Shown in pieces: positions 1-64,000 of a stretch of 64,000 nt of DNA. The DNA is taken from positions 109 through 64,108 of the forward strand of contig CAZOFP010000003.1 in assembly GCA_964579475.1 (NCBI GenBank), given 5' to 3'. The DNA comes from an uncultured Candidatus Saccharibacteria bacterium. Lineage in GTDB: Bacteria > Patescibacteriota > Saccharimonadia > Saccharimonadales > CAYOYH01. Within the stretch, counting starts at the first letter, position 1. Each line of letters begins with the position of its first letter. The notes under the pieces were generated by a model. That model saw only the letters and a list, made by a program, of their open reading frames with translations, searched no databases and was not told the origin of the DNA. Made by a program: the position numbers and the translations under genes.

Positions 1-818
1 GTGCCTTTTATTTCAAGCATTGTTAGAGCTTGGCTGAATTCGCTAGATTTAATCTGTGCTAGTTTCTGGAGTTCGTCGCCATCTTTCGGGCCTTCAGCTA
101 GATTATCAAGAATTGCTTGTTCGCTAGCGCTATCTCCTCTGATATTGCTTTTATCAGCTTTGAGATCCTCAAGTCCACAAGCGTTTAAGATGTCAGTTAC
201 GGAGGTTACGGGGAAAGCACCTGTCTTTATAAGGTTGTTAGTACCCGCAGACATTGGGCTGTTGATGTTTCCAGGCACCGCGAGGACTGTTTTACCCTGC
301 TCCAGAGCGAAACCAGCTGTTATCGATGTACCACTGCGAGCTGCCGCCTCTATAACAAGTACGGCGTCAGCCAGTCCAGAGACTATGCGATTGCGAGCTG
401 GGAAGTTTTGCACCAGGGGCGGCATGCCTTCTTCGTATTCACTTACTAGAGCTCCGCGAGCAGCGAGGATTTCTTTTGCTAGGCCTCTGTGGGATGCAGG
501 GTAGATTTTGTCGAGTCCACACGGCATCACAGCTATCGTTTTACCTTTAGATTTCAACGCAGCCCGATGAGCTAGTCCATCTATGCCAAGCGCAAGACCA
601 CTGATTATCGTTACTCCGAGTGAGGCGAGCTCTTGCACTAGTGTTTCTGTTACGTATCGCCCGTACTTGGTTGGTTTTCTGCTGCCAACAACGGCAACCT
701 TGAAGGAGTCGTCATCATTTATATCACCGAGGGTATAAAGCTGTTTGGGCGCTGAGTCAATATTGCGCAGCTTAGCTGGATATTTATCAGAGTTATGTTT
801 TAGACACTTGATTTTCAT
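1..818 (-). CDS. dprA: DNA processing protein DprA/Smf (3' end beyond window edge)
   Basis: Not in the ORF track because it runs off the edge. My reverse-strand translation from the ATG at 818-816 gives MKIKCLKHNSDKYPAKLRNI...VAVVGSRKPTKYG...ISGLALGIDGLAHRAAL...NFPARNRIVSGL, the DprA Rossmann-like core. The track ORF 1..504(+) is antisense to it. Confidence 0.85.
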   Translation of the reverse strand, partial: MKIKCLKHNSDKYPAKLRNIDSAPKQLYTLGDINDDDSFKVAVVGSRKPTKYGRYVTETLVQELASLGVTIISGLALGIDGLAHRAALKSKGKTIAVMPCGLDKIYPASHRGLAKEILAARGALVSEYEEGMPPLVQNFPARNRIVSGLADAVLVIEAAARSGTSITAGFALEQGKTVLAVPGNINSPMSAGTNNLIKTGAFPVTSVTDILNACGLEDLKADKSNIRGDSASEQAILDNLAEGPKDGDELQKLAQIKSSEFSQALTMLEIKG

Positions 819-939
819 AAGTATAAGTTATTTCGTAGTTGACATGAAGCCAATTAAGTGCTAGGATACTTGACGTAATCACAGTATATGTGATTTATGT
901 ACATTATACCCCCTATTTTAGGACTTTGTCCTAAAAAAT

Positions 940-1226
940 AACAGTTTTAAACTGTTAGATTGCTGGAAACGTGCGTTATTAAGTATCTACCCTCCACTTT
1001 CTACGCTAGGTGCCCAAAAGTACCAGCGTTACCAGCAAACTAACCCCTTTAACTACTAGACCTTGACTTTGTCAGGTGGGCTCTCTTATGTGGGAGATCA
1101 CAGGTTAAATAACTGGCTTCGGCCGGGCTGCGTACATCTGTTGCGTCAACGCCCTCTGTGATTGTGGGTTGAAGGGATAAATCAAGGCTTTGCGGTGCCC
1201 ACCCCTGCAAAGTCTTGTTTTATTTT
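940..1226 (+). ncRNA. candidate unclassified structured RNA ending in an intrinsic terminator (5' end undefined)
   Basis: ORF-free. UUCG-capped hairpin GGC-TTCG-GCC at 1115-1124 is enclosed by ATCACAG 1097-1103 / CTGTGAT 1156-1162. A terminator-like stem plus T tract lies at 1188-1226. Confidence 0.3.
1188..1226 (+). terminator. rho-independent terminator-like hairpin
   Basis: CTTTGCGG 1188-1195 pairs with CCTGCAAAG 1204-1212 (8 bp including one G-U valid only in + sense), followed by TCTTGTTTTATTTT. Confidence 0.5.
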
Positions 1227-1583
1227 CTGAACTTTTTTCAGGGCACAGCAACAGGATTACTGCTGTCCAGTGGAGCTGGACACACCTAATCCTTCGTCGT
1301 TGCGATTTCCGTTACTCGTTCAGTGTACCTCTAGTACACTTCACTCCGTTACTCAATCACGCCTTGTGCTGTACTCCTGAAAACAGCTCAGAAAGGAGAT
1401 AAATAACCTACTCCAACCCTTCTTTGTCAGGGTTTCCGCTGCTCACTTCATGCTTCGCTGCGCGACTCAACTTTTCCTCGCGCTTCACTCCTGAAAAGAG
1501 CTCAGTTTTGACGTCGTTGTTCGTGGTTTCCTTGTGTTGCATTAACGAAGAGAGCTAGGTCGGTACATGGTACAATTTCTTTG

Positions 1584-2177
1584 ATGAATTACCCTAGTGA
1601 AGACGAGATAGAGTTGCTCCACAAAAAATACGCACCCTCTGTAGCGGCCTATGAGATGGTGTATACCCATAGCTTGATAGTTAATGAGATTGCCCAAGAA
1701 ATCATCAGGAATAAGAAGTTGAAAGTTGATGAACAATTAGTTGAGGTGGGCTGCATGGTTCATGATGTTGGCGTTTATAAGCTATTTCTCCCCTCCGGAG
1801 AGATAGACGGCAGGAATTACATTACTCATGGGATAAAAGGACATGGAATTTTAAAGGAAGAAGGATATCCAGAGGCAATATGTCGTTTCGCTGATCACCA
1901 TACTGGCGTTGGATTAACGAAAAATGATGTGATTTCACAAAATCTTCCCTTGTCTCCACGAGACTACACTGCTGATACTATCGAAGAAAAGATTGTAATG
2001 TACGCAGATGATTTTCATTCGAAAACACCGACTTTTAACTCGGTTGCAAGATACAAAGAACGGATATCACGCTTTGGGTTCGAGAATGCCAAAGCCTTTC
2101 AGGCAGCGGTAGACAAATTCGGCGAACCAAACATTAAATTACTGTCGGAAAAGTACAGACAGCCTATCGACGGTTGA
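1584..2177 (+). CDS. HD-domain phosphohydrolase
   Basis: ORF track. HD motif CMVHDVG and downstream FADHHTG/YADDFH metal-ligand pattern. The ATG at 1584 is preferred over the TTG at 1581. Confidence 0.75.
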   Translation: MNYPSEDEIELLHKKYAPSVAAYEMVYTHSLIVNEIAQEIIRNKKLKVDEQLVEVGCMVHDVGVYKLFLPSGEIDGRNYITHGIKGHGILKEEGYPEAICRFADHHTGVGLTKNDVISQNLPLSPRDYTADTIEEKIVMYADDFHSKTPTFNSVARYKERISRFGFENAKAFQAAVDKFGEPNIKLLSEKYRQPIDG

Positions 2178-2307
2178 TTAGGTGTCGCGCATACCCCGAG
2201 TATAAGCTCGCAGGTAAGCATTGTCCGCCTAAAGGCGGACGGATTCGTGCGTAGCACGGATGCGAGTCAAGAAGATACCGCGAGTGTTAACTCGCGGAGA
2301 TTCATTA
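2174..2307 (+). repeat. intergenic repeat family A (~134 nt, four hairpins), copy 1
   Basis: Near-identical to 38810-38942 (reverse strand) and shares its 3' two-thirds with 15921-16021. Hairpins include GTCCGCC-TAAA-GGCGGAC and CCGCGAG-TGTTAA-CTCGCGG. Confidence 0.85.
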
Positions 2308-2839
2308 TATCGAGTAATTCTGGGAATTTGGTGTATTTGGGGCTGTTTTCGGTGTTGAAGTGGCCTTGACCTTTAATTACCACTAGTTCTCCGTCAACTT
2401 GCTTTAAGAGGTGCTTTGCGTGCTCTAAAGGGCAATATGGGTCGTTGTCTGAGTGCAAAAACACGATTTTCTCAGCATTTTGCCCTGCTTTTTTGTAGTC
2501 AATCTTCTCCGTGAACAAATCGTCAAGCGCGTCCCAGCCGAGTGAGTCTTTAAAGGCGCTTACCAGATAAGATGTTTTTATGGGTGTCCTGAGTTTGCTC
2601 AGCAGTCCAAGTGTCGCCACGGCTCCAGATGAGTGGCCGATTATTATGGTGTCCTTGTTGAATTTAAAATCACTAGAGAGTAGAAACTTTACGTAGGTCT
2701 GCATATTTGGACGGTCAGAGTTTGGTAACTGAGGCAACCAAACTCTGTAACCTTGTTTTTCAAGCTGATCTTTTAGCCATGTAAACCAGTTAGAATCTGG
2801 AGTTGCGCCAGTGCCGTGCAGAATCAATGCATTTTTCAT
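2267..2839 (-). CDS. serine hydrolase, alpha/beta fold (YdeN/RBBP9-like)
   Basis: ORF track. Nucleophile elbow GHSSG and conserved HSDNDP and GHF motifs. Start moved to MKNALILHG (2839). The last ~13 codons lie inside repeat A. Confidence 0.75.
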   Translation of the reverse strand: MKNALILHGTGATPDSNWFTWLKDQLEKQGYRVWLPQLPNSDRPNMQTYVKFLLSSDFKFNKDTIIIGHSSGAVATLGLLSKLRTPIKTSYLVSAFKDSLGWDALDDLFTEKIDYKKAGQNAEKIVFLHSDNDPYCPLEHAKHLLKQVDGELVVIKGQGHFNTENSPKYTKFPELLDIMNLRELTLAVSS

Positions 2840-2886
2840 ACTACGATTATACCAAGCAAGAGCCAGGGTGTGCGTATAATGGTTGT

Positions 2887-4098
2887 ATGAGTTTGGAGAA
2901 GGCACAGCGCAGTGTTCCGCTTGCGGACAGAGTAAGGCCAGATAATTTAGATGATTTTATTGGTCAAGAGCATGTCGTTGGCACGGGGCAGTTTCTGCGT
3001 ACTATTATCGACAAAAAACAACCAACGTCCTTGATATTTTGGGGGCCGCCTGGTGTTGGTAAAACAACTTTGGCGCGGATTATTGCAGGCAATTCCAATA
3101 TGCGCTTTGTTGAACTTTCGGCTGTAACTACTGGAGTAGCCAAAGTCCGTGAGGTAATAGAAAGCGCCAAGGTTCACAAACGTCTCGGTGAAGACACCTT
3201 ACTGTTTATCGACGAGATTCATCGGTTCAATAAAGCTCAACAAGACGCCTTTTTGCCGCATGTAGAGGACGGTACGGTTACCCTTATTGGTGCCACCACC
3301 GAAAATCCTAGTTTTGAGGTTATTTCTCCCCTGCTCTCGCGGACGAAAGTCGTAGTACTGAAGCCGCTTAGCGAGGACGATATCATCAGGGTTATTAAGC
3401 TTGGCGTTAAACAGCTTTCGGGTGCCAAGATAACCAAAAAAGCCACTGAAGTACTAGCTAGCATGGCTTCTGGTGATGCCAGGGTGGCTCTAAACGGCCT
3501 AGAGGTCGCCTCTAGGCTTGCTGGCAAGAAATCTATAACTCCTGCTGTTGTCGAGCAAGCTATGCAGCAAACGGCTCTAAAATATGACAAAAACGGCGAA
3601 GACCACTACAACACCATCAGTGCATTCATAAAAAGTATGCGCGGCTCTGACCCTGATGCTTCGCTGTACTACATGCACCGGATGATAGCCAGCGGCGAAG
3701 ACCCTAAGTTTATTGCTCGGCGGATGGTCATCTTTGCCAGCGAAGATATTGGTATGGCTGCGCCTTACGCACTAACCTTGGCTGTCTCAGCTTTTCAAGC
3801 GGTCGAAAGGATTGGTCTACCAGAGGCTGAGTATGCACTAAGCCAAACAGCAATAGCCATGGCGACTTCACCAAAATCGCGAGCTGTGGCTGACGCCATG
3901 TCTAGTGCAAAAAAAGCCCTCAAGACATATCCTAATGTTGCAGTCCCCCACCATCTGCGTAACGCAGTAACTGAGCTTATGAAAAACGAGGGATACGGCA
4001 AAGACTACAAATGGCAGGCTGATTTCAAACATGAAAAAGGCTTCATGCCCAAAGAGCTTGAAAACGAGCAATTCTACACCCCTCCGAAGAAAAAATAA
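2887..4098 (+). CDS. rarA: replication-associated recombination protein A (AAA+ ATPase RarA/MgsA)
   Basis: Walker A GPPGVGKTT, Walker B LLFIDEIHRF, C-terminal MgsA helical domain (YYMHRMIASGEDPKFIARR). Start at MSLEKAQ (2887). Confidence 0.9.
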   Translation: MSLEKAQRSVPLADRVRPDNLDDFIGQEHVVGTGQFLRTIIDKKQPTSLIFWGPPGVGKTTLARIIAGNSNMRFVELSAVTTGVAKVREVIESAKVHKRLGEDTLLFIDEIHRFNKAQQDAFLPHVEDGTVTLIGATTENPSFEVISPLLSRTKVVVLKPLSEDDIIRVIKLGVKQLSGAKITKKATEVLASMASGDARVALNGLEVASRLAGKKSITPAVVEQAMQQTALKYDKNGEDHYNTISAFIKSMRGSDPDASLYYMHRMIASGEDPKFIARRMVIFASEDIGMAAPYALTLAVSAFQAVERIGLPEAEYALSQTAIAMATSPKSRAVADAMSSAKKALKTYPNVAVPHHLRNAVTELMKNEGYGKDYKWQADFKHEKGFMPKELENEQFYTPPKKK

Positions 4099-4152
4099 CA
4101 GATGCAAACTTGCAAAAGCATAAGAAGTATGATACAATAAAAAGATAAGGGT

Positions 4153-4473
4153 ATGGAAACAGAAAATCATTCGGAAGAAGAGTTTGTTGTACAGCTAGGC
4201 TTGCTTAATGGTCGCGGCGCTGGTCGCAGGATTAAAAATTATCTTAAAGACTCCGGGAGAGCCAAACAAGTTCATGTTGTAACTTTGCTTGAATCTATTG
4301 CCGATCCCGACAGAACAGCCGAACTAATCGAAGGACGCACTGGCCTACTCTACTCTTTAGGGCCAATCGCTATTACTTCAGAGATGCGCCCCAACAAACT
4401 TATTACGGTAAGCAGCCCTGTGAGAGTGCGCATGTATACGTGCCACGAGCTCTTGGCGCACTGGCAATCATAG
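4153..4473 (+). CDS. hypothetical protein (possible 5' part of a frameshifted gene)
   Basis: ORF track. Overlaps the next ORF by 34 nt in another frame. Confidence 0.4.
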   Translation: METENHSEEEFVVQLGLLNGRGAGRRIKNYLKDSGRAKQVHVVTLLESIADPDRTAELIEGRTGLLYSLGPIAITSEMRPNKLITVSSPVRVRMYTCHELLAHWQS

Positions 4474-4844
4474 GTACAGACTACTTTTCAAACATGATGA
4501 CTTTTAATGGCGAGAGGACTAACCATATAGCTGCTTCAACAACTCGTGAAATTATGAATCTAAAAAATGTCCCAACACATTTTAAGTTAGCCAAGGCTGT
4601 ACTTGACTTTTCCATGGTGGATTGGGCGGACGCAATGCGTGAGTCTAATGACCAGCTCGAGCGTATTATGGTAGTGGTGACCGACAGAGATAGAGTGACG
4701 ACACACTCAGAAGATTACGGGGCGACAGTTCGTGAGCACGGCATGTCTTTTGTAGAAGTTCGTGGTCGACATGACACTCTATTGACCCATCCCCAGCGCC
4801 TTTTTGAAGAGATGGATACTAAATTATTTGAACAGGTTGCCTGA
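4440..4844 (+). CDS. hypothetical protein (possible 3' part of a frameshifted gene)
   Basis: ORF track, GTG start. Its frame stays open well upstream of 4440. C-terminus HDTLLTHPQRLFEEM resembles the catalytic-His end of alpha/beta hydrolases (weak). Confidence 0.4.
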   Translation: MPRALGALAIIGTDYFSNMMTFNGERTNHIAASTTREIMNLKNVPTHFKLAKAVLDFSMVDWADAMRESNDQLERIMVVVTDRDRVTTHSEDYGATVREHGMSFVEVRGRHDTLLTHPQRLFEEMDTKLFEQVA

Positions 4845-5336
4845 GAGATTTTGAATAGCCGCGATTTCGTCATCACCTAATCTACCAAGAACAAAATCGG
4901 TAGTATCTGCTTTATCAGCGAGTTCCGTCCTTATACCAATACGCACCCGGTGAAAATTATTGCCGATATATGTAGCCACTGACTCGATTCCGTTATGTCC
5001 GGCGCTACCACCACCAGTTTTCCGTTTTACTTTGCCTGATGGTAAGTCGAGCTCATCGTGAACTATCGTAATTTGGTCATTTTCAAGTTTATAAAAAACC
5101 TTCAGTGCCTGCACTGTTCGTCCGCTAAGATTCATAAATGTTTGAGGTTTGGCGAGTATGAGCTTGTCGCCATTTTCATCTGTTGTTTCAAGGATTTCAG
5201 CTTTAAATTTGTCTTTTGACTTCCACTTACCTAGCTTATTTTCTTGGACATACGAATCCAGCGCAATAAACCCAGCATTATGCCGAGTTTTTGCGTACTG
5301 CTTTCCTGGATTTCCGAGTCCAACTACAAGTTTCAT
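4824..5336 (-). CDS. pth: peptidyl-tRNA hydrolase
   Basis: MKLVVGLGNPGKQYAKTRHNAGF and GGSAGHNGIES signature. Confidence 0.92.
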   Translation of the reverse strand: MKLVVGLGNPGKQYAKTRHNAGFIALDSYVQENKLGKWKSKDKFKAEILETTDENGDKLILAKPQTFMNLSGRTVQALKVFYKLENDQITIVHDELDLPSGKVKRKTGGGSAGHNGIESVATYIGNNFHRVRIGIRTELADKADTTDFVLGRLGDDEIAAIQNLSGNLFK

Positions 5337-5562
5337 AAGTATGAGTATACTACAGCCGCGGCATAGACAAATACCGAAAGATATGCTAGAGTATGTATAC
5401 TTTCACAATTTCGTGAGGGAGATTTTTGACAAGAAGTACAAGAAACAAGATGGGAATAAAGCACGTTTATTAATAGTGTGTTCTATTCTCATCTTGTGTG
5501 TTTAGGATACATACGCTAGCTAAGCTAGAGGCGAATTATGCCAAAGACGAGGGAAGGTAATT

Positions 5563-5964
5563 ATGCCCGACGCAATGACGACTATCGACCCCGAGCAAGT
5601 TTCAGCCATCTTCATGGACTGCTTGTTCAAGGAAGGTGAGGACACATCCGGACATGTGATCGCCGAGGGTCTTACTACCGACGTCGGTTTTCATCCGAGA
5701 CGTCTTGAGGGTCATAAGCAGACTGTCGGCGAGATACTGACTTTGCTGCCCAATGAGTTCCTGAGTGTCGAGCGCGGCGGAGGTGGAGGCTGGAGCTTTC
5801 TCAACGCATGCAATGATGTGAACGGAAACCAGTGGACGGGGTTTCATAAGACGGTGGAGCAACTCATGCTACTTGGTCTCGCAACCGGGCAGGTCGAGTA
5901 CCAACTCCCCAAAAAGATGTGGGCTCTTCTGCCTGGTAAGATGCCGTATTTCTCGGTCGTTTGA
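5563..5964 (+). CDS. hypothetical protein (orphan, 133 aa)
   Basis: ORF with RBS GAGGGAAGG 5-13 nt upstream of the ATG. No family recognised. Confidence 0.55.
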   Translation: MPDAMTTIDPEQVSAIFMDCLFKEGEDTSGHVIAEGLTTDVGFHPRRLEGHKQTVGEILTLLPNEFLSVERGGGGGWSFLNACNDVNGNQWTGFHKTVEQLMLLGLATGQVEYQLPKKMWALLPGKMPYFSVV

Positions 5965-6079
5965 CCAAGAAACTGATTTCCATGGCGGTGGTGACAAGAA
6001 GAGAGTAGTTTGGGCTGACCCAGGCGTTTGGCTCTTGTGCCACTCACCTTTCCTAAACTATTGTCTTCTTGTCATTACC

Positions 6080-6128
6080 GCTTCAATGAGTGTGTGCTCA
6101 TTCTGATGAGTCCAAAAGGACGAAAAGC
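6080..6128 (+). ncRNA. hammerhead self-cleaving ribozyme, type III topology
   Basis: GCTTC|AATGAG-TGTGTG-CTCATT-CTGATGA-GTCC-AAAA-GGAC-GAAA-AGC. All invariant core nucleotides, three helices and an NUH (UUC) cleavage site are in canonical order. Predicted cut is after C6084. Confidence 0.85.
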
Positions 6129-6130
6129 TA

Positions 6131-6760
6131 CTAGTTTTTCACTAGATCAAAGCTACCTCGACCAAGGCCTAGCTTTGTAATGCCCGCGGAGAATAGTTTT
6201 TTCAGCCCAAATAAAGAGAGTGTATCAGCATAAACTTGACAAGTTAGCATAAGCATGATAAGATATAAGAATCTAGTGGAATTTCTGCTGGATGAACGTT
6301 GAAAGGGAATGTTTAGACGAAACGAGTTCATAAAGTGAATTGGTTTTGTCTAAACATGACAAAAGGTGTTGGGTCTTCGGATCTGACTAGTTATCGAGCA
6401 GCCATGCGAAATAACAAATCTTCTGCATCGGAAATTGTACGGTATGTGCAGAAGGAGCCCGTACTCACTGAGAAAATGATCCAAGAACATTCCTCAGTGA
6501 AAACTAACACACTTATAACATGTGGTTGCTACGAGATGAAGCAGAGAGTCTGGACTCTTTGTGGAATCGAGGATTGCCCTCGTAAGGCAATTGTCGCAGG
6601 AGCGTCGCAAGACGTTTGAGCGGACAATCATGTGTGGTTACAAAGCCCAACACCCAGGTGTCAACGCGTACAGGATAATGGCATCGAAATGTGTAGGAGT
6701 TTTCCTTCGGGTGAACTTATGGCATTTTCGGTCCCGTATGGCCTGGATACGTGTTGGGTA
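6131..6760 (+). ncRNA. candidate large structured RNA / giant leader downstream of the hammerhead
   Basis: No convincing ORF. At least 12 helices can be read by eye, including a 15+5 bp hairpin at 6309-6357, UUCG-capped stems at 6372-6383 and 6699-6716, a GCAA-capped stem at 6601-6616, and a long-range 8-bp pairing 6646-6653/6751-6758. G-U pairs and tetraloops are only valid in + sense. Confidence 0.45.
6236..6264 (+). promoter_or_regulatory. sigma70-like promoter candidate
   Basis: TTGACA (6236-6241), 17 nt spacer, TAAGAT (6259-6264). Confidence 0.35.
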
Positions 6761-6801
6761 AACTCTTCACCTTGTATCTCTTACGAGAAAAAGGAGGAGA
6801 G

Positions 6802-7080
6802 ATGCGTGTATATATCAACCCAAAAACTGATTTCGGTTTCGGACTGGAGTCAGACGAGATCACCTCTCAGCAACTAGCAATATTTGCCGAGATGGTGTTC
6901 TCCAAGAAGAGTGTCGACGGCCGCGCCGAATGGTACTACGACGAGTTCGTAGATCCAATCGAGCACGGTGTCAAGATCGACATCAACGGGTTAGATAGGG
7001 CGCAGTTCATCTTGATCATTGGCCAAATTGCAGATCGCTGCTTGCAGCATTGTGACAAAGTCGTGATAGAGGTGTCATAA
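6802..7080 (+). CDS. hypothetical protein (orphan, 92 aa)
   Basis: Strong RBS AAGGAGGAG at 6791-6799, then ATG at 6802 (MRVYINPKTDFGF...). No family recognised. Confidence 0.55.
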   Translation: MRVYINPKTDFGFGLESDEITSQQLAIFAEMVFSKKSVDGRAEWYYDEFVDPIEHGVKIDINGLDRAQFILIIGQIADRCLQHCDKVVIEVS

Positions 7081-7089
7081 CCTATCCCT

Positions 7090-7143
7090 AAAAAGGGGTG
7101 AACCAGAGTGCGGTAGCTTCGGCTACCAAACCTGGTTCACCCC
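7090..7143 (-). terminator. very stable compound hairpin; T-run only on the minus-sense side
   Basis: GGGGTGAACCAG 7095-7106 pairs perfectly with CTGGTTCACCCC 7132-7143. Inner stem is GGTAGC-TTCG-GCTACC. In minus sense it is followed by TTTTT (7094-7090); in plus sense there is no U tract. Confidence 0.5.
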
Positions 7144-7212
7144 AACTCCCCACAGGTGTGTATAGATGGTGAGTTTAAAAGAAAACGAAATTATCTGATG
7201 AAAACAGTGGAA

Positions 7213-7252
7213 GCGTGACGCACATCACACAAAAAGCGTGATCTATGTCACA
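7213..7252. promoter_or_regulatory. two tandem GTGA-N6-TCACA palindromes (CRP/FNR-type operator-like)
   Basis: GCGTGAcgcacaTCACA at 7213-7229 and GCGTGAtctatgTCACA at 7236-7252, with starts 23 bp apart. Confidence 0.3.
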
Positions 7253-7393
7253 ATTTGGGGCTCCTCTCTCCACTAAAGAAAACCGATTAAGAAAAAGTAA
7301 AGTTTCACTGAATGATGAGCTCGAGATTCGTCTGGTTACCCCTCCATTTTTAAGCAAGGTAGCTTTGGTTGATTGAGAGCCTCAGCGAAAATC

Positions 7394-7486
7394 GTTATTT
7401 CTTAGTAAGTTTTTGTCTAGTGGAGGCAATTTTATGTTCTTTTTGCTGGCAAAAAAATAATGTGGTGCGCTGGCGAAACAACGCAG
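7394..7486 (+). repeat. intergenic repeat family B (~95 nt), copy 1
   Basis: About 85 percent identical by eye to the reverse complement of 13266-13361. Shared blocks are GTTATTT.TTAGTA, TTTTTGTCTA.TGGAGGCA and GGTGCGCTGGCGAAACA. Confidence 0.8.
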
Positions 7487-7506
7487 ACCCTCTTTGCCAA
7501 AGAAAA

Positions 7507-8832
7507 CTACTTCTTTCGGGAATTAACTCGTTTTTCTTTAAATTCCCATTTGATTGCTGTGCCAGCGAAGCCAAATTGCTCTCGGAACTCTCTGTCGAGG
7601 TATCTTTTGTAGCTCCAGTGCAAAAACTCGGTGTGGGCGCCGAAAACCGTGAACTCTGGCGGATTAGTACCGGTTTGAGTGATGTAGTTAAGACGTGGGT
7701 GGCGGTTTTTGAGCCCAGCTGGTGGATGTTGTGATATTTTGTCTTTCAACCAGCTGTTTAGCGTTGAGGTGTTTATTTCTTTGTCTCGCTCGGTATCAAC
7801 TCCCATGACGATATCAAAAATCTTAGTTACGTTTTGGCCGGTTACCGCACTGGTGAAGATTAACGGTGTCCACGGAACGAAATTGAAAGCTTTGATTATC
7901 TTCGGGGCTAAGTCGTCGCGAGTAAATGCATCTTTGTCGATAGAATCCCACTTACTAACAACCAGCACCAGACCTTTGCCAGCGTCTTTGATCATGCCAG
8001 CAATCTTTTGGTCGAGGTGAGTTGCTGGTTCGCCTGCGTCGATGAGTAGCAAACAAACATCGGACATTTCGATAGCTTGCAGACTACGCAGAACACTAAA
8101 CTTCTCTATCCCCTGCTCGATTTTGCCTGGGCGGCGGATACCGGCGGTATCGATGAATTCAATCTCGTGCTCGTGGTAGCGGACAATGGCTTTGTTTACG
8201 TCGCGCGTTGTGCCAGCGACGTCGGCTACAATGGCCTGTTGTTTCTTGGCCAGCGAGTTGAAAAGATAGCTTTTGCCAACATTTGGCCGGCCAATCAGCG
8301 CTACACTGACTTTGTCTGATTTCTTGTGCTCTCTTTTGGGGAGTTGTTTGGTTACTATATTTAGTAAATCGTCGATTCTGCTGTTGTGTTCGGCTGAGGT
8401 GGCGATGAGCTCCTTGATACCAAGTTTTAAGAAGTGTTCTGAGCCCTGGGCATCGACCTTATCCGATTTATTAATAGCTAAAGCTACAGGCTTGCCTGTT
8501 TTCAGTGCGAGCTTGGCTACACGACGATCTTCCTCGGTTATTTGGACGTTGGATTCAACAACGACGATGATGACATCGGCTGAAGTTGCGGCTTCGCTGA
8601 TTTGTTCTTGGATGGTAGCTTCGAAATCGTCTTCGGCTTTTTTAAGCCCGGCAGTGTCAACCAGCCAGAAGTTAAATCCGTCGTGTTCGACAACTTCTGC
8701 GATAGAATCTCGAGTCGTGCCAGCTTCGCGTGCTACAACAGCTCGTCTATGCCCGACAATGCGGTTAAACAGACTGGACTTGCCGACATTAGCTCGGCCA
8801 ACGATTGCAACGATTGGTAGTTTCTTACTCAT
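7507..8832 (-). CDS. der: ribosome-associated GTPase Der/EngA
   Basis: Two G domains (GRANVGKSS and GRPNVGKSY, DTAG twice) plus a C-terminal KH-like domain. Confidence 0.93.
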   Translation of the reverse strand: MSKKLPIVAIVGRANVGKSSLFNRIVGHRRAVVAREAGTTRDSIAEVVEHDGFNFWLVDTAGLKKAEDDFEATIQEQISEAATSADVIIVVVESNVQITEEDRRVAKLALKTGKPVALAINKSDKVDAQGSEHFLKLGIKELIATSAEHNSRIDDLLNIVTKQLPKREHKKSDKVSVALIGRPNVGKSYLFNSLAKKQQAIVADVAGTTRDVNKAIVRYHEHEIEFIDTAGIRRPGKIEQGIEKFSVLRSLQAIEMSDVCLLLIDAGEPATHLDQKIAGMIKDAGKGLVLVVSKWDSIDKDAFTRDDLAPKIIKAFNFVPWTPLIFTSAVTGQNVTKIFDIVMGVDTERDKEINTSTLNSWLKDKISQHPPAGLKNRHPRLNYITQTGTNPPEFTVFGAHTEFLHWSYKRYLDREFREQFGFAGTAIKWEFKEKRVNSRKK

Positions 8833-8854
8833 TACGCCTGGTAGCTTACCAGAT

Positions 8855-9544
8855 TTACCTCTTGTTTACCTCTATGAATTGCTGACCACCGAGTTCATCG
8901 AGTGAGTAAGGGCCGAAAATCGTTCGCTTAAGTTCCAAAATTTCATAGCCAAGCGCCCCAAAAGTTCGTCGGATTTGTCGGTTACGACCTTCATGCATGC
9001 GGACTTGATAAGCAGTAGTTGGGAGTTGGGAGTCGGGAGTTGGGAGGCGTTCAACGTTTAATTTACTCACTCCGTCCTCAAGCTTGACGCCTTCGTTGAG
9101 GTGCTTCAAGTCTTCAGACTTCAAGCTGCGGGCAAGACGTAGTTCATAGGTTTTGCCTTTTTCAAAGCTGGGGTGAGTCATGTGGTGGGTAAAGTCACCG
9201 TCGTTAGTTAGCAGCAGAAGACCAGATGATTCTTTGTCGAGTCGTCCGACATATTTTAGCTGGTGGTATTTTTCTGGTAGTAATTCGTAAACGGTACGCG
9301 CAGTGTCTTGGGATTTTCTAGTGGTTACGATTCCCACTGGTTTATCGAATAGCAAGTAGGTGTAGTCTTTGGGCAAGCTGATGACTTTTCCGTCCAGCTC
9401 CACTTTGTCACCGTTCATAATAGGGTTGCCCAGCTCTGCCCTTACACCGTTAACCAGAACTTTGCCGGCGCTAATAATCTTATCCGCTTCGCGGCGAGAA
9501 ATGCCGGTAGCTTGGGCGATGTATTTATTTAGTCTCACGGACAA
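8855..9544 (-). CDS. pseudouridine synthase, RsuA/RluB family with S4 domain
   Basis: N-terminal S4 (RLNKYIAQATGISRREADKII) and catalytic GRLDKESSGLLLLTNDG. Confidence 0.85.
   Translation of the reverse strand: MSVRLNKYIAQATGISRREADKIISAGKVLVNGVRAELGNPIMNGDKVELDGKVISLPKDYTYLLFDKPVGIVTTRKSQDTARTVYELLPEKYHQLKYVGRLDKESSGLLLLTNDGDFTHHMTHPSFEKGKTYELRLARSLKSEDLKHLNEGVKLEDGVSKLNVERLPTPDSQLPTTAYQVRMHEGRNRQIRRTFGALGYEILELKRTIFGPYSLDELGGQQFIEVNKR
9017..9044. repeat. heptanucleotide tandem repeat (AGTTGGG x4, one variant) inside the CDS
   Basis: AGTTGGG AGTTGGG AGTCGGG AGTTGGG on the + strand. It encodes PTPDSQLPT in the pseudouridine synthase. Confidence 0.8.
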
Positions 9545-10112
9545 TGCCTAGGGTGTCTAAGTGTTCTGTAAGCACATCCATTGGCAGGCCAATGACATTC
9601 GTTATATCGCCATCAATACTTTCGACAAACTCCTTGGCACCTGCTTGGATTCCATAAGAACCAGCTTTATCCATTGGTTCACCGCTTGCAATATATGCGG
9701 ATATCTCCTCGTCAGCTAGAACTCTAAACCGTATTTTTGTTTCTACAGCGAAACTACTTGCCTCGTAGGTTGTCGTGTCTACCAGAGTTACGCCCGTGTA
9801 TACTGAATGTTCGTTACCGCTAAGCATGCTAAGTGTTGCAGCGGCGTCCTCCTTGTTAGTAGGCTTGCCAATGACTTTCCCATCAAAAACCACAATCGTA
9901 TCAGCTCCAAGCACTATAGTTGCTCCTTTAGTATGCTTCTTTGCGATATCCAAAGCTTTGCCTTTCGACAGCTTTTGTACTAGAAAATTCGGTCTAAGCT
10001 CCTGAGTCATGTCTTCTTCGTAATCGCTCGGCTCGGCACCAAAATTGTAACCAGCTTCTTCAAGCAGTTCTTTACGTCTTGGAGAGCCAGAAGCAAGAAT
10101 AAGTTTATTCAT
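9525..10112 (-). CDS. maf: Maf-like nucleoside triphosphate pyrophosphatase
   Basis: MNKLILASGSPRRKELL and GAYGIQ-type motif (GSYGIQ). Confidence 0.88.
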   Translation of the reverse strand: MNKLILASGSPRRKELLEEAGYNFGAEPSDYEEDMTQELRPNFLVQKLSKGKALDIAKKHTKGATIVLGADTIVVFDGKVIGKPTNKEDAAATLSMLSGNEHSVYTGVTLVDTTTYEASSFAVETKIRFRVLADEEISAYIASGEPMDKAGSYGIQAGAKEFVESIDGDITNVIGLPMDVLTEHLDTLGIVRETK

Positions 10113-10135
10113 GTATGAATACTAGCAGATATTTT

Positions 10136-11320
10136 CTAGAGAGCGATATCGTTAGGGTCCGGTGCGTTTGGGTCTGCTGGTGGTGTTTCTGAAGCTGGCT
10201 CTGGGGTGGTATCGGTCGTAGGGGCTTCTGTTTCAGGGGTCTCACTGGCTGCAGGCGCAGATTCTTCCGCGGCTGCAACCTCCAGCGCAGGACTAGCAGG
10301 CTCGTTCGTCGCTGACATGTCGGCTACAGGTGCTGGGTTTTCGCCAGCCTCACTGTTAACGAAGTCTTTAATTTGATCTTCCATTTCCTTTTTTTCCTGA
10401 GCAATAGTTTCAGAAATATCGGGCGTGTTGCCTGTTTGCGGGTCGATTGCTGCGCCTGGAGTAGTTTCTTTTTCTTTGGCTTCTTCTGCCTCGGCGAGCT
10501 TCTGGATGTTAGGAGCGTCTAAGTTATTTATCGGTTTGATTATCTTCTTCTTTTTTGAGGCGGGCTCCGGTGGTTCTTCTACTTTAGCGGTAGCTGGTGT
10601 TTCTGGCTGGACAATCTTCGGCGTAGGTTCTGGTGTCGTGGTGGGTTCAGGAGCCGGTGCTACCTTAGTAGCTGGCTCCGGTGCTTTTGGGGGTGATTCG
10701 GTAGGCTCTGGGTCAGGGGTAGGTGTTGCTGGTGCAGGATCTGGCGAGGTTGGGGTTGGGTCTGGTGCAGGAGCTGGGGTTGGGTCGGCCGCCGGTGTTG
10801 TAGGCTCTGGAGCTGGGGTTGGGTCTGGTGCAGGTTCTGCAGCTGGTTCTGGAGTTGGTTCTGGTGTAGGAGCCGGGGTTGGCGCTGGTGCTTGAGGCTC
10901 GACGGCATCAGGGTTCGTTGCGGTTGGCTCAGGTATTGGGGCGGCACCACCACCGTCCTCTAAAACTTCATGCACAACAGCTACTACATCTTCAAGTGTC
11001 ACCTGGGATTTAACGAGATATCTGTTAGCACCGAGTTTTTCGCCACGTTCGCGGTCTTCTGGCTGACTGAGTGCAGTCATCATTATGACTTTTGTATCTT
11101 TGGTTTCTGGTGTGGTGCGCAGGATGTCTAGCATGTCAAAACCGCTAATCTTTGGCATCATCACATCAGAGATGATGAGATCGGGTTTTTCTTTAACAGC
11201 GAGAGCAAGGGCTTCCTCGCCATCGGCGGCTGCAACAATCTTGTAACCTTCGGCCATTAAGCGCGCACCATAAATCTCGCGCAAGTTATTGTCATCTTCG
11301 ACTAGGAGTATCTTTGCCAT
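10136..11320 (-). CDS. response regulator, receiver domain only, with ~270-aa Pro/Thr/Ala/Glu-rich tail
   Basis: MAKILLVEDD...DLIISDVMMPK...MMTA...KS receiver pattern. The remainder is low complexity (PAPTPAPTPEPTPEP...). No HTH or enzymatic output domain visible. Confidence 0.8.
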   Translation of the reverse strand: MAKILLVEDDNNLREIYGARLMAEGYKIVAAADGEEALALAVKEKPDLIISDVMMPKISGFDMLDILRTTPETKDTKVIMMTALSQPEDRERGEKLGANRYLVKSQVTLEDVVAVVHEVLEDGGGAAPIPEPTATNPDAVEPQAPAPTPAPTPEPTPEPAAEPAPDPTPAPEPTTPAADPTPAPAPDPTPTSPDPAPATPTPDPEPTESPPKAPEPATKVAPAPEPTTTPEPTPKIVQPETPATAKVEEPPEPASKKKKIIKPINNLDAPNIQKLAEAEEAKEKETTPGAAIDPQTGNTPDISETIAQEKKEMEDQIKDFVNSEAGENPAPVADMSATNEPASPALEVAAAEESAPAASETPETEAPTTDTTPEPASETPPADPNAPDPNDIAL

Positions 11321-11374
11321 AATTCCCTCTTATTCTAGTGTGTTACCAAGTATTTTACCATAATCATTTTACCT

Positions 11375-13114
11375 TTATATATTTGTTGGCTTCTGGACGG
11401 TTGAAAGTGGCGTTTTCTGAGCAGTCTCAAGTTGCTTCAGCTGGTCAGCTTTTGTTTGGTCTAACCGAGGTAATTCTATAAAGAAGGTACTGCCTTCACC
11501 GAGTTTACTCTCTACCCAGACACGCCCATGGTAGAGTTCAACAATCTTTTTAGTTATAAACAGCCCAAGCCCGGTGCCGCCTACCTGGCGAGTTGCAGAG
11601 TTGTCAACGCGATAGAATTTCTGAAAGAGGTGTCCGACGTCTTCGGGCGGGATTCCTGCACCGGTATCAGTGATGCTAATAGTCATGGTTTCTTGGTTGC
11701 CGGTAAAGCCAATGGTTAGCTTGCCTTCCTCGGTGTATTTGACTGCGTTGTCGAATAGATTGGTTAGGACTTCGCGCATTCGTTCTGGGTCGATGTTGGC
11801 CAGATACACGGGGTTCATTGCACCTCCACCAGACTTTGCGGCTCCAGCGCCAAACGACTGAATGACCTGCAATCCCTTTTTCTCTGCAGTAAAGCGCATA
11901 TCTTCAACGATTTGTTCCATGAAGGCTGACATGTCTGTAACCACAGGGTTGTTGGTTAGCCTGCCGTCCTCGGATTTGGCAGCAGTTAGGAGATCTTGGA
12001 AAAGTTTGCCTAGATGCTGAGTAGACGCATGAGCTTTTTCTAAGTAGCCTTTGGCCGCGGAATCAATCTTTGAAACTTTGTCATTTAGAGCTAGAGCCAA
12101 ATAGCCTTCGATGGCGGCTACAGGTGTACGCATTTCGTGTGATGCCGTAGAGATGAACTCGGCTCGTTGTTTCTGCTGATGACGTTCTTCGGACACATCA
12201 CGGAAGACGACCGCCACTGCCTTTACTCCGCCGTCTCTGTCATTAATTGGCGAGACTACCAAAGTGACTTCGATGATTTTCTCCGAACGAGTCTTGAGAG
12301 ACAGCTCGTCATTTATCAGAGATTTGTTTGAAGCTAGAACAATTCTAATTGGATCTTTGCTTTTGTCGATTGGCACACCCTTTTCATCTTGTAGTTTCAG
12401 CAGAGAGCGGTAGTTAAGTCCGATGGCGTCAACTTTACTCCAGCCAGTAATATCTTCGGCGGCTTTGTTGAATAGTTTTAGCGTGCCTTCCAAATCTACA
12501 ACCACCACACCCTCGGCGATTGATTCGATGAGCAGATCTGCACTCAGGTCTTTGTCTTTAAAGCCGGAGCTGTCTTCACTAGTTTCAGTACTAGCCCCAG
12601 AACGACGCCAAATCATGTAGCTAACCATAAACGGCAGCTGCATAGTTATGAAATAAAGCAGAGTCAGAGTTAGGTCGCTACCAGAATTGACCACATCAAC
12701 AGCCATGAGTATCAGATACGCATTTGTGGCGAGCCAGGCGACGATTAGCACTGGCATGCCGAACATATAGCTAAGTATTGCTGGAATCATCCAGAGTGCA
12801 ACGAATTGTGACTGCAACCCACCAGAGCCGATTATCAGTGAAGCGATGGCTGTGGTTATTAGAATATACGAGATTAGTCCAGCAAAAAGGTGAGACTTTT
12901 TAGCCAGGAATCGATAAATAGCCAGTGAATAGACTAGTCCAAGAATTGCCAGGACGAATGTGGCAACAGGTATGCTGAGGTCAATTTCGGCTTTGACCTC
13001 GGTGAATATTAGCTCAAAACCGATGTACGCCAGTATCAACAGTGCACTCAAAGCAAGCGTTGCGTCGTTCATATGACCATACCAGCGCGGTGCTACCGCA
13101 CGAAAGAATTTCAA
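11375..13114 (-). CDS. sensor histidine kinase (multi-TM, PAS, HisKA, HATPase_c)
   Basis: H box FISTASHEMRTP, N box LFDNAVKYT, G boxes DTGAGI and GGTGLGLFI. The start codon may be the internal MNDATL. Confidence 0.88.
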   Translation of the reverse strand: MKFFRAVAPRWYGHMNDATLALSALLILAYIGFELIFTEVKAEIDLSIPVATFVLAILGLVYSLAIYRFLAKKSHLFAGLISYILITTAIASLIIGSGGLQSQFVALWMIPAILSYMFGMPVLIVAWLATNAYLILMAVDVVNSGSDLTLTLLYFITMQLPFMVSYMIWRRSGASTETSEDSSGFKDKDLSADLLIESIAEGVVVVDLEGTLKLFNKAAEDITGWSKVDAIGLNYRSLLKLQDEKGVPIDKSKDPIRIVLASNKSLINDELSLKTRSEKIIEVTLVVSPINDRDGGVKAVAVVFRDVSEERHQQKQRAEFISTASHEMRTPVAAIEGYLALALNDKVSKIDSAAKGYLEKAHASTQHLGKLFQDLLTAAKSEDGRLTNNPVVTDMSAFMEQIVEDMRFTAEKKGLQVIQSFGAGAAKSGGGAMNPVYLANIDPERMREVLTNLFDNAVKYTEEGKLTIGFTGNQETMTISITDTGAGIPPEDVGHLFQKFYRVDNSATRQVGGTGLGLFITKKIVELYHGRVWVESKLGEGSTFFIELPRLDQTKADQLKQLETAQKTPLSTVQKPTNI

Positions 13115-13265
13115 AAAGTATTTCCTGTTATTTAACCGTTACCATTATCCATGAGAAGTGAGCTTTGTTCAATCGCGCTCTTTCGGGAGCACACCCCGGC
13201 ATTACTTTTAACAGCAAAACGATGTTCTTTACCAAAAGCCTGTCCGCCTGCCGGCGGAAACCAAA

Positions 13266-13361
13266 CTGGCGCTGTTTCGCCAGCGCACCGCATCGTCTTT
13301 TTTGGCAGCAAAAAAGACACAAAAACTGCCTCCATAGACAAAAACACTACTAACAAATAAC
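13266..13361 (-). repeat. intergenic repeat family B, copy 2
   Basis: Reverse complement aligns with 7394-7486. This copy keeps intact hairpins GTCTTTTTTG/CAAAAAAGAC and CTGGCG/CGCCAG plus TTTGG. Confidence 0.8.
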
Positions 13362-13516
13362 CAAACTACACTGGAGCTCTCAAACAGCTACGCTGGCTCG
13401 TTTAGTTTTCCATAGGTGTAAACGAGCGAAGGCTCGAGCACATTACTCAGTGCAGTTTAGCTATTTCTTAATCGGTTTTCTTTAATGTCGGGAATTAACG
13501 CAATCGCCACCTCTAT

Positions 13517-13550
13517 TCTAGCTTCTAGAATCTATCGTCTAGTATCTAAC
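13517..13550. repeat. TCTA-heptad motif (family D), copy 1
   Basis: TCTAGCT TCTAGAA TCTATCG TCTAGTA TCTAAC. Related to 18242-18275 and 63167-63193. Confidence 0.7.
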
Positions 13551-13554
13551 AAGG

Positions 13555-13633
13555 CTATATAATTAGTTATATAACTATGTAAAATAACAGAGGGAAATTA
13601 TGGGAACATGGGTGGTAACATGGTTATATAATT
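13555..13633. repeat. TTATATAA-box cluster (family C), copy 1
   Basis: TATATAATTAGTTATATAACTATG (13555-13578) is the exact reverse complement of 51095-51118. The second box CATGGTTATATAATTA (13618-13633) matches 51164-51179 with one mismatch. Confidence 0.8.
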
Positions 13634-13752
13634 ACTTCCCCACCTAGAAGCGGCCATATGTATTAGATACGTTATCTGAAGTACTGAAATTTATCGGGAT
13701 GTAATTTTCAGATAAACAAATACTTACTAAGTGAATTTGTTGAGCAGTTATC

Positions 13753-13953
13753 TTATCGGGCTCTCTTTAGGTGTCCAACTTCTTGAAGCAGCGCTTTCTG
13801 TCTCTCGTTTGCGGAATCAATAGCGTATTTAATCACCTTTTTCTGCTTTCTAGAATTTGCGTGCACAAAAAAATCAGAGAAATCGTTTTCATCAACTTTC
13901 CTCTTCGGATCTCTTGATGGAGTAACTCTAATTCGTAGGAACTTCATACTCAT
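13753..13953 (-). CDS. hypothetical small basic protein (66 aa)
   Basis: ORF overlapping the zeta-like gene end by 26 nt. No recognisable family. Confidence 0.35.
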   Translation of the reverse strand: MSMKFLRIRVTPSRDPKRKVDENDFSDFFVHANSRKQKKVIKYAIDSANERQKALLQEVGHLKRAR

Positions 13954-14644
13954 CTATCATAGCAGCAATTTCCTTGTGAGTGTAAACTTTTTTAACATGA
14001 TCTACAATATTGTCAACGTTATAGTATGGCTTAATTCCTTTACTGTCATACTCTATGTCTCTATCAATTACATTCAATTTGATTTTATTGCCGAAATGAT
14101 TTTTTACTTCTTGGACGTTTTCAATAGACTTTACATACCTGTCGATGAACACTTCTTTGTTTATATGCCTACCTTCCTTCACTTCTCTTGCGACTGTAAA
14201 CCCCCATGCAATATCTGGTCTTAGGTGTAAGAAATATATGTGTGCAGCGTAGCCATGTCGCAATACTCTGTCAACATTGTTGATAGATTTTGGAGAACTG
14301 AACGTTCCATCCAATATGAAACTAGCTTTTCTCTTCCGAATAACATCATCCAAAATTCTTTCTAAAATAATCGATATAGCTCCTTGCACCACAGAAGAGT
14401 TCCTACCATTGTAGACGGGGATATTTGGGCGTAGTTTGTCGGGATCAATAAGGATAGGTTTTTTTGAGAAGCTGGATACCACCTCCTCTGAATATTCAGT
14501 TTTTCCAGCACCTGGGCAGCCTGCCATAAAAACCGCTAGTTTTTCTTTCAGTTTTCCTTCTGAAGCATAAGCAAAGAACTCGCCTACAAGCCTTTTCTTA
14601 TTATCGCGAGCGAATTTTTCTGCCTCTTCTTTTTGCTTGCTCAT
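13928..14644 (-). CDS. zeta-toxin family P-loop kinase (orphan)
   Basis: Walker A MAGCPGAGKT, the downstream DPD..R and ILDGT pattern, and a ~240 aa size typical of zeta/PezT-like kinases. The local sequence is strongly AT-rich. Confidence 0.7.
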   Translation of the reverse strand: MSKQKEEAEKFARDNKKRLVGEFFAYASEGKLKEKLAVFMAGCPGAGKTEYSEEVVSSFSKKPILIDPDKLRPNIPVYNGRNSSVVQGAISIILERILDDVIRKRKASFILDGTFSSPKSINNVDRVLRHGYAAHIYFLHLRPDIAWGFTVAREVKEGRHINKEVFIDRYVKSIENVQEVKNHFGNKIKLNVIDRDIEYDSKGIKPYYNVDNIVDHVKKVYTHKEIAAMIDEYEVPTN

Positions 14645-14855
14645 TGTTGAATTCTACCACGTCAAACTTAACGTGTAGATTATTGATCAATTGCCTACGC
14701 GAGTTATGCGATAAATCTTCAATAAAAATATAATTCTTCGTCTAGGGATACTTTAGCTCCTTATCTTCGTACCTAGGGTTCGAAATTCTCAAAGAATCCA
14801 ATAATCAAAAAAATGCCACGAAACAAAACCACCCACAAGAAGTGGCTTGATTTAC

Positions 14856-14930
14856 TGGTGATCCCTACGGGAGTTGAACCCGTGTTTCCAGGATGAGAAC
14901 CTGGTGTCCTAACCACTAGACGAAGGGACC
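14856..14930 (-). tRNA. tRNA-Glu (anticodon CUC), CCA encoded
   Basis: Reverse complement is GGTCCCT TC GTCT AGTGGTTA GGAC A CCAGG TTCTCAT CCTGG AAAC ACGGG TTCAACT CCCGT AGGGATC A CCA. The cloverleaf folds completely. Confidence 0.92.
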
Positions 14931-15083
14931 GTGTTTGGCTTGTGAACTAATTCTATTGATAAAAGCTTGAGTTGTTAAGGTTCTCATCCTTGGGTGAGGT
15001 CACGTTCCGCGACCCCGAAACTTCGTGATTGAAAACAAGTTTTCATCGGAAGGTTTCCTTGCGAGCTGCTCCCAGCAGTTCTC

Positions 15084-15115
15084 ACCTGGTGTCCTAACCA
15101 CTAGACGAAGGGACC
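15084..15115 (-). pseudogene. exact duplicate of the tRNA-Glu 5' half (acceptor, D arm, 5' anticodon stem)
   Basis: 32 nt identical to 14899-14930. Identity stops at the anticodon loop, where TGAGAAC replaces TTCTCAT. Confidence 0.85.
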
Positions 15116-15312
15116 GAAGTCGCTTGCGCTCCAAGTATCAATTTTCAGTTTTCATTTGTCATTTTGAAGCACGAAAATACTAACATAACCCCTGTTCTTT
15201 CACAAGAGTTGCCCGCCACTTGTCTTGAATTGTGAAATGTAAAATGATAATTGATAATTCTCAGTCCTAACTGAGCTAAAAACCATAAACATGTTGTATA
15301 CTTACCTCCAAG

Positions 15313-15882
15313 ATGCCAGCCAAGAAACGAGTAAAAGCTAAAAAGTACGACCTACAAATTGCGACTATCCGTGTGGCGCGGACGGGGTTTGCCTTTGTCG
15401 GTGTGTTTTTACTGGCTACAATTATTTTTGATTCATGGAACTTGCTGACAAAAGATGCTGTTGGCTGGCGCTGGACATCAGCAATAGCGGTGGTAATAGT
15501 TACAGCCATTGTTTGGTATATGGCCAGACGTAAGGGGTCAGACAATTACTACAACACCTTGATTATGGCTTTGGTGATTTCGCAAATTTTGTTTGCTGGG
15601 TTTAATGTCTACTGGGAGAGAGGCGTCGCTAGCACGCTACCGATATTATTTGTGATTCCGATTTTAACGGCTGGTGCGATGAGAAAACGCACTTCCCTGT
15701 TGTTTGCTGCTTTGCTTTCAGCAGCTACCTATTCGACAGCTGCGGTTGTCTATTTCAATGAAAACTATGGTGAAGGCTACCGTGTGCAACTTTGGGGGCA
15801 GATATTCTTCTTTGGAAGCCTTTTCTTTGTAGTTGCCTGGTTGGCAATGGTACTGGCTGGCCTGCGCCACGACTCTAAGTAA
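15313..15882 (+). CDS. integral membrane protein (5-6 TM), unknown function
   Basis: ORF track, hydrophobic segments throughout. Confidence 0.55.
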   Translation: MPAKKRVKAKKYDLQIATIRVARTGFAFVGVFLLATIIFDSWNLLTKDAVGWRWTSAIAVVIVTAIVWYMARRKGSDNYYNTLIMALVISQILFAGFNVYWERGVASTLPILFVIPILTAGAMRKRTSLLFAALLSAATYSTAAVVYFNENYGEGYRVQLWGQIFFFGSLFFVVAWLAMVLAGLRHDSK

Positions 15883-15920
15883 ACTAACTTGGCCACTCAA
15901 TCCGAGAGATTTACACAAAC

Positions 15921-16021
15921 AACCCGAAGAGCGCAAGTCTGCCTGAAGGCGGACGGATTCGTGCGTAGCACGGATGCGAGTCAAGAAGATGCTACGAGTG
16001 TTAGCTAGCGAAGATTCATTA
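15921..16021 (+). repeat. intergenic repeat family A, copy 2 (5'-truncated/diverged)
   Basis: GGCGGACGGATTCGTGCGTAGCACGGATGCGAGTCAAGAAGAT is identical to copy 1. Hairpin GTCTGCC-TGAA-GGCGGAC keeps pairing through a G-U. Confidence 0.8.
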
Positions 16022-17689
16022 TTTCGACTGAACTATTTCGACAGTTTTACCACCTATGGCTTTCGTGAAGTAACTGTCGTGTGAGATATAAACAATAGCA
16101 CCGTGATACTGCCTCAGAGCTTCGTCGAGCTCCTCAATACTAGGAAGATCTAGGTGATTCGTGGGTTCGTCGAGAATTAGTACATTCGGGTCGCCAGTAA
16201 GCATGTTTATGAGTTGGAAACGAGCCTTTTCGCCACCACTTAGCTGACTAAGAGGTTTTTGTCCATCGAAAGCAGGATTGAATAGATAATCCCCGAGTAG
16301 ACCTTTAATAAGCTGGTCAGAGATTTGAACATTCTTTTGGAGATATACTTTCTCTATGGCTTCGGCTAGCGTTAGATCGAGGTAGTCAGGCGACAGCTCT
16401 TGCTCATAGACGCCGATACGAACTGATTTGTCAGTGAGTATTTCACCAGAGATATACTTAGCCTCGGTCTGTCGATGTTCATTAACTGCAACAATTTGGC
16501 GAGCTAAGGTGGATTTACCGGCACCATTTCGCCCATGGAACTGCAGTCTGTCACCCTCGCGGAGCTGAAAGCTAACAGGAGTAAATAGTGGTGTTTCGGT
16601 GTAACTAAGCTCTGCTTTCTTGGCCTCAACTAAAACATGGCTTGAACGCGAGGATTTAGTTTTTGTGGATATACGTATGTTACGAGTTTTGTGTTCTTCA
16701 TATGAGTCAGTAATTTTAGTGCTGATGTTCTGGGTAGATTCCTTATCTATCCAAAAACTTGGTTTGTCCTGACCTTCGAGTAAAGCGAGCTCTTTACGCG
16801 ATTTTCGCTCGAGAGATTTGAATCTAGAGATTGTTCCAGGGTTACGAGATTTCTCCTTCAAACGCTGGAAGCGTGTAACATCAGCTTTCAAATTAGTAAT
16901 ACGCGACTGGACAACATTGTATTGGTTGATTTCACTAGTAATGTTGCTTGTATTCTGGCGTAAGTAATCGTCGTAGTTGCCTTTAAAAATATCTGCTTGT
17001 CCGTCACGAAGTTCGATAATTTTTTCTACATTTTTCAGAACGTCACGATCATGAGTTATTACTAATACTGCTTCTTTAGTGTTGAGCAGCCAGGAAATGA
17101 AAGATGCTTTGGCGGCATAATCCATGTGGTTTGTCGGTTCGTCAATCAAGGCGAGATGTGCATTTGCTCGTTGCACCTTCACAAGTTCAACCATTCTTTT
17201 TTGACCACCGCTAAGATTACCTAGTGGTCCGCGTAGCTTGTCGGGTTCAATTTGGTAGCGTATCAAGGATTCTTCAATCTCGCCTTCTACCTCAAAATAA
17301 CCGAGCTGACTGAACCTGTCTAGAGCGTTGCTGTATGACTGCATTTTAACGGGATTATTACCCATAGTCTCCGGATAAGTATCTAGGATGTGTTTGAGTT
17401 TTGAGAACTCCGGCAAGTCACCGACTATATACTCGATAACTGTTTTCTCGTCGTGAGCTTGATGTTCTTGTCGGCTGGCTATAACCGTAGTACCTTTGCG
17501 CACAGTTATCTCCCCGTCGTAGTCGTTGTCCTCGCCGGACACCATGCTTAAAAGTGTTGACTTACCGGTGCCATTTCTGCCAATTAGTCCGATTTTCTCG
17601 CCAGATTCAATAGAGAAAGACAATCCTTCATAAAGTTTTTTATCGCCAAAAGATTTTTCGGCTATATCGATGTTTACTATCATGGTCAA
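16019..17689 (-). CDS. ABC-F family ATPase (two NBDs, no TMD)
   Basis: Two Walker A sites (GRNGTGKST, GRNGAGKST), two LSGG signatures and a charged linker. Confidence 0.9.
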   Translation of the reverse strand: MTMIVNIDIAEKSFGDKKLYEGLSFSIESGEKIGLIGRNGTGKSTLLSMVSGEDNDYDGEITVRKGTTVIASRQEHQAHDEKTVIEYIVGDLPEFSKLKHILDTYPETMGNNPVKMQSYSNALDRFSQLGYFEVEGEIEESLIRYQIEPDKLRGPLGNLSGGQKRMVELVKVQRANAHLALIDEPTNHMDYAAKASFISWLLNTKEAVLVITHDRDVLKNVEKIIELRDGQADIFKGNYDDYLRQNTSNITSEINQYNVVQSRITNLKADVTRFQRLKEKSRNPGTISRFKSLERKSRKELALLEGQDKPSFWIDKESTQNISTKITDSYEEHKTRNIRISTKTKSSRSSHVLVEAKKAELSYTETPLFTPVSFQLREGDRLQFHGRNGAGKSTLARQIVAVNEHRQTEAKYISGEILTDKSVRIGVYEQELSPDYLDLTLAEAIEKVYLQKNVQISDQLIKGLLGDYLFNPAFDGQKPLSQLSGGEKARFQLINMLTGDPNVLILDEPTNHLDLPSIEELDEALRQYHGAIVYISHDSYFTKAIGGKTVEIVQSK

Positions 17690-17734
17690 AGGAGATAGTA
17701 ACAGATTAAGGCAATGAGTTGGAGGCTATACTGC

Positions 17735-18232
17735 CTACGTTGGAGTTGGAGTTGAAGTTGGAGTTGAATTCCCGGTTTCTGCTTCTTCTTCGACGTCCTG
17801 TTCAGGGTCGGTTGGTTGTACTGGTGTATCGGCAGGCGTAACAGTGGCTTGTTGTCCGTCCATTTCCTGGATGATTTCTAGCATACGCCGGGGTGTAATC
17901 TCGGCTTTGATGAGGTAGCCGTCGGCGAGTTTCTCCATGGACTGGCGGGTGGCGTCGTCTTGCTCGAAATTGGTCATAATAATAATTCTGGTGGTGTCGC
18001 GGTCTTCGCCTTCGGCGCGCAGTTCTTGCAAGATTTCCACGCCGGTTTTGTCCGGCAGCATGATGTCTAGAAGTATGAAACTCCAACCACCCTGTTTGGC
18101 CTTCTCGAAACCATCTGGACCGTTGGTGCTTTCCTCGACGATATACCCATTTTTCTTGAGCGTGCGAGCGTACATCTCGCTGATGAAATGATCGTCTTCA
18201 ATGATTAAGATTTTTTTTGGCTTATTTTCCAT
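17735..18232 (-). CDS. response regulator, receiver only, with short Pro/Thr/Glu tail
   Basis: MENKPKKILIIEDD...LLDIMLPDK...MTN...K. The tail ends NSTPTSTPTPT, encoded by GTTGGA hexamer repeats. Start moved to 18232. Confidence 0.8.
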   Translation of the reverse strand: MENKPKKILIIEDDHFISEMYARTLKKNGYIVEESTNGPDGFEKAKQGGWSFILLDIMLPDKTGVEILQELRAEGEDRDTTRIIIMTNFEQDDATRQSMEKLADGYLIKAEITPRRMLEIIQEMDGQQATVTPADTPVQPTDPEQDVEEEAETGNSTPTSTPTPT

Positions 18233-18241
18233 ATTCTTCCT

Positions 18242-18275
18242 TCTAGATTCTAGCATCTATTGTCTAGACTCTAAC
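18242..18275. repeat. TCTA-heptad motif (family D), copy 2
   Basis: TCTAGAT TCTAGCA TCTATTG TCTAGAC TCTAAC. It fills the gap between the HK stop (18276) and the RR ribosome-binding site. Confidence 0.7.
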
Positions 18276-19799
18276 TTAACTCCTGTGCATTGAATGATTT
18301 TTTATCCAGCCATGGGAACTTCGCTTGATCCCTTGACCGTCATTATCGCCTTTCTTCAAAGCTTCGGCAACTGATTCGTATGTCGGTAGTTCGAATCCGA
18401 ACGTCGCGCCCTTGCCTTCGGTTGAGCGAACCCAGATATTGCCCCCGTGTGAATCAACGATAACCTTGCTTATATAAAGACCTAATCCGGTACCTGTAAC
18501 TGACTGTTTAGTGCGGTGGGATCGATAGAATTTTTTAAATAGATTACCGATTACCGATTTAGGTATGCCGATACCCGAATCTTGAACTGTGGTGCTGATG
18601 AAGTCGCCATCGTGTTTCACGGAGATTAGTATTACTCCACCCTCCGGACTGTATTTGATAGCATTGTCTACTAGGTTGCTTATGACCTCCAGAATACTTC
18701 CGCGGTCTACAGCGATAGTAGGTAGAGTCTCTGGCACAGCAAGTTTAAGTAGTCTCCCGTGTATTTCGGCGCGCAGAAGGAGGTTCTCGTAGGCTTCGTT
18801 GATGACATCTGTCCAGTTGGTTTCGCGGATATGCAGATTCATATGTTCCTGGTCGATTCTGGCGATGTTTAAGATGTTATTAACCGTGTCTGAGAGTTGC
18901 TCCGCAGACACGGTGGCTTTTTGTAGCAACCCACGTTGTTCAACTGTGAAAGTCTCTCGAAGCTCGTCTTCGAAAACGTCTAGGTATCCACGGATGATAG
19001 TAATAGGGCCGCGAAGTTCGTGGGCGGCTACAGCCACGAAGTCTAGCTCGGTCTCGTCGGCCATGTATTCTTCGGTTCGTTCGTTGAGCACGATTACTGT
19101 TTCTACCCCAGCTGAATCGTCCTTGCTGTAATGGGCGGTGACGTCAAAAATGTGTCGTGTGGTGTCGGTGCGAACAAGGCTAACACGCTCCCAGAAATGG
19201 TCGTTCTTAATCTTGTTCTCCTTGGAGAATTCTATCCAGGTACTTAGTGTCTCGTCTGACTGGAAATCGAGGGGTAGCACCTTGTACTGGTTCATGCCGA
19301 CGGCATCTTTGTAGTCAATATCTAGATAAGATAAACCTTTTTCGTTAGCGAACTGGAGGTTGCCTTCCTGGTTGAAGACAAAGACAGCGAGCGGTATCGA
19401 TTTTAATACGTACTCGATGTAGGCTCGTTTAGAATCAACTTCACTGGCGTGCTTACTACCCATGGTGGCTATGTTGAATATCTGCTGTGAAATTTCCTTA
19501 GCATAGTCGGCGCCAAGTTTTCCTGGCTCAATAGTCTTCGTGCCTTCTTTGTTCTGGACGTGTTTGATGGCGGACGAGATGCTATCTAGCGGTTTCGAGA
19601 GCATTTTCTGCCCGAAAGTACTGAAGATTAAGCTCATAACTAAGCCAATACCCACGCCCATGGCGGCTGCAGTAAGAGTGTCTAGATTAAACAGTTCGAG
19701 TGATATGTACCAAACTACGGAGACAATGAGAATGAGCACTGTACTAAAAATTAAAAGGAGATTTTGGATTCTTATCTTGTACTTTTTGTCATTGTTCAC
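18276..19799 (-). CDS. sensor histidine kinase
   Basis: H box AVAAHELRGP, LVDNAIKYS, DSGIGI, GTGLGLYISK. Two N-terminal TM segments. Confidence 0.88.
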   Translation of the reverse strand: MNNDKKYKIRIQNLLLIFSTVLILIVSVVWYISLELFNLDTLTAAAMGVGIGLVMSLIFSTFGQKMLSKPLDSISSAIKHVQNKEGTKTIEPGKLGADYAKEISQQIFNIATMGSKHASEVDSKRAYIEYVLKSIPLAVFVFNQEGNLQFANEKGLSYLDIDYKDAVGMNQYKVLPLDFQSDETLSTWIEFSKENKIKNDHFWERVSLVRTDTTRHIFDVTAHYSKDDSAGVETVIVLNERTEEYMADETELDFVAVAAHELRGPITIIRGYLDVFEDELRETFTVEQRGLLQKATVSAEQLSDTVNNILNIARIDQEHMNLHIRETNWTDVINEAYENLLLRAEIHGRLLKLAVPETLPTIAVDRGSILEVISNLVDNAIKYSPEGGVILISVKHDGDFISTTVQDSGIGIPKSVIGNLFKKFYRSHRTKQSVTGTGLGLYISKVIVDSHGGNIWVRSTEGKGATFGFELPTYESVAEALKKGDNDGQGIKRSSHGWIKNHSMHRS

Positions 19800-20890
19800 G
19801 GAGTGAAGTCGACTGTCCGGTCAGTCGGGATAACGGTCACCCACGTTTGACCAGTATTCAGTTTTATCGCCTTTCCTTCGCTGTCAACGAAAATAAAATT
19901 AGAATCTGTTCTGGTTGCTTTTTTCCATTTACCCTTGGTTACACCACCGTCTTGGAATACCCAGGCAGTGCCAGCGCCGGTAAGGGCTATTTGTTGATGA
20001 CCTGCGGAATCAATTACCTGGTGTGGTGCCTGCATGACAATGACTACTTTTGGTGAGATGACCTTGCCTGTTTCATTATCTTTATGTGCCTGATCGGCTA
20101 TGGTCCGATCGTAGGTGTTCGTGGTGGGGCTGTATTTGTAACCTACTTTGTAAAGGAACGAAGAAATATCAACAGTTATATTCGAGGCGGTTGGCACCTC
20201 AAGCGGGGCGTCTGCCTTCCGTTCCCAAGGGACGTAGTCACTACTTGTAAAACCTCTGGTCTCCATCAGTCCATAGGCACCTTCGCTAGAGCTATATTCG
20301 TTGTGGGGTGCAACGCGGTCATTTGCCCGCCAATATATTCCACCACCTGCAAGATCGCGACCACCGAAGGCTGCGAAATCTCTAATAGCTTTAGGGTCGC
20401 CGCCGTCATGAACGATTCCGGAGTCGTACCCCATGATGACGTCAATGAACTGCGTACGCAGGCTTCTGACGGGACCAATTTTATCAGCCATTTGTTCCTG
20501 ATGGACTGCGACGAATCTAGTGATTCCGCCTTCAACGATGAACTCAAACACCACGCCAGCTTTTGTCAGGCCAGATTGTGGTCTCGCCTTCGGGCTATTT
20601 TCAACGACGACGGCTACCGTGGGCCGGCTTGCGAGGTCTTTGGTAACTTCGATTCCAGTTAGTGGTGATGGCACTAGAACAATTTCAGGCTCCGAGGCTT
20701 GTCCAGTAGAATTTGGGTCCGTTCTGGTGACTGTGTCTGAGCGTGTCGACAGAACTACTGCCGCTACCAGACCAGCTACGAGTATAACGCCGAGTGTGAC
20801 CAGAATTGGTTTCTTATGAGTTGAGTAGAACTTTTTGGTCTTGTTAACCAATTGTCCTAAAGATTTCTTTGTCTTGTTTAACATAAGCAT
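19796..20890 (-). CDS. DUF3048-family secreted/lipoprotein-like protein
   Basis: N-terminal TM, then RPQSGL..AGVVFEFIVEGGITRFVAVH, typical of DUF3048 (YerB-like). Confidence 0.65.
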   Translation of the reverse strand: MLMLNKTKKSLGQLVNKTKKFYSTHKKPILVTLGVILVAGLVAAVVLSTRSDTVTRTDPNSTGQASEPEIVLVPSPLTGIEVTKDLASRPTVAVVVENSPKARPQSGLTKAGVVFEFIVEGGITRFVAVHQEQMADKIGPVRSLRTQFIDVIMGYDSGIVHDGGDPKAIRDFAAFGGRDLAGGGIYWRANDRVAPHNEYSSSEGAYGLMETRGFTSSDYVPWERKADAPLEVPTASNITVDISSFLYKVGYKYSPTTNTYDRTIADQAHKDNETGKVISPKVVIVMQAPHQVIDSAGHQQIALTGAGTAWVFQDGGVTKGKWKKATRTDSNFIFVDSEGKAIKLNTGQTWVTVIPTDRTVDFTP

Positions 20891-20958
20891 ATAACAGTAT
20901 AGAGTATGAGGTTAGAAGATAGAAGCTGGGTTCGTATTTGGTAGTTAGTAAGGAAAAG

Positions 20959-22380
20959 TCAAAGCACTGACTTGAGGCGGCGCAGGGACTCTTCTTTTCC
21001 GAGAACGCTGAGCATGTCAAAGAGATTTGGAGAGACTTTCCTACCACTCACAGCCCATCTGACCAGATTTAAATACTGCCGCGGCTGAGCGTTTAATTTT
21101 TCCATGTCGCCACGCAAAACCTTCTCTGTTGTCTCTGATGAAAAATCGCAATCACTTAGTGCGCTAATCGCCGACTCGAGATACTTTTTTGCATTTACGA
21201 GATCTAGATTGTTGTCCACTTGTTTGAGGTTATCTTCTGTCAGTGTAAACGAAGGATTGCCTAGGAATATTTCCATTTGTTGCTTGAACTCAGTGGTAGA
21301 ACGCGACTTGGAAGCAGCAAGTGCTGCTGCGAGTGTGTTGTCGAGGTCGGGGTTTGGTTTGAGATTAACTGCACTGAGAGTAGAAGCCAGATCATTCTTA
21401 ATCAACAGTTCGAAATGCTTCCAGTTGATCCAGTTTAGCTTTGTCTCGTCGAAGTGAGCACCTTTTCGCTGGATTCGATTCAAGGAAAATTTTTCAACTA
21501 ATTCTTCGGGTGAATATATTTCATCTTCGGTGCCATCGTTCCAGCCTAGAGACGATAGGAAATTTATCATTGCGTCCGGTAGGTAGCCTTCTTCGCGGTA
21601 GTTGAGAATGTCTTTTGCTCCGTCACGCTTAGAAAGTTTCTTACCACCTTCCTTGCCGAGAATCGGTGGCATCGTTGCCAGATTTGGTAGGGGCAACTCT
21701 AGGGCTTGGTGCAGAGCGATGAACTTAGGTGTGGAGCTTATAAATTCCTCGCCGCGCATAACATGGCTAATCTTCATCAGGTAGTCGTCGATGACATGAG
21801 CGAAGTTGTAAGTCGGGTAGCCATCAACCTTGATGAGGATAAAATCATCCAGCGCTTCGGGGCCAGCGCTCAAGCTTCCTCGAACCTCGTCGTGCCAGTC
21901 TGTTCGTTTAGGGTCGACTGTCTTGAACCTGAGCGGAACTTTGCCGTACCAGTCTTCGGGTGTGTCTACGGTTTCTGGGCGGTAGTCACGGAATAGAAAT
22001 GGTTTCTTTTCGGCCTTAGCTTTTGTGCGAAATTCTTGGACTTCTTCTGGCGTGAAAGGATCAGCATAGGCTAGGTCTTTGTCGATTAGTTTTTGTGCCC
22101 ATTCTTTGTAGGTGTCTAGCCGCTCAGATTGTTTGTATGGGCCGAGTTCTCCGCCTTCGTCTGGGCCTTCCTGCCAGTCGAGCTCAAGCCATTTGAGAGA
22201 CTGAACAATGTGTTCGAACGAACCCTCAACTTCGCGAGCCTTGTCGGTATCTTCAATTCTAAGAATGAAGTCGCCGTCATGTTTCTTTGCAAAAGCCCAG
22301 GCAAATATAGCGGTGCGGGCTGCACCGACGTGCATGTAGCCTGTTGGGCTTGGGGCAAACCTGGTTCTGACTCGGCTCAT
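20959..22380 (-). CDS. gltX: glutamyl-tRNA synthetase
   Basis: RTRFAPSPTGYMHVGAART (HIGH-class motif) and KLSKR. Confidence 0.93.
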   Translation of the reverse strand: MSRVRTRFAPSPTGYMHVGAARTAIFAWAFAKKHDGDFILRIEDTDKAREVEGSFEHIVQSLKWLELDWQEGPDEGGELGPYKQSERLDTYKEWAQKLIDKDLAYADPFTPEEVQEFRTKAKAEKKPFLFRDYRPETVDTPEDWYGKVPLRFKTVDPKRTDWHDEVRGSLSAGPEALDDFILIKVDGYPTYNFAHVIDDYLMKISHVMRGEEFISSTPKFIALHQALELPLPNLATMPPILGKEGGKKLSKRDGAKDILNYREEGYLPDAMINFLSSLGWNDGTEDEIYSPEELVEKFSLNRIQRKGAHFDETKLNWINWKHFELLIKNDLASTLSAVNLKPNPDLDNTLAAALAASKSRSTTEFKQQMEIFLGNPSFTLTEDNLKQVDNNLDLVNAKKYLESAISALSDCDFSSETTEKVLRGDMEKLNAQPRQYLNLVRWAVSGRKVSPNLFDMLSVLGKEESLRRLKSVL

Positions 22381-22492
22381 CGTTACCTCCTGTTTGTAGC
22401 GAATTTTTATCTTGTTCGCAGTAATTATAACTTACCACATGAACTTATGTAGTCTTTGTAATCTTCAGGAACACTAGTCTCTGTTGTCGAAG

Positions 22493-23587
22493 CTACAGAC
22501 TGGCGGCAATTCGAAGTAGTTGTTCGGAGCTCAGTAGTGAATCGCCTGAAACGGTATACCAGACTCCCCCGTTGACCCAGGATGCATTTGAACCTTCATA
22601 AATATAAACCGTCAAACCTCGGTCATAAACTGTTGAATATAGCGAATCTGAGCTGACTTCCTTTTTAACGAAGTTGTCTAAGAGGCTTTTTGAATCCCAA
22701 CTGGTTTGACGCTGTGTGATGTTGTACTCGCGGTCGTCGGTGTTCGATGAGAACTGAATAGTTATCTGACCCGGAGAATAAGCAATGGGACCCGTAAAAC
22801 GGTAGCCATTCGGGCTATAACCGGGCATGTTGGCGCTAAAACCAGCCTTCACAGCGGCTACTCGAAGTGCCATGTTGGGAACGTTTAGGTAGGTAATGTA
22901 CCCAAAGAGCATTAAAGCGGCTAGTGAAGTAGCAACAATAGTGGTAATTTTTGGGCTTTTTTTGACGTAATTTGTGGCATTTTTGAACGGACTTTTGCCG
23001 GATTTTTTCTTACTGTTCGCTTTTTTTGTGGTATCAACTTTTGCTAGTTGGTTGGCGATGAGTAAATTTTTTGTGGAAACCTTAATCGATTTAGCTACGG
23101 ACGATACTGATTGGTTGTTATTTGCTGGTGATGAAATGTCTGAACCAACAAATTTGGATATGGAAGCGCTCTTTTTGCTTAATTTAGCCTGTTTCAGGCG
23201 TTCCCTGGAAACTGTTTCGGCCAGCTCATTTTTCGCACTATCGGATGGGCCTCCAGCAAATGCGGTCGCAGAGGTTAAAATTTTGGTTCGAAATGAAGTT
23301 CTTTTCGGTCTTTTGGTTGATGCGCGAACCAGTGTTTTGCTCTTCGCTGCGGGTTTGTGTAGCTCTTTGGCATGTTTGACTCGGCGATGTGCTTCTGTCT
23401 TTACCTGCTTTGTTGTCAGAACAGCAGATGAAGTTTCTGCCTTTGGCTTAGTAGCTTGGACTTTTGTGAAACCATCGACTTTTGGACTAGTCTTTTGGCT
23501 CGAGGCAACATGGTCTTTTATAAGTTCACCAGAGTTGGCGTCATATTTGCGACCATTTATTTCAATTATGTTGCGTTTTTGCGCCAC
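22493..23587 (-). CDS. membrane-anchored protein with DUF4367-like C-terminal domain
   Basis: Lys/Ser-rich N-terminal half, one TM (IVATSLAALMLFGYITY), C-terminus ...WVNGGVWYTVSGDSLLSSEQLLRIAASL. Confidence 0.5.
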   Translation of the reverse strand: MAQKRNIIEINGRKYDANSGELIKDHVASSQKTSPKVDGFTKVQATKPKAETSSAVLTTKQVKTEAHRRVKHAKELHKPAAKSKTLVRASTKRPKRTSFRTKILTSATAFAGGPSDSAKNELAETVSRERLKQAKLSKKSASISKFVGSDISSPANNNQSVSSVAKSIKVSTKNLLIANQLAKVDTTKKANSKKKSGKSPFKNATNYVKKSPKITTIVATSLAALMLFGYITYLNVPNMALRVAAVKAGFSANMPGYSPNGYRFTGPIAYSPGQITIQFSSNTDDREYNITQRQTSWDSKSLLDNFVKKEVSSDSLYSTVYDRGLTVYIYEGSNASWVNGGVWYTVSGDSLLSSEQLLRIAASL

Positions 23588-23754
23588 TTGCTACCTCGTG
23601 AAAGAAGATTTATTGTTGCCTACTCTATCTTAAGATGACCGCCCTCGAGGCGCAAGCTATAATTGGAAAAATATAGTTTTATTATGAAATTGCTAGCGTA
23701 AGCGTTGCGGTACAAGTGTAAAAAACTAAATCTCTGTGGTATAAGTATATCGCT

Positions 23755-25212
23755 ATGTTTCACATTGATTTTGAATCCGAAAAAACGAAGAATTTTCTAA
23801 ATATTGCCAAATACAGCTCGATCACGGTTCTGGTGGTTGTTGTGACTGTTGCTCTGGTTTTTGCTGCTGGCGGGTATGATATAAACCGCGAGACGGGTGA
23901 AATAATCCAAAATGGTCTTGTTCTGACCACGACACAACCTGTTAGCGCGGACGTCTATGTCAACGGAGAGAACGAAAACGACCCTACTTCTAGCAGGCTT
24001 TCTCTACCTATTGGTCAATATAATATCGAGTTTAAGAGAGACGGCTACTTCGACTGGGCGAAAAAGATTACTATCACTGGCTCTGATGTTATCTGGTTGC
24101 AATACCCCAGGCTAATACCAACAGATATTGCTACCGTTAGCGTTCAAGCCTATAAGGACATTAATTTAGTTTCACAAACACCAGACAGAAAGTATCTACT
24201 GATTCATGAAGAAATAGGTGACAATAAACTAACCCTGTTTAACACTGAAGATATCGAGTCAGAACTGGAAGAAGTGGTAGTGCCGCTGAGTATACTTGGT
24301 ACGGAATTGAACGTAGCATCATCATTTAAGGTCATTGATTGGGCACAGGACAGCCGAACAGTAGTTTTGGAACATACTAGCGGTACGACTAAAGAATTGA
24401 TTCTTCTAGATGTAACGAAGCCTCAGGAAGCGATTAATCTGACGTCGTTATATGAACTACCGCTCACACAAGTCAGGTTTGCAGGCAACTCTAGAACCAA
24501 GCTCTATGCGGTTGTTAACTCGACTTTCAGAAAGGTAGATGTTGGGGCCGGGACGATTAGTACTGCACTTATTAATAACGTGGCGCAGTATGACCAAAAA
24601 GACGATATTGTTGTGGTGCTGCATGGCGTAGCCAGCAAAGCCACGATTTCACTTCTTGACGGTGATGATCTGTTCAAGCTCACAGATCTTGGGGGTGCGG
24701 TAAGTGACTATATTGTGAAGATAGACAGCTTTGACGGTGAGCGGTATATTGCACTTGCAGATAATGTGCAGGACAGAACGTTTATATATCAAAATGTTTT
24801 AGATACTGCGAAAAACAGTAAAGGCGCAGAACTACTCTCTTCTTTGCGGAGTGCGGACACGAAGTTCTTGTCATTCTCGCCCAATAGTCAGTTTGTGTTA
24901 GCGCAAAACGGCAGAGATTTTAGGTTGTTTGATTTCGACCTAGAGGAGAAACGAGCTTTTACAGCTCGTCAGGAGATTACCGCAGCTACCGAGGCTACTT
25001 GGGTCGACGGTTTTCATCTAAATATTATCGATAGCAAGTCTCAGTCATATTTTATGGACTATGACGGTTTGAACCCGCACATTTTAACTAAATCAGATGC
25101 ATCCTTAGGCGTGTTCTACAGGCCGGATATAGAGGGTGTGTACTCTTTCGCTACAGGTGCTCAGGGTTCTGATATTTTGAACTTTAGCTCGCTCGTTGCG
25201 AAAACTAATTAG
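23755..25212 (+). CDS. membrane-anchored PEGA-domain protein
   Basis: TM near the N-terminus, then PEGA-like ADVYVNGENE...GQYNIEFKRDGYFDW. Confidence 0.55.
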   Translation: MFHIDFESEKTKNFLNIAKYSSITVLVVVVTVALVFAAGGYDINRETGEIIQNGLVLTTTQPVSADVYVNGENENDPTSSRLSLPIGQYNIEFKRDGYFDWAKKITITGSDVIWLQYPRLIPTDIATVSVQAYKDINLVSQTPDRKYLLIHEEIGDNKLTLFNTEDIESELEEVVVPLSILGTELNVASSFKVIDWAQDSRTVVLEHTSGTTKELILLDVTKPQEAINLTSLYELPLTQVRFAGNSRTKLYAVVNSTFRKVDVGAGTISTALINNVAQYDQKDDIVVVLHGVASKATISLLDGDDLFKLTDLGGAVSDYIVKIDSFDGERYIALADNVQDRTFIYQNVLDTAKNSKGAELLSSLRSADTKFLSFSPNSQFVLAQNGRDFRLFDFDLEEKRAFTARQEITAATEATWVDGFHLNIIDSKSQSYFMDYDGLNPHILTKSDASLGVFYRPDIEGVYSFATGAQGSDILNFSSLVAKTN

Positions 25213-26564
25213 AAGATACTGTCGCGAAGATTGCTCCACAAGCTTGGAGCGTTGCTAGGTACGGTACTTGGTAGTTGATCTTGGTTGCTGGCTCCAGAGT
25301 TAGCGGGTTTAGTTGCATCTGTGGGGCTGGGGCTAATCTGCTCAGCCTGAACGATTAGACGTTTCCAGCTGGTTCCTGGTGGCGTACAAGTGATCAACGT
25401 AACAATGGGTTTATCTGACGGTGCCAAGACTGAAAAATCATCAGGTTCAACAATTTTTTTGGAGAAGACTCTATAGACGTATCTAGTACCTTCATAGTTA
25501 AGGATGAAGGTGTCGTTCTCTTCCATTCTAAATAGTAAGACAAAAGCAAACTTATACTCGCCAGAATTAAAGTAGTTGTTACTCGAATGGCCAAGGATGA
25601 CACTATTGCCTATTTCGCCCGGTAGCGGGGTGTTTCCGTAGTGGACTGTTCCTCGCTCAAGTGCGGTTTGAATCTTACCTTCTTCATAGCTTGGCTCATC
25701 GTAGACTACCGGTACATCTAAGTTAATCTTCGGGATGATGATTCTGGGTTCAGGACCGACATTGTTCGCCTCTTCAGGGTTGATGATTACTGGTGTATTG
25801 ATGGCGTCGCCAGGGCTGATGTATTGTTTCACCTGGGCAACGGCTATTTCGTTGTAGTTGGCGCCTAAGAAGAGTACCCCGACCATTAGGGACACGAGAA
25901 GTGGTTTCCATTTGGAGTGGTTTTTCTTTTTACTGGCTTTTTGAACACGTTTAACGACTTTGTCCTTCAGCTCACCAATTGATACTTGCTGTGTTAAGTC
26001 GCCACTAACGGCAGCTGTGATGGGTTGGGGGGTGGGTAAATCTGTAGTAGGTTGAGGTTGAGATAAGATAGATGTCGGCGGTGCTTCGGTCACTTGCGGG
26101 GTATGTGGTGCTGCCTGTGGCGTCGACCCAGGAATGACGAAGCTCGAGTAGTTATTGCGGTAGTTGTCTGCGCCTGGTGCTGCTCCTGGTTGCTGGGTTT
26201 GAGGCGTAGGTCGAGTGGGCTGCTGTGGGCTTGGGTTGTGATAAGGGTTGTAGTACGGCGTTGGTTGAGGCGCCGGAGCTTGCTGCGGAGTAGGTTGAGC
26301 TTGAGCTGGTGTTGGTTGCGAAGCAGGAGTTGCGAGTGGCTGCGTTGGTTGAGCCTCGCTAAATGGGTTGAAGTGTGCACTGTTATCCTGCCGTACTGGG
26401 GTAGTATCAGCGCCAGGCTGTTGTCCATAAATTGAGCTAAGTTGTTGCCGAATAAGGTCGGCAGCTTGGTTGGAATCCAACGGTCCTTTGTCAGGAATAT
26501 TTGGGATTTTAAAATCAGCCCCATTGTTTTGATTTGGCTGGTCGCTTTGGTTTGTTGGATCCAT
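25209..26564 (-). CDS. sortase with ~215-aa Pro/Gln-rich N-terminal extension
   Basis: Catalytic region ILGHSSN ... TLITCTPPGTSWKRLIV (TLxTC), preceded by a TM segment and QPTPAQAQPTPQQAPAPQPTP low complexity. Confidence 0.8.
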   Translation of the reverse strand: MDPTNQSDQPNQNNGADFKIPNIPDKGPLDSNQAADLIRQQLSSIYGQQPGADTTPVRQDNSAHFNPFSEAQPTQPLATPASQPTPAQAQPTPQQAPAPQPTPYYNPYHNPSPQQPTRPTPQTQQPGAAPGADNYRNNYSSFVIPGSTPQAAPHTPQVTEAPPTSILSQPQPTTDLPTPQPITAAVSGDLTQQVSIGELKDKVVKRVQKASKKKNHSKWKPLLVSLMVGVLFLGANYNEIAVAQVKQYISPGDAINTPVIINPEEANNVGPEPRIIIPKINLDVPVVYDEPSYEEGKIQTALERGTVHYGNTPLPGEIGNSVILGHSSNNYFNSGEYKFAFVLLFRMEENDTFILNYEGTRYVYRVFSKKIVEPDDFSVLAPSDKPIVTLITCTPPGTSWKRLIVQAEQISPSPTDATKPANSGASNQDQLPSTVPSNAPSLWSNLRDSIF

Positions 26565-26751
26565 AATACCTTAGTTCTAGCTACATTATTTTACAATATT
26601 TACAGTAATTGTACAATGCTATAACCAGGGTTTATTGCCAATGGTTATGCTTTTATAATCTTATCAAAGATTTATGCCTTAGTCCCTTTGAGTTCAAGCC
26701 CCCTGCTTCCCCTAAGTCAGCCTATTCAAGCTCCTTCCTTGCTGCATAATA

Positions 26752-26775
26752 GAAAAAGCCCCCTCAAATGAGGAG
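26752..26775 (-). terminator. terminator-like hairpin after the tRNA-like copy
   Basis: Minus sense reads CTCCTC-ATTT-GAGGGG followed by GCTTTTTCT. Confidence 0.5.
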
Positions 26776-26785
26776 ACCTTTTCTA

Positions 26786-26892
26786 TGGTGGGCGAGGAGG
26801 GACTTGGAAAATTATCCTGCTCGCTCGAGGGTTAGGAGCATCTCGCTCGGTCGAGCAAAGAACACTCGTCAGTCCACTGGACTGACTCCCCC
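26786..26892 (-). pseudogene. decayed tRNA-like copy sharing the last 21 nt (plus CCA) of tRNA-Leu
   Basis: Reverse complement is GGGGGAG TC AGTC CAGTG GACT GA CGAGT GTTCTTT GCTCG ...CTCCTAAC... CAAGTCCCTCCTCGCCCACCA. It has acceptor, D and anticodon-like arms but no T-stem 5' strand. Confidence 0.45.
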
Positions 26893-26918
26893 TTTCGGGT
26901 TCAAATCTCTCACCAATC

Positions 26919-26950
26919 AAAAAAACCTACAGCAAGAATGCTAGAAGGTT
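26919..26950 (-). terminator. rho-independent terminator of tRNA-Leu
   Basis: Minus sense reads AACCT...AGGTT hairpin followed by TTTTTTT. Confidence 0.6.
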
Positions 26951-26954
26951 TTCT

Positions 26955-27039
26955 TGGTGGGCGAGGAGGGACTTGAACCCTCAATCCGTTAGGAACACAA
27001 TTTTGAGTCGTGCGCGTATACCAATTCCGCCACTCGCCC
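26955..27039 (-). tRNA. tRNA-Leu (anticodon CAA), class II, CCA encoded
   Basis: Reverse complement is GGGCGAG TG GCG GAATTGGTATA CGC G CACGA CTCAAAA TTGTG TTCCTAACGGATT GAGGG TTCAAGT CCCTC CTCGCCC A CCA. Confidence 0.92.
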
Positions 27040-27108
27040 GTGACAAGCTAGATTATTGCATACTTTAGGCTATTAACTCTAGTAATTCTTAAATATTCTT
27101 GTGTAAAA

Positions 27109-27891
27109 CTAAAGAAGCGAGGTGGTAACAGCCTGGAATGGTTTTTCGGGGTGCTGAAGGAAGTAGACTGCAGCTTTTGAGGCGGTCTCTAGCTGCCAAT
27201 TAGTACTGCGTTTAGTCTGTGTAGTGGTAATTTCTCCGTACATGGCGACCACTGTATTTCCCTCGTGATTGGTTACTAGCATTGATTCACGATCTTCCGT
27301 CAGTCGGTGTAGCACCTCTACGAGCTGGACCAGCCCCATGGAGTGAGTTATCGGTAGCATAATGTTTAGTTTCGGGACGGTTTTTTGTAGTTGTTTTAAA
27401 TCGAGCACAAGCAAGGTATTTTCTCTGTTGAAAATTGCTTCAGGGTTGTCGTAAAAAACCTCTAGTGAATCTCCACTTAAAATAAGCGGTGATTTGGTTT
27501 GATCAACGAATTTTTCCGCAAATAGAGTGGTTTCACTGCCCTGTCCTAGTTCTCCTGGGAAGAATACACCGTCTCCCCACTGAGAGTATTCATGCATGGT
27601 CGCTACCCCATTACTTGAAAACCCGCCCGACTGGCTGCTTGGCAGGTAGACAACGTCATCTAACGATTTGCCAACGGTTTTTTCAAGCATGTCCGGCAAG
27701 ACGACTCGACAACTGCCTATTCCGGCGTCGATAACTTGTTGGTAGCTAGTGGCTACATCCATGAATGCATGAGAATTACCACCGACGAGCACGATTTTTT
27801 TCCTGAGTCGTTTATTCTCGGGTTTAGACCAGACTATTTCTTCGAAAAGTGGCTGATTGTTTTCCTGGCGTTGCCAAAAATCGTGCATCAC
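27109..27891 (-). CDS. divergent YjeF-C/NnrD-like carbohydrate-kinase-fold protein
   Basis: KIVLVGGNSHAFMDVATSYQQVIDAGIGSCRVVLP resembles the N-terminal NAD(P)HX dehydratase motif. The C-terminal GGxGD motif is not seen. Confidence 0.45.
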   Translation of the reverse strand: MMHDFWQRQENNQPLFEEIVWSKPENKRLRKKIVLVGGNSHAFMDVATSYQQVIDAGIGSCRVVLPDMLEKTVGKSLDDVVYLPSSQSGGFSSNGVATMHEYSQWGDGVFFPGELGQGSETTLFAEKFVDQTKSPLILSGDSLEVFYDNPEAIFNRENTLLVLDLKQLQKTVPKLNIMLPITHSMGLVQLVEVLHRLTEDRESMLVTNHEGNTVVAMYGEITTTQTKRSTNWQLETASKAAVYFLQHPEKPFQAVTTSLL

Positions 27892-28121
27892 TGAATCTCG
27901 TCGATTCCGGGCAAACCGTTAGATTTACGAATTACATTTTGTAGCGTACGAATCTGATCGTTTTGCGAGTCTATTTCGTCAAGATATTGCTGTGAAGTCA
28001 GAGCATAGGTGAAGGTCGCTGTAACTATTACTGTCGCTAGTAGAATTAGTAGGTGTATAACCATAATCTTATTTAGAGTATAGCCCGAATTCTTGCGGTT
28101 CTTAATCTCTTTTTCAGTCAT
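27888..28121 (-). CDS. small single-TM protein
   Basis: ORF track. Start placed at MTEKEIKN. TM is IMVIHLLILLATVIVTATF. Confidence 0.45.
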   Translation of the reverse strand: MTEKEIKNRKNSGYTLNKIMVIHLLILLATVIVTATFTYALTSQQYLDEIDSQNDQIRTLQNVIRKSNGLPGIDEIQ

Positions 28122-28833
28122 TTTCCAACAAGTACCTTCCTTTAGTTTCACTTAAATGATAAATCATATTTTTACGCTCAACGACGATTTTCCAATGTTT
28201 GTCGATGGCGTATTCAAAAAGTTCTCGGTCAGGATTAAAAGCAACAGGGTTTTCGACAGCTTCTAGTAGTTCCTTGTCTCCAATTGAGTCGCCAACACCA
28301 AAGCTATTTTTTTTGTCTAGCTGGTTGTCTTTTATGACTTTATCGAGAAATACATGTTTGCCTTCATGTGTTTTTTGAGTATTACCAGTCATTACGCCGT
28401 CAATGCGTTGATGACGTTGACCAACCCAGGCATCAAACCCCCAGTATTTTGCAAATTCGTTCACCATTTCTAGCTGGGAACCAGAAATAGCGATAAGAAA
28501 ATAACCCTCATTCTTTAATTTACGAATTAAGTTGCGTGGGTAGACGTAGGTATGGTTTTTCAATCTCTCGACAACATTTTTGGCGGCTTTATCGAAATCA
28601 CTTCCCTTTAGCCCCTCCATTCTTTTTTCGTAAGCGTCGACAACAGCGTTGCGGTAGTCGTCGTAGCTTGTTTGATGACTACGTTCTTTCCACGCAGCGA
28701 AAGCGGGCTGAAATTCTTCAAGTGTTTCTGGAGGCAGAGCGCCGCTTTCAGACAGTTCGGTAACAATTTCTAAGTACAAACTAGAACGAAAAATAGTGCC
28801 GTCGATATCGAATACAGCGAAAGGCTTCTTCAT
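28114..28833 (-). CDS. HAD-IB family hydrolase
   Basis: FDIDGT (motif I), ISGS (motif II), GDSIGD (motif IV). Confidence 0.8.
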   Translation of the reverse strand: MKKPFAVFDIDGTIFRSSLYLEIVTELSESGALPPETLEEFQPAFAAWKERSHQTSYDDYRNAVVDAYEKRMEGLKGSDFDKAAKNVVERLKNHTYVYPRNLIRKLKNEGYFLIAISGSQLEMVNEFAKYWGFDAWVGQRHQRIDGVMTGNTQKTHEGKHVFLDKVIKDNQLDKKNSFGVGDSIGDKELLEAVENPVAFNPDRELFEYAIDKHWKIVVERKNMIYHLSETKGRYLLEND

Positions 28834-29621
28834 TCGCTTAACTCAATACTTATTGGGCAGTGATCAGAGCCGATGACTTCTGGGTGTATTTGGGCTGATT
28901 TGATGCTATTCTTGAGAGATTTCGACACCATAAAATAGTCTATACGCCAGCCAACATTTCTCTCTCGTGCCTTGCCCCAGTTACTCCAGTAGGTGTAGTT
29001 GCCATTACCTTGAGTGAATAGCCGAAAGGTGTCTACAAAACCAGCGTTCACCATATCCTCGAAGCCATTGCGCTCCTCGCGGGTAAAGCCTTTCTTGCCT
29101 TCATTTTCTTTAGGTCGCGCCAAGTCATCTTCGGTATGAGCAACATTAAAGTCACCACAGAAAATTACCGGTTTACTTTTCTCTAGCTCTTTACAGTACT
29201 CGAGGAATGCTGGATCCCATTGTTCTCGCATAGCGATGCGTGATAAATCATCCTTTGCGTTTGGAGTGTAGACATTCACAACGTAGAAATCGTCAAATTC
29301 AGCAGCAATTACCCGACCCTCGGTAGTGGTGTCGCCATACTTATCTTTTAGCTTATATTTGGAGCGGATTGGTTCTGGGAGGCCTTTTATAATATTTAAC
29401 GGCTTTTCTTTCGTCAATAGACCGGTGCTGGAGTAGCCTTTCTTCTGAGCCGAGTGCCAGTACATATGGTATTTAGGAAGTTTGAGTTCAATCTGTTCTG
29501 GCTGGGCTTTGGTCTCCTGAATACATAGAATATCGGGCTGATGCTCGTCAATAAAGGGCAGGAACAGTCCTTTGCGCATCACCGCACGTAGGCCGTTTAC
29601 ATTCCAAGAATATATTTTCAT
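28830..29621 (-). CDS. xth: exodeoxyribonuclease III
   Basis: MKIYSWNVNGLRA, CIQETK, GDFNVAH, SDHCP. Confidence 0.92.
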   Translation of the reverse strand: MKIYSWNVNGLRAVMRKGLFLPFIDEHQPDILCIQETKAQPEQIELKLPKYHMYWHSAQKKGYSSTGLLTKEKPLNIIKGLPEPIRSKYKLKDKYGDTTTEGRVIAAEFDDFYVVNVYTPNAKDDLSRIAMREQWDPAFLEYCKELEKSKPVIFCGDFNVAHTEDDLARPKENEGKKGFTREERNGFEDMVNAGFVDTFRLFTQGNGNYTYWSNWGKARERNVGWRIDYFMVSKSLKNSIKSAQIHPEVIGSDHCPISIELSE

Positions 29622-29706
29622 CCTAACTCCCTCTCGGTTCTATGAGGGTAGTATAAACGACGCAGTGGTTGCGTGAAAGGCTAGCTGTATGTAGACTTGG
29701 GCAAAG

Positions 29707-30426
29707 ATGAGCCAAACCAAACAGTTTAAACGTGTACTTTTGAAGATTTCGGGCGAACAGCTTGCCGGAAAAAACGGATCTGGTATCGATTTGGAGTACC
29801 TACATTGGCTGTCTGGCGAGGTGAAACAAGCAGTCGACAGCGGCACACAGATAGTGATTGTTGTTGGCGGTGGCAACTGGCTGAGAGGCGCCAATTTTGC
29901 CAAGGGCGATATTGAGCGAGCCACAGCTGACTATATGGGTATGATTGCGACAGTCATGAATGGTCTTTCTGTTACCGACACTCTTGAGGCTAACGGCCAG
30001 CCAACCCGATTGCAGAGTAATATACACATGAACCAAGTTGCTGAACCATTCATAAGGCGCCGTGCTATTAGGCATTTAGAAAAAGGACGCGTGGTAATTA
30101 TTGCTGGTGGTCTAGGCAAGCCGTATCTAACGACTGACACCGTTTCTGTCTCTGTAGCGTTAGAGCTTGGTTGTGAAATAGTTCTAAAAGCCACTAATGT
30201 TGATGGCGTGTACGACAAAGACCCCGTCAATCATAAAGACGCTAAGTTGTTCGACGAAGTGTCTTTTCAAGAAGCGGTTGAAAACCCAGGTATAAAAGTA
30301 ATGGATAAGGCGGCTCTTGGCCTCGCCATGGAGCAAAAGATGCCGATCGCCGTTTTTAACCTCAACAAAGACGGCAACATTGCTAAGGTAGTCTCTGGCG
30401 AAAAAGTTGGAACATTGATCTCGTAA
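29707..30426 (+). CDS. pyrH: UMP kinase
   Basis: KRVLLKISGEQL, VVGGGN, ATNVDGVYDKDP. Confidence 0.93.
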   Translation: MSQTKQFKRVLLKISGEQLAGKNGSGIDLEYLHWLSGEVKQAVDSGTQIVIVVGGGNWLRGANFAKGDIERATADYMGMIATVMNGLSVTDTLEANGQPTRLQSNIHMNQVAEPFIRRRAIRHLEKGRVVIIAGGLGKPYLTTDTVSVSVALELGCEIVLKATNVDGVYDKDPVNHKDAKLFDEVSFQEAVENPGIKVMDKAALGLAMEQKMPIAVFNLNKDGNIAKVVSGEKVGTLIS

Positions 30427-30428
30427 CG

Positions 30429-31553
30429 CTACCGAATTTTCTTTTCGAAGTTTTGACCTGTATTGACTTGATTCACGATGTCTTTTGCGGTGTCCCAAAT
30501 AATGGGGTCATTTTTTACGGTTTTTCGCCAGTACCACCATTCAGCACCCCATAAATAGCCTTCGTCTAGACCAATTTGTCTAGCAAAATCGACGTTGCGA
30601 TACATCTGAGCTGGGCTCATCGATCGGTTCTGCTCCTTGGTGCTGAGCTCTACAGTAGGTTTTGGACCCCACGGTTCCAACTGAAGTTCATGGACAATGA
30701 TTGGACGATCTTTTAATAAATCGACAACCTGCGCCCGCATTCGGTGGTACCAGACTGGAGTTGGATATACAAGGTAAAATGGAATTATTTGAGTGTTGTA
30801 GACCACACGGTAGATGGAATAGCCGTAGATGTCTGGTGTTGGCTCACCGAATGGGAATCCATGCTGATCGCTCAAGCTCATAACTATTGGCTTGGTACTG
30901 TCGATACTTTTGACGAGGTTAAACTCGTCTACTAGCCGTTCGCGCAGCACCTTTCTGTCCTGGATATTGCATATTCCGAACCACTGATTAAATGCCTCGT
31001 TTTCTAGCTGGTAGCTTTCTAGAGCTGGGTGGTCTTTGTACCTGACTACCACTACTCCGATGTACTCTTCTAACTCTCGCTTCCATTCATCGTAGCGTAA
31101 CTTGTCCGCCCAACTTGGTTGATGACACTCAGGCCATCTAGGTTGTCTCAGCCCGATAGCCAGACTGACAGTTGCTCCGTTCTCTAGTGCTTTGTCCATC
31201 TGCCAATCAAGCGTTTCGAAGTCATATACATTATTTTCTTTCTCGTAGTCGTCCCAGTAGCTCATAAGTCGTAGCGATGGTATATCAATATCCTCGAGCA
31301 GAGCCAGATAAGTTTCTTGCCAATCTAACCCAAGTTCCTCGGCGTATTTAATCGAAAAACTAGAGCCCAGTCTCTTGAACTGGTTGCCACCATCTGGCCG
31401 GTAGACCAGCATCAACACCAGAATAAAACCGAGAATAAACAGGAAGATGAAGGTCAAGATTTTCAAAATTTTGTGACGCTTAAAAAAAATCACCACTTTG
31501 TGTTGATAAATATGTTTGAGGAACTGTATGAACTTCTTTAGTCTTTTCTGCAT
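30429..31553 (-). CDS. membrane-anchored TIM-barrel glycoside hydrolase-like protein
   Basis: N-terminal TM. YQLENEAFN (NE acid/base-like motif). Family not assigned. Confidence 0.45.
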   Translation of the reverse strand: MQKRLKKFIQFLKHIYQHKVVIFFKRHKILKILTFIFLFILGFILVLMLVYRPDGGNQFKRLGSSFSIKYAEELGLDWQETYLALLEDIDIPSLRLMSYWDDYEKENNVYDFETLDWQMDKALENGATVSLAIGLRQPRWPECHQPSWADKLRYDEWKRELEEYIGVVVVRYKDHPALESYQLENEAFNQWFGICNIQDRKVLRERLVDEFNLVKSIDSTKPIVMSLSDQHGFPFGEPTPDIYGYSIYRVVYNTQIIPFYLVYPTPVWYHRMRAQVVDLLKDRPIIVHELQLEPWGPKPTVELSTKEQNRSMSPAQMYRNVDFARQIGLDEGYLWGAEWWYWRKTVKNDPIIWDTAKDIVNQVNTGQNFEKKIR

Positions 31554-31626
31554 TATTTCTCAAGCATTAGCGTAACACAAACTTACTGCAGTCAGCTAGA
31601 CTGCTCTTGGGGTATAATAGCCTGAT

Positions 31627-32853
31627 ATGCGAATTGGTTTATTTACTGATGATTATCATCCTCGTGTCGACGGCGTGGTAGTGTATATCGATGCAATTTC
31701 AAAGATACTGACTAAACTTGGTCACGAAGTGTACATAATCTGCCCAAAATACCCGGGTCACAATCAATCGAAAGGAAAGGTAATCCGAGTTAGTAGCTAT
31801 GATCCGCTGCCTTTTAGCAAGCTTACTAGCAGAATGATGGTGACTAATCGAAAAACTCTAAAGACGATAAAAGATTTAGATCTCGACGTTATTCACGCTC
31901 ACACTCAGGCTGGAGCAAATTTCACAGCCTACATGGTTGCAAAAGAGAATGGCACGAAGTTGATTACAACGATGCATACAACCTATCATCCGTTGATTGA
32001 CGTTTACCCCGGAGTGACTTTGGTGGCAGTGGTCATGGGCAATTTTCTAGCTCTGAGATACTACCATGACACGAAGGCGTTCCGTTCGTTACTTACCTTC
32101 CCATTCCCGCTAAAAAAGAGGATTGCTTACTGGACAGATATATATATTAAATCTGTACTAGACCATAGTGATTTAGTGATAACTAATTCCAACCATGCTA
32201 AAGCCTATGTCGAAGATTTTGGGTCTACTACTGAAACAGAGATAATCAGAAATGGTGTTGATCGAAGTTGGTTTAAGCCAGCAACCAAAAAGACACAGCA
32301 CCCAAAAATATTGCACTTTGTGCTGACGAGTCGATTAAGTGGCGAGAAGCGCCAAGAAGTTGCAATCAAAGCCCTGGCCAGGCTTATTAGCAAGGGTCAC
32401 GAATACAGACTAACGCTTGTAGGTGGCGGCCCAATGCGAAAAAACTACGAAAAGCTTATAAAGAGCTTAGGCATTGATGAATACGTAACGATTACTGGTG
32501 AAGTTGAACGTGAAAGCGTTAAGGCAGCTCTAGATGAAGCTGATGTTGCGCTCTTCACGTCGTACCATTTCGATACGGACCCGCTGGCAGTTATGGAGTA
32601 TTTAGCGATGGGACTACCAGTGATATATTGTGACGAAAATTTTGAAGATATGTTTTTAAAAGGCGCTGCCATAAAGTCAGGTAGAGACGCTGGCTCTTTT
32701 GCTAGAGCGATGGAGGATTTGATTTTAAATCCAGAACAGCTAAAAAGGATGAGTAAACTCGCGAGAGAATCATCAAGAAAACACGATATATATGAAAAGG
32801 TCAAAAAACTGGAACGAGTTTACGGTAGCGTGCTGAGTACTAAATCGGATTAG
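31627..32853 (+). CDS. glycosyltransferase family 4
   Basis: MRIGLFTDDYHPRVDGV N-terminus and C-terminal E-x7-E-like region (DPLAVMEYLAMGLPVIY). Confidence 0.85.
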   Translation: MRIGLFTDDYHPRVDGVVVYIDAISKILTKLGHEVYIICPKYPGHNQSKGKVIRVSSYDPLPFSKLTSRMMVTNRKTLKTIKDLDLDVIHAHTQAGANFTAYMVAKENGTKLITTMHTTYHPLIDVYPGVTLVAVVMGNFLALRYYHDTKAFRSLLTFPFPLKKRIAYWTDIYIKSVLDHSDLVITNSNHAKAYVEDFGSTTETEIIRNGVDRSWFKPATKKTQHPKILHFVLTSRLSGEKRQEVAIKALARLISKGHEYRLTLVGGGPMRKNYEKLIKSLGIDEYVTITGEVERESVKAALDEADVALFTSYHFDTDPLAVMEYLAMGLPVIYCDENFEDMFLKGAAIKSGRDAGSFARAMEDLILNPEQLKRMSKLARESSRKHDIYEKVKKLERVYGSVLSTKSD

Positions 32854-33430
32854 TGGATATATAGCCATTGTCTAATTCGATATCGCAGGCATTCCAAAGC
32901 CCGCGGTTGGCTTCTCTAGCCTCTTGTTCGAGAGCTAGAAATTCATCCATCTTGGTCACCGGAAACGAAGTGTAGGCAAAGGCGTAGCCCTCCTCAATCA
33001 TTTTAGCGTTTAGTAGTGTGCCGTCTGGCAAATACACGTATCTAAGTAATCTGTCGTAACGGTCACGATTTGAATTCGTTGGGTCAGCTACAAGTTTGAC
33101 ATCACTGTCGCCGATGAGCTGAGTTAAATAATCGGTTGCAGCGTATGAATAACACTGCACCGGTTTCGATGGATGGTTTTTCTCTGGCGTGTCTATGCCG
33201 ATGAACCTGACCCTATTCTCTTGGTTGTTGGCTCGAACGGTAATAGTGTCGCCGTCATTGACATAGACGACCTCGTAGAGCCCAGGCTGTACGCTCGTCA
33301 GGAAATCACCAACGACTGTATCGCTAATGCTCTGGGCATCTTTAGCGCTGATTCCCGCGCCAATAAGCAACAGAAACAACAACGCAGTGATTAACCCTTT
33401 ATTTAGTTTCGATATCCGTATTTTTCTCAT
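32840..33430 (-). CDS. secreted thermonuclease (SNase family)
   Basis: Signal/TM, then VNDGDTITV...VRFIGIDTPE...DRYDRLLRYVY. Confidence 0.85.
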   Translation of the reverse strand: MRKIRISKLNKGLITALLFLLLIGAGISAKDAQSISDTVVGDFLTSVQPGLYEVVYVNDGDTITVRANNQENRVRFIGIDTPEKNHPSKPVQCYSYAATDYLTQLIGDSDVKLVADPTNSNRDRYDRLLRYVYLPDGTLLNAKMIEEGYAFAYTSFPVTKMDEFLALEQEAREANRGLWNACDIELDNGYISTNPI

Positions 33431-34046
33431 GACGAGTGAACCTTCGGTAATGTTTATAACCGATGAATATTAATGCGCTCACCCCGTAAAAAATCCAAAC
33501 ATATCTAAACCACCCACTCTGTAGGTGTTGACCAATTGCCAGGCCGTGGAAGAAAACAGCAACGAAGGCGATATCGTCTATGGCGTCAATAATTAGCCAG
33601 TTTTTTCCTACCCAAGGCCTCTTTTTTAGCCACCGCGCTAGGTCGTATAGCAAAAATATAACAAGAGATAAAATACCGTAGGTTATAAATATTGCTTGAG
33701 GTGCAGAGACGTAATTGTAATAAGCTTCCGGCGGACCCGGTAAGTTGTTGGATATACTAAATACAGATAACAATATCGGATGCAACACCATCAAGAGGAA
33801 AACGAAAAAAGTTGATGTTTTATACAGGCTTTTAATCTTTTCAAAAGAAGGGTTTAGATCGCCTACGAAACCAAGCAAAAAATGCCACCACATAATAGAA
33901 AACGCCAAAAGACCAAGCAATGGGAATACGGTTAGAGAGCTTATGGACTCAAGGCGCCAGTTCAACTGAGCTCCCCAGACGTAAAGCGGCAGTAGGACTA
34001 TCGGTACGATCAGTAACTCAACACCCAGTAGGTATTTTCTGTTCAT
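33399..34046 (-). CDS. 6-TM membrane protein, ferric-reductase/MsrQ-like (tentative)
   Basis: Paired His in TM helices (WWHFLLGF, VLHPILL, FFHGLAIGQH). Confidence 0.4.
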   Translation of the reverse strand: MNRKYLLGVELLIVPIVLLPLYVWGAQLNWRLESISSLTVFPLLGLLAFSIMWWHFLLGFVGDLNPSFEKIKSLYKTSTFFVFLLMVLHPILLSVFSISNNLPGPPEAYYNYVSAPQAIFITYGILSLVIFLLYDLARWLKKRPWVGKNWLIIDAIDDIAFVAVFFHGLAIGQHLQSGWFRYVWIFYGVSALIFIGYKHYRRFTRHEKNTDIETK

Positions 34047-34098
34047 ATCAACAGTTTATCATCGCCAGAGTTGCGGAGATAGGTTGGTTCTAGGTGTA

Positions 34099-36681
34099 TT
34101 AGCTAAAGGTTACCTTGTCGTTTTTTAATTTGGCTGCGATTTTCTGCCCTTCTTTGACTTTGCCGTCTATTATCGCCATGGCTAGCAGATCTAGTAGCTT
34201 GCTTTGAATTAAACGCTTTAGAGGTCGTGCACCAAATACTGGGTCGTAACCTTCTTTGGCCAGCATCTCCTTGACGTCATCAGAAACTGTTAGTTCTAGG
34301 TCTTTACTGTCTTTGAGATTTCTAGCCACCCGATTTATCTGTATGTCGACGATGGCTCGCATATCAGATTTGTCGATTCGCTTAAATAACACCGTGTCAT
34401 CTATGCGGTTCAAAAACTCTGGACGCATCATAGTTCTGACGATTTCCATGACGTTTTCGTAAAGCTTGTCTGAGTTTTTTCCGTCCCAGGCTTGGATCAC
34501 ATCTGAGCCCATATTGCTGGTCATGATGATTACGGTATTAGAAAAATCTACCGTCCGGCCTCGCCCATCAGTTAGTCGCCCGTCGTCTAGTACTTGGAGG
34601 AGTATGTTAAACACATCTGAGTGTGCTTTTTCTATTTCATCGAACAATATAACTGAGTATGGTCGTCTTCGAACGGCTTCAGTCAGTTGCCCGCCCTCGT
34701 CATAGCCAACGTAGCCTGGTGGTGAACCAATTAAACGAGACACGGCGTGTTTTTCCATGTACTCACTCATATCGATTCGCAGCAGTGAGTGTTCATCGCC
34801 AAAGAGTATCTCGGCCAGCGCTTTAGTCAGCTCAGTCTTACCAACACCAGTTGGGCCTAGGAACAGGAAGGAACCAACTGGGCGGTCGCGCTCGGATATA
34901 CCAGCTCGCGAGCGACGGATTGCATTGGAAACGACCTGCACGGCTTCTTTTTGGCCGACTACTCTTTCGGCTAACTCTTTATCGATGTGTTTAAGCTTCT
35001 CGGTTTCGGTTTCGATGAGTTTGCTGACAGGAATACCAGTCCAGCGAGCTACGACTTGAGCAATATCATCTTCGGTCACCTCTTCTCTGAGTAGCCGCTT
35101 GTCTTGGGGGATATTGTCTAACTCGCCCAGTATCTCGGCAATCTCTTCCTCGAGCTTTGGTGCTTCGCCGTATTTGATTTTGGCGGCACGCTCCAAGTCT
35201 CCGTCTCGTTCAGCCTGAGACTCTTCAGTTTTTAGTGATTCCAGCTTTTCACTGGCCTCTTTCAGACGGTTAATCAAATCTTTCTCATGTTTCCACTGAG
35301 TTTCAAGTCCAGAGACTTTCTCTTTTTGCGAAGCAATTTCTTGTTTTATTTCTTCTTTGCGCTGTTTGGCGGAGGTCGACTTATCTTTTTTAATAGCAGC
35401 CAGTTCGATTTCTAGTTGCATAATGCGCCGCTTGGCACGGTCGAGCTCGGTTGGCATGGAATCAATCTGGATTCTCAGACTAGATGTTGCCTCGTCGATT
35501 AAATCAATGGCCTTGTCGGGCATTTGCCGGTCTTGAATATATCTGTCGCTTAGTCGAGCTGCCGCCACGATAGCGTCGTCGGTTATTTTTACACCATGGT
35601 GGACTTCGTATTTGTCCTTTAGTCCACGCAGGATTGCGATGGTGTCTTCCAGGTTTGGTTCATCGACATAAACTGGCTGAAAGCGTCGTTCTAGGGCGGC
35701 GTCCTTTTCAATGTATTTGCGATATTCGTCTAATGTAGTCGCACCGATCATGTGTAGCTTACCTCTGGCTAGGAGTGGTTTTAGCATGTTGCCGGCATCA
35801 ACTGCGCCTTCTGAGCCGCCAGCACCAACGACGGTGTGGAGTTCGTCGATAAACAATAGTATTTCACCGGCACTGTCTTCAACTTCTTTGAGGACAGATT
35901 TTAGACGTTCTTCGAATTCGCCTCTAAACTTGGCACCGGCTAGCAGCGAGCCAATATCTAGGTTGATGATTTTCTTGTTCTTCAACCCCTCGGGAACATC
36001 GCCATGAACTATTCTTTGAGCCAAACCCTCGGCAATAGCTGTTTTACCAACGCCAGGTTCACCGATTAAAACCGGGTTATTTTTGGTTCGGCGCGAAAGC
36101 ACTTGCATGAGACGTCGGATTTCTTCATCGCGTCCAATAACTGGGTCTAGCTCGCCTTTTTCAGCCAGTTCCGTCAGATCTTGACCGTACTTTTCTAAAA
36201 CTTGCATCTTGTTCTCTGGTGTTTGATCGGTTACGTTCATGTTGCCCCTCACTTGTTTTATCTTAGCTTTAACTTCGTCATACTTGAGTCCGAATCTTGT
36301 CCAAGCTTCGTGCTCTGGATACTCTTTCAAAGCAGCAAGAAGTAAATGTTCGGTGCTGGTATGGCTATCACCAAGAGATTTTGCTTCGGCCTTAGCCTGG
36401 CTTAGTATTTTGATTATTTCTTGGCTAGGTCTTATCTGATCGATTGAAGGCGCGGTAGTGCTGTGAGGTAAGTCGGCGATTAGAGAATCTAGTGAAGCTA
36501 CGAAATTACCCAGAGATACGCCCGAGGCTCTGAGCAGGCCGACGAAGGCCGTATCTTCTTGTAGTGAAAGGGTTCTTAGCAGCACCGAAAGGTGGAGCTC
36601 GGTCAAATTATTCTCGACCGAATACTCCACGCTTTCGTTGAGTGCTTCGATAACTTTTTGAGTCATCTGCTCGGGGTTCAT
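34099..36681 (-). CDS. clpB: ATP-dependent chaperone ClpB
   Basis: 860 aa, two AAA modules ([18 protein letters not shown]) and a long coiled-coil middle domain. Confidence 0.95.
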
Positions 36682-37121
36682 TACTTCCTCCCTTTGCTCT
36701 TTGCCTTAATGGCGATTTTCTTTGGTTTTGGTAAAGCTTTGAAAGGAACAGTTACTTTTAGCACCCCATTTTCCATATGAGCTTCGACTTTGCTGGTGTC
36801 GGCATTTTTTGGCAAGACGACGCTTCGGTGGAAACTAGAATACGACTCGCGCATTATGTACCTGCGTTTTTTCTTATCCTCTGTTTTCTCTTTCTTTTCG
36901 GCGTGAATCTCAAGCGCGCCTTCGTGTACGCTGACATCCACGTCGTCTTCATCGAAGCCAGAGAGCGGAGCCTCTATTACTAAGTAGTTGTCGTCTTCTA
37001 CATAGACATCAGTAGTCGCTAGTGTCATACCTAGATTCGACATTACAAAATTGTCGCCGAAAACTTGGCGTCTTAGATCGTCCATTTCTTGGAACGGATC
37101 CCATTTTGTTAGATTAACCAT
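36681..37121 (-). CDS. Hsp20/alpha-crystallin small heat-shock protein
   Basis: The alpha-crystallin core [31 protein letters not shown] is present. RBS AAGGAGG. Confidence 0.9.
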
Positions 37122-37156
37122 AGCTACCTCCTTTGATGATTAATAGTGGTGTTTAA

Positions 37157-37194
37157 ATTGTAAAAAATTAGCACTCGCATGTCAAGAGTGCTAA
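37157..37194 (-). promoter_or_regulatory. CIRCE operator overlapping a sigma70-type promoter of hsp20-clpB
   Basis: TTAGCACTC-N9-GAGTGCTAA at 37168-37194 is a perfect match to the CIRCE consensus. In minus sense, TTGACA (37185-37180) lies in the CIRCE spacer and TACAAT (37162-37157) follows after 17 nt. Confidence 0.85.
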
Positions 37195-37197
37195 CTG

Positions 37198-37767
37198 TCA
37201 GTAGTCGATTCCTTTGTTTGCGAGGTATTTTTCGTCGAAATGATGCTTGAGTTTGGTCATGTTCGTGGCGATATCGACTTTTTTTAGGAGTTTTTTGGGA
37301 AAGTTGCGACCGGTTAGGCACAGGTTGGTTTTTTCGTGCTTGGAGTCAATTATTTTTTCTAACTGGCTAGCACTAAGTAATCCGTCGTGCACGGCATTGT
37401 TTATCTCGTCGCAAATAACCACATCATATTTGCCGCTGCTTGAGGCATTGAGTGCGAATTCGAACGTGTCATGCGCAGCCTGTTTATGGTCTCTATCACT
37501 TATCCCCTTTGCGCTGTGTTCTCCAGCGTCGTAGAAGCCTTTGCCGCCTTTGTGTAGTATGAGCTTGTCGCCGTATAGTTCCTGTACGTCCTTAATAAAG
37601 GCGTGTTCACCGACTTCCCAGTGTTTTATAAACTGTACGTAGGCTACAGACTTACCAGACCCTAGCGCCCGTACCATCAAGCCCAGCGCAGCGGTGGTTT
37701 TACCCTTGCCTTCCCCGGTGTAGACAATAATTACACTGTCTTTGGTTTTGAAATCCTCATACGCCAT
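37198..37767 (-). CDS. cob(I)yrinic acid a,c-diamide adenosyltransferase (CobA/BtuR family)
   Basis: YTGEGKGKTTAALGLMVRALG...VQFIK...CDEIN. Start moved to MAYEDFK. Confidence 0.8.
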   Translation of the reverse strand: MAYEDFKTKDSVIIVYTGEGKGKTTAALGLMVRALGSGKSVAYVQFIKHWEVGEHAFIKDVQELYGDKLILHKGGKGFYDAGEHSAKGISDRDHKQAAHDTFEFALNASSSGKYDVVICDEINNAVHDGLLSASQLEKIIDSKHEKTNLCLTGRNFPKKLLKKVDIATNMTKLKHHFDEKYLANKGIDY

Positions 37768-37871
37768 ATGTGTGTTTAAGTATAGTACAAAGGCTGGCTC
37801 AGTGAAGTAGTTTCTCCTTACGTACGGCAAATAAGAGTATACTAACCCTCAATACGTAAGTGTGATAAACA

Positions 37872-38471
37872 ATGTTTTCTGTAGACAATAAACCAAAACA
37901 TCATGAACTAGTAAAACACCCCACGAAACGCAAGGTTTTTGTAAAATTCATTGCCGTTGTTTTGGTGTTTGCGGGTTATTTTCTTTTTGTGGCTGGGCGC
38001 TTAGGTTTTGAAAACGGATTCTATGTGACAACTCTAACTTGGTCGTTTTTTGTTCTGTCGACTCCGATAGCTGATGCTGGTTTCTTAGTGGACTTTCCTT
38101 TACGGCTGTTACTTGGCGTCAGGATGATAGTTTCTGAAAGTATCGTCTGGCTGATGGCGATTACCGCTAACGTTCTAGCGCTCGGATTTAAACCAGAGTT
38201 GTATTCTTCTACCGATTTACTGGAAGTGTTCAAGAAAATTCTTGAAACTCCGTGGCCGTATTGGTCGATAATTGCTTTGTCGGCTGTCGGTACGTTCATG
38301 TCGGTAATATTTGGCGATGAATTGATCGATAAAGTCCAGCATAAAGACAGGAAGATTTACAAGAAACACAAGTTCAAGTACCGAGTAGTAGTGATGGTTT
38401 TCGTTATCGTCGCGGCGACTGTGCTTTACGATGTGTTGTTGAAACAGCTTGGTTACAATCTGCCAGGTTAA
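37872..38471 (+). CDS. integral membrane protein, unknown function
   Basis: ORF track, 5 hydrophobic segments. Confidence 0.5.
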   Translation: MFSVDNKPKHHELVKHPTKRKVFVKFIAVVLVFAGYFLFVAGRLGFENGFYVTTLTWSFFVLSTPIADAGFLVDFPLRLLLGVRMIVSESIVWLMAITANVLALGFKPELYSSTDLLEVFKKILETPWPYWSIIALSAVGTFMSVIFGDELIDKVQHKDRKIYKKHKFKYRVVVMVFVIVAATVLYDVLLKQLGYNLPG

Positions 38472-38475
38472 ACGA

Positions 38476-38724
38476 CTAGAGTGCGTGTTTTGCTATCGAT
38501 CGAATGATAAACCCTACAACTAGCAGCACTATTCCAAGTATCGCCAGCAGATGCTCTCTCTTCATTTCTTTATAGACAGCTTTGTCTAGGGCATGTTCTT
38601 TACGAACTCGCCCATGAACGGTGATGACGGTATAAGCAATTAGGATTTCACCTGTAATAATGATGCTGTCGCCGACGAGTTCAAGAAAGTTCATGTTTAT
38701 AAGAGTAATGCTTGTTGATGACAA
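38476..38724 (-). CDS. small two-TM protein
   Basis: ORF track. Confidence 0.4.
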   Translation of the reverse strand: MSSTSITLINMNFLELVGDSIIITGEILIAYTVITVHGRVRKEHALDKAVYKEMKREHLLAILGIVLLVVGFIIRSIAKHAL

Positions 38725-38809
38725 CGTCTAGCTGTGGGATTTATTTTTTATGTAGTGAGCTGGTTTTTAAAGATGGCGACGAAGCTGGCAAAATATTTAT
38801 AGCGAGCTA

Positions 38810-38942
38810 AATGAATCCCCGCGAGTTAACACTCGCGGTATCTTCTTGACTCGCATCCGTGCTACGCACGAATCCGTCCGCCTTTAGGCGGACAATGCTT
38901 ACCCGCGAGCTTACGCTCGGGGTATGCGCAACACCTAATCAA
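38810..38942 (-). repeat. intergenic repeat family A, copy 3
   Basis: The reverse complement is near-identical to 2174-2307 over ~133 nt, with about 6 substitutions by eye. Confidence 0.85.
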
Positions 38943-39046
38943 CACTGCGTCATTTGTGTTTGTAATCCACGTAGTTGGACAGTTTGCAAAAGCATTAAAG
39001 AGGTGGGTCTAGTGCAGGTACTTTCTGGGTAAGATTACTTTTAAGA

Positions 39047-39295
39047 TTAGACTAGATTACTTTTTTTGAGGGCGGCATCGATTTTCGGCCGGTCGAAACC
39101 AACGACAATCGAGCCGTCAATATCTAGAACGGGTACCCCTAGCTGACCAGACTTGTCCAAGACTTCTTTATAGGCCTCGGCGTCTGCGGTTATGTCTTTG
39201 CTGACAAAATCGATTTTCTTCGATTTCAAATATTCTTTAGCCATATGGCAAAAGCCACAGGTTGGAGTTGTATACATAGTGATTGAAGCTGACAT
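39047..39295 (-). CDS. glutaredoxin/NrdH-like redoxin
   Basis: YTTPTCGFCHMAKEYL CxxC motif, GVPVL, 82 aa. Confidence 0.85.
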   Translation of the reverse strand: MSASITMYTTPTCGFCHMAKEYLKSKKIDFVSKDITADAEAYKEVLDKSGQLGVPVLDIDGSIVVGFDRPKIDAALKKSNLV

Positions 39296-39303
39296 CTCGT
39301 CCC

Positions 39304-39600
39304 CTATTTGCCAATTACAATTTTAATTATTTCGTTATTTTCTGGCTTAGATTCATCGACTTGGTAGCAGATTTTCTGACCTTTTCTGGTTTTCTTAATT
39401 AGCCCTGCTTGTTCGAGTATTCGCATATGTTGGGACACTCCTGCAGTGGATATGCCGATTCTTGTTGCTACTTCACTGACGCACACATCTTCGTTTCGGT
39501 AGAGAATCTTCATTATCTTGTATCGGTTAGGATCACCTAGTGCGGCAAATTTAGGAACCATTTTACTTGATTTAGTAGTAGTTTTTTTTGTACCAAACAT
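39304..39600 (-). CDS. ArsR/SmtB-family transcriptional regulator
   Basis: LGDPNRYKIMKIL...VSEVATRIGISTAGVSQHMRILEQAGLI winged HTH. Confidence 0.85.
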   Translation of the reverse strand: MFGTKKTTTKSSKMVPKFAALGDPNRYKIMKILYRNEDVCVSEVATRIGISTAGVSQHMRILEQAGLIKKTRKGQKICYQVDESKPENNEIIKIVIGK

Positions 39601-39613
39601 ATTCGCCTTTGAA

Positions 39614-39631
39614 TTTAAGTGATTACTTAAA
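39614..39631. promoter_or_regulatory. 7-4-7 inverted repeat, likely ArsR-family operator
   Basis: TTTAAGT GATT ACTTAAA, 14 nt upstream of the arsR-like start, in the divergent region shared with the atp operon. Confidence 0.45.
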
Positions 39632-39687
39632 TGATACGTGTTTGCACGCTTTCTTGCAAGTCTTAAATATTGATGCCCAAACTGCGG

Positions 39688-39715
39688 TTGTAAAACTATT
39701 TCAAACTGCTATACT
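39688..39715 (+). promoter_or_regulatory. candidate atp operon promoter
   Basis: TTGTAA, 16 nt spacer, TATACT. The annotated first ATG is only 12 nt downstream, giving a near-leaderless mRNA if that start is real. Confidence 0.35.
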
Positions 39716-39727
39716 CTCGCGTGATAC

Positions 39728-40018
39728 ATGGGTAAAACAACTAAGGATACTAGTACGACCTCTGCTAAAGACGGGCCGAGCACTATGAATGCGCCGACTT
39801 CCGATAAATTTGGTGTGCATCTGGCGCAAATGGCTTGGCGTGTAGCTTTGTCATTCTTGTCGTTTTCGGTAGGTGGTATATTTCTAGATCGCTCACTAAA
39901 CAGCGAACCAGCTTTTTCACTGATTGGCTTTGCGCTCGCAATCATGTCTACGACAGCGGTGGTTTATATATATGTGAAAAAGAACTTCCCTGAAACTTTC
40001 GGAGGTTCCGGAGAATGA
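39728..40018 (+). CDS. AtpZ/AtpI-like small membrane protein preceding atpB
   Basis: Two TM segments. Its position and 4-nt overlap with atpB are typical. Confidence 0.6.
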   Translation: MGKTTKDTSTTSAKDGPSTMNAPTSDKFGVHLAQMAWRVALSFLSFSVGGIFLDRSLNSEPAFSLIGFALAIMSTTAVVYIYVKKNFPETFGGSGE

Positions 40019-40851
40019 ATCCTCTTGTTTATTTAGCCCAGGAAGAAGCCAAAGGTCCACATATTACATTGAAGGCCGACCACCTATTCGAAATTGGCGG
40101 TGTAGCAATTACTAACTCTGTTATTTATGGAATAGTTATCATCGCAGTACTAATCGCAGTAGGTGTGTATTTAGCCAATCGCACGCAGATAAGACCTGTT
40201 CGTGGTGCAGTAGCTCTGTTCGAGATGCTGACTGAAGGCTTGGTAGGTATGATGGAAGGTATATTCGGCGATCGACAAAAAGCCATCAAGTACACTCCAG
40301 TTTTCGGAACTTTCTTTATTTTCATTGTGGTCACCTACATCACTGGAATTCTGCCGTACGTTGGCGAAGGTATTACTTATAATGAAACACCGGTGTTTCG
40401 AGCCTTTATTGCCGACTTAAACGGTACGGTGGCCATGGCGATAATAGCCATCCTGATAGTCCAGTATTACTCCATTCAAGAGCTAGGTATTCTTGGTCAT
40501 TTTAGGCACTATTTCACCGATAAACCACTTAATCCGATGAATTTGTTCATTGGGATACTCGAAGTTATTGGTGAGTTCACCAGGATTATGAGTCTTTCAT
40601 TGAGGTTGTTTCTAAATACTGCGGTTGGCGAAATACTGATCGTAGTGTTTGCCTTTGTCGGCGGTTATTTTGCATCGCTAACGGTGTTCCCTATTGTAGT
40701 CTTCGAGATACTAATAGCCTTAATTCAAGCATATGTATTTACCGTACTGGCAGCCACTTATCTGGCGCTAGCTATTTCTCACCCTGGCGGTGAGCACGAA
40801 ACAGATCATCACGAACAAGCTCAGCTAAGCCCCAGCGGAGCGCAGTCGTGA
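40015..40851 (+). CDS. atpB: F0F1 ATP synthase subunit a
   Basis: Conserved LSLRLF..N (essential Arg) helix and operon position. Confidence 0.92.
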   Translation: MNPLVYLAQEEAKGPHITLKADHLFEIGGVAITNSVIYGIVIIAVLIAVGVYLANRTQIRPVRGAVALFEMLTEGLVGMMEGIFGDRQKAIKYTPVFGTFFIFIVVTYITGILPYVGEGITYNETPVFRAFIADLNGTVAMAIIAILIVQYYSIQELGILGHFRHYFTDKPLNPMNLFIGILEVIGEFTRIMSLSLRLFLNTAVGEILIVVFAFVGGYFASLTVFPIVVFEILIALIQAYVFTVLAATYLALAISHPGGEHETDHHEQAQLSPSGAQS

Positions 40852-40891
40852 TGAACAAGAACCAAGGTAAAGTTAGGGGCAGAGGTAAATA

Positions 40892-41146
40892 ATGGTTCCA
40901 ACAATAACAACATTTGCTGCTGAAAACGAAGTTATTTGGCAGACAACAATGGCTAAAGGATTTATGGCGGGTCTCGCCCTGGGTGCGGCAGCTATTGGAC
41001 TCGGAATGATCGGTGCTGCCTACATGAAGGCGCTTGGTCGTAATCCAGAGGCAGGCAAAGCTGCTGGTCAAGTCATCATTATCGCGGCGATGGTCGAGGT
41101 GACGGCTCTACTAGCATTTCTACTAGCCGCCTTCTTGCTGGTTTAG
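40892..41146 (+). CDS. atpE: F0F1 ATP synthase subunit c
   Basis: Hairpin with RNPE loop and conserved carboxylate in AAMVEV. Confidence 0.92.
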   Translation: MVPTITTFAAENEVIWQTTMAKGFMAGLALGAAAIGLGMIGAAYMKALGRNPEAGKAAGQVIIIAAMVEVTALLAFLLAAFLLV

Positions 41147-41168
41147 GTTTTAGTAAAGAGGAGAATAA

Positions 41169-41708
41169 ATGAACGTGTACACATTAACCACATTTGCAGC
41201 CGAAGACGTTACCGGTATTGGTGCTCTAGGCTTAGATTGGAAGGTGATTCTGCTTCAGGCAGGCGCGTTCATAATTCTCTACCTTGTTTTCAAGAAGTAC
41301 GCTCTAGGTAAAGTTGTCAAAACTCTAGACGATCGTCACCAGAAGATTGAAGAGAGTATAAAAACAGCGGATGACATAGAAAAGCGTTCCAAAGAAACGA
41401 ACAAGGAAGCAGAAAAGATTGTCGCCAAAGCCAGGAAGGATGCCGAAGTGGTAGTAGCTAAGGCTCACGAAGAAGCCACCGACATGATTAAGGAAGCCGA
41501 AGAGGCTGCATCCAAAAAACAAGACAAGATGCTAAAAGAGGCTGAAGCCAAACTAGAAGCAGATGTGAAAAAGGCTAAGTCGGAGCTGAGAGGCGAACTA
41601 CTAACACTAGTAGCCACCGCGACCAGCACAGTTCTTGGTGAGAAGATAGACCTCAAAAAGGACGAGCAGCTTATCAAAAAAGCTCTTAGTGAGGTGCAAA
41701 GTGACTAG
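41169..41708 (+). CDS. atpF: F0F1 ATP synthase subunit b
   Basis: Single N-terminal TM plus a long charged helix. Confidence 0.88.
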   Translation: MNVYTLTTFAAEDVTGIGALGLDWKVILLQAGAFIILYLVFKKYALGKVVKTLDDRHQKIEESIKTADDIEKRSKETNKEAEKIVAKARKDAEVVVAKAHEEATDMIKEAEEAASKKQDKMLKEAEAKLEADVKKAKSELRGELLTLVATATSTVLGEKIDLKKDEQLIKKALSEVQSD

Positions 41709-41712
41709 ACGA

Positions 41713-42078
41713 ATGCTCGCTAGAAAAATAGCCCCCATGCTTCTCGAGGATAGCGATAATCAACAATTAGTTTCACAGCTTGGAGCATATCTGGTTGAGC
41801 AAGGCAGGACTGGTGAAGTTGATTTGCTGATAAACGACATTGCTCTAGAAATGGAACGCCTAGGTTATAGCGATGTAGATGTCGTTAGCGCCCACGCGCT
41901 GAGTAGCAGTGTCAGAAGCGAGCTGGAACAAACCATTAAACAATTAACAAGTGTCAAGTCGGTCAAGCTGAACGAAACGGTTGATCAGTCTCTGATTGGG
42001 GGAATTATCGCTACCACCCCCTCTCTAGAGATTGATCTATCGGTTCGTAGGCAGCTAAAAGCACTTAGTGCGAACTAA
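41713..42078 (+). CDS. atpH: F0F1 ATP synthase subunit delta (unusually short)
   Basis: C-terminal OSCP pattern [29 protein letters not shown]. Only 122-129 aa, and the start is ambiguous (GTG 41689/41701 or ATG 41713). Confidence 0.75.
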
Positions 42079-42091
42079 AAGGAGGATAAGA

Positions 42092-43642
42092 ATGTCTAGT
42101 ATTTCAGTTAAAGAACTATCGAACGAACTCAAGGAGGCCATCGCGAACCTTAAAAGTACGGGGAGCGCCACGAAAACTGGTGTCGTAACAAAAATCGGTG
42201 ATGGTATAGCCTGGATTTACGGTCTAAGCGAATGTGGATTTGCCGAGATGATCGACATCGAAGCCTCAGACGGTTCGACCGTTACGGCCTTTGCATTGAA
42301 CTTGATGGAAGATGAAATTGGTGCCGTACTTCTTGGTAGCGACACACTAGTGAAAGCCGGTGCAAAGGTTTCGTTGACAGGACGAGTTCTTGAAGTTCCT
42401 GTTGGCCCAGAACTGGTTGGCCGAGTGGTTGATCCGCTAGGTAATCCCCTGGACGGCAAAGGGCCGATTAAAGCCAAGGCAACTGGCCTAGTTGAGCAAC
42501 CTGCCCCAGGTGTTCTCGACCGAAAGAGTGTTCACGAGCCAATGATGACCGGCATTGCAGCCATCGACACCATGATTCCGATTGGACGTGGTCAGCGTGA
42601 ACTAATCATTGGTGACAGACAGACCGGTAAAACTGCCATCGCACTAGACACCATGATTAACCAGACTAAGCAGAAATCTGGAATTATAAATATCTACGTA
42701 GCCATTGGCCAGAAAAGTGCCACAGTCGCTCGTCTTATAGAGCGATTGAACCACGATGGCGTCATGGACAACACGATTATCGTAGCCACCAGTGCTGCCG
42801 ACCCTGCATCGATGCAATATCTTGCGCCGTATTCTGGCGCAGCTATGGGTGAGTACTTCCGAGACAATGGCCAGCATGGGTTAATCATTTATGATGACCT
42901 GTCCAAGCACGCTGTCGCCTACCGACAGATGTCGCTACTTCTTAGACGTCCTCCAGGACGTGAAGCATATCCCGGCGACGTGTTTTACCTGCACTCAAGA
43001 CTTTTAGAACGTGCAGCCAAACTTAGTGATGCTAAAGGTGGTGGTTCGCTAACTGCCCTGCCTATTGTTGAAACTCAAGCTGGAGACGTTTCGGGGTACA
43101 TTCCGACAAACGTAATTTCAATCACCGACGGACAAATTTTCCTCGAGACTGATCTTTTCAACCAAGGTATTCGGCCAGCGGTAAACGTTGGACTCTCGGT
43201 CTCTCGTGTTGGCGGTTCAGCTCAGACTAAAGCCGTAAAAAGCGTGTCTGGAAGCCTGAGACTAGATTTGGCACAGTTTAGAGAGTTAGCCGCATTCGCC
43301 CAGTTCTCAAGCGATTTGGACGAGGAAACCAAGCAACGCATTGAACGCGGCCGTAGATTGACTGAAATTCTGAAACAACCACAGTACACCCCACTGGCGA
43401 TATGGCAGCAAGTTGCAGTGGTGCTAGCTGGAACCAATGGCGCTTTTGACAGTATTCCAGTAAATAAAGTCAAAGAAGCTATGGCCAGCATGTTCTCGCA
43501 GCTTCATTCCCAGTATAAAAAAGAAATGAACGAGCTAAACAAAGGTGATAAGGCCACGGAAAAGACGGAGAAACTTATTTTGAAGGTAGCCAGAGACGTC
43601 GCCAAAGACCACGCAGTAAAAGAAGAGTCAGAGGAAAAATAG
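42092..43642 (+). CDS. atpA: F0F1 ATP synthase subunit alpha
   Basis: [10 protein letters not shown]-loop. RBS AAGGAGG before the ATG at 42092. Confidence 0.95.
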
Positions 43643-44505
43643 ATGGCATCGACCCAGCAAATTAAACGTCGGATTCGCTCTGTCAGTAGTACTAAAAAGA
43701 TTACCAAGGCTATGGAGCTTGTGGCCGCTTCAAAGATGCGCCGTGCTCAGGAATCCACGCTTGCTAGTCGTGCTTACCGAAACACTGCGCGCGAACTACT
43801 TACTCGACTAGCGAAGCTGACCGATGTATCGAAGCAGCCGCTGTATGCCGAACGTGACACAAAGACTAGGTTGCTCATTGTTATTAGTAGCGATCGCGGT
43901 CTTGCCGGCGCCTACAACAGCTACGTCATGAAGAAATTGACCCAGGAGCTTAAGAAAGACGTGTCTAATAAAGTAAATACCCAAGCAATATTCATTGGTC
44001 GTCAAGCAGCAAGATTCGGTGCATCGCTTGAAGGACTTGAGATCGTAGGAGTTTATGAGAACTTCCCCGATAAACCAACTGGCGCAGATGTTCAGGCAGT
44101 ACTAGAGACAACGACGAGCAAGTTCCTGTCAAAAGAAGTCGACAAAGTAGATGTTATCTTTACAGACTACATTTCTTCGCTAAACCAGGAAGTGCGCGTA
44201 CAGACACTCTTGCCTGCCCACTTTGAACCAGCTGCCAGTCCGGACGATTTAAGGGCAGTTGATTTTGAACCAACGCCAGAGAAAGTCGTTCGAGGCATTA
44301 CCCCGCGCCTGATTAAGTCGCAGCTTTTCCAGGCGATACTTGAATCACAGGCTTCCGAGCATAGTATGCGGATGATGGCCATGAAAAGCGCGTCGGATAA
44401 TGCATCAGACCTGATAGACGATTTAACACTAGTGTTTAACAGTGCTCGTCAAGCAGCAATTACCCAGGAGTTGGCCGAGATTAGCGGTGGCGCGGAGGCG
44501 ATATC

Positions 44506-44509
<4 letters not shown>
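43643..44509 (+). CDS. atpG: F0F1 ATP synthase subunit gamma
   Basis: IKRRIRSVSSTKKITKAMELVAASKMRRAQ and C-terminal ITQELAEI. Confidence 0.93.
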
Positions 44510-46267
<1,758 letters not shown>

Positions 46268-46365
46268 AAACTAAACGACAGACATCACCAGCTAGGAGAA
46301 AGAAATGAATAAATGCTACAAACTATGAAATACGAATCACGAAATACGACGAACGAAGGAGAATT

Positions 46366-46794
46366 ATGCCAACTCTGGAGCTAGTAACACTTCGAGGTGT
46401 TAAGTTTTCTGAAGAAGTTCATGAGGTCATTTTGCCGACGCCAGATGGGCTAATTGCGATATTTCCTGACCATATGCCGCTGGTTTCTCTGGCTGTGCCA
46501 GGTGTCATCAGTATTCGTCGGAGCAAAGAAGACACCGACAGTCGGATGGAACACTTTGCTATAAATGGCGGTGTGGTTGAAGTTACTCCACACAAACGCG
46601 TCCGAGTTTTAGTTGATGAAGCCTCCGCCCCCCATGAAATATCCGAAAAAGAAGCCGAGGAAGCTTTGAAACGAGCCAAGGAACTGGCTAAAGACGCCAA
46701 AGACCAAATAAGTCTCGACAAGGCTCATCAGCTAATCAGTACTCAAACAGTGCGCTTAAAAGTTGCTGGGATTAAACGACGCCAGAAGCATTAA
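46366..46794 (+). CDS. atpC: F0F1 ATP synthase subunit epsilon
   Basis: N-terminal beta-sandwich pattern and C-terminal helical hairpin, plus operon position. Confidence 0.85.
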   Translation: MPTLELVTLRGVKFSEEVHEVILPTPDGLIAIFPDHMPLVSLAVPGVISIRRSKEDTDSRMEHFAINGGVVEVTPHKRVRVLVDEASAPHEISEKEAEEALKRAKELAKDAKDQISLDKAHQLISTQTVRLKVAGIKRRQKH

Positions 46795-46832
46795 AAAATA
46801 TGATTATGAACAATGAAAATAAGGAGGTGCTA

Positions 46833-47939
46833 ATGACGTCAGAGATAGAGATTACCAGAGTCGGTCCATTAACAGAGGGTGCTTGGGACGGCAGTATATC
46901 ATTGAAAGATCGGTTAGCTACAGGAGAGTTGTTCACTAGTCAGATAGATTTTGCAGTAGGCATCCTTACTTCTCATGCAGGCAGAAAGATTACGGAGGAA
47001 GAAGCTGTAGTTTACAAGGAGAAATACGGTCTAGAGAATATCAATTCAACAACTGGCCCATTATTTGTAAAGACATCACATACTGCACGGAGTCGTTGCG
47101 TTGATGGCAGATGTATTTTGCACTACAACGAATACAATCCAGAGATGTCTGACCGCGAACTAGGACCAATGATTGCAGCTGGCACTGCTGGTGCTGGACT
47201 AACGTTTAGGATGACCCTACAGGCATTAGACGGTGAGCTGTTATCAAAGGGAAAGAAATTAGTCGGGATGGACAAAAAGCCTTTAGTAGCTGCTAGGGGC
47301 GAGGCTAATCTAGGCAAAGACATAGGAGCGATAACAGAGATATTCGAAGAGAACGAGTTGAAAGTTGGCGGACATGGCGATACTCATGCGGCCGAGTCAA
47401 AGGAAAAGACGGGCTGCGGAGCTATAGACAACATGGAGCTAATTGTCGCTATCATGGCAAAGGCTGGAAGAATAGAAGAGCTGCAGAATCTCACTAAAGC
47501 CATGCTCGGGAAGGAGTATAGCGAGAAGGCTTTCAATGCCTTGGTAACTCAAGCGCTCTACATGGCATCACAAGACGAGTATTTTGAGAACAAATCAGAA
47601 GCACTAGCGGAGCTGATGAAGCACGACAAAGATTCAGTCAGTGAACTCGATGGTGACCACAAAGAAGCGCTAGTAATTGTTAACTATGTCACAGATACCA
47701 CTTTCCATAGAGATAGGTTTAGTCATGTTCAAGGAGATGAAGTGGGAGCATTTAACTACGACATCTGGCGCACATTCGAAGTTGCGAAAGTCTTAACATC
47801 GGATAAAGTGATTCCTGATTTGGATGATAATGAGCGTGAATATGCCGAAGCACTTTTCTATACTGCAAGAACAATGTTTACAGTAGGGACACTAATGGTA
47901 CTAACAGACGGTTCATTAGAGTTAGTTGTTAGAAAATAA
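46833..47939 (+). CDS. hypothetical protein (368 aa) appended to the atp operon
   Basis: Strong RBS AAGGAGG, then ATG at 46833, 38 nt after the atpC stop. Motifs RCVDGRC and GGHGDTHAAESKEKTGCGA faintly recall beta-carbonic-anhydrase zinc ligands. Confidence 0.55.
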   Translation: MTSEIEITRVGPLTEGAWDGSISLKDRLATGELFTSQIDFAVGILTSHAGRKITEEEAVVYKEKYGLENINSTTGPLFVKTSHTARSRCVDGRCILHYNEYNPEMSDRELGPMIAAGTAGAGLTFRMTLQALDGELLSKGKKLVGMDKKPLVAARGEANLGKDIGAITEIFEENELKVGGHGDTHAAESKEKTGCGAIDNMELIVAIMAKAGRIEELQNLTKAMLGKEYSEKAFNALVTQALYMASQDEYFENKSEALAELMKHDKDSVSELDGDHKEALVIVNYVTDTTFHRDRFSHVQGDEVGAFNYDIWRTFEVAKVLTSDKVIPDLDDNEREYAEALFYTARTMFTVGTLMVLTDGSLELVVRK

Positions 47940-47953
47940 GTTCAAGTTTGATG

Positions 47954-48557
47954 AACATAGAGACAAGTTATTGGAGATGGGTGACCACGGGCGGTCGCCG
48001 AAAGTTCCGAAGAACTACCGACGACCGCTAGTCGTAGGGGGTTGTCAGACAACCAAGTAACGGAAGTCTGGTGTGCACTTCTTGCTTTGAAGCAACAGCC
48101 TCTCGATCTGTGTTCCCCCATTGCATAGCAGCGACTTGACCACTCCTTCTGCCTGAAAAGAGTCCAGATGACTGATCTCGATGTCAGGAAGCAAAGTGTG
48201 CAGGCATTGGCAACCCAGACTCCCAGCGAGCAACACCGACACACTGTCCTTCTTGCGAAACAATGCATCGTCTTGTCTGAGTGAGCGAAGAGCCTGTAGG
48301 ATTTCGTATTGGAAGGTTGTTGTTTGCACGCTTGGTTGCTGTTCGTCGAGTAATGCAAGTACCCCACCGAAGAAGTGACTAATGATAATCACATCTCCAA
48401 TAGGCATGTGACCGATCAGCTGGTTCTGATCGATTTCACTACATGCGATTGCGAGGATTTTCTCCATGATTTTTCCAATCAAACAAGCTCGTGTGTCGCG
48501 AGCGATGAATCTAGATACCCCTCGAAGTGTTGCTTACTTTCTCCTTGTCTCTATGTT
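47954..48557. repeat. 604-bp unit bracketed by a perfect 14-bp inverted repeat
   Basis: AACATAGAGACAAG at 47954-47967 and CTTGTCTCTATGTT at 48544-48557. Confidence 0.7.
48045..48467 (-). CDS. hypothetical protein (140 aa) inside the IR-bracketed unit
   Basis: Longest ORF of the unit. ATG start at MEKILAIACSE. Weak GS-x11-DIE pattern. Confidence 0.35.
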   Translation of the reverse strand: MEKILAIACSEIDQNQLIGHMPIGDVIIISHFFGGVLALLDEQQPSVQTTTFQYEILQALRSLRQDDALFRKKDSVSVLLAGSLGCQCLHTLLPDIEISHLDSFQAEGVVKSLLCNGGTQIERLLLQSKKCTPDFRYLVV

Positions 48558-48702
48558 GTTAAGTCACCTTCTGGTGATTGCTGTGATTTACAGCTAGGAG
48601 TCGTGTAAACACGACATCTCAAACCCGCAAGGAAAACCCCGCAAATTCGGATAATACACTACAACGTCTTATGATATTTGTAAAGAGTTTTTACAGTAGT
48701 CT

Positions 48703-50319
48703 TTAAGGAGCTGTGTAGGTGACTTCTTCTGAATAAGCTAAGCATTTGTTTGGATTGGCACTTAAATTTTTATTGTATTTACATACCTTAACAAAGTAAG
48801 TTCCGCTAGCGGTAATCTTGTCTGCTAGATTCAAACTACTGCTTTGGGGGCTTGATAGGTACTTGTAGCCACTATTGTCACCGCTTGTGGGGTACGTTGG
48901 GTTACCACTGGTATTCCAGACTATCTTGAAGCCAAAAGGTGCTGTGCCAGTGTAACTCCAGGTTAAATTTGCTCCATCGATAGCGGCAGTAGTTGTACCG
49001 ATATCTACTGCAATAATGGGTGCAGTCACCTGTATGGTGTTGCTGTAATTTGTACATGTGCCGTCGTTGTATATACAAACTCTGATGAAATAAGTGTTAC
49101 CGTCTATCACGCCAAGAACAGTGGAGTAAGTTCCAGCTTTTTGGTAGCTGGCAGAGTTTTCGCCGTAAGTTGGGGTGTTGTCGTTTACAGCGTAGACAAC
49201 TTTGAAGCCATCTGTTGCGCTCAGCCCCTCGACGCTCCAGTTCAGATTAACACCGTCTGTGCCCTGGGAGCCGTTGAGCGAGATACCAACACTCGCTCCA
49301 GGGGTTGGTTCTGGTGCTGGAGTTGGGTCTGGCTTGGGTTCTTCTTTCTTGCCCAGATCTTTGATAAAGCCAAGCTTGTCGGCGAACTCGGAGTTGCTTT
49401 CGTCTTTAGCTTTGTTCCAGTTCAAGAAGTCGTCTTCAGCGAGCTTTTTCAAGTCGAGCTTGGCGACTTTTTCTTTCTTAGCTGCGTCTTTGGTGCTGGT
49501 AAAGTATGCCTCGCCCTCACTTACCTCGGCCTTGTCTTTAACGTCGACTTTGCTTTGGTAGACTTCAACGCCCTTTTCATCCTCCTGGTTAATAGTCATG
49601 TAGGCAGTTCCTTTTGCTTCATAAGATTGGTCGCCAATCGTGACCACGAAAACACGGGTAGTAGATGGAACGACACGGGTGTAGACCTGTCCAGATTCGT
49701 TGTCGACAATCACTTGTTCGGCCGTGAGTTTGGTTAGCGTCACCACGGTGTCGCCGTCTAGTCGGATGGCGCTACCTTCGTCGAGGGTTATGATTGCCCT
49801 AGATGCATCAAGCGTACGCAGGCTGTCGCCCTCCTGAAGATTAGTGCCAGACTCAACCAAATTCCAGCCATTTCCAGTGTTGTACTCAACCTCACCTTCA
49901 ACAGCGGTGACCGCTGCACCTTGGGTGTAGATAATTTCGGAATCATTTGTGCTTACAGGTGTGTCGTGGGTTAGCCATAATGCACCTGCACCAATAATCG
50001 CCAGCACAACGACAATAAGTACACCAACGATAACTTTCTTCGTACTCTTATGGTTTAGGGGATGCTGTTCGCCAGCAGTAGGTAGACGAAATTCGTTACT
50101 TAGTTCTGGTTCAATCTCTGTCCCTTCATCGTCAGACTTCAAGACGTCGTCTTCGGGTTCGTCGGTATCGACTTTAGATTCTTCATCCTTGGTTTCGTCT
50201 ACGCCGACTTTAGATTCTTCATCTTTGTTGTCTGTTTTTTGATCAGGCTTATCTGCTGGAGTCTCAACGGGTTTCTCGTCTTTCGGTTCAACCTCGTCTT
50301 TTACTTCATCTTTAACCAT
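48703..50319 (-). CDS. membrane-anchored FecR-domain protein with two C-terminal FN3/Ig-like repeats
   Basis: Acidic N-terminus, TM (VIVGVLIVVVLAIIGAGALW), FecR-like GEVEYNTGNGW...LQEGDSLRT...ITLDEGSAIRL. Start set to MVKDEV (RBS AAGGGGA). Confidence 0.65.
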   Translation of the reverse strand: MVKDEVKDEVEPKDEKPVETPADKPDQKTDNKDEESKVGVDETKDEESKVDTDEPEDDVLKSDDEGTEIEPELSNEFRLPTAGEQHPLNHKSTKKVIVGVLIVVVLAIIGAGALWLTHDTPVSTNDSEIIYTQGAAVTAVEGEVEYNTGNGWNLVESGTNLQEGDSLRTLDASRAIITLDEGSAIRLDGDTVVTLTKLTAEQVIVDNESGQVYTRVVPSTTRVFVVTIGDQSYEAKGTAYMTINQEDEKGVEVYQSKVDVKDKAEVSEGEAYFTSTKDAAKKEKVAKLDLKKLAEDDFLNWNKAKDESNSEFADKLGFIKDLGKKEEPKPDPTPAPEPTPGASVGISLNGSQGTDGVNLNWSVEGLSATDGFKVVYAVNDNTPTYGENSASYQKAGTYSTVLGVIDGNTYFIRVCIYNDGTCTNYSNTIQVTAPIIAVDIGTTTAAIDGANLTWSYTGTAPFGFKIVWNTSGNPTYPTSGDNSGYKYLSSPQSSSLNLADKITASGTYFVKVCKYNKNLSANPNKCLAYSEEVTYTAP

Positions 50320-50407
50320 GTTTATATCCGTCCCCTTATATAATTTATGAGTATACCGTCTCGGGGCGAATAGTGCTAGTGCTATTCCGTTATGATACAT
50401 TGTTCAC

Positions 50408-51091
50408 ATGAACGGAATCACACTATCTTTGACACGTGGCGAACTAGCTGAAATTCTGCTAATCGGGCTAGTACTGGGCATATTCCTAATAACAGTCGAG
50501 CTGCTCAGCCATCGCGGACACTTGCACCCAGAGTTAGCGCGTAAATCTATACATATTTTCGCTGGCATGCTTTTAGCGACGTTGCCTATTTTTATGATTC
50601 GGCCACAGGTATTTCTAACAAACCTAGCGTTTTTCGTAGCGGTTTTAGTGTTAACTGGCTGGTTACATATATTTCAAGCGGTTCACGCTGTAAAACGTTG
50701 GACTGTAGGTGAGTTTCTGTACCCGTTCGCTGGGGCGTTAATTGTACTATTGTTTGCTGACCTTAGGATCTACAGTATAAGCATTCTGGTCTTGGCAATT
50801 TCTGACAGTTTTGCTGGATTAATCGGCAAGAAGTACGGCGGTAAAGGCTATAAGGTCTGGGGTGGTACCAAGAGTTTAGTGGGTAATACAGTCTTTTTCG
50901 TGACCACACTATTCATACTTGTGAGTTTCGTCCTGATTTCTCTACCGAACGCGGACGCGACCACATGGTTACTGGTTGTTGGCGGTTCCTTTTTTCTGAC
51001 GGGTGTTGAAGCTTTCTTCGGCGGCGGTTTTGACAATTTAATGGTGTCAGTTTTCACCGCACTTCTTACGGCTGCACTATTGTCCTTATAA
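50408..51091 (+). CDS. cytidylyltransferase-family membrane protein (dolichol/phytol kinase-like)
   Basis: ARKSIHIFAG and SDSFAGLIGKKYG...GTKSLVGN motifs. Confidence 0.55.
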   Translation: MNGITLSLTRGELAEILLIGLVLGIFLITVELLSHRGHLHPELARKSIHIFAGMLLATLPIFMIRPQVFLTNLAFFVAVLVLTGWLHIFQAVHAVKRWTVGEFLYPFAGALIVLLFADLRIYSISILVLAISDSFAGLIGKKYGGKGYKVWGGTKSLVGNTVFFVTTLFILVSFVLISLPNADATTWLLVVGGSFFLTGVEAFFGGGFDNLMVSVFTALLTAALLSL

Positions 51092-51094
51092 AAA

Positions 51095-51179
51095 CATAGT
51101 TATATAACTAATTATATAACTCTCGGAATTTACAGAGGTAAAAGCGGTGATCATAGTCGCCGCCATAGTTATATAATTA
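51095..51179. repeat. TTATATAA-box cluster (family C), copy 2
   Basis: CATAGTTATATAACTAATTATATA at 51095-51118 and CATAGTTATATAATTA at 51164-51179. Lies between convergent gene ends and overlaps the cupin stop codon. Confidence 0.8.
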
Positions 51180-51548
51180 TGTTGAGAGAATGTGATCTTC
51201 TGGCGTCCACCCAGGTTTTGACGTGACACAAACCAGTGCAAATTCGCCTGTTGCCGAATGTACTTGGTTGGGCATTATGGTGTGGGAATCACCTACTTGA
51301 AGTACTATTTGTTTGTAGTCTACGAAGAGGTTTAGTGTACCGCTAATGACCTTGTAATCCTCAACAGCTTTCAAGTGATAGTGCGGGGCGGAGCTTTTGA
51401 TTGCAGCTATAGCCTTACTGTAATCACTATGTCTTTTAGTCGGTTCAATCTCACAAATGATTTCTGTTGGGTTGTCTTCGGGTATTTTAATGATCGTCTT
51501 TCCCGGGTATTCATTTTTTAGCTGGCTTATTGCGTCTTTCTCAGTCAT
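51177..51548 (-). CDS. cupin-domain protein
   Basis: HYH..AVEDYKVISG...GDSHTIMPNQVH cupin motifs. Confidence 0.7.
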   Translation of the reverse strand: MTEKDAISQLKNEYPGKTIIKIPEDNPTEIICEIEPTKRHSDYSKAIAAIKSSAPHYHLKAVEDYKVISGTLNLFVDYKQIVLQVGDSHTIMPNQVHSATGEFALVCVTSKPGWTPEDHILST

Positions 51549-54403
51549 TTAGTTTCAGTCTGGCCGATGGGATGGCGACAGTATTTGTGGTCACCCAGGG
51601 GCTCATACTCCCCTGCCTTAATCTTGGTTGGTAGCTCGGCTAATTTCTTCTCCAGATTATCTAGCGTTTTCTCTTGTTTCTTGACCGAACCGATGTGTCC
51701 CGTCTCGACAAAATCGAGCACTAAGAGCTTGGGCATCTCGTCGTTCATAAGACGCCAGGCTTCGGCGTAAAGATTAAGTTGCATACTGGAAGTAGCTCTA
51801 CTTTTGGCTTTTTTCTCGGTGTTGGCGGTGGTTCCGGTTTTGTAGTCTGTTATGATTACGCCTTCCTCGGTTTCGAAAACAGCATCAATTCTTCCCTTCA
51901 CTATTAACTTAGTGTCAGGTATCAGTACACGAAATGGCGCCTCGACATTGCTCGGTGGAGATTCAGCTACCAGGCGTTTGTAGATTTTTTCTAGAGTTTT
52001 AGCACCCTGTTGATGTGCACGTTCTCGTTGCTTTACGGAATGGTACCCAGCTACTGGCCACTGTCCCTCGACAGATTCGAGGATTTCTTCGAGTGTTGGA
52101 ACGGTGCCACTTATCATACCTAGATGAATTTTTTGAATCTGCTCGTGGATGAGCGTGCCATATGAGCTGGAAGGGTTCGGTGCTTGGGGTACGTTTAGAA
52201 CGTGTCGATAATAAAAATCTAGCGGACAACGCAGGAAATCGCCGACTTGGCTGGCGCTGAGCACGACATTTTCTCCGTCGAGCATTCTGGCTGGAAGCGG
52301 CACTTCTTTTTTGCTGGTAGTTCCGGAAAAAAGCTCCAAGCCGATTTGGTTTAGAGTTTCACTAGAACTGTCTTCGTGGCTTAGCATTGCTTCAGGAATT
52401 TCGTTTAGGAAACGGGAGGGCCTGCGCTTAGTTACACCCGTGTGAGTGTCGCTGTAGCTTAGGGTTAAGTTCTTTTTGGCTCGGGTAATCGAAACATACA
52501 TTAGTCGACGTTCCTCTGCTAGATGGTCGTCGGCTGCAGTTTGAACTTTTAATTCTTCAGGCAGTTCAAGTGAGGAGGGGCGGGCGCGCATGGGGAACGA
52601 ACCTTCTGTCAGGTCAACAACGTAGACGTGCTCCCATTCCAGACCTTTGGCTTTGTGGATAGTCAGAACGTTTACCGCCACGTCAGATAGCGCCATACTG
52701 TCATCGCTAAGGTCGGCACCAGCAGATTTTAGCGCAGGAAGATTGTTCAGGTAGTTGAGTGTGCTGGGAGTATCTGCGATACGTTCGAATTCTTTTAACG
52801 TTGAGAAGAACTGGCTAAGCGCTTGGACTTGGTGAGCCACCAAAGGGTCGCTGGTAGCTTCTAGGTAGAGTTTGTCTTTCCAACCACTGTCGTCGAGGAT
52901 TTCGAAAGCTACTTGGCCGACAGTTTTTTCATGGACACTTGAGCGCCATCTGTCTATTTGCTCTAGCGCTACTTTAACCTTTGGGTTATCAAGTTGCTCT
53001 AGCTCGTCAACCAGGCGTCCGTGAACCCTACTAGCGGCCGAGGAAGTCTCGCTAAGTGTTTTGGAATCAATGTCAAACAATACACTACCGAGCGTATGGA
53101 AAAGAGCTACGTCATCCTGGGGGTCGCTAACGACTTTTAGTGCTTCTATGACAGTTGTTACGACGGGTTGCTGGTACATATCGGATTTAATGCCAGCGAC
53201 AACATGCTCGATATTGTTAGCTTCCAACGTTTCATGGATTTTCCTCACCACAACGTTGCGTCGTGAAAGTACTGCAATTTCCCCGGGCGGAGTGCCGTCT
53301 TGGAGTTTGCCAGCAATATCTTCTGCCAGCCAGCCAAGCTCAGAATCTAGTGAAGCGAAATGCATCACCTTCGGTTTTGACCCACTTAGCATGTTGGAAT
53401 GAAGCTTCTTGTCTAGTTTGTTGATTGCCTCAAGGCGGTTAGGGTTGTTGTTTTGGATTAGTTCGTAGCCGGCGTCGAGTATCTCCTGCGAGGATCGATA
53501 ATTTTCGATTAAAGTGGTTCCTTTGGCTTTTGGATAGGTTTTTTTGAACTCGAGAATGTTTTTAAGAGTTGCACCGCGCCAGCCGTAGATACTTTGGTCG
53601 TCGTCGCCCACTACCATCAAATTTTGTTCACTGCCGGCTAATTGCTTGAGTAGTTCTGATTGCATGGGATTCGTGTCCTGGAATTCGTCTACTAGGATGA
53701 ATTTGTATTTGTTTGATAATTTTTTTCGTACGTTCGGGCGCCTGCGCATGAGTTCGAGGCTAAGGTAAATCTGGTCGTCATAGTCGATGACGGAGTTTTG
53801 CCTACAGAGCTGAATATATTTACCGTAAGCATTTGCGACTTCCTGGTGTTTTTGTTTTTCGAGTTTTGTCTCTTCGTCACTCTCGGGAAATTTGTCTGCA
53901 TATTTTTCATACGTCTCAGGTGTGATTACTTGTTGTTTAAGCAGAGAAAAGTAGTCGCTTAGGTTTTTCAGCTGGCTATCTGGACTAGACACTGGAGCGT
54001 AGTAGTCTAAACCTAGTTCGTCCAGATGCTCCTTTAAAAAAACAAGCTGCCCTGTTTCGCCCATTAGTTTTTGGTTGGGGCTAAGCCCGATGTCTGGTGC
54101 ATACGTTTGTAAGATTTCTGAGCCAAATGCGTTGTAGGTAGAGATAGTGATATCAAAAGTGAATCCACCACGCAGTTCGTTTACACGGTCGAGCATCTCG
54201 GCAGCAGCCTTTTCGGTGAAAGTCAGTGCCAGGATGTTCTCTGGTGCCTCACCACGCTCTATGAGTTTGAGTATTCTATCAACTATGACCTTAGTCTTCC
54301 CTGTTCCGGCACCGGCAACGACTAGCGCCGGGCCTTTGCCGTGGTCGACGGCTCTTCTTTGGGCGTCGTTAAGACTTTTGTATTCCTCCTGAAAATTGTT
54401 CAT
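51545..54403 (-). CDS. UvrD/PcrA-type helicase fused to a C-terminal PD-(D/E)xK (RecB-like) nuclease
   Basis: AGAGTGKT, VDEFQDTN, TIHKAKGLEW helicase motifs. C-terminal GRIDAVFETEEGVIITDYKTG nuclease motif. Confidence 0.88.
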   Translation of the reverse strand: MNNFQEEYKSLNDAQRRAVDHGKGPALVVAGAGTGKTKVIVDRILKLIERGEAPENILALTFTEKAAAEMLDRVNELRGGFTFDITISTYNAFGSEILQTYAPDIGLSPNQKLMGETGQLVFLKEHLDELGLDYYAPVSSPDSQLKNLSDYFSLLKQQVITPETYEKYADKFPESDEETKLEKQKHQEVANAYGKYIQLCRQNSVIDYDDQIYLSLELMRRRPNVRKKLSNKYKFILVDEFQDTNPMQSELLKQLAGSEQNLMVVGDDDQSIYGWRGATLKNILEFKKTYPKAKGTTLIENYRSSQEILDAGYELIQNNNPNRLEAINKLDKKLHSNMLSGSKPKVMHFASLDSELGWLAEDIAGKLQDGTPPGEIAVLSRRNVVVRKIHETLEANNIEHVVAGIKSDMYQQPVVTTVIEALKVVSDPQDDVALFHTLGSVLFDIDSKTLSETSSAASRVHGRLVDELEQLDNPKVKVALEQIDRWRSSVHEKTVGQVAFEILDDSGWKDKLYLEATSDPLVAHQVQALSQFFSTLKEFERIADTPSTLNYLNNLPALKSAGADLSDDSMALSDVAVNVLTIHKAKGLEWEHVYVVDLTEGSFPMRARPSSLELPEELKVQTAADDHLAEERRLMYVSITRAKKNLTLSYSDTHTGVTKRRPSRFLNEIPEAMLSHEDSSSETLNQIGLELFSGTTSKKEVPLPARMLDGENVVLSASQVGDFLRCPLDFYYRHVLNVPQAPNPSSSYGTLIHEQIQKIHLGMISGTVPTLEEILESVEGQWPVAGYHSVKQRERAHQQGAKTLEKIYKRLVAESPPSNVEAPFRVLIPDTKLIVKGRIDAVFETEEGVIITDYKTGTTANTEKKAKSRATSSMQLNLYAEAWRLMNDEMPKLLVLDFVETGHIGSVKKQEKTLDNLEKKLAELPTKIKAGEYEPLGDHKYCRHPIGQTETK

Positions 54404-54472
54404 ATATAGTTTAAGTATACAGTACCTACGAGTTTGACTTAATCGCTAATTAGATGCATAATACGTCAAGAT

Positions 54473-54670
54473 ATGATTAAGAAAGTGTTGCTACTACTAG
54501 CGTTAATTACCCTTGCAACTGTCGCCCTGGTGTCTTTCCAAAACAGCCAGAATAAAGCAGCGATTGAGAGCTTTGAAGACTGTGTGGCAGCTGGTTACCC
54601 TGTTCTTGAGATCTATCCAGAACAATGCAACGTGCCAGATGGCCCGAGTTTTACGCGCCAGATAAACTAA
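54473..54670 (+). CDS. small secreted protein (65 aa)
   Basis: Signal-like MIKKVLLLLALITLATVALV, two Cys. Confidence 0.45.
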   Translation: MIKKVLLLLALITLATVALVSFQNSQNKAAIESFEDCVAAGYPVLEIYPEQCNVPDGPSFTRQIN

Positions 54671-54682
54671 ATATCGCTTAAC

Positions 54683-54714
54683 AAAAAAATAGCTCCCAGT
54701 GCGGGAGCTATTTT
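54683..54714. terminator. bidirectional rho-independent terminator
   Basis: AAAAAAA TAGCTCCC AGTGC GGGAGCTA TTTT between convergent genes. Confidence 0.8.
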
Positions 54715-54728
54715 AAGCTTAGTCTTTG

Positions 54729-57700
54729 CTACTTCTTTTCATCCTCTTCCTCTTCCCTGAAGACTCGGTATAGGTAATAGACCAGACCAGTGCCTGCAAC
54801 AATGACTACCCACCAGTACCAGCAGAGACCGAGGATGTCGAAGCAACCATCATTCTCGCTGTCGCCTTGGGTTATGGCATTATCGCTATCCCCTGCTACA
54901 ATCCCGTTACTACCTGAGGCGTTATCTGTTGCTCCTTCAACTTCTCCAGTTGGTGGTAGTGGTGTTCCAGGGTTCACAGTCCCGCCGCCCTCATCATCTG
55001 GTGGTGGTGTAACCCAAGTGAAGGTGAATTCATCGAAGTCTGAGTTACCAGCGTTGTCTGTGGCGGTTAGTCGTACTACATATATACCATCTGTGGTGGC
55101 ACTAAATGTTGGGGTTAGAGTGTCTTCTCCCGTTGCCAGAACTTCGCCTGGGCCAGAGGTTTGGCTCCAAACTGTCATATAGATACCGCTGTTGCTGTCC
55201 GAAGCGGTTCCAGTCTGCGCAAACGGTGCTGACTGGTTTCCCCTGTCGGGCCCAGCATTTACCGTGGTTGGTACGGTTACGTCGTAAGTTACGTTCAAGG
55301 CATAGACGCTCGATTCTTCGTTACCAGCCATGTCTACACCAGCAGCTTTGATGTCGTAAATACCTTCGGTTGGCGGTGTCCAGTCAGTTGTCCAGGCAAA
55401 TGGTGAATCATCTGCTGGGTTGTCTATCGGTGAGACACTAGCTATAACATATGGATCCGACGTGCCTGCGGTGCGGTAATAGATATTTACGAAGTCGACA
55501 CCATTAAGGTCGGCAGTCTCACCAGTGATTGTAATCGGTGTTCCCCAGAAGCTGGTGTCTACAGGTGAAGTAAGTTCCGAGGAAACTGGTGCAGTATTGT
55601 CAACTGTGACTGTCGCCCATTCGACTGAGCCACCATCTTTATTGTCGGCAGCGTCGCGTGCTTCAAGTTTGACGGTATATTCACCGTCGGGGGTAGCAGT
55701 AGTATCCCATGCTAGCAAAACAGAGATGTTCGCATCGGTGTCGTTTACCACACTTGGCCCTGCAACAGTAGTGTTTGAAGAATTTTGAACGACCAGCCAA
55801 TAGTGGTGATTATTCAAATCAGTTACAGTTCCTTCTATATTGACGGTACCACTGACGGTATTGCCGCCGATAGGGGCTGTTAAATCGACATCAGGCGCTT
55901 CCCTGTCCAATGTTACAAAGCACCAGTCCGAATACTCCCCTGTGTTGCCGGCTTTATCCACTGCTTGTACTTGGTATTTGTATTCCCCATCTAAATCGGA
56001 AATCTGGCCAGGTCTTTCGGAAGGCACGAGTGTGGTATCCCAGCCGCTTTTTGTCATATATCTATAGAAGTCAAAGTTGGGGTCAGCATTGTCGTTCCAA
56101 TCTACAGTTATCCAGCGATTATTAGTGAATCCAGAGCAACCAAGATTGTCGCCAGATGTATCGTTACCCTTGTAGATAGTCATTCCCAAGACTTGTTCGG
56201 GGGCGGTGTTGTCGATTATTATCATTGTCTCGGTTGTGCGTGCCCAGTTACCAGCCACGTCCTTACCGGCGGCCTTGAAATAGTAAGTTCCGTCAGTCAT
56301 TAAGTAGGGGTCGTCTGGTGCCCAACGCTCAGCATTGAGTGAATCTAGAGTCCAAGTAAAGCTAGTCCCGTTGTCGCGTACGTAGTGGTAGTTTCGCTCT
56401 GGTGAACTATTTGAATAACCTTCTCCGTCGGCTCGCCACCAGAAGTTTACATAGTCACACTCTTCGTCGCAGGTAGCTTCTAAATCAATCTCACCGGAGA
56501 GAACAGCGCCGTCAGTTGGTAGGTCGAGCGTTATGTTTGGTGCGGTATTGTCGATAGTCACGTCTTCTGTGTCAGCGCTTGTTTTTGAACCAGGATAGCC
56601 AGTTCCTGTTAGGTCGTTGGCTCGGGCAACAATACGGTAGTTGCCATCTGTTAGTTGTGGGTAGGTTGATGTGTCGAGCGTCAGAGACCAGATTCCGGTA
56701 CCTGCTTCGTCGAATGAATCGGGGTTAACGGTCAAAACAGGGTTTGTTACCGAGCCGTCGTCATTAATTTGGCGGAAGCTGATTCGAAGCGGCATCAAGC
56801 CGAAGTTGTCGCTGGCAGTACCTTCGATGGTTACTTCTCCAGAGATTGGATCTTCGCTTACCGATGTTATCGCGATTTCAGGTGCGGTGTTGTCGACGAT
56901 GAAATGCAGACCTAGTACATCGCGGAACTGATAGATGCTCGGGATATCCCTTCTAACAGCTTCGTCATAAACCTGGTGAGTCATGTAGTACTCACCATCT
57001 TCCAGTGTGTTGGTACAGAGACTAAAGTCAACGGGTGGCGTGATGGTAAATGCGTTTGTTCCGTCGTAGTTGACTAGATTTGGTGCACTTCTCCAACTGC
57101 AGTATGAGAGTTTGCCATTGTTGGCAAAAGCGAATGACCCGTCATCCTGCGCTTGGAAGATTACGAACGAATCGTAGAGCAAGCCGGCGGATGGGTCTGG
57201 GTCGGTTACTTCACCAGAGAACGATAGTTCAGTGACACTTTGTACGTAGGCGATTTCTTCGGTAATCTCTACCCCGTTCTTATACTGAGTATAGACGGCG
57301 CTTGGTGCAACTGTGTCAATGAAGACGTCTTGGGTTGTTGAGGTGGTATTACCTGCTGTATCTGTAGCGGTGGCAGTGATGGTGTGTGTGCCATCGGGCA
57401 ATACGTCCGTCACATCTACCTTCCAATCGTTCCCAGTAACTGTTGCAGTGTAGTCATTTCCATTGACGTTGACACTTACAGATGCAACTTCAATGTCGTC
57501 AGAAACAGTTCCAACTAGTGTTGGGGTGTTGTCGTTAACTTTCCAGTCGGTGGTGTAGTAGGTTCCGGACGATACAATAAGCTCTATGGAATCTATGGTG
57601 ACGTCTGGTGCGGTATCGTCGTAGATAACTTGGCAACTTCCAGCCAATGTTTCACTCGTTAATGACCACTCAGACATATTTCCTGCAGAGTCTACGGTGC

Positions 57701-59837
57701 GCACGGAGTAACCGTACGCGCCTTCTGTTGGGGGCATCCAATTATTTGGTAACGTTGGATTGGTCAACACCTTTCTTACGAGCCCAGTGCTTCCATCAGG
57801 CCAAAAAGAGGTGTATTCATAGTAGTCAAAGTCGCTGTCACTACTAGCATTCCATATAGGCACCACTGGCTGCCGTTGTAAAAACACTCCACATTGGAAA
57901 GTCTGACTACCATCTACGCTCGTGAAGCGTAGGTCAGCGGGTTGAGCGGGGGGTACTGTGTCAATTACAACTTTCTCTAATCCGCTCCAATCACTTTGAT
58001 TACCGGCTGTGTCCTGCGACATTACTTGCCAAAAGTAGGTACCGTCATTAGTTGGGCCAGCTTGGTATTCTGAAGCACTGCGCCACACGCCAGTTGTATT
58101 AGGGTAAAGGTTAGAACAGCTATTAGGGACATCGCCTTCGTCTGTGCAGTTGAAATAAACGCGGTAAAAGTATCCTGCAATGCCATTGTCATCGGTCGAA
58201 TCATCCCACTGCATGAGCGGAGTGTTGTCGTTGGTTAATTCTCCGCCGATAGGCCATGTTAGTACTGGCACAGAAGGTGTTGTGTTGTCGTAGGTAAAGA
58301 GCTGAGTTATTCCATTGTTATAATTGCCGACGTTGTCAGTTGCTCTTACCCAAGTTGAGTGGCCCCCAACATCTTCTGTCATTGGCGCATGAGTATTGAT
58401 GTATTTGCCGTCGGCAGGCACTTGGAAATCAAATTCATAAGTGTTACCAGTGACAGGAGCACTTATCCAGTCGCGTGCTGTTACATAATCTCCACCACTG
58501 ACATTTTGGATGCGGAATTCAACATCTTTCATGCCCGAGCTAGTATCTGTTGAATCAACTTCAATCCGCACCATATCGTTGTTCTTTACGAAAGCCGAAG
58601 GGACATAAATCCCCGAGCCGTCCTTAACAAACATTTTGAGATTGCTCATTTGGGGGGCGGTATTGTCGTAGGTAAAATTCATTGAGACACCGTTATTGTA
58701 ATTTCCGGCGTTATCGGTAGCTCTAGCCCAGACAGTGTGTCCGCTCGGGTCTTCGTTCATCAGTGCGTGGGTGTTAACATACTTGCCGTCGGTAGGCACT
58801 TGGAACTCGAAACGGTAGGTGTCGCCATTAAAGGGGGCACTTATCCAATCACGAGAAGTCACATAGTCGCCAGCTAAAGCTTGAATCCTAAATTCAACAT
58901 CCTTCATGCCGGAGTTCGCGTCGGTAGCGTCTACTTCTATTCTAACCATGTCACCTCTTCTCACGAACGACGCTGGATTGTAATTTCCAGAGCTATCCTT
59001 AACAAACATTTTCAGATTACTCATCTGTGGTGCGGTAGTATCTACAGTACCTAGGTAGTACATTCTATCATTGGCGGGAGTACCGGGTGGGTCAATAAAA
59101 ATATATTGTGAAGAAGAATCATTGAATGTCACATTCTTGGTAATGTCGTCTAAATATATCTGGTTTAGCTCAGTATGTGAGCTGGTTCCGGTAATTGTTA
59201 GTACTGCTGGATTAGTGACTCCACCACCTTGGTCAACGTTCATACTACCCCAACCGTTTCCTGAGGTCGAGGCGTTATTTACTGTGACCGAAGAGCCGTT
59301 TACGACGACAGCATATCTGTCGTTACTGTTTATGGATACGTTGTTTATATATAAATTATCAACAAGATAAGCATTTATTCCATGCAGATTGGTGCCGCTC
59401 GCACCATCGATTGCCATATTATAGATTTGTACATTATTTGCTGATACACCAAATACAGAGTTATTAGAGTTTGTAGTTTTTGCAAATGTTGGCGTAACTG
59501 TTTTGCCATTCCCGTTTAGTTTCACCTCTTTATTCACATTAACCTGAGAAGTAGTTGGTATGTTGTCGTCTAATCGCAATGTGTCACCAGTTGAAGTTCC
59601 ACCATCGGCAATTGCTGCTTGGATAGACGGAAAGTATGCTTCGGGGGTTGTTGATGTACGAGTTACTACTGTACCGATAGGTGGGCCACCGGGTGGTAGA
59701 CCACCGCCACCCGGAGGACCACTGGGTGGAATTGCAATCACCGCCGAAGCAGTCCCGATATTTAGCCCGACTATTGCAAGCACCACTAATAATGTTTGAA
59801 GCTTTCTTCCGAGCTTCTTAAGAATTCTCGTGTACAT
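54729..59837 (-). CDS. giant surface protein (1702 aa): N-terminal anchor, beta-helix, many Ig-like repeats, C-terminal TM
   Basis: Signal/TM, PPSGPPGGGGLPPGGPP linker, PbH1-like NNVxI repeats, at least 10 domains delimited by D(N/T)TAP/DTVPP motifs, LPPTG at 54945-54959, C-terminal WYWWVVIVAGTGLVYYLY. Confidence 0.85.
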   Translation of the reverse strand: MYTRILKKLGRKLQTLLVVLAIVGLNIGTASAVIAIPPSGPPGGGGLPPGGPPIGTVVTRTSTTPEAYFPSIQAAIADGGTSTGDTLRLDDNIPTTSQVNVNKEVKLNGNGKTVTPTFAKTTNSNNSVFGVSANNVQIYNMAIDGASGTNLHGINAYLVDNLYINNVSINSNDRYAVVVNGSSVTVNNASTSGNGWGSMNVDQGGGVTNPAVLTITGTSSHTELNQIYLDDITKNVTFNDSSSQYIFIDPPGTPANDRMYYLGTVDTTAPQMSNLKMFVKDSSGNYNPASFVRRGDMVRIEVDATDANSGMKDVEFRIQALAGDYVTSRDWISAPFNGDTYRFEFQVPTDGKYVNTHALMNEDPSGHTVWARATDNAGNYNNGVSMNFTYDNTAPQMSNLKMFVKDGSGIYVPSAFVKNNDMVRIEVDSTDTSSGMKDVEFRIQNVSGGDYVTARDWISAPVTGNTYEFDFQVPADGKYINTHAPMTEDVGGHSTWVRATDNVGNYNNGITQLFTYDNTTPSVPVLTWPIGGELTNDNTPLMQWDDSTDDNGIAGYFYRVYFNCTDEGDVPNSCSNLYPNTTGVWRSASEYQAGPTNDGTYFWQVMSQDTAGNQSDWSGLEKVVIDTVPPAQPADLRFTSVDGSQTFQCGVFLQRQPVVPIWNASSDSDFDYYEYTSFWPDGSTGLVRKVLTNPTLPNNWMPPTEGAYGYSVRTVDSAGNMSEWSLTSETLAGSCQVIYDDTAPDVTIDSIELIVSSGTYYTTDWKVNDNTPTLVGTVSDDIEVASVSVNVNGNDYTATVTGNDWKVDVTDVLPDGTHTITATATDTAGNTTSTTQDVFIDTVAPSAVYTQYKNGVEITEEIAYVQSVTELSFSGEVTDPDPSAGLLYDSFVIFQAQDDGSFAFANNGKLSYCSWRSAPNLVNYDGTNAFTITPPVDFSLCTNTLEDGEYYMTHQVYDEAVRRDIPSIYQFRDVLGLHFIVDNTAPEIAITSVSEDPISGEVTIEGTASDNFGLMPLRISFRQINDDGSVTNPVLTVNPDSFDEAGTGIWSLTLDTSTYPQLTDGNYRIVARANDLTGTGYPGSKTSADTEDVTIDNTAPNITLDLPTDGAVLSGEIDLEATCDEECDYVNFWWRADGEGYSNSSPERNYHYVRDNGTSFTWTLDSLNAERWAPDDPYLMTDGTYYFKAAGKDVAGNWARTTETMIIIDNTAPEQVLGMTIYKGNDTSGDNLGCSGFTNNRWITVDWNDNADPNFDFYRYMTKSGWDTTLVPSERPGQISDLDGEYKYQVQAVDKAGNTGEYSDWCFVTLDREAPDVDLTAPIGGNTVSGTVNIEGTVTDLNNHHYWLVVQNSSNTTVAGPSVVNDTDANISVLLAWDTTATPDGEYTVKLEARDAADNKDGGSVEWATVTVDNTAPVSSELTSPVDTSFWGTPITITGETADLNGVDFVNIYYRTAGTSDPYVIASVSPIDNPADDSPFAWTTDWTPPTEGIYDIKAAGVDMAGNEESSVYALNVTYDVTVPTTVNAGPDRGNQSAPFAQTGTASDSNSGIYMTVWSQTSGPGEVLATGEDTLTPTFSATTDGIYVVRLTATDNAGNSDFDEFTFTWVTPPPDDEGGGTVNPGTPLPPTGEVEGATDNASGSNGIVAGDSDNAITQGDSENDGCFDILGLCWYWWVVIVAGTGLVYYLYRVFREEEEDEKK

Positions 59838-59951
59838 GACACCTCCTACTAATTAGTTTGGCCACCCAAGTTTTTGTCAAACTTTTAATTTCACGAGCTT
59901 TTGTTGGTTAAATATATAGTACCACATTAGCTAGAAGGTCAACTATTGGGC

Positions 59952-61025
59952 CTAAAGATTGTCAGTGTCGTACTGGGCGAGGGATGTATTTAGCTGGTTA
60001 TTAACCCGGACAAATGTTGCGCGACGGGAGAACTCCTTGAGTTTGCGCGCGCCAATGTAGGTGCCAGTGCTTCTGAGCGAACCTAAATAATCTTGAAGGG
60101 CATCGTGAATGGAGCCTTTGTGTGGCATAAGGGTATGGCGACCTTCGGACGCACGGTGTGATTCCTTTTTGCCGTAGTGAACTTCTAGGGCCTTGTTGGA
60201 CGACGACCCGTAATACTCCTTATATTTTTTACCGTTTTTGGTCACAGTCTTGCCGGCGCTTTCTTCAAACCCGCTGAACAACTGCCCACTCATTACAAAA
60301 TCGGCTCCGCCACAGTATGCCTTTGCGACGTCACCTGGATAAATTAGCCCACCGTCGCCGATAATCAGTCCAACACCTTGGTCGTTAGCGATACCGTGAG
60401 CGGCGTCGGCGCACTCGATGATTGCGCTAAGCTGAGGCATGCCAACACCAGTCATTCTGCGCGTTGTACAGGCTGAACCAGGGCCGATACCAACTTTCAC
60501 TATATCTGCCCCCGCTAGAATCAGCTCCTCAGTCATTTCTCTAGAGACAACATTGCCAGCGACGATTATGTGGTTTGGGCAGAGTTTGCGAATTTTTGTA
60601 ACGGCTTTAGCGAATCGGTCGACGTAACCGTTTGGCACATCGACAGTTATGAAAGAAAAGTTGTCGATGAGCTTGGCTTTTATCATTTCTTTGAGCTGTG
60701 CTTCGTCGCCATCGCGGATACCCAGGGTATAGGAAACGTAGTCAGGATTGTCGAACGTCTTAAAGAATTTCTTGTAATCAGCTGGTTTGTAGTATTTATG
60801 TAGCACGGTAATCATTCTGTATTCACTGAGGATGTGCGCCGTTTCAAAAGTGCCACAACTGGCCATATTGGCTGTCATCATTGGTATTCCCTGCCATTTC
60901 TTTGGGCTGTGGTAGAACTTGAACTTACGTTCTAGCTTCACTTCTCTGCGGCTGTTCATCGTGCTGCGCTTTGGGCGCAGAAGAACATCGCCAAAGTCTA
61001 GCTTAGTGCTGGCTTCGATATGCAT
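59952..61025 (-). CDS. guaC: GMP reductase
   Basis: [15 protein letters not shown]...ERKF.F, catalytic [11 protein letters not shown], ~350 aa without CBS domains. Confidence 0.85.
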
Positions 61026-61061
61026 TGATTGAACTCCCTATTACGTGAAGATTATAACAGA

Positions 61062-61259
61062 CTACTCGTCGTCTCGTTCAGTGGCTAGATGATATAAGTT
61101 ACATTTGTCACAGAGGTAGGCCTTAAGGTCCTGGTTGTCATGTTCCCAGTCGGCCTGGATCCGTGCGGCGTTGGCTTCTTTTTTAGACATGAAGGCTAGT
61201 TTATCCTTGCATGGATTGTCGTTAATGCTAAAGCCGGTGTTGGTTACTTGGTATCCCAC
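61062..61259 (-). CDS. hypothetical small Cys-containing protein
   Basis: ORF track, C..CDKC pattern. Confidence 0.35.
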   Translation of the reverse strand: MGYQVTNTGFSINDNPCKDKLAFMSKKEANAARIQADWEHDNQDLKAYLCDKCNLYHLATERDDE

Positions 61260-61335
61260 ACTAGAAGCATACTATATTTTAATCATTGGCGAGGCCTGAA
61301 TTTATCATCCCATAAGGCACGGTAAGTAATTTCCA

Positions 61336-61887
61336 CTATTCAAGCTCTCTGGACATACCTGCTTGTTCAGCGTCAAAGGCGTCATCGAATTTACCAAGAT
61401 CAATCAAAAATTCCAGCTTGAGAAGCCTATCGCCAGTGATGACGCCGTTCCATTTGTCGATTGTAATTCGCTTTCCATTTGCAAATTCCTTCGTGTAGCT
61501 CCTCGAGTATTCTGTGGCTAAACCAATTTTACCTTCTTCGTCATGGGAGATTATGAACCAGTAATACTCCTTTTCCATAAACGTCCTCGGACCTTCATTG
61601 CCAAAGCTACTATTATTTTCTACATCACTTTGGATATGTATCATAATCGTCGCGCCAGTGTCTTCGGGTATGGCAAATAACTCAAACTGATGTGAGCTGC
61701 CGTGCTCAACTTCTTGTCTGCCAAGAACATAATCTAGCTCCCTCTCAACATCAATCTTATCGAAGTTTGCAACTAATTCTTTCAATGAGCCGGGTGCGAT
61801 GTATGGAATTCTGTCCACCAGTTCCCAAAGTACGCCAATAAGCGCCTCATTATCGGCCTCAACCTCGTGCCTGTTTACACTTTCCAT
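61336..61887 (-). CDS. hypothetical protein (183 aa)
   Basis: ORF track only. Confidence 0.45.
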   Translation of the reverse strand: MESVNRHEVEADNEALIGVLWELVDRIPYIAPGSLKELVANFDKIDVERELDYVLGRQEVEHGSSHQFELFAIPEDTGATIMIHIQSDVENNSSFGNEGPRTFMEKEYYWFIISHDEEGKIGLATEYSRSYTKEFANGKRITIDKWNGVITGDRLLKLEFLIDLGKFDDAFDAEQAGMSRELE

Positions 61888-61931
61888 TGGCTAATAGTTT
61901 GCACTAGGAAGCGATACTAGCCAAGCACAAG

Positions 61932-62204
61932 CTATTTAACACGTGAACGAATTGATTTGATTTTTTGCTTCGAGCTTTTGTTAACAGCCTCGATGATTTG
62001 GATTTGGGTGAAGCGCAGTTCACTAGCGACCTCCGAACTCCGGAGCTTAGTTAGTAAAACCCCATTAGGAGTTATTTTGTCTACTACTACTCTGCCGTCA
62101 AAATGTCTGTCCAGCTCTGCTTGCGCGAGCTCCAAATCGGTTTTTTTAGCCTCTAGGTCGATGTCGTCAGCTTTTTTTTGCAGTATGTCTTGTAGTGAAT
62201 CCAT
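61932..62204 (-). CDS. DUF721/DciA-like small protein (tentative)
   Basis: Size and C-terminal pattern VLLTKLRSSEVASELRFTQIQIIEAVN resemble DUF721. Confidence 0.4.
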   Translation of the reverse strand: MDSLQDILQKKADDIDLEAKKTDLELAQAELDRHFDGRVVVDKITPNGVLLTKLRSSEVASELRFTQIQIIEAVNKSSKQKIKSIRSRVK

Positions 62205-62265
62205 TAGATAGTAAGGTTCCCTTCTTTTGGTGTCATTATACGCTCTAGTTCGTTAGAATTCATAC

Positions 62266-63132
62266 ATGGACAAAAGACAGATGAATGTTTTTGATGAGTT
62301 TAAATCACTAGTAGTTACCACGTATAGCAACTGGCGCAACGATCGCACTCTACGACTTGGCGCTGGACTTGCCTACTACGTAGTTTTTTCTCTAGTTCCG
62401 ATGGTGGCGATTTCTGTAGTTGTGGCTAGTTTACTTTTTCCAGCCGACGAAGTAATCAAGTTTCTCCAAGAGCAACTCTTGGTACTGTTTGGTGCTGATT
62501 CGGTTCAGGTGGCAGATATCATTGGTGGCGCGCTGAAAACAGAAACAGTAACTGATGGATTTGTAAGCTTGGGACTGTTTGGTCTCGGGGCGTTGGTAGT
62601 TACGGCTTCGTTTGCGATGATAGCTCTTCAGGATTCGGTCAGCATGATTTGGGGTAAGCCAGTCAAAAAAGGCTTGCATAACACCGTGAGGAGGTATGCA
62701 TTTTCGTATGTGACAGTGCTCAGTGTCGCGCTGATGTTAGTGATTGTTCTCACCGTTCAAGCGGTAGTTGAAGGACTAGAGAATTTCCTAAACTTAAACG
62801 GACCAGTAACAGATTTGCTCTCGAACACTTTCACGACTGCTGTATCGTGGGGTTTGCTGGTTTTCTCTTTAGCTTGGCTGATACGGGTCTTAACTACGAA
62901 TAGAGTTGGCTGGCGACATTCCCTACTTGGCTCGGCGATAACAATTTTCTTCATGTACCTTGGGGTGATAGTGATAGGATTTTACATACGCAACTTCAGC
63001 TTGTCGTCCGTGACTTCTGCATTTGGCGCTGTACTACTGGTGCTAGCCTGGGTTTATTATGAGTCACAGATACTTCTGGCGGGTTTTCAGCTGACCAAAG
63101 CATTGTCTGAGGGCAAATACCGCAAGGGTTAG
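62266..63132 (+). CDS. YihY/BrkB-family membrane protein
   Basis: RLGAGLAYYVVFSLVPMV N-terminal motif, 6 TM. Confidence 0.8.
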   Translation: MDKRQMNVFDEFKSLVVTTYSNWRNDRTLRLGAGLAYYVVFSLVPMVAISVVVASLLFPADEVIKFLQEQLLVLFGADSVQVADIIGGALKTETVTDGFVSLGLFGLGALVVTASFAMIALQDSVSMIWGKPVKKGLHNTVRRYAFSYVTVLSVALMLVIVLTVQAVVEGLENFLNLNGPVTDLLSNTFTTAVSWGLLVFSLAWLIRVLTTNRVGWRHSLLGSAITIFFMYLGVIVIGFYIRNFSLSSVTSAFGAVLLVLAWVYYESQILLAGFQLTKALSEGKYRKG

Positions 63133-63166
63133 GAGTCGGGAACTAGTGGTACTTCTTGTTGTTTTT

Positions 63167-63193
63167 TCTAGCTTCTATCATCTAGCTTCTAAC
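63167..63193. repeat. TCTA-heptad motif (family D), copy 3
   Basis: TCTAGCT TCTATCA TCTAGCT TCTAAC, 65 nt upstream of the next start codon. Confidence 0.65.
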
Positions 63194-63258
63194 TTCAAAT
63201 TTTGGATGCTTATGCTAAAATTAGATTAGTAAATATATTTCCAAGGGAGGAAAAGATT

Positions 63259-63747
63259 ATGGATGATATTAGAGCACCCGGATCTGCGCCAAAGCATAGA
63301 CCACCTACGTCAGCGCCAAAACAACCAATACACGAAGATAATGATGCACAAGAGCCAGAAAGGCCTATGCACGAAGAGCCCCTTATGCAGCAGGAAGAGC
63401 CAAAAAGCGGCATGAAGACTTGGCTAGTAGTGCTTCTAGTAGTGCTTGCTCTAGTAATTGGCGCCGGTGGTGTCTATCTGTGGCAGTCATCTAGTTCAAA
63501 CTCGGATGAAACAAAAGCCATGCAAAGCCAGATAGACACTCTTAACCAAGATTTGACTGATGCAAAAAAGGCTGCAGCTGATAATACGCTGGAAGAAAAA
63601 GACAAGACAATCGAAACACTAACAGCTGAGAACAAGGCTTTGATTGACAGCAACGAAGCTCTCAAAACTAGAAACACAGAGTTAACTACGAACTGCGCAA
63701 CTGCAGATCCGCCACTTGACGCTGATTGTCTGCCAGTAACTCCGTAG
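63259..63747 (+). CDS. membrane-anchored coiled-coil protein
   Basis: RBS GGGAGG, MDDIRAPGS..., TM LVVLLVVLALVIGAGGVYLW, then a heptad-like charged region. Confidence 0.55.
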   Translation: MDDIRAPGSAPKHRPPTSAPKQPIHEDNDAQEPERPMHEEPLMQQEEPKSGMKTWLVVLLVVLALVIGAGGVYLWQSSSSNSDETKAMQSQIDTLNQDLTDAKKAAADNTLEEKDKTIETLTAENKALIDSNEALKTRNTELTTNCATADPPLDADCLPVTP

Positions 63748-63911
63748 TTATTCCATCATAGGCGTTATTTAGTCTGTCTGTTTGTCTGAAACTGTCACGA
63801 GGCGTCACCACTGGAGGCCAGCAGAAGCCCTGCGATATCACGTCAGTTCCTGGGTTACTCTGTGTACGTTTGGTCTATACTTAAATACTAGAAAATTATC
63901 AAGGAGGAACG

Positions 63912-64000
63912 ATGTCGTACATAACCAATATTGAAGAAGCTACACTAAAGAACGAAAATTTCAGAAAGGTGCTTTACACCGCCCCGCATTCACAGCTGGT
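63912..64000 (+). CDS. cupin-like protein, 5' fragment (runs off window)
   Basis: RBS AAGGAGG, then ATG at 63912. MSYITNIEEATLKNENFRKVLYTAPHSQLV is a typical cupin N-terminus. Confidence 0.5.
   Translation, partial: MSYITNIEEATLKNENFRKVLYTAPHSQL

Follow-up and report, generated by a model that had tools for sequence, protein, structure and literature searches.

The window, by which we mean the whole 64,000-nt stretch of Saccharibacteria DNA analysed here, carries pth and der with 2,170 nt between them. Both have the domains of ordinary housekeeping genes, as the first-pass annotation of this DNA had stated, and every feature that it listed between them is present (Table 1). Its view that this material is inserted is borne out by synteny. 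In seven of eight other Saccharibacteria species (L012 to L018; like all of our comparisons, these are metagenome-assembled contigs), der and pth are same-strand neighbours, with 150-560 nt between them. The annotation ended the insert at 7150; we found that the expanded interval extends to 7506. None of the ORFs in the interval is an integrase, transposase or reverse transcriptase, and no convincing flanking repeats were found around it, both in agreement with the earlier reading. We divide the interval into units A, B and C.

Table 1. Features of the der-pth interval and its flanking genes (window positions).
Feature	Position	Strand	Description or basis
pth	4824-5336	-	Pfam Pept_tRNA_hydro, 1.3e-52
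Unit A	5337-6129	+	conserved leader, ORF1, 30-bp hairpin, type-III-like hammerhead
ORF1 leader with divergent promoter region	5337-5562	+	89% identical to L001
Promoter-like site in leader	5364-5392		promoter scan
Hairpin and T-run in leader	5400-5429		terminator-like; contains TCAC-N6-GTGA
Hairpin in leader	5440-5502		25-bp arms; inverted-repeat search (I2)
ORF1	5563-5964	+	133 aa; Shine-Dalgarno (SD) present; small soluble protein, PHROG family 26039
Long imperfect hairpin	5985-6081	+	30-nt arms; directly 3' of ORF1; inverted-repeat search (I1)
Type-III-like hammerhead	6080-6129	+	read directly from sequence
Hammerhead stem III	6080-6083 with 6125-6128		GCUU with AAGC, 4 bp
Putative cleavage site	after C6084		position 17
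Hammerhead stem I	6085-6090 with 6097-6102		6 bp
Hammerhead core	6103-6109		CUGAUGA
Hammerhead stem II	6110-6113 with 6118-6121		GUCC/GGAC
Hammerhead GAA	6122-6124
Block carrying unit B	6130-7190	+	1,061 nt; absent from L001 at homologous point
Unit B promoter, sigma-70 type	6236-6264	+	TTGACA, 17 nt, TAAGAT; extended -10 TG
RNA B	6272-6801	+	structured RNA or leader, ~480-530 nt
RNA B 5' hairpin domain	6303-6402
RNA B central domain	6514-6644		three hairpins
RNA B 3' rod domain	6640-6765
RNA B anti-SD and facing ORF2 SD	6763-6773; 6791-6801
ORF2	6802-7080	+	92 aa; Shine-Dalgarno present
Compound hairpin closing unit B	7095-7143	+	7095-7106 with 7132-7143, 12/12 complementary (I8)
Two operator-like boxes	7211-7252	.	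AAGCGTGA-N6-TCACA, 23 nt apart (D1)
Element C copy 1	7258-7505	+	~240-nt repeated structured element; outside units A and B
der	7507-8832	-	two MMR_HSR1 domains and KH_dom-like

We read unit A as a conserved structured leader followed by ORF1, which is likely an accessory gene of phage type. Two contigs with the same synteny, L001 and L002, are 77% identical to the window over 4851-6129 and then diverge from it completely until 7468. They keep the leader, ORF1 (77% identical), the hairpin and the hammerhead to exactly 6129, and lack the large RNA and ORF2. The leader is more conserved than the gene that it precedes (89% identity to L001 vs 77% for ORF1). Within it, the hairpin stem at 5400-5419 is preserved in L001 (CUUUCA/UGAGAG), but the sequence of the palindrome it contains is not. 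This palindrome, TCAC-N6-GTGA at 5403-5416, had been placed at the left edge of the interval; it is there, at a frequency expected by chance (two found vs one expected).

The annotation assigned ORF1 to no recognisable family, which does not hold. ORF1 matches the phrog_26039 HMM with an E-value of 1.3e-27 over nearly its full length (residues 12-132 against profile positions 7-127 of 129) and has 244 homologues, most of them in Patescibacteria MAGs and in metagenomes. Homologues occur in 19 phage genomes and 51 IMG/VR contigs, and the PHROG family is common in Patescibacteria and in jumbo phages. Its phage members come from Stenotrophomonas, Klebsiella, Caulobacter, Xanthomonas and Variovorax phages; ORF1, in contrast, is chromosomal here and in many Patescibacteria MAGs, with no surrounding phage genes. 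The AF2 model of ORF1 (pLDDT 93) has no match in the PDB with E<0.1, and its sequence has none in Pfam, NCBIfam or PADLOC.

The hairpin 3' of ORF1 runs into the hammerhead, and the two together fold with a z-score of -7.5. All 11 core nucleotides are present in the motif, as are the G10.1-C11.1, N1.1-N2.1 and A15.1-U16.1 pairs (the last formed by A6125 and U6083), C17 and an NUH site, with stems I and II in register. The earlier identification of a hammerhead is upheld for the core, stems I and II and the putative cleavage site, but not by score: Rfam Hammerhead_3 gives 23 bits (E 0.076 in a 2.2-kb search) against a gathering score of 48.5, and Rfam run in gathering mode does not detect it. 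L001 and L002 have the identical core, with AAUAAC/GUUAUU in stem I in place of AAUGAG/CUCAUU; four of the six substitutions relative to L001 make two compensatory pairs (G-C to A-U and G-C to C-G), a covariation seen across two lineages. The 3' arm of the 5985-6081 hairpin is near-invariant against L001, and its 5' arm still pairs. This hairpin and stem III overlap, at the base of the one and the 3' strand of the other, and two of the four stem III pairs compete with the closing pairs of the hairpin; coaxial stacking of stem III on the hairpin could compensate for the shortness of the stem. A ribozyme of this kind, cutting after C6084, would probably give the ORF1 mRNA a defined 3' end. The message would then end in the 30-bp hairpin, parted from the downstream RNA.

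There is an appreciable if minority chance that the motif is instead inactive, a fortuitous or decayed match within a conserved 3'-UTR structure, and that ORF1 transcripts end in some other way. The sub-threshold score would fit such a reading, as would the 4-bp stem III in competition with the hairpin, and in the MFE fold GAAAAGCU takes another partner, AGUUUUUC. A near-identical contig, L008, carries a U4-to-A change in the catalytic core (U6104A) as its sole difference in 4,982 nt, so activity may be dispensable or absent. The co-occurrence check that the annotation had suggested points the same way. At 66 loci with ORF1 homologues, no hammerhead was found outside the window, the contigs nearly identical to it and those related to it at 77%, and we reject the hammerhead as a general companion of ORF1. 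What argues against an inactive motif is the complete set of core nucleotides and conserved pairs, and the invariance of this core in L001 while stem I took its six substitutions. Two other candidates were discarded: one in L097 lacks GAAA and lies inside coding sequence, and in a type I reading of the window motif via a downstream UAGCUUU, stem I would not pair.

Bacterial hammerheads that flank single phage genes have been documented, with a proposed role in transcript processing (Perreault et al. 2011, PMC3088659). The window motif resembles these bacterial and phage hammerheads (Rfam clan CL00010) in its canonical core and in the loop-capped stems I and II of the type III topology; it also lies directly after a small phage-family gene, where cleavage would yield gene-length pieces. 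It differs from them in that it is sub-threshold in Rfam, has a 4-bp stem III abutting a 30-bp hairpin, occurs singly instead of in a flanking pair, has a natural core variant (U4A), and has no integrase or prophage around it. The window motif adds a hammerhead candidate to a phylum from which none has been reported in the literature that we searched.

Homology between the window and L001 breaks at exactly 6129, and the block that carries unit B is missing from L001. Position 6563 of L001 corresponds to window 6129 and position 6567 to window 7191, in a local alignment that scores 27 (vs 18.2 +/- 2.3 for shuffles). The block would have been inserted exactly between the hammerhead and the operator pair. 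We read the difference as probably a gain in the window; the alternative is a deletion of unit B in L001. Neither terminal repeats nor a target-site duplication were found at the block ends and junctions. The best inverted repeat flanking unit B (6139-6158 with 7357-7376, 20 nt at 80%) was rejected as a pair of element ends, its right arm being inside the repeated element C, and a helicase remnant at 6130-6200 was rejected when tblastn gave it no support.

Unit B appears to be a self-contained transcription unit, composed of a promoter, a ~480-nt three-domain RNA (RNA B), ORF2 and a closing hairpin. Its promoter is the best match in the interval (10/12) and has equivalents at the same aligned position in two other loci, TTGACT-17-TATAAT in L010 and TTGACA-17-GATAAT in L116. 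The 12-bp stem that had been described for the closing hairpin is fully complementary; the inner hairpin is GGUAGC-UUCG-GCUACC, there is no T-run, and the whole is probably a terminator or a 3' stabiliser. Because L010 has an analogous closing hairpin, GGGGUGGACA...UGUCCACCCC, with a different inner hairpin, the structure has been conserved through changes of sequence.

ORF2 had also been listed as lacking a family. We found that it belongs to a small one, of 18 proteins (86-98 aa) with the conserved motif WYYDEF..P.E.G. Compared with L010, ORF2 has no indels, and its substitutions by codon position (23/27/37) are third-biased. A ferredoxin-like fold, beta-alpha-beta-beta-alpha-beta, is predicted for it with low confidence (AF2 pLDDT 66 from a 2-sequence alignment); what Foldseek returns are ferredoxin folds of a generic or de novo kind, the best with E 3.6e-3. 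Searches of Pfam, NCBIfam and PADLOC with ORF2 gave no match.

The structured tract upstream of ORF2, as the annotation called it, is well supported. RNA B has a folding z-score of -5.9. Against a 75%-identical homologue, 19 of 155 predicted pairs carry compensatory changes in the two-sequence fold, no pair is broken by substitution and two fall in gaps. The three-sequence fold has 46 compensatory pairs out of 174. In the 3' domain, 88% of cells are paired (28-42% in slid controls) and 27 of its 40 pairs change on both sides, which none of 500 shuffles matched. Many G-U pairs on the plus strand fix the transcribed strand. The substitution pattern is non-coding, with no codon periodicity and with 10 of 11 indels not multiples of 3. 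On these grounds, and on a frame that is not conserved in L010, we reject a hidden 94-aa ORF at 6335-6619. At the nucleotide level the RNA is more conserved than the gene that follows it (77.6% vs 68.5% identity).

RNA B also occurs away from the der-pth spacer. L010, in which homology (75% identity) covers window positions 6309-7084, carries it downstream of a DEAD-box helicase gene, and in L010 and at six other loci the RNA is accompanied by ORF2 but by neither ORF1 nor a hammerhead. The family was reached via distant ORF2 homologues. Across its eight distinct loci, 560-890 gene-free nt lie upstream of the ORF2-family gene, the neighbours differ each time, and homologous RNA domains are present at most of them. 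Covariance models of the domains recover members on which they were not trained (R1 finds L123 and L124, R2 finds L119, and R3 finds L124), and their matches fall in collinear order. The central domain went undetected in four of the eight members (L121-L124), even with filters off, and the models have no match in L001. With Rfam 15 at gathering thresholds, RNA B has no match in the window, L001, L003 or L008; the families searched include OLE, GOLLD, ROOL, HEARO and raiA, as well as group I and II introns, RNase P, tmRNA, 6S, T-box and riboswitches. At E<=10 over 5300-7520, the matches within 6270-6800 are chance-level and of miRNA type. Of four exact-pattern scans of viral sequences for further copies, three were empty and one returned five chance 16-mers; a metagenome scan returned 11 matches, all coding or chance. 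RNA B is apparently an undescribed structured RNA, and its pairing with ORF2 is the novel result of this analysis.

How might RNA B act? At the ORF2-family loci, the 3' domain stops 35-70 nt short of the start codon, and a pyrimidine-rich segment upstream of the SD is conserved (consensus UUCUUCCCCUUG). In the window the domain ends ~35 nt before the start with the anti-SD facing the SD, which suggests control in cis. The SD of ORF2 is paired in both predicted consensus folds with differing partners, the anti-SD pairing coming from the three-sequence fold only, and sequestration of the SD is a model prediction. A conserved segment, CCCAACAC (6646-6653), has two alternative pairing partners, the 5' element GUGUUGGG (6366-6373) and the 3' strand at 6751-6758, and the 5' element co-varies with it in L116 and L123. 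We consider RNA B most likely to be a giant translational leader, or else part of an RNA-protein complex with ORF2. As a very large leader acting in cis, its pyrimidine-rich anti-SD would pair with the ORF2 ribosome-binding site, and the upstream domains would decide whether that site opens, possibly by binding the ORF2 protein or another ligand. To our knowledge, known translational leaders are far smaller than ~480 nt.

A stable, trans-acting RNA, processed off the ORF2 message and partnered by the ORF2 protein as OLE is by OapA, is an alternative that we take seriously while giving it the smaller share of probability. In its size, its three conserved domains and its UUCG-capped helices, RNA B looks like a typical large functional RNA, it is more conserved than ORF2, and the coupling of RNA and protein genes is strict at eight loci. 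The low-confidence ferredoxin-like prediction would also suit it, as many RNA-binding proteins belong to this fold class. However, no terminator or recognisable processing site separates the RNA from ORF2, and the placement of the 3' domain, with a conserved anti-SD opposite the SD, speaks for a leader. The cis and trans roles are not mutually exclusive. With somewhat less conviction still, one can suppose that RNA B founds a new, Saccharibacteria-specific class of large ornate RNA with a function of its own, either a ligand- or protein-sensing switch or an RNA-protein machine with ORF2. If true, RNA B would work like a giant riboswitch, and would do so in organisms whose tiny genomes have little room for 0.5 kb of non-coding DNA.

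RNA B and ORF2 form a conserved gene pair that recurs in Saccharibacteria at unrelated chromosomal sites. Movement of unit B as a small non-autonomous mobile element, by a recombinase encoded elsewhere, would explain the differing neighbourhoods at eight genomic contexts and the clean boundaries against L001, but we think it improbable: no terminal inverted or direct repeats, target-site duplication or nearby recombinase were found, and unit B is single copy in every contig examined. Moreover, the divergence of its members (29-63% protein identity) is roughly what their host genomes would lead one to expect, in keeping with old, vertically inherited genes whose neighbours have been shuffled.

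Few large RNAs of bacteria have solid covariation support (OLE, GOLLD, ROOL, HEARO and raiA), and each has opened new biology. OLE (Rfam RF01071), with oapA as its adjacent partner gene, is found in extremophilic Firmicutes, and OapA is a membrane protein. Like OLE, RNA B is large (~500-600 nt), has several domains and a narrow phylogenetic range, and is directly followed on the same strand by the gene for a dedicated small protein. Unlike OLE, to which it has no sequence or structure match, it is hosted by Saccharibacteria, its ORF2 protein is predicted to be soluble and ferredoxin-like, and it abuts the ORF2 ribosome-binding site, which it seems to occlude. With SD-sequestering leaders and riboswitches it shares a conserved structured 5' region on the strand of the gene and a terminal pyrimidine-rich segment complementary to the SD; it is, however, 3-5 times larger than is typical of these, and its three domains are conserved separately.

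The genomes of Saccharibacteria, which are ultra-small episymbionts, measure ~1 Mb. A ~480-nt RNA kept strictly coupled to one 90-aa protein implies a function worth its cost. RNA B is directly testable, since its three domains can each be detected separately, it has a dedicated protein and its output is likely translational. GOLLD, ROOL, HEARO and raiA (Rfam; PMC12286853) are large ornate bacterial RNAs, discovered by covariation, whose functions are obscure or newly emerging, and GOLLD and ROOL are often associated with prophages. RNA B is likewise large, intricately folded and supported by covariation. It differs from these four in that it matches no covariance model and is coupled to ORF2, whereas they are not tied to one specific downstream ORF, and from GOLLD and ROOL in that it lies among housekeeping genes rather than in a prophage.

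Unit C consists of the operator boxes and the repeated ~240-nt element, unrelated to units A and B. The palindromes noted at the right edge fare better than the one at the left: the 64 kb contain three copies of GTGA-N6-TCAC where 1.0 would be expected, with an adjacent pair of boxes at 7215-7228 and 7238-7251. In L001, homologous sequence ~25 nt beyond the hammerhead holds a perfect palindrome, TGTGATTCGTATCACA. Element C copy 1 is ~75% identical to window positions 13262-13500 on the minus strand, and L001 has an inverted copy at 7347-7630.

On sequence comparison, then, the interval is a mosaic of separately distributed units. The first-pass proposal that ORF1, the hammerhead, the large RNA and ORF2 are one coherent accessory or defence module, acquired together, could draw on their adjacency, shared strand and joint absence from most Saccharibacteria der-pth spacers, and on the phage-borne family of ORF1, but it is largely refuted and in our view highly improbable: it fails because its parts have disjoint distributions (A without B in L001 and L002; RNA B and ORF2 without the rest of it at L010 and six other loci), and unit B has its own conserved promoter and enters as a mapped 1,061-nt insertion at a sharp break in homology, with no RNA B found in L001 by the models. 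A defence role finds no backing either, as neither ORF1 nor ORF2 matches PADLOC-DB 2.0 at E<=0.1 and the RNA/ORF2 pair sits among housekeeping genes. We found no support for a functional link between units A, B and C; odd neighbours in a hotspot need not form a system. We think it rather probable that the der-pth spacer is an insertion hotspot holding three independent small units, A, B with its cis-acting leader, and C, which would make it an instructive case of a chromosomal site where small orphan units land. The exception among the eight other species, L011, has a different 3.1-kb insert at the same der-pth site.

The interval between pth and der holds every feature that the first-pass annotation had placed there between the two housekeeping genes (see table), and, as it had said, no recombinase or reverse transcriptase is found among the ORFs of the interval, nor did we find convincing flanking repeats. 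The tract between the hammerhead-like motif and ORF2 is strongly structured on the + strand (folding z = -5.9). When the whole window was searched against Rfam at gathering thresholds, two tRNAs were returned and nothing else.

Coordinates of the features of the pth-der interval and of the copies of element C (window positions unless a contig is named)
Feature	Position	Strand	Remarks
pth	4824-5336	-	Pfam 1.3e-52
ORF1	5563-5964	+	133 aa
Long hairpin	5985-6081	+	
Hammerhead-like motif	6080-6129	+	
ORF2	6802-7080	+	92 aa
Compound hairpin	7095-7143	+	12-bp
Operator-like pair	7211-7252		followed by element C
Element C, copy 1	7258-7505	+	about 240 nt, repeated, structured
der/EngA	7507-8832	-	two GTPase domains and a KH-like domain
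Element C, copy 2	13262-13500	-	about 75% identical to copy 1
Element C, third copy	L001 7347-7630	-	inverted

We compared the der-pth spacing in eight other Saccharibacteria species returned by a scan with Der, a result that also shows to which phylum the window belongs. In seven of these, der is followed by pth on the same strand at a distance of 150-560 nt, and in the eighth (L011) the spacer is filled by other sequence, a 3.1-kb block of ORFs for membrane or secreted proteins. The window spacer measures 2,170 nt, with its genes on the opposite strand. Because of the short spacing in seven of eight species and the different block in the other, we regard the window spacer as a lineage-specific expansion at a site that was hit more than once, and the earlier description of the interval as inserted therefore stands. 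That the insert is a single coherent unit, possibly defence-like, was not borne out: the distributions of its parts are disjoint, and PADLOC gave no match for ORF1 or ORF2.

A related genome, L001, and the partial contig L002 share the gene order mgsA-pth-ORF1 ... der with the window, with ORF1 77% identical. Nucleotide homology between the window and L001 covers pth, ORF1, the hairpin and the hammerhead, breaks off precisely at the final base of GAAAAGCU (6129) and picks up again only at 7468. About 25 nt past its hammerhead, L001 carries the palindrome TGTGATTCGTATCACA, and in a local alignment L001 6567-6625 matches window 7191-7250 (score 27, against 18.2 +/- 2.3 for shuffles). Compared with L001, the window therefore carries 1,061 additional nt (6130-7190), located between the hammerhead and the operator-like boxes; unit B, comprising a promoter, a structured RNA (RNA B), ORF2 and the compound hairpin, lies within this block. 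The junctions of this block show no terminal repeats and no duplication. An insertion in the window would be more economical than a deletion in L001, because unit B sits at unrelated sites elsewhere. Upstream of pth, the window has two overlapping unknown ORFs (4153-4844; 106 and 134 aa) where L001 (4621-5298) and L002 have a single 225-aa ORF; tblastn at E<=1e-4 detected no similarity between them, and the pair may be a frameshifted or split gene in the window lineage.

The valuable outcome of the analysis is the pairing of RNA B with ORF2. The first and initially sole ORF2 homologue (63%) was at locus L010, downstream of a DEAD-box helicase gene and without ORF1 or a hammerhead, and L010 aligns to window 6309-7084 at 75%. 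Upstream of ORF2, substitutions between the two are spread over codon positions as 34/38/33, which is no codon periodicity, 10 of 11 indels have lengths not divisible by three, and there is no shared reading frame; the RNA region is more conserved than ORF2 (77.6% versus 68.5%). On sequence grounds, the part upstream of ORF2 is non-coding. RNAalifold on these two sequences predicted 155 pairs, of which 19 show compensatory changes on both sides and none is lost to a substitution; a fold of three full-length sequences gave 174 pairs, 46 of them compensatory. Numerous G-U pairs identify the + strand as the transcribed one.

We built a covariance model of the 3' domain (window 6640-6765) from five sequences. 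It found loci L123 (53.8 bits) and L124 (46.2 bits), both outside the training set, and gave a weak match at the right position in L122. In the 3'-domain alignment, 88% of cells are paired and 27 of 40 pairs have changed on both sides, values reached by 0 of 500 shuffles; slid controls were 28-42% paired. The 5'-domain model (6303-6402) recovered the untrained L124 at 41.7 bits, and the central-domain model (6514-6644) recovered L119 at 39 bits, each collinear, with no detection by the latter in L121-L124. The upstream regions of distant members also fold (L121, z = -3.6; L123, z = -5.5). No Rfam family matches RNA B, and we found no description of it in the literature searched here.

Through full HMMER and profile searches the ORF2 family grew to 18 members, 86-98 aa long, including one annotated Candidatus Saccharimonadales. 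At every distinct locus examined (L116-118, L119/120, L121, L122, L123, L124, L010 and the window), the ORF2 homologue is immediately preceded by a gene-free stretch of 560-890 nt; the flanking genes, mostly housekeeping genes, are different at each locus. The unit B promoter (6236-6264, TTGACA-17-TAAGAT with TG) is the best in the pth-der interval, and L010 and L116 have equivalents of it at the aligned position. The hairpin that follows ORF2 is retained in L010, where its sequence differs. The RNA B/ORF2 pair represents a large RNA family of Saccharibacteria, apparently undescribed and backed by covariation, that has a small protein dedicated to it. A weak model of ORF2 (pLDDT 66, generic matches) predicts a ferredoxin-like fold.

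We prefer to read RNA B as a very large translational leader, whose upstream domains would control access to the ORF2 ribosome-binding site and whose effector may be the ORF2 protein itself. The 3' domain ends about 35 nt ahead of the ORF2 start codon and is followed by a conserved pyrimidine-rich stretch (6763-6773, consensus UUCUUCCCCUUG) that is complementary to the Shine-Dalgarno sequence (SD, 6791-6801). The two are paired in the three-sequence consensus fold and the SD region is paired differently in the two-sequence fold, so that sequestration of the SD is possible, with the two predicted folds differing. A possible switch is also suggested by the sequence GUGUUGGG, which occurs twice in RNA B (6366-6373 and 6751-6758), both copies being complementary to CCCAACAC (6646-6653) and so potentially forming mutually exclusive helices; the 5' copy co-varies with the CCCAACAC segment (GUGCUGGG/CCCGGCAC in L116, UGCCAG/CUGGCA in L123). 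The main rival to the translational leader is a stable complex of RNA B with the ORF2 protein, in the manner of OLE/OapA; the two roles are not exclusive.

ORF1 had been said to have no recognisable family, which is contradicted by a match to phrog_26039 (E 1.3e-27) and more than 240 homologues, for the most part in Patescibacteria MAGs. The family is present in 19 sequenced phages, several jumbo phages among them, and on 51 IMG/VR contigs, and is tightly conserved (GGGGWSFLNAC.D..G.QWTG and two invariant Cys). The predicted fold is confident (pLDDT 93); a search for a solved or annotated relative found none. Between the window and L001, identity is higher in the 226-nt leader of ORF1 (89%) than in its coding sequence. 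As a motif, the left-hand TCAC-N6-GTGA (5403-5416) does not exceed chance; it does, however, make up a hairpin stem, with a T-run after the hairpin and a promoter-like site just ahead of it. At three other loci (L113-L115; e.g. L113 1964-2899), a Macro-domain gene precedes an ORF1 homologue by 25 nt, with PLD-like, DUF3800 and HTH genes as neighbours, which may hint at an ADP-ribose-related or counter-defence activity. At L003/L004, an ORF1 homologue of 63% identity is followed by an RNA-like structure of roughly 200 nt (5490-5690), which a perfect 14-bp helix (GAUGUGUAAUUUUC/GAAAAUUACACAUC) closes, then by a tRNA (5732-5804; anticodon UUU, Lys, by eye) and a LAGLIDADG ORF; Rfam returned only the tRNA for this region. 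In L121, a sequence that looks like a tRNA (about 2350-2430, judged by eye from its fold) separates the promoter of the RNA B homologue from the gene before it; taken with the L003 case, small RNA genes seem to cluster with these units.

The hammerhead core downstream of ORF1 is complete (CUGAUGA 6103-6109, GAA 6122-6124), with the G10.1-C11.1 and A15.1-U16.1 pairs and C17 (C6084) all in place. The Rfam score of the motif in permissive mode was 23 bits, below the threshold of 48.5. L001 has the identical core, and its stem I reads AAUAAC/GUUAUU where the window has AAUGAG/CUCAUU, which amounts to two compensatory pairs. Stem III has only 4 bp, and two of them compete with the base of the upstream hairpin. 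In L008 (GCA_006243245.1, position 3001), the sole difference from the window in 4,982 nt is T to A at 6104, the invariant core nucleotide U4, giving CAGAUGA; the change may reflect a naturally occurring inactivating allele or an error in sequencing. In a scan of 66 loci with ORF1 homologues, hammerheads were confined to the window's own lineage. If the motif cleaves after C6084, the ORF1 mRNA would terminate in the 30-bp hairpin and be uncoupled from the downstream RNA. Bacterial and prophage hammerheads flanking single genes have been described (PMC3088659), and the proposed arrangement matches these. It is plausible but unproven that the motif is a new member of this known class.

To the right of unit B, two GTGA-N6-TCAC boxes lie within 7215-7251; the window has three, against 1.0 expected, two of them adjacent. 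The copies of element C share a 24-nt core, CAYTAAAGAAAACCGATTAAGAAA (0 expected by chance), and for the two in the window 61 pairs are predicted, 7 with compensatory changes. A PAS-HisKA-HATPase kinase gene (11375-13114, -) lies about 135 nt downstream of copy 2. Element C, which has no match in Rfam, is independent of units A (leader, ORF1, hairpin and hammerhead) and B, and could be an sRNA or leader family. Just upstream of copy 2 are a zeta-toxin family gene (13928-14644, -; Pfam 3.1e-31) and, after it and overlapping it by 26 nt, a 66-aa ORF with no family assigned (13753-13953, -); the two may be a toxin-antitoxin pair.

Follow-up and report, generated by a model that had tools for sequence, protein, structure and literature searches.

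A tRNA-Glu(CUC) gene preceded by an apparently displaced 5′ half of itself and a conserved structured element in Saccharibacteria

Introduction

Fragments of tRNA genes are normally read as footprints of integrase-borne islands. A 5′ tDNA fragment lying upstream of an intact gene in the same orientation is an accepted island configuration, found in 159 of 3919 Islander islands (PMC4383910). The locus described here, in a 64-kb stretch of DNA from an uncultured Candidatus Saccharibacteria bacterium (hereafter the window), resembles these 5′-fragment islands in that an intact tRNA gene has a directly oriented end fragment upstream, identity runs from the 5′ end into the anticodon region, a promoter lies between the copies, and presence or absence of the block varies between strains. 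It differs from them in that the interval measures 142–300 nt and contains no integrase, identity falls short of the anticodon loop, the fragment is joined through a 3–4-nt microhomology to an unrelated structured element, and the rebuilt gene of one relative (L040) is not a hybrid of the fragment and a native 3′ half. The island signature thus occurs here without an island or an integrase. The case indicates that 5′ tDNA fragments have other ways of arising and persisting, and that repeat anatomy alone is an unsafe guide to site-specific recombination.

Modular hairpin repeats and miniature elements, among them BOX of Streptococcus pneumoniae, REP/BIME, MITEs and the Rickettsia palindromic elements, offer a second comparison. 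The structured element at this locus, which we call element E, shares with them its size (~75–100 nt), a build from hairpin modules, a variable number of units (two in L043), occurrence in unrelated intergenic contexts, complementary ends and the ability to sit inside an RNA gene. Unlike these families, it has very few copies, with none elsewhere in the window or in ~350 kb from ~35 relatives, shows neither clear terminal inverted repeats nor a clear target duplication, and has orthologous copies that appear to be under purifying selection in situ, with compensatory changes. T-box leaders, in turn, resemble the locus in having a hairpin whose loop complements the anticodon loop of one particular tRNA, together with a set of mutually exclusive helices. 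The differences are that the present sequence has no Stem I, T-box sequence, terminator or Rfam match, that the gene downstream of it encodes a tRNA, not an aminoacyl-tRNA synthetase or a transporter, and that the whole 7-nt loop with its stem, not a codon triplet, is complementary.

Two further processes leave comparable traces: fold-back (duplication-inversion-duplication) by template switching during replication, and homology-facilitated illegitimate recombination in competent bacteria. The locus matches them in its direct duplication around a short inverted copy, its microhomology joint and the presence of non-local sequence (element E) at the breakpoint; it differs in that only 13 nt of the inverted part have certain homology and in its apparent later alteration by selection and further insertions. 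Saccharibacteria are naturally competent (PMC10633639). We suggest, with a probability of roughly one half, that the locus has inherited the scar of an old and complex rearrangement of tRNA-Glu(CUC), that this scar carries a selected structured element, and that no active recombination or inversion takes place there.

The intact gene and the upstream 5′ half

ARAGORN and Rfam agree on a single intact tRNA at the locus, a tRNA-Glu(CUC) with an encoded CCA on the minus strand at 14856–14930, as the original prediction had placed it. A repeat search identified an exact direct repeat on the same strand, at 14899–14931 and 15084–15116; the previously reported exact copy of 32 nt is indeed exact and extends to 33 nt when position −1 is included. 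The copy within the intact gene (R2, 14899–14931) spans tRNA positions −1 to 32. The upstream copy (R1, 15084–15116) covers the same positions, has no 3′ half, elicits no tRNA call from ARAGORN or Rfam and is unable to yield a tRNA. The two copies are separated by a spacer (S) of 152 nt (14932–15083). Their identity stops after U32, where R1 continues with GAGAAC; the seven nucleotides that follow U32 are GAGAACT in the half copy versus TCTCATC in the intact tRNA. R1 is a genuine 5′ piece of the ancestral tRNA-Glu gene, displaced and still standing at the ancestral promoter, behind which relatives have the complete gene. The T-loop of the intact tRNA reads TTCAACT (A57) in the window and in the related loci L043 and L032, and TTCGACT in relatives that have no spacer.

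Several other origins of the repeat pair were considered and rejected. A tandem duplication of promoter plus half gene is contradicted by the spacer and the sequence upstream of R1, which are not homologous. A split or permuted tRNA gene is incompatible with a half that stops before the anticodon, and even when 3 mismatches are allowed, the window has the 3′ end only once; a native 3′ half is absent from the far side of the neighboring zeta-toxin islet. A group I intron in the anticodon loop found no match among intron models, and the 152-nt spacer is followed by a whole tRNA, not by a 3′ half.

Relatives share the arrangement

In L035, L036, L037, L039 and L041, a single tRNA lies directly after a conserved promoter block, and in L037 the window's own 60-nt leader adjoins an intact tRNA; one tRNA directly behind the conserved promoter would be the ancestral state. 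The architecture of the window recurs at orthologous positions in two other species-level lineages, L043 and L040, whose neighboring gene is 88% and 79% identical, respectively, to that of the window at the amino-acid level. The interval between the tRNA copies is ~300 nt in L043 and ~142 nt in L040, against 152 nt in the window. Conservation of the arrangement in these related genomes speaks against the footprint of site-specific recombination or inversion initially proposed for the locus.

The L040 half copy differs from the L040 intact tRNA at 3 of 32 positions. In the latter, acceptor stem and T arm are different, and the acceptor 3′ strand matches the 5′ strand of the same tRNA rather than that of the upstream half; because this tRNA is so different, a separate replacement event is needed in L040. 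In L043 the half has decayed, with positions 1–16 only ~45% identical and a 16-nt palindrome inserted. Given a diverged half in L040 and a decayed one in L043, the half copy is best regarded as an old pseudogene.

Compared with L043, the spacer consists of blocks at 81–100% identity beside neutral stretches at ~45%. Identity is low in the leader (0.45), between the −35 and −10 boxes (0.45) and in the 3′ flank (0.42), and high in half-tRNA positions 17–32 (1.00), element E (0.81) and a 38-nt block (0.95); the −10 hexamer (6/6) and the tRNA (75/75) are identical. The 38-nt block (14973–15010, minus strand; 37/39 identical to L043) comprises the 3′ strand of a hairpin termed hp3, the motif CTCACCC, an antisense copy of the anticodon arm and the −35 box. 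Such strong conservation of element E, the 38-nt block and half positions 17–32 implies a present function, for which a mere scar would not account.

An independent assembly, VAPM010124749.1 (L031/L034), is 99.56% identical to the window; its contig runs through the upstream region and the half copy and ends 69 nt into the spacer, and a metagenome scan with a spacer 25-mer matched this contig only. Another contig, L032 (Logan SRR6439372), matches the window at 100% identity over 3.4 kb but for exactly spacer S and one repeat copy, a block of 185 bp, and it retains the spacer-linked A57 allele. It probably lost the block by deletion between the repeats, as the 33-nt repeats would permit recombination or slippage, and presence or absence of the block between otherwise identical sequences could serve as an easy marker for deletion between repeats in natural populations. 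Collapse by the assembler would leave the same picture, and the spacer-less contig may not be a true variant. Conversely, the window itself might contain a mis-joined repeat with random loop-like motifs, to which the state of L032 and the end of the VAPM contig inside the spacer would lend themselves. The same junction and a homologous spacer are present in the independent assembly and in two further species, and the 33-nt exact repeat and a 13-nt inverted repeat (see below) are far beyond chance, leaving artefact or coincidence an extremely improbable explanation. Since the independent assembly and two other lineages carry the orthologous architecture, the arrangement is not an artefact of assembly.

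Two promoters

The ancestral tRNA promoter-like block (TTGTGA-17-TAGTAT; 15177–15205, minus strand) contains the motif ACAGGGGTTATGxTAGTAT, which is kept upstream of the tRNA in all relatives; with 8/12 consensus matches, it falls below the threshold of the promoter scanner. The leader that connects it to the half copy, and that in L037 directly adjoins the intact tRNA, occupies 15117–15176 (minus strand). In L043 and L040 the native promoter block is kept where it no longer adjoins a tRNA. A second, sigma-70-type promoter (TTAACA-17-TAGAAT, 10/12 matches; 14950–14978, minus strand) ends 19 nt ahead of the tRNA 5′ end; both hexamers and their spacing are kept in L043, with the intervening spacer only ~45% identical. 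The second promoter would transcribe the intact tRNA, to which read-through from upstream might also contribute, and the native promoter would transcribe the half tRNA and element E as a leader or a non-coding RNA.

Element E is a conserved structured module

The predicted fold of element E (~95 nt; 14993–15089, minus strand) is a three-way junction with an alternative hairpin. Helix P0 pairs GUGA with UCGC, and its 5′ strand extends over the final bases of the tRNA half; hairpin P1 (8 bp; 15063–15083) is followed by the linker GCAAGG; P2 is a long hairpin with the tip TGAAAACTTGTTTTCA at 15030–15045; and hairpin hp3 (14996–15016) rivals P0 for the UCGC strand, all on the minus strand. UCGC is predicted to pair with either the 5′ GUGA or the 3′ GUGA in a mutually exclusive manner. 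The structure comprises 25 pairs with 96% of cells paired and 9 pairs with changes on both sides, compared with at most 54% and 2 pairs in slid controls, and its covariation score was reached by 0 of 500 shuffles, figures that refer to four or five sequences and to a structure predicted from the same alignment that was scored.

In 421 kb searched, covariance models matched only the window, L031, L043, L040 and L007; the 64-kb window holds one copy and most of the 421 kb none. The L007 copy (8185–8290) has neither a tRNA nor a downstream gene on its strand. The RNase J loci of L023 and L021 have no element E; an empty-site alignment of the L007 copy against them was abandoned, as the intergenic regions are too diverged. 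L043 contains an extra, nested unit of 79 nt (u2) that is missing from the window. The unit is flanked by CGGG on both sides, and the ends of element E are complementary over 6–7 bp (GGTGAG/CTCAYC); neither feature is consistent across all copies. Of the properties of a mobile element, copies at unrelated sites (L007) and insertion polymorphism (the L043 unit) were found, and multiple copies per genome were not (64-kb window, 421 kb). Taken together, element E appears to be an independent module of a low-copy, sporadically distributed family and is a candidate new structured RNA/DNA element in Saccharimonadales.

Searches for known relatives of element E gave little. Rfam, both at gathering thresholds and at E-values up to 10, returned tRNA alone in the window, L007, L043 and L040, without a T-box match in any of them. 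An SRP RNA in L007, suggested by the motif GGAAGGAGAGCAGCC, had no Rfam match, and the element is not related to a ~90-nt repeat family at 2223, 15937 and 38810. A global fold in which the acceptor 5′ strand of the half pairs with the spacer was obtained for the window alone, not for L043 or L040.

Because copies of element E start with GGTGA in every context, the joint between tRNA and element E is a 3–4-nt microhomology, (A)GGT. The junction, CCAGGT/GAG, is identical in the window, L043 and L040 (pattern GGACACCAGGTGAG). At the place of GAGAAC in the window, other copies of the element read GAAAAA, GAGGGA or GAGAAT (L007, L043 u2), so the likeness of GAGAAC to the complement of the anticodon loop is coincidental. 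The breakpoint sequence TGAGAAC, previously taken for a copy of that loop, belongs to element E, which also occurs without a tRNA (L007) and nested (L043 u2). A GGT microhomology joint fits illegitimate joining better than site-specific recombination.

An antisense copy of the anticodon arm

The opposite-strand copy of the anticodon arm that had been noticed in the spacer is real: tRNA positions 29–41 recur in antisense (AGGATGAGAACCT; 14978–14990, minus strand), giving a perfect 13-nt inverted repeat, AGGATGAGAACCT/AGGTTCTCATCCT, between 14978–14990 and 14890–14902. With up to one mismatch, the 64 kb contain just these two sites, against 0.07 expected. As RNA, the antisense arm is predicted to fold into AAGG-AUGAGAA-CCUU, a mini-hairpin with a 7-nt loop that exactly complements the anticodon loop of tRNA-Glu(CUC). 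L043 has an identical arm; L040 has neither the arm nor hp3.

Next to the arm lies CTCACCC (14992–14998, minus strand), a putative sense remnant of tRNA positions 34–40 whose counterpart in L043 and L040 is CTCATCC. In the window and L043, CTCAYCC followed by GGATGAGAACCT constitutes an inverted repeat centered at about position 41, with a gap of 1–3 nt between sense remnant and antisense arm. Together, the two look like a fold-back-like, inverted-duplication junction. The remnant (7 nt, 6/7 in the window) could also persist merely through pairing, CTCACCC being complementary to GGTGAG at the half-tRNA/element E junction. Beyond the antisense arm, resemblance to an inverted D arm is weak (8/13 after a 7-nt gap).

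Perfect 13-bp inverted repeats 75 bp apart, kept in L043, raise the question of an active switch that would flip the intervening segment, with the second promoter and the 5′ half of the tRNA, and thereby turn tRNA-Glu(CUC) on and off; the promoter–tRNA unit does have the opposite orientation in L045. The segment is in the same orientation in all carriers, namely the window, L031, L043 and L040 (three lineages), and L040 lacks one of the repeats. A scan of the islet ORFs and of 10 other ORFs of the window found no invertase, integrase or recombinase domain. By inspection of the sequence, flipping would destroy the tRNA and give no alternative functional gene in its place. We regard such a switch as very improbable.

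The features can be arranged along an inherited scar, the reading we prefer. The ancestral gene would have kept its conserved promoter and would now stop at U32, joined through the GGT microhomology to element E. Behind the element would follow the 7-nt remnant of the loop and 3′ stem, then the inverted arm (positions 41–29), and finally the second promoter with a complete tRNA-Glu(CUC) as the working copy. We infer that truncation and inverted duplication came first and the insertion of element E later. A donor locus in which element E precedes a whole tRNA was not found.

Site-specific recombination and the surrounding hotspot

The locus is clearly a hotspot of rearrangements and islets. Relatives carry different islets downstream of the tRNA locus, a methyltransferase islet in L035 is preceded by 19 nt copied from the 3′ end of the tRNA, the promoter–tRNA unit is inverted in L045, and L044 has switched to the anticodon UUC. 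To this extent, the idea of an integrative-element footprint put forward in the original prediction holds up, as does its starting point, for a 5′ fragment that lies upstream with unchanged orientation may legitimately be taken as a sign of integration. The proposal that the anticodon loop itself was the site of recombination or inversion does not, given a 152-nt interval, no integrase and a single orientation.

A miniature or decayed tyrosine-recombinase element that had the 5′ part of the tRNA in its attP and integrated into the anticodon region would turn the half into attL and the right part of the spacer with the tRNA into attR; either the two ends would be all that is left of it, or a non-autonomous mini-element would be moved by an integrase encoded elsewhere. 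Such an origin would account for the orientation of the 5′ fragment, for identity that begins at the tRNA 5′ end (−1/+1) as if only the mature tRNA had been rebuilt, for a promoter supplied by the spacer, for the block being present or absent between otherwise identical sequences, and for the hotspot surroundings with the tRNA 3′-end copy of L035. We nevertheless consider it unlikely. Apart from the short, integrase-free interval, the anticodon loop, usually the 7-nt crossover segment, is not shared here because identity stops at U32, before the loop, which therefore cannot have served as the common crossover site. The sequence at the joint belongs to element E, which occurs without a tRNA too; the acceptor 3′ strand of L040 is unlike the outcome of a crossover within the repeat; and covariation in hairpins is unexpected for integrase arm sites. 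IMG/VR contained no match for the repeat, hp3 or the junction, phages yielded nothing past tRNA-Glu fragments, and plasmids yielded nothing.

A possible regulatory RNA

The block-wise conservation might instead reflect a leader or small RNA, made from the native promoter and composed of the tRNA-half remnant, element E with its alternative fold and the anticodon-complementary hairpin, that is selected for binding or sensing tRNA-Glu(CUC) or, in cis, its precursor and that tunes how the downstream tRNA gene is transcribed or processed. Purifying selection in blocks (half positions 17–32, element E, 38-nt block) beside saturated neutral stretches would be expected of such an RNA, as would the compensatory changes in element E, the mutually exclusive P0/hp3 pairings of UCGC and the maintenance of the native promoter block even where no tRNA adjoins. 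The predicted mini-hairpin presents AUGAGAA in its 7-nt loop, and a 13-bp pairing between leader and anticodon arm is predicted in a long precursor (z = −3.46). Against these points, no Rfam family matches (T-box included, E-value ≤ 10), hp3 and the antisense arm are missing in L040, the L043 arm can pair with the adjacent CUCAUCC instead, element E of L007 has no tRNA and no downstream gene on the same strand, the near-identical strain represented by L032 apparently manages without the block, and no hairpin is followed by a U-tract. On balance, a regulatory RNA of this kind is rather unlikely.

In a more specific version, which we think quite unlikely, the half tRNA, element E and the complementary hairpin would together form an undescribed RNA that is made from the ancestral promoter, senses tRNA-Glu(CUC) and adjusts its production or maturation. 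Recognition may then occur through 7-nt loop–loop contacts or the 13-bp arm, with the alternative P0/hp3 fold as the switch. If expressed, the block could represent a rare example of a tRNA gene under cis-encoded control, in a bacterium that is ultrasmall and naturally competent, and if the sensing version were true, a tRNA gene would be controlled by an RNA made from a fragment of itself.

Flanking sequence

The ORFs that flank the locus encode a zeta toxin, kinases, regulators, an ABC-F protein and GltX. A synteny search of GTDB through the ABC-F gene returned 25 Saccharibacteria loci, none with the tRNA or its neighbors. The zeta-toxin islet had been thought to begin right at the tRNA 3′ end; a terminator-like hairpin (14826–14848, minus strand) and ~95 nt of flank shared with relatives intervene. 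The part of this flank at 14761–14795, beyond the terminator hairpin, is common to the spacer-less relative L035, and the zeta-toxin cassette lies between about 13640 and 14760.

A displaced 5′ half of the tRNA-Glu(CUC) gene precedes the intact gene

As had been predicted from the sequence alone, an intact tRNA-Glu(CUC) gene occupies positions 14856–14930 on the minus strand, with ARAGORN and Rfam agreeing on a single call, and an exact copy of its 5′ part lies upstream. A repeat search delimited this copy as a 33-nt direct repeat (14899–14931 and 15084–15116), equivalent to tRNA positions −1 to 32; the upstream half copy gave no tRNA call by ARAGORN or Rfam, even at E ≤ 10. The two repeat copies are separated by a 152-nt spacer, S (14932–15083), which shows no homology to what precedes the first copy. 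Searches of viral contigs, phages and plasmids gave no hit to S, and a metagenome search with S returned a VAPM contig (VAPM010124749.1) as the sole match.

The opposite-strand copy of the anticodon loop in the spacer, likewise part of the original prediction, was recovered within a perfect 13-nt inverted repeat (AGGATGAGAACCT/AGGTTCTCATCCT; 14978–14990 versus 14890–14902), which does not occur elsewhere in the window (0.07 matches expected). As RNA, this antisense arm is predicted to fold as AAGG-AUGAGAA-CCUU, its loop being the exact complement of the anticodon loop, and pairing over 13 bp with the anticodon arm is predicted for a read-through precursor. Promoter and terminator scans revealed a predicted second promoter inside S (TTAACA-17-TAGAAT; 14978..14950), ending 19 nt 5′ of the intact tRNA, and a terminator-like hairpin 3′ of the tRNA. 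On the plus strand, opposite the tRNA, positions 14705–14800 contain tRNA-like fragments, with TTCTTCGTCTAGGGATAC resembling the tRNA-Glu D arm and GGGTTCGAAATTCTC a T arm, and homologous stretches in two relatives (L035, L036). These fragments gave no ARAGORN or Rfam call and may represent a decayed inverted tRNA remnant.

Related lineages carry a single tRNA gene behind the native promoter

Homologues of the ABC-F gene were found only in Saccharibacteria/Saccharimonadales MAGs, at ≤62% identity, and none of the MAGs matched through this gene shares the tRNA neighbourhood. An exact-protein look-up with the divergent membrane protein (15313–15882) yielded two near-identical contigs, L031 and L032, and membrane-protein homologues led to locus contigs from ten related lineages. 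L031, the VAPM contig, is 99.56% identical to the window and spans the ABC-F side, the half copy and the first 69 nt of S. In the relatives, the tRNA lies in divergent synteny with the membrane-protein gene and is in every case preceded by the conserved block ACAGGGGTTATGxTAGTAT, interpreted as the native promoter. Alignment with these genomes exposed the unrearranged state: five lineages (L035, L036, L037, L039 and L041) have one tRNA directly behind the native promoter block, and in L037 the window's own 60-nt leader adjoins the intact tRNA. We therefore regard one tRNA at the native promoter as ancestral.

Other variants were seen at the locus. In L044 (2842–2916), a tRNA-Glu(UUC) occupies the syntenic position; apart from T in place of C34 and a single base of the variable loop, it matches the CUC gene, so that the anticodon has switched at one locus. 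In L045 (60–134), the promoter and tRNA-Glu(CUC) unit points the other way with respect to the membrane-protein gene, and a HAD-hydrolase gene separates the two. A 199-aa ORF without Pfam match separates the membrane-protein gene from the tRNA promoter in L037 only (164–763). The window lineage and L035 are alone in having the ABC-F ATPase gene (16019–17689) between the membrane-protein and response-regulator genes; in other relatives (compare L036, L037, L039), the membrane-protein gene is directly followed by those for the regulator, kinase, DUF3048 and GltX. The gene for glutamyl-tRNA synthetase (20959–22380) is thus kept within a few kb of tRNA-Glu.

Two further lineages share the rearranged architecture

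Two relatives, L040 and L043, whose neighbouring gene is 79% and 88% identical, respectively, to that of the window, show the same order of native promoter, tRNA 5′ half, junction CCAGGT|GAG (identical in all three), homologous spacer and intact tRNA-Glu(CUC). The L040 half differs from its intact gene at 3/32 positions, and the intact L040 tRNA has a different acceptor stem (GGTCTCA/TGAGATC) and a different T arm. In L043, positions 1–16 of the half have decayed, positions 17–32 are intact and the D-loop carries an inserted 16-nt palindrome, TCCGCCAGCTGGCGGA. From this orthologous architecture and decay, we conclude that the half copy derives from the native gene as an old pseudogene fragment and is neither a recent nor an artefactual duplication.

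A Logan contig from SRR6439372, L032, is 100% identical to the window over 3.4 kb and jumps from 14931 to 15084, lacking S and one repeat copy. It is probably not an unrearranged ancestor, as it retains the T-loop allele TTCAACT, common to L032, the window and L043, while lineages never showing S have TTCGACT. Most simply, either S would have been lost secondarily, through recombination or slippage at the 33-nt repeats, or the assembler would have collapsed the contig. Judging from how the assembler works, with a k=31 de Bruijn contig traversing the 33-nt repeat, S is presumably absent or rare in this sample.

The half copy is joined to a covarying structured element

Across all copies, the initial 27 nt of S can be aligned as GAG, an 8-bp stem enclosing a 3-nt loop, and GCAAGG, with compensatory changes in 4/8 pairs of the stem. 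When this hairpin was searched for with a covariance model in 421 kb (the window and 36 loci), matches came from the window, L031, L040, L043 (twice) and L007 (8246–8290). The L007 copy is not associated with a tRNA; it has a gene's terminator on one side and the stop codon of an RNase J-like gene on the other. Further along, this copy has the 16-nt hairpin TGAAAACTTGTTTTCA unchanged and a third hairpin that is likewise homologous. No such element was found at the RNase J loci of two other relatives.

From an alignment of four full copies, the module of about 95 nt, E (14993–15089), is predicted to form a three-way junction comprising P0 (GUGA/UCGC, the 5′ strand overlapping the last bases of the tRNA half), P1 (the 8-bp hairpin) and P2 (6+6 bp, CUUG loop). 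The UCGC strand of P0 is predicted to pair alternatively with a downstream GUGA, giving hairpin hp3. The 25 pairs are 96% paired, with changes on both sides in nine, compared to ≤54% and ≤2 pairs in slid controls, and the covariation score was reached by 0/500 shuffles. A larger covariance model of E retrieved no further copy, indicating a low-copy element, and E matched no Rfam family. In L043 (about 1199–1243), P2 is followed by a nested second E-like unit, diverged and 79 nt long, with CGGG on both sides relative to the window; E therefore belongs to a family that has been mobile or duplicative. A separate hairpin-rich repeat family of about 90 nt, with three intergenic copies (2223–2313, 15937–16027, 38810–38893; 87–90% identity) containing GTCCGCCTAAAGGCGGAC, CGTGCGTAGCACG and CCGCGAGTGTTAACTCGCGG, is unrelated to E.

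Because E starts with GGTGA in every context (gAGGTGAA in L007, cGGGTGAG in the second L043 unit), its joint with the tRNA amounts to a 3–4-nt microhomology with tRNA positions (29)30–32. This bears on the three anticodon-loop copies of the original prediction: two are loop-derived, while the third, TGAGAAC, is E's own 5′ end, and its likeness to the loop complement is coincidental, given TGAGGGA, TGAGAAT and TGAAAAA in other E copies.

Behind E, the window, L043 and L040 all have CTCA(C/T)CC, equivalent to tRNA positions 34–40. In the window and L043, 1–3 nt further on, GGATGAGAACCT is the reverse complement of positions 40–29 and makes, with the 7-mer, an inverted repeat whose centre is near position 41. 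Such an arrangement may mark a fold-back (inverted-duplication) junction in the old gene, with E in the left arm; the 7-mer might instead be retained for pairing with GGTGAG. The 13 nt past the antisense arm weakly resemble an inverted D arm (8/13, allowing a 7-nt gap).

E and the antisense arm are constrained

Between the window and L043, identity is 0.45 in the leader from native promoter to half copy, in half-tRNA positions 1–16 and in the spacer between −35 and −10, and 0.42 in the 3′ flank of the tRNA. With these neutral parts saturated, E (0.81) and a 38-nt block of the hp3 3′ strand, CTCACCC, antisense arm and −35 (37/39) are evidently constrained in place. Half-tRNA positions 17–32 (16/16), the −10 hexamer (6/6) and the tRNA (75/75) are identical, and L043 keeps both second-promoter hexamers at 17-nt spacing. 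The native promoter block is kept in all three spacer-bearing lineages, which suggests that half tRNA and E are still transcribed. That E and the hairpin complementary to the anticodon loop may still serve a function today is suggested by selection and covariation.

A hotspot of rearrangements and islets

The flank downstream of the tRNA varies by lineage, with unrelated ORFs in L040 and L043, and the locus is a hotspot for rearrangements and islets. In the window, a zeta-toxin (PF06414) cassette lies between about 13640 and 14760, with the toxin ORF at 13928–14644 and an overlapping 66-aa ORF without Pfam match at 13753–13953, both minus. This islet does not begin at the tRNA 3′ end, as had been thought; a native flank common to L035 (14761–14795) intervenes, and the cassette is inserted between it and a conserved palindromic block. 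That non-coding block of about 90 nt (13548–13638; inverted repeats TTATATAAC/GTTATATAA; 88% identical to L043) usually sits just 3′ of the tRNA (about 17 nt past it in L043, about 150 nt in L036), was moved 1.2 kb by the cassette in the window, and might act as an operator or promoter or mark the edge of an islet. In L035, about 130 nt 3′ of the tRNA (about 341–363), a 19-nt copy of the tRNA 3′ end (CTCCTGTAGGGATCACCAG, one mismatch) precedes an AT-rich stretch and a C5-methyltransferase (DNA cytosine methyltransferase-like) ORF, a classical 3′ tDNA fragment beside a different islet at the same tRNA.

The half copy could be a remnant of site-specific integration at the tRNA, an explanation that keeps some weight since an upstream 5′ tDNA fragment is a recognised though rare island signature (159/3919 islands; PMC4383910). 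However, neither the islet ORFs of the window, L040, L043 and L037 nor ten further window ORFs yielded an integrase, invertase or transposase domain, and the 152-nt interval, the extent of the identity block (tRNA positions −1 to 32) and a junction consisting of microhomology with E do not fit such an event. Of the recombination footprint originally proposed, a real displaced tRNA fragment at a hotspot stands, but nothing found here points to the loop as a site of site-specific recombination or inversion. A tDNA fragment scar is of a known kind; the one described here carries a candidate new structured element.

We consider the anatomy best explained as an old complex rearrangement of a single tRNA-Glu(CUC) gene. 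The old gene would have been truncated with a short inverted duplication, a complete tRNA copy with a new promoter acquired or duplicated, and E fused or inserted at the GGT microhomology. The rearranged locus would then have passed to at least three lineages, been further modified in L043 and L040, and been lost again in some strains. Recombination with imported DNA is plausible, as Saccharibacteria are naturally competent (PMC10633639).

The locus is surrounded by RsuA-, Maf-, kinase-, regulator-, ABC-F-, DUF3048- and GltX-like genes. At 10136–11320 (minus), the receiver domain of a response regulator continues into a fused tail of about 270 aa that is exceptionally Pro/Thr/Glu/Ala-rich, with PTPEPTPEP repeats, and where local GC rises to about 0.6.
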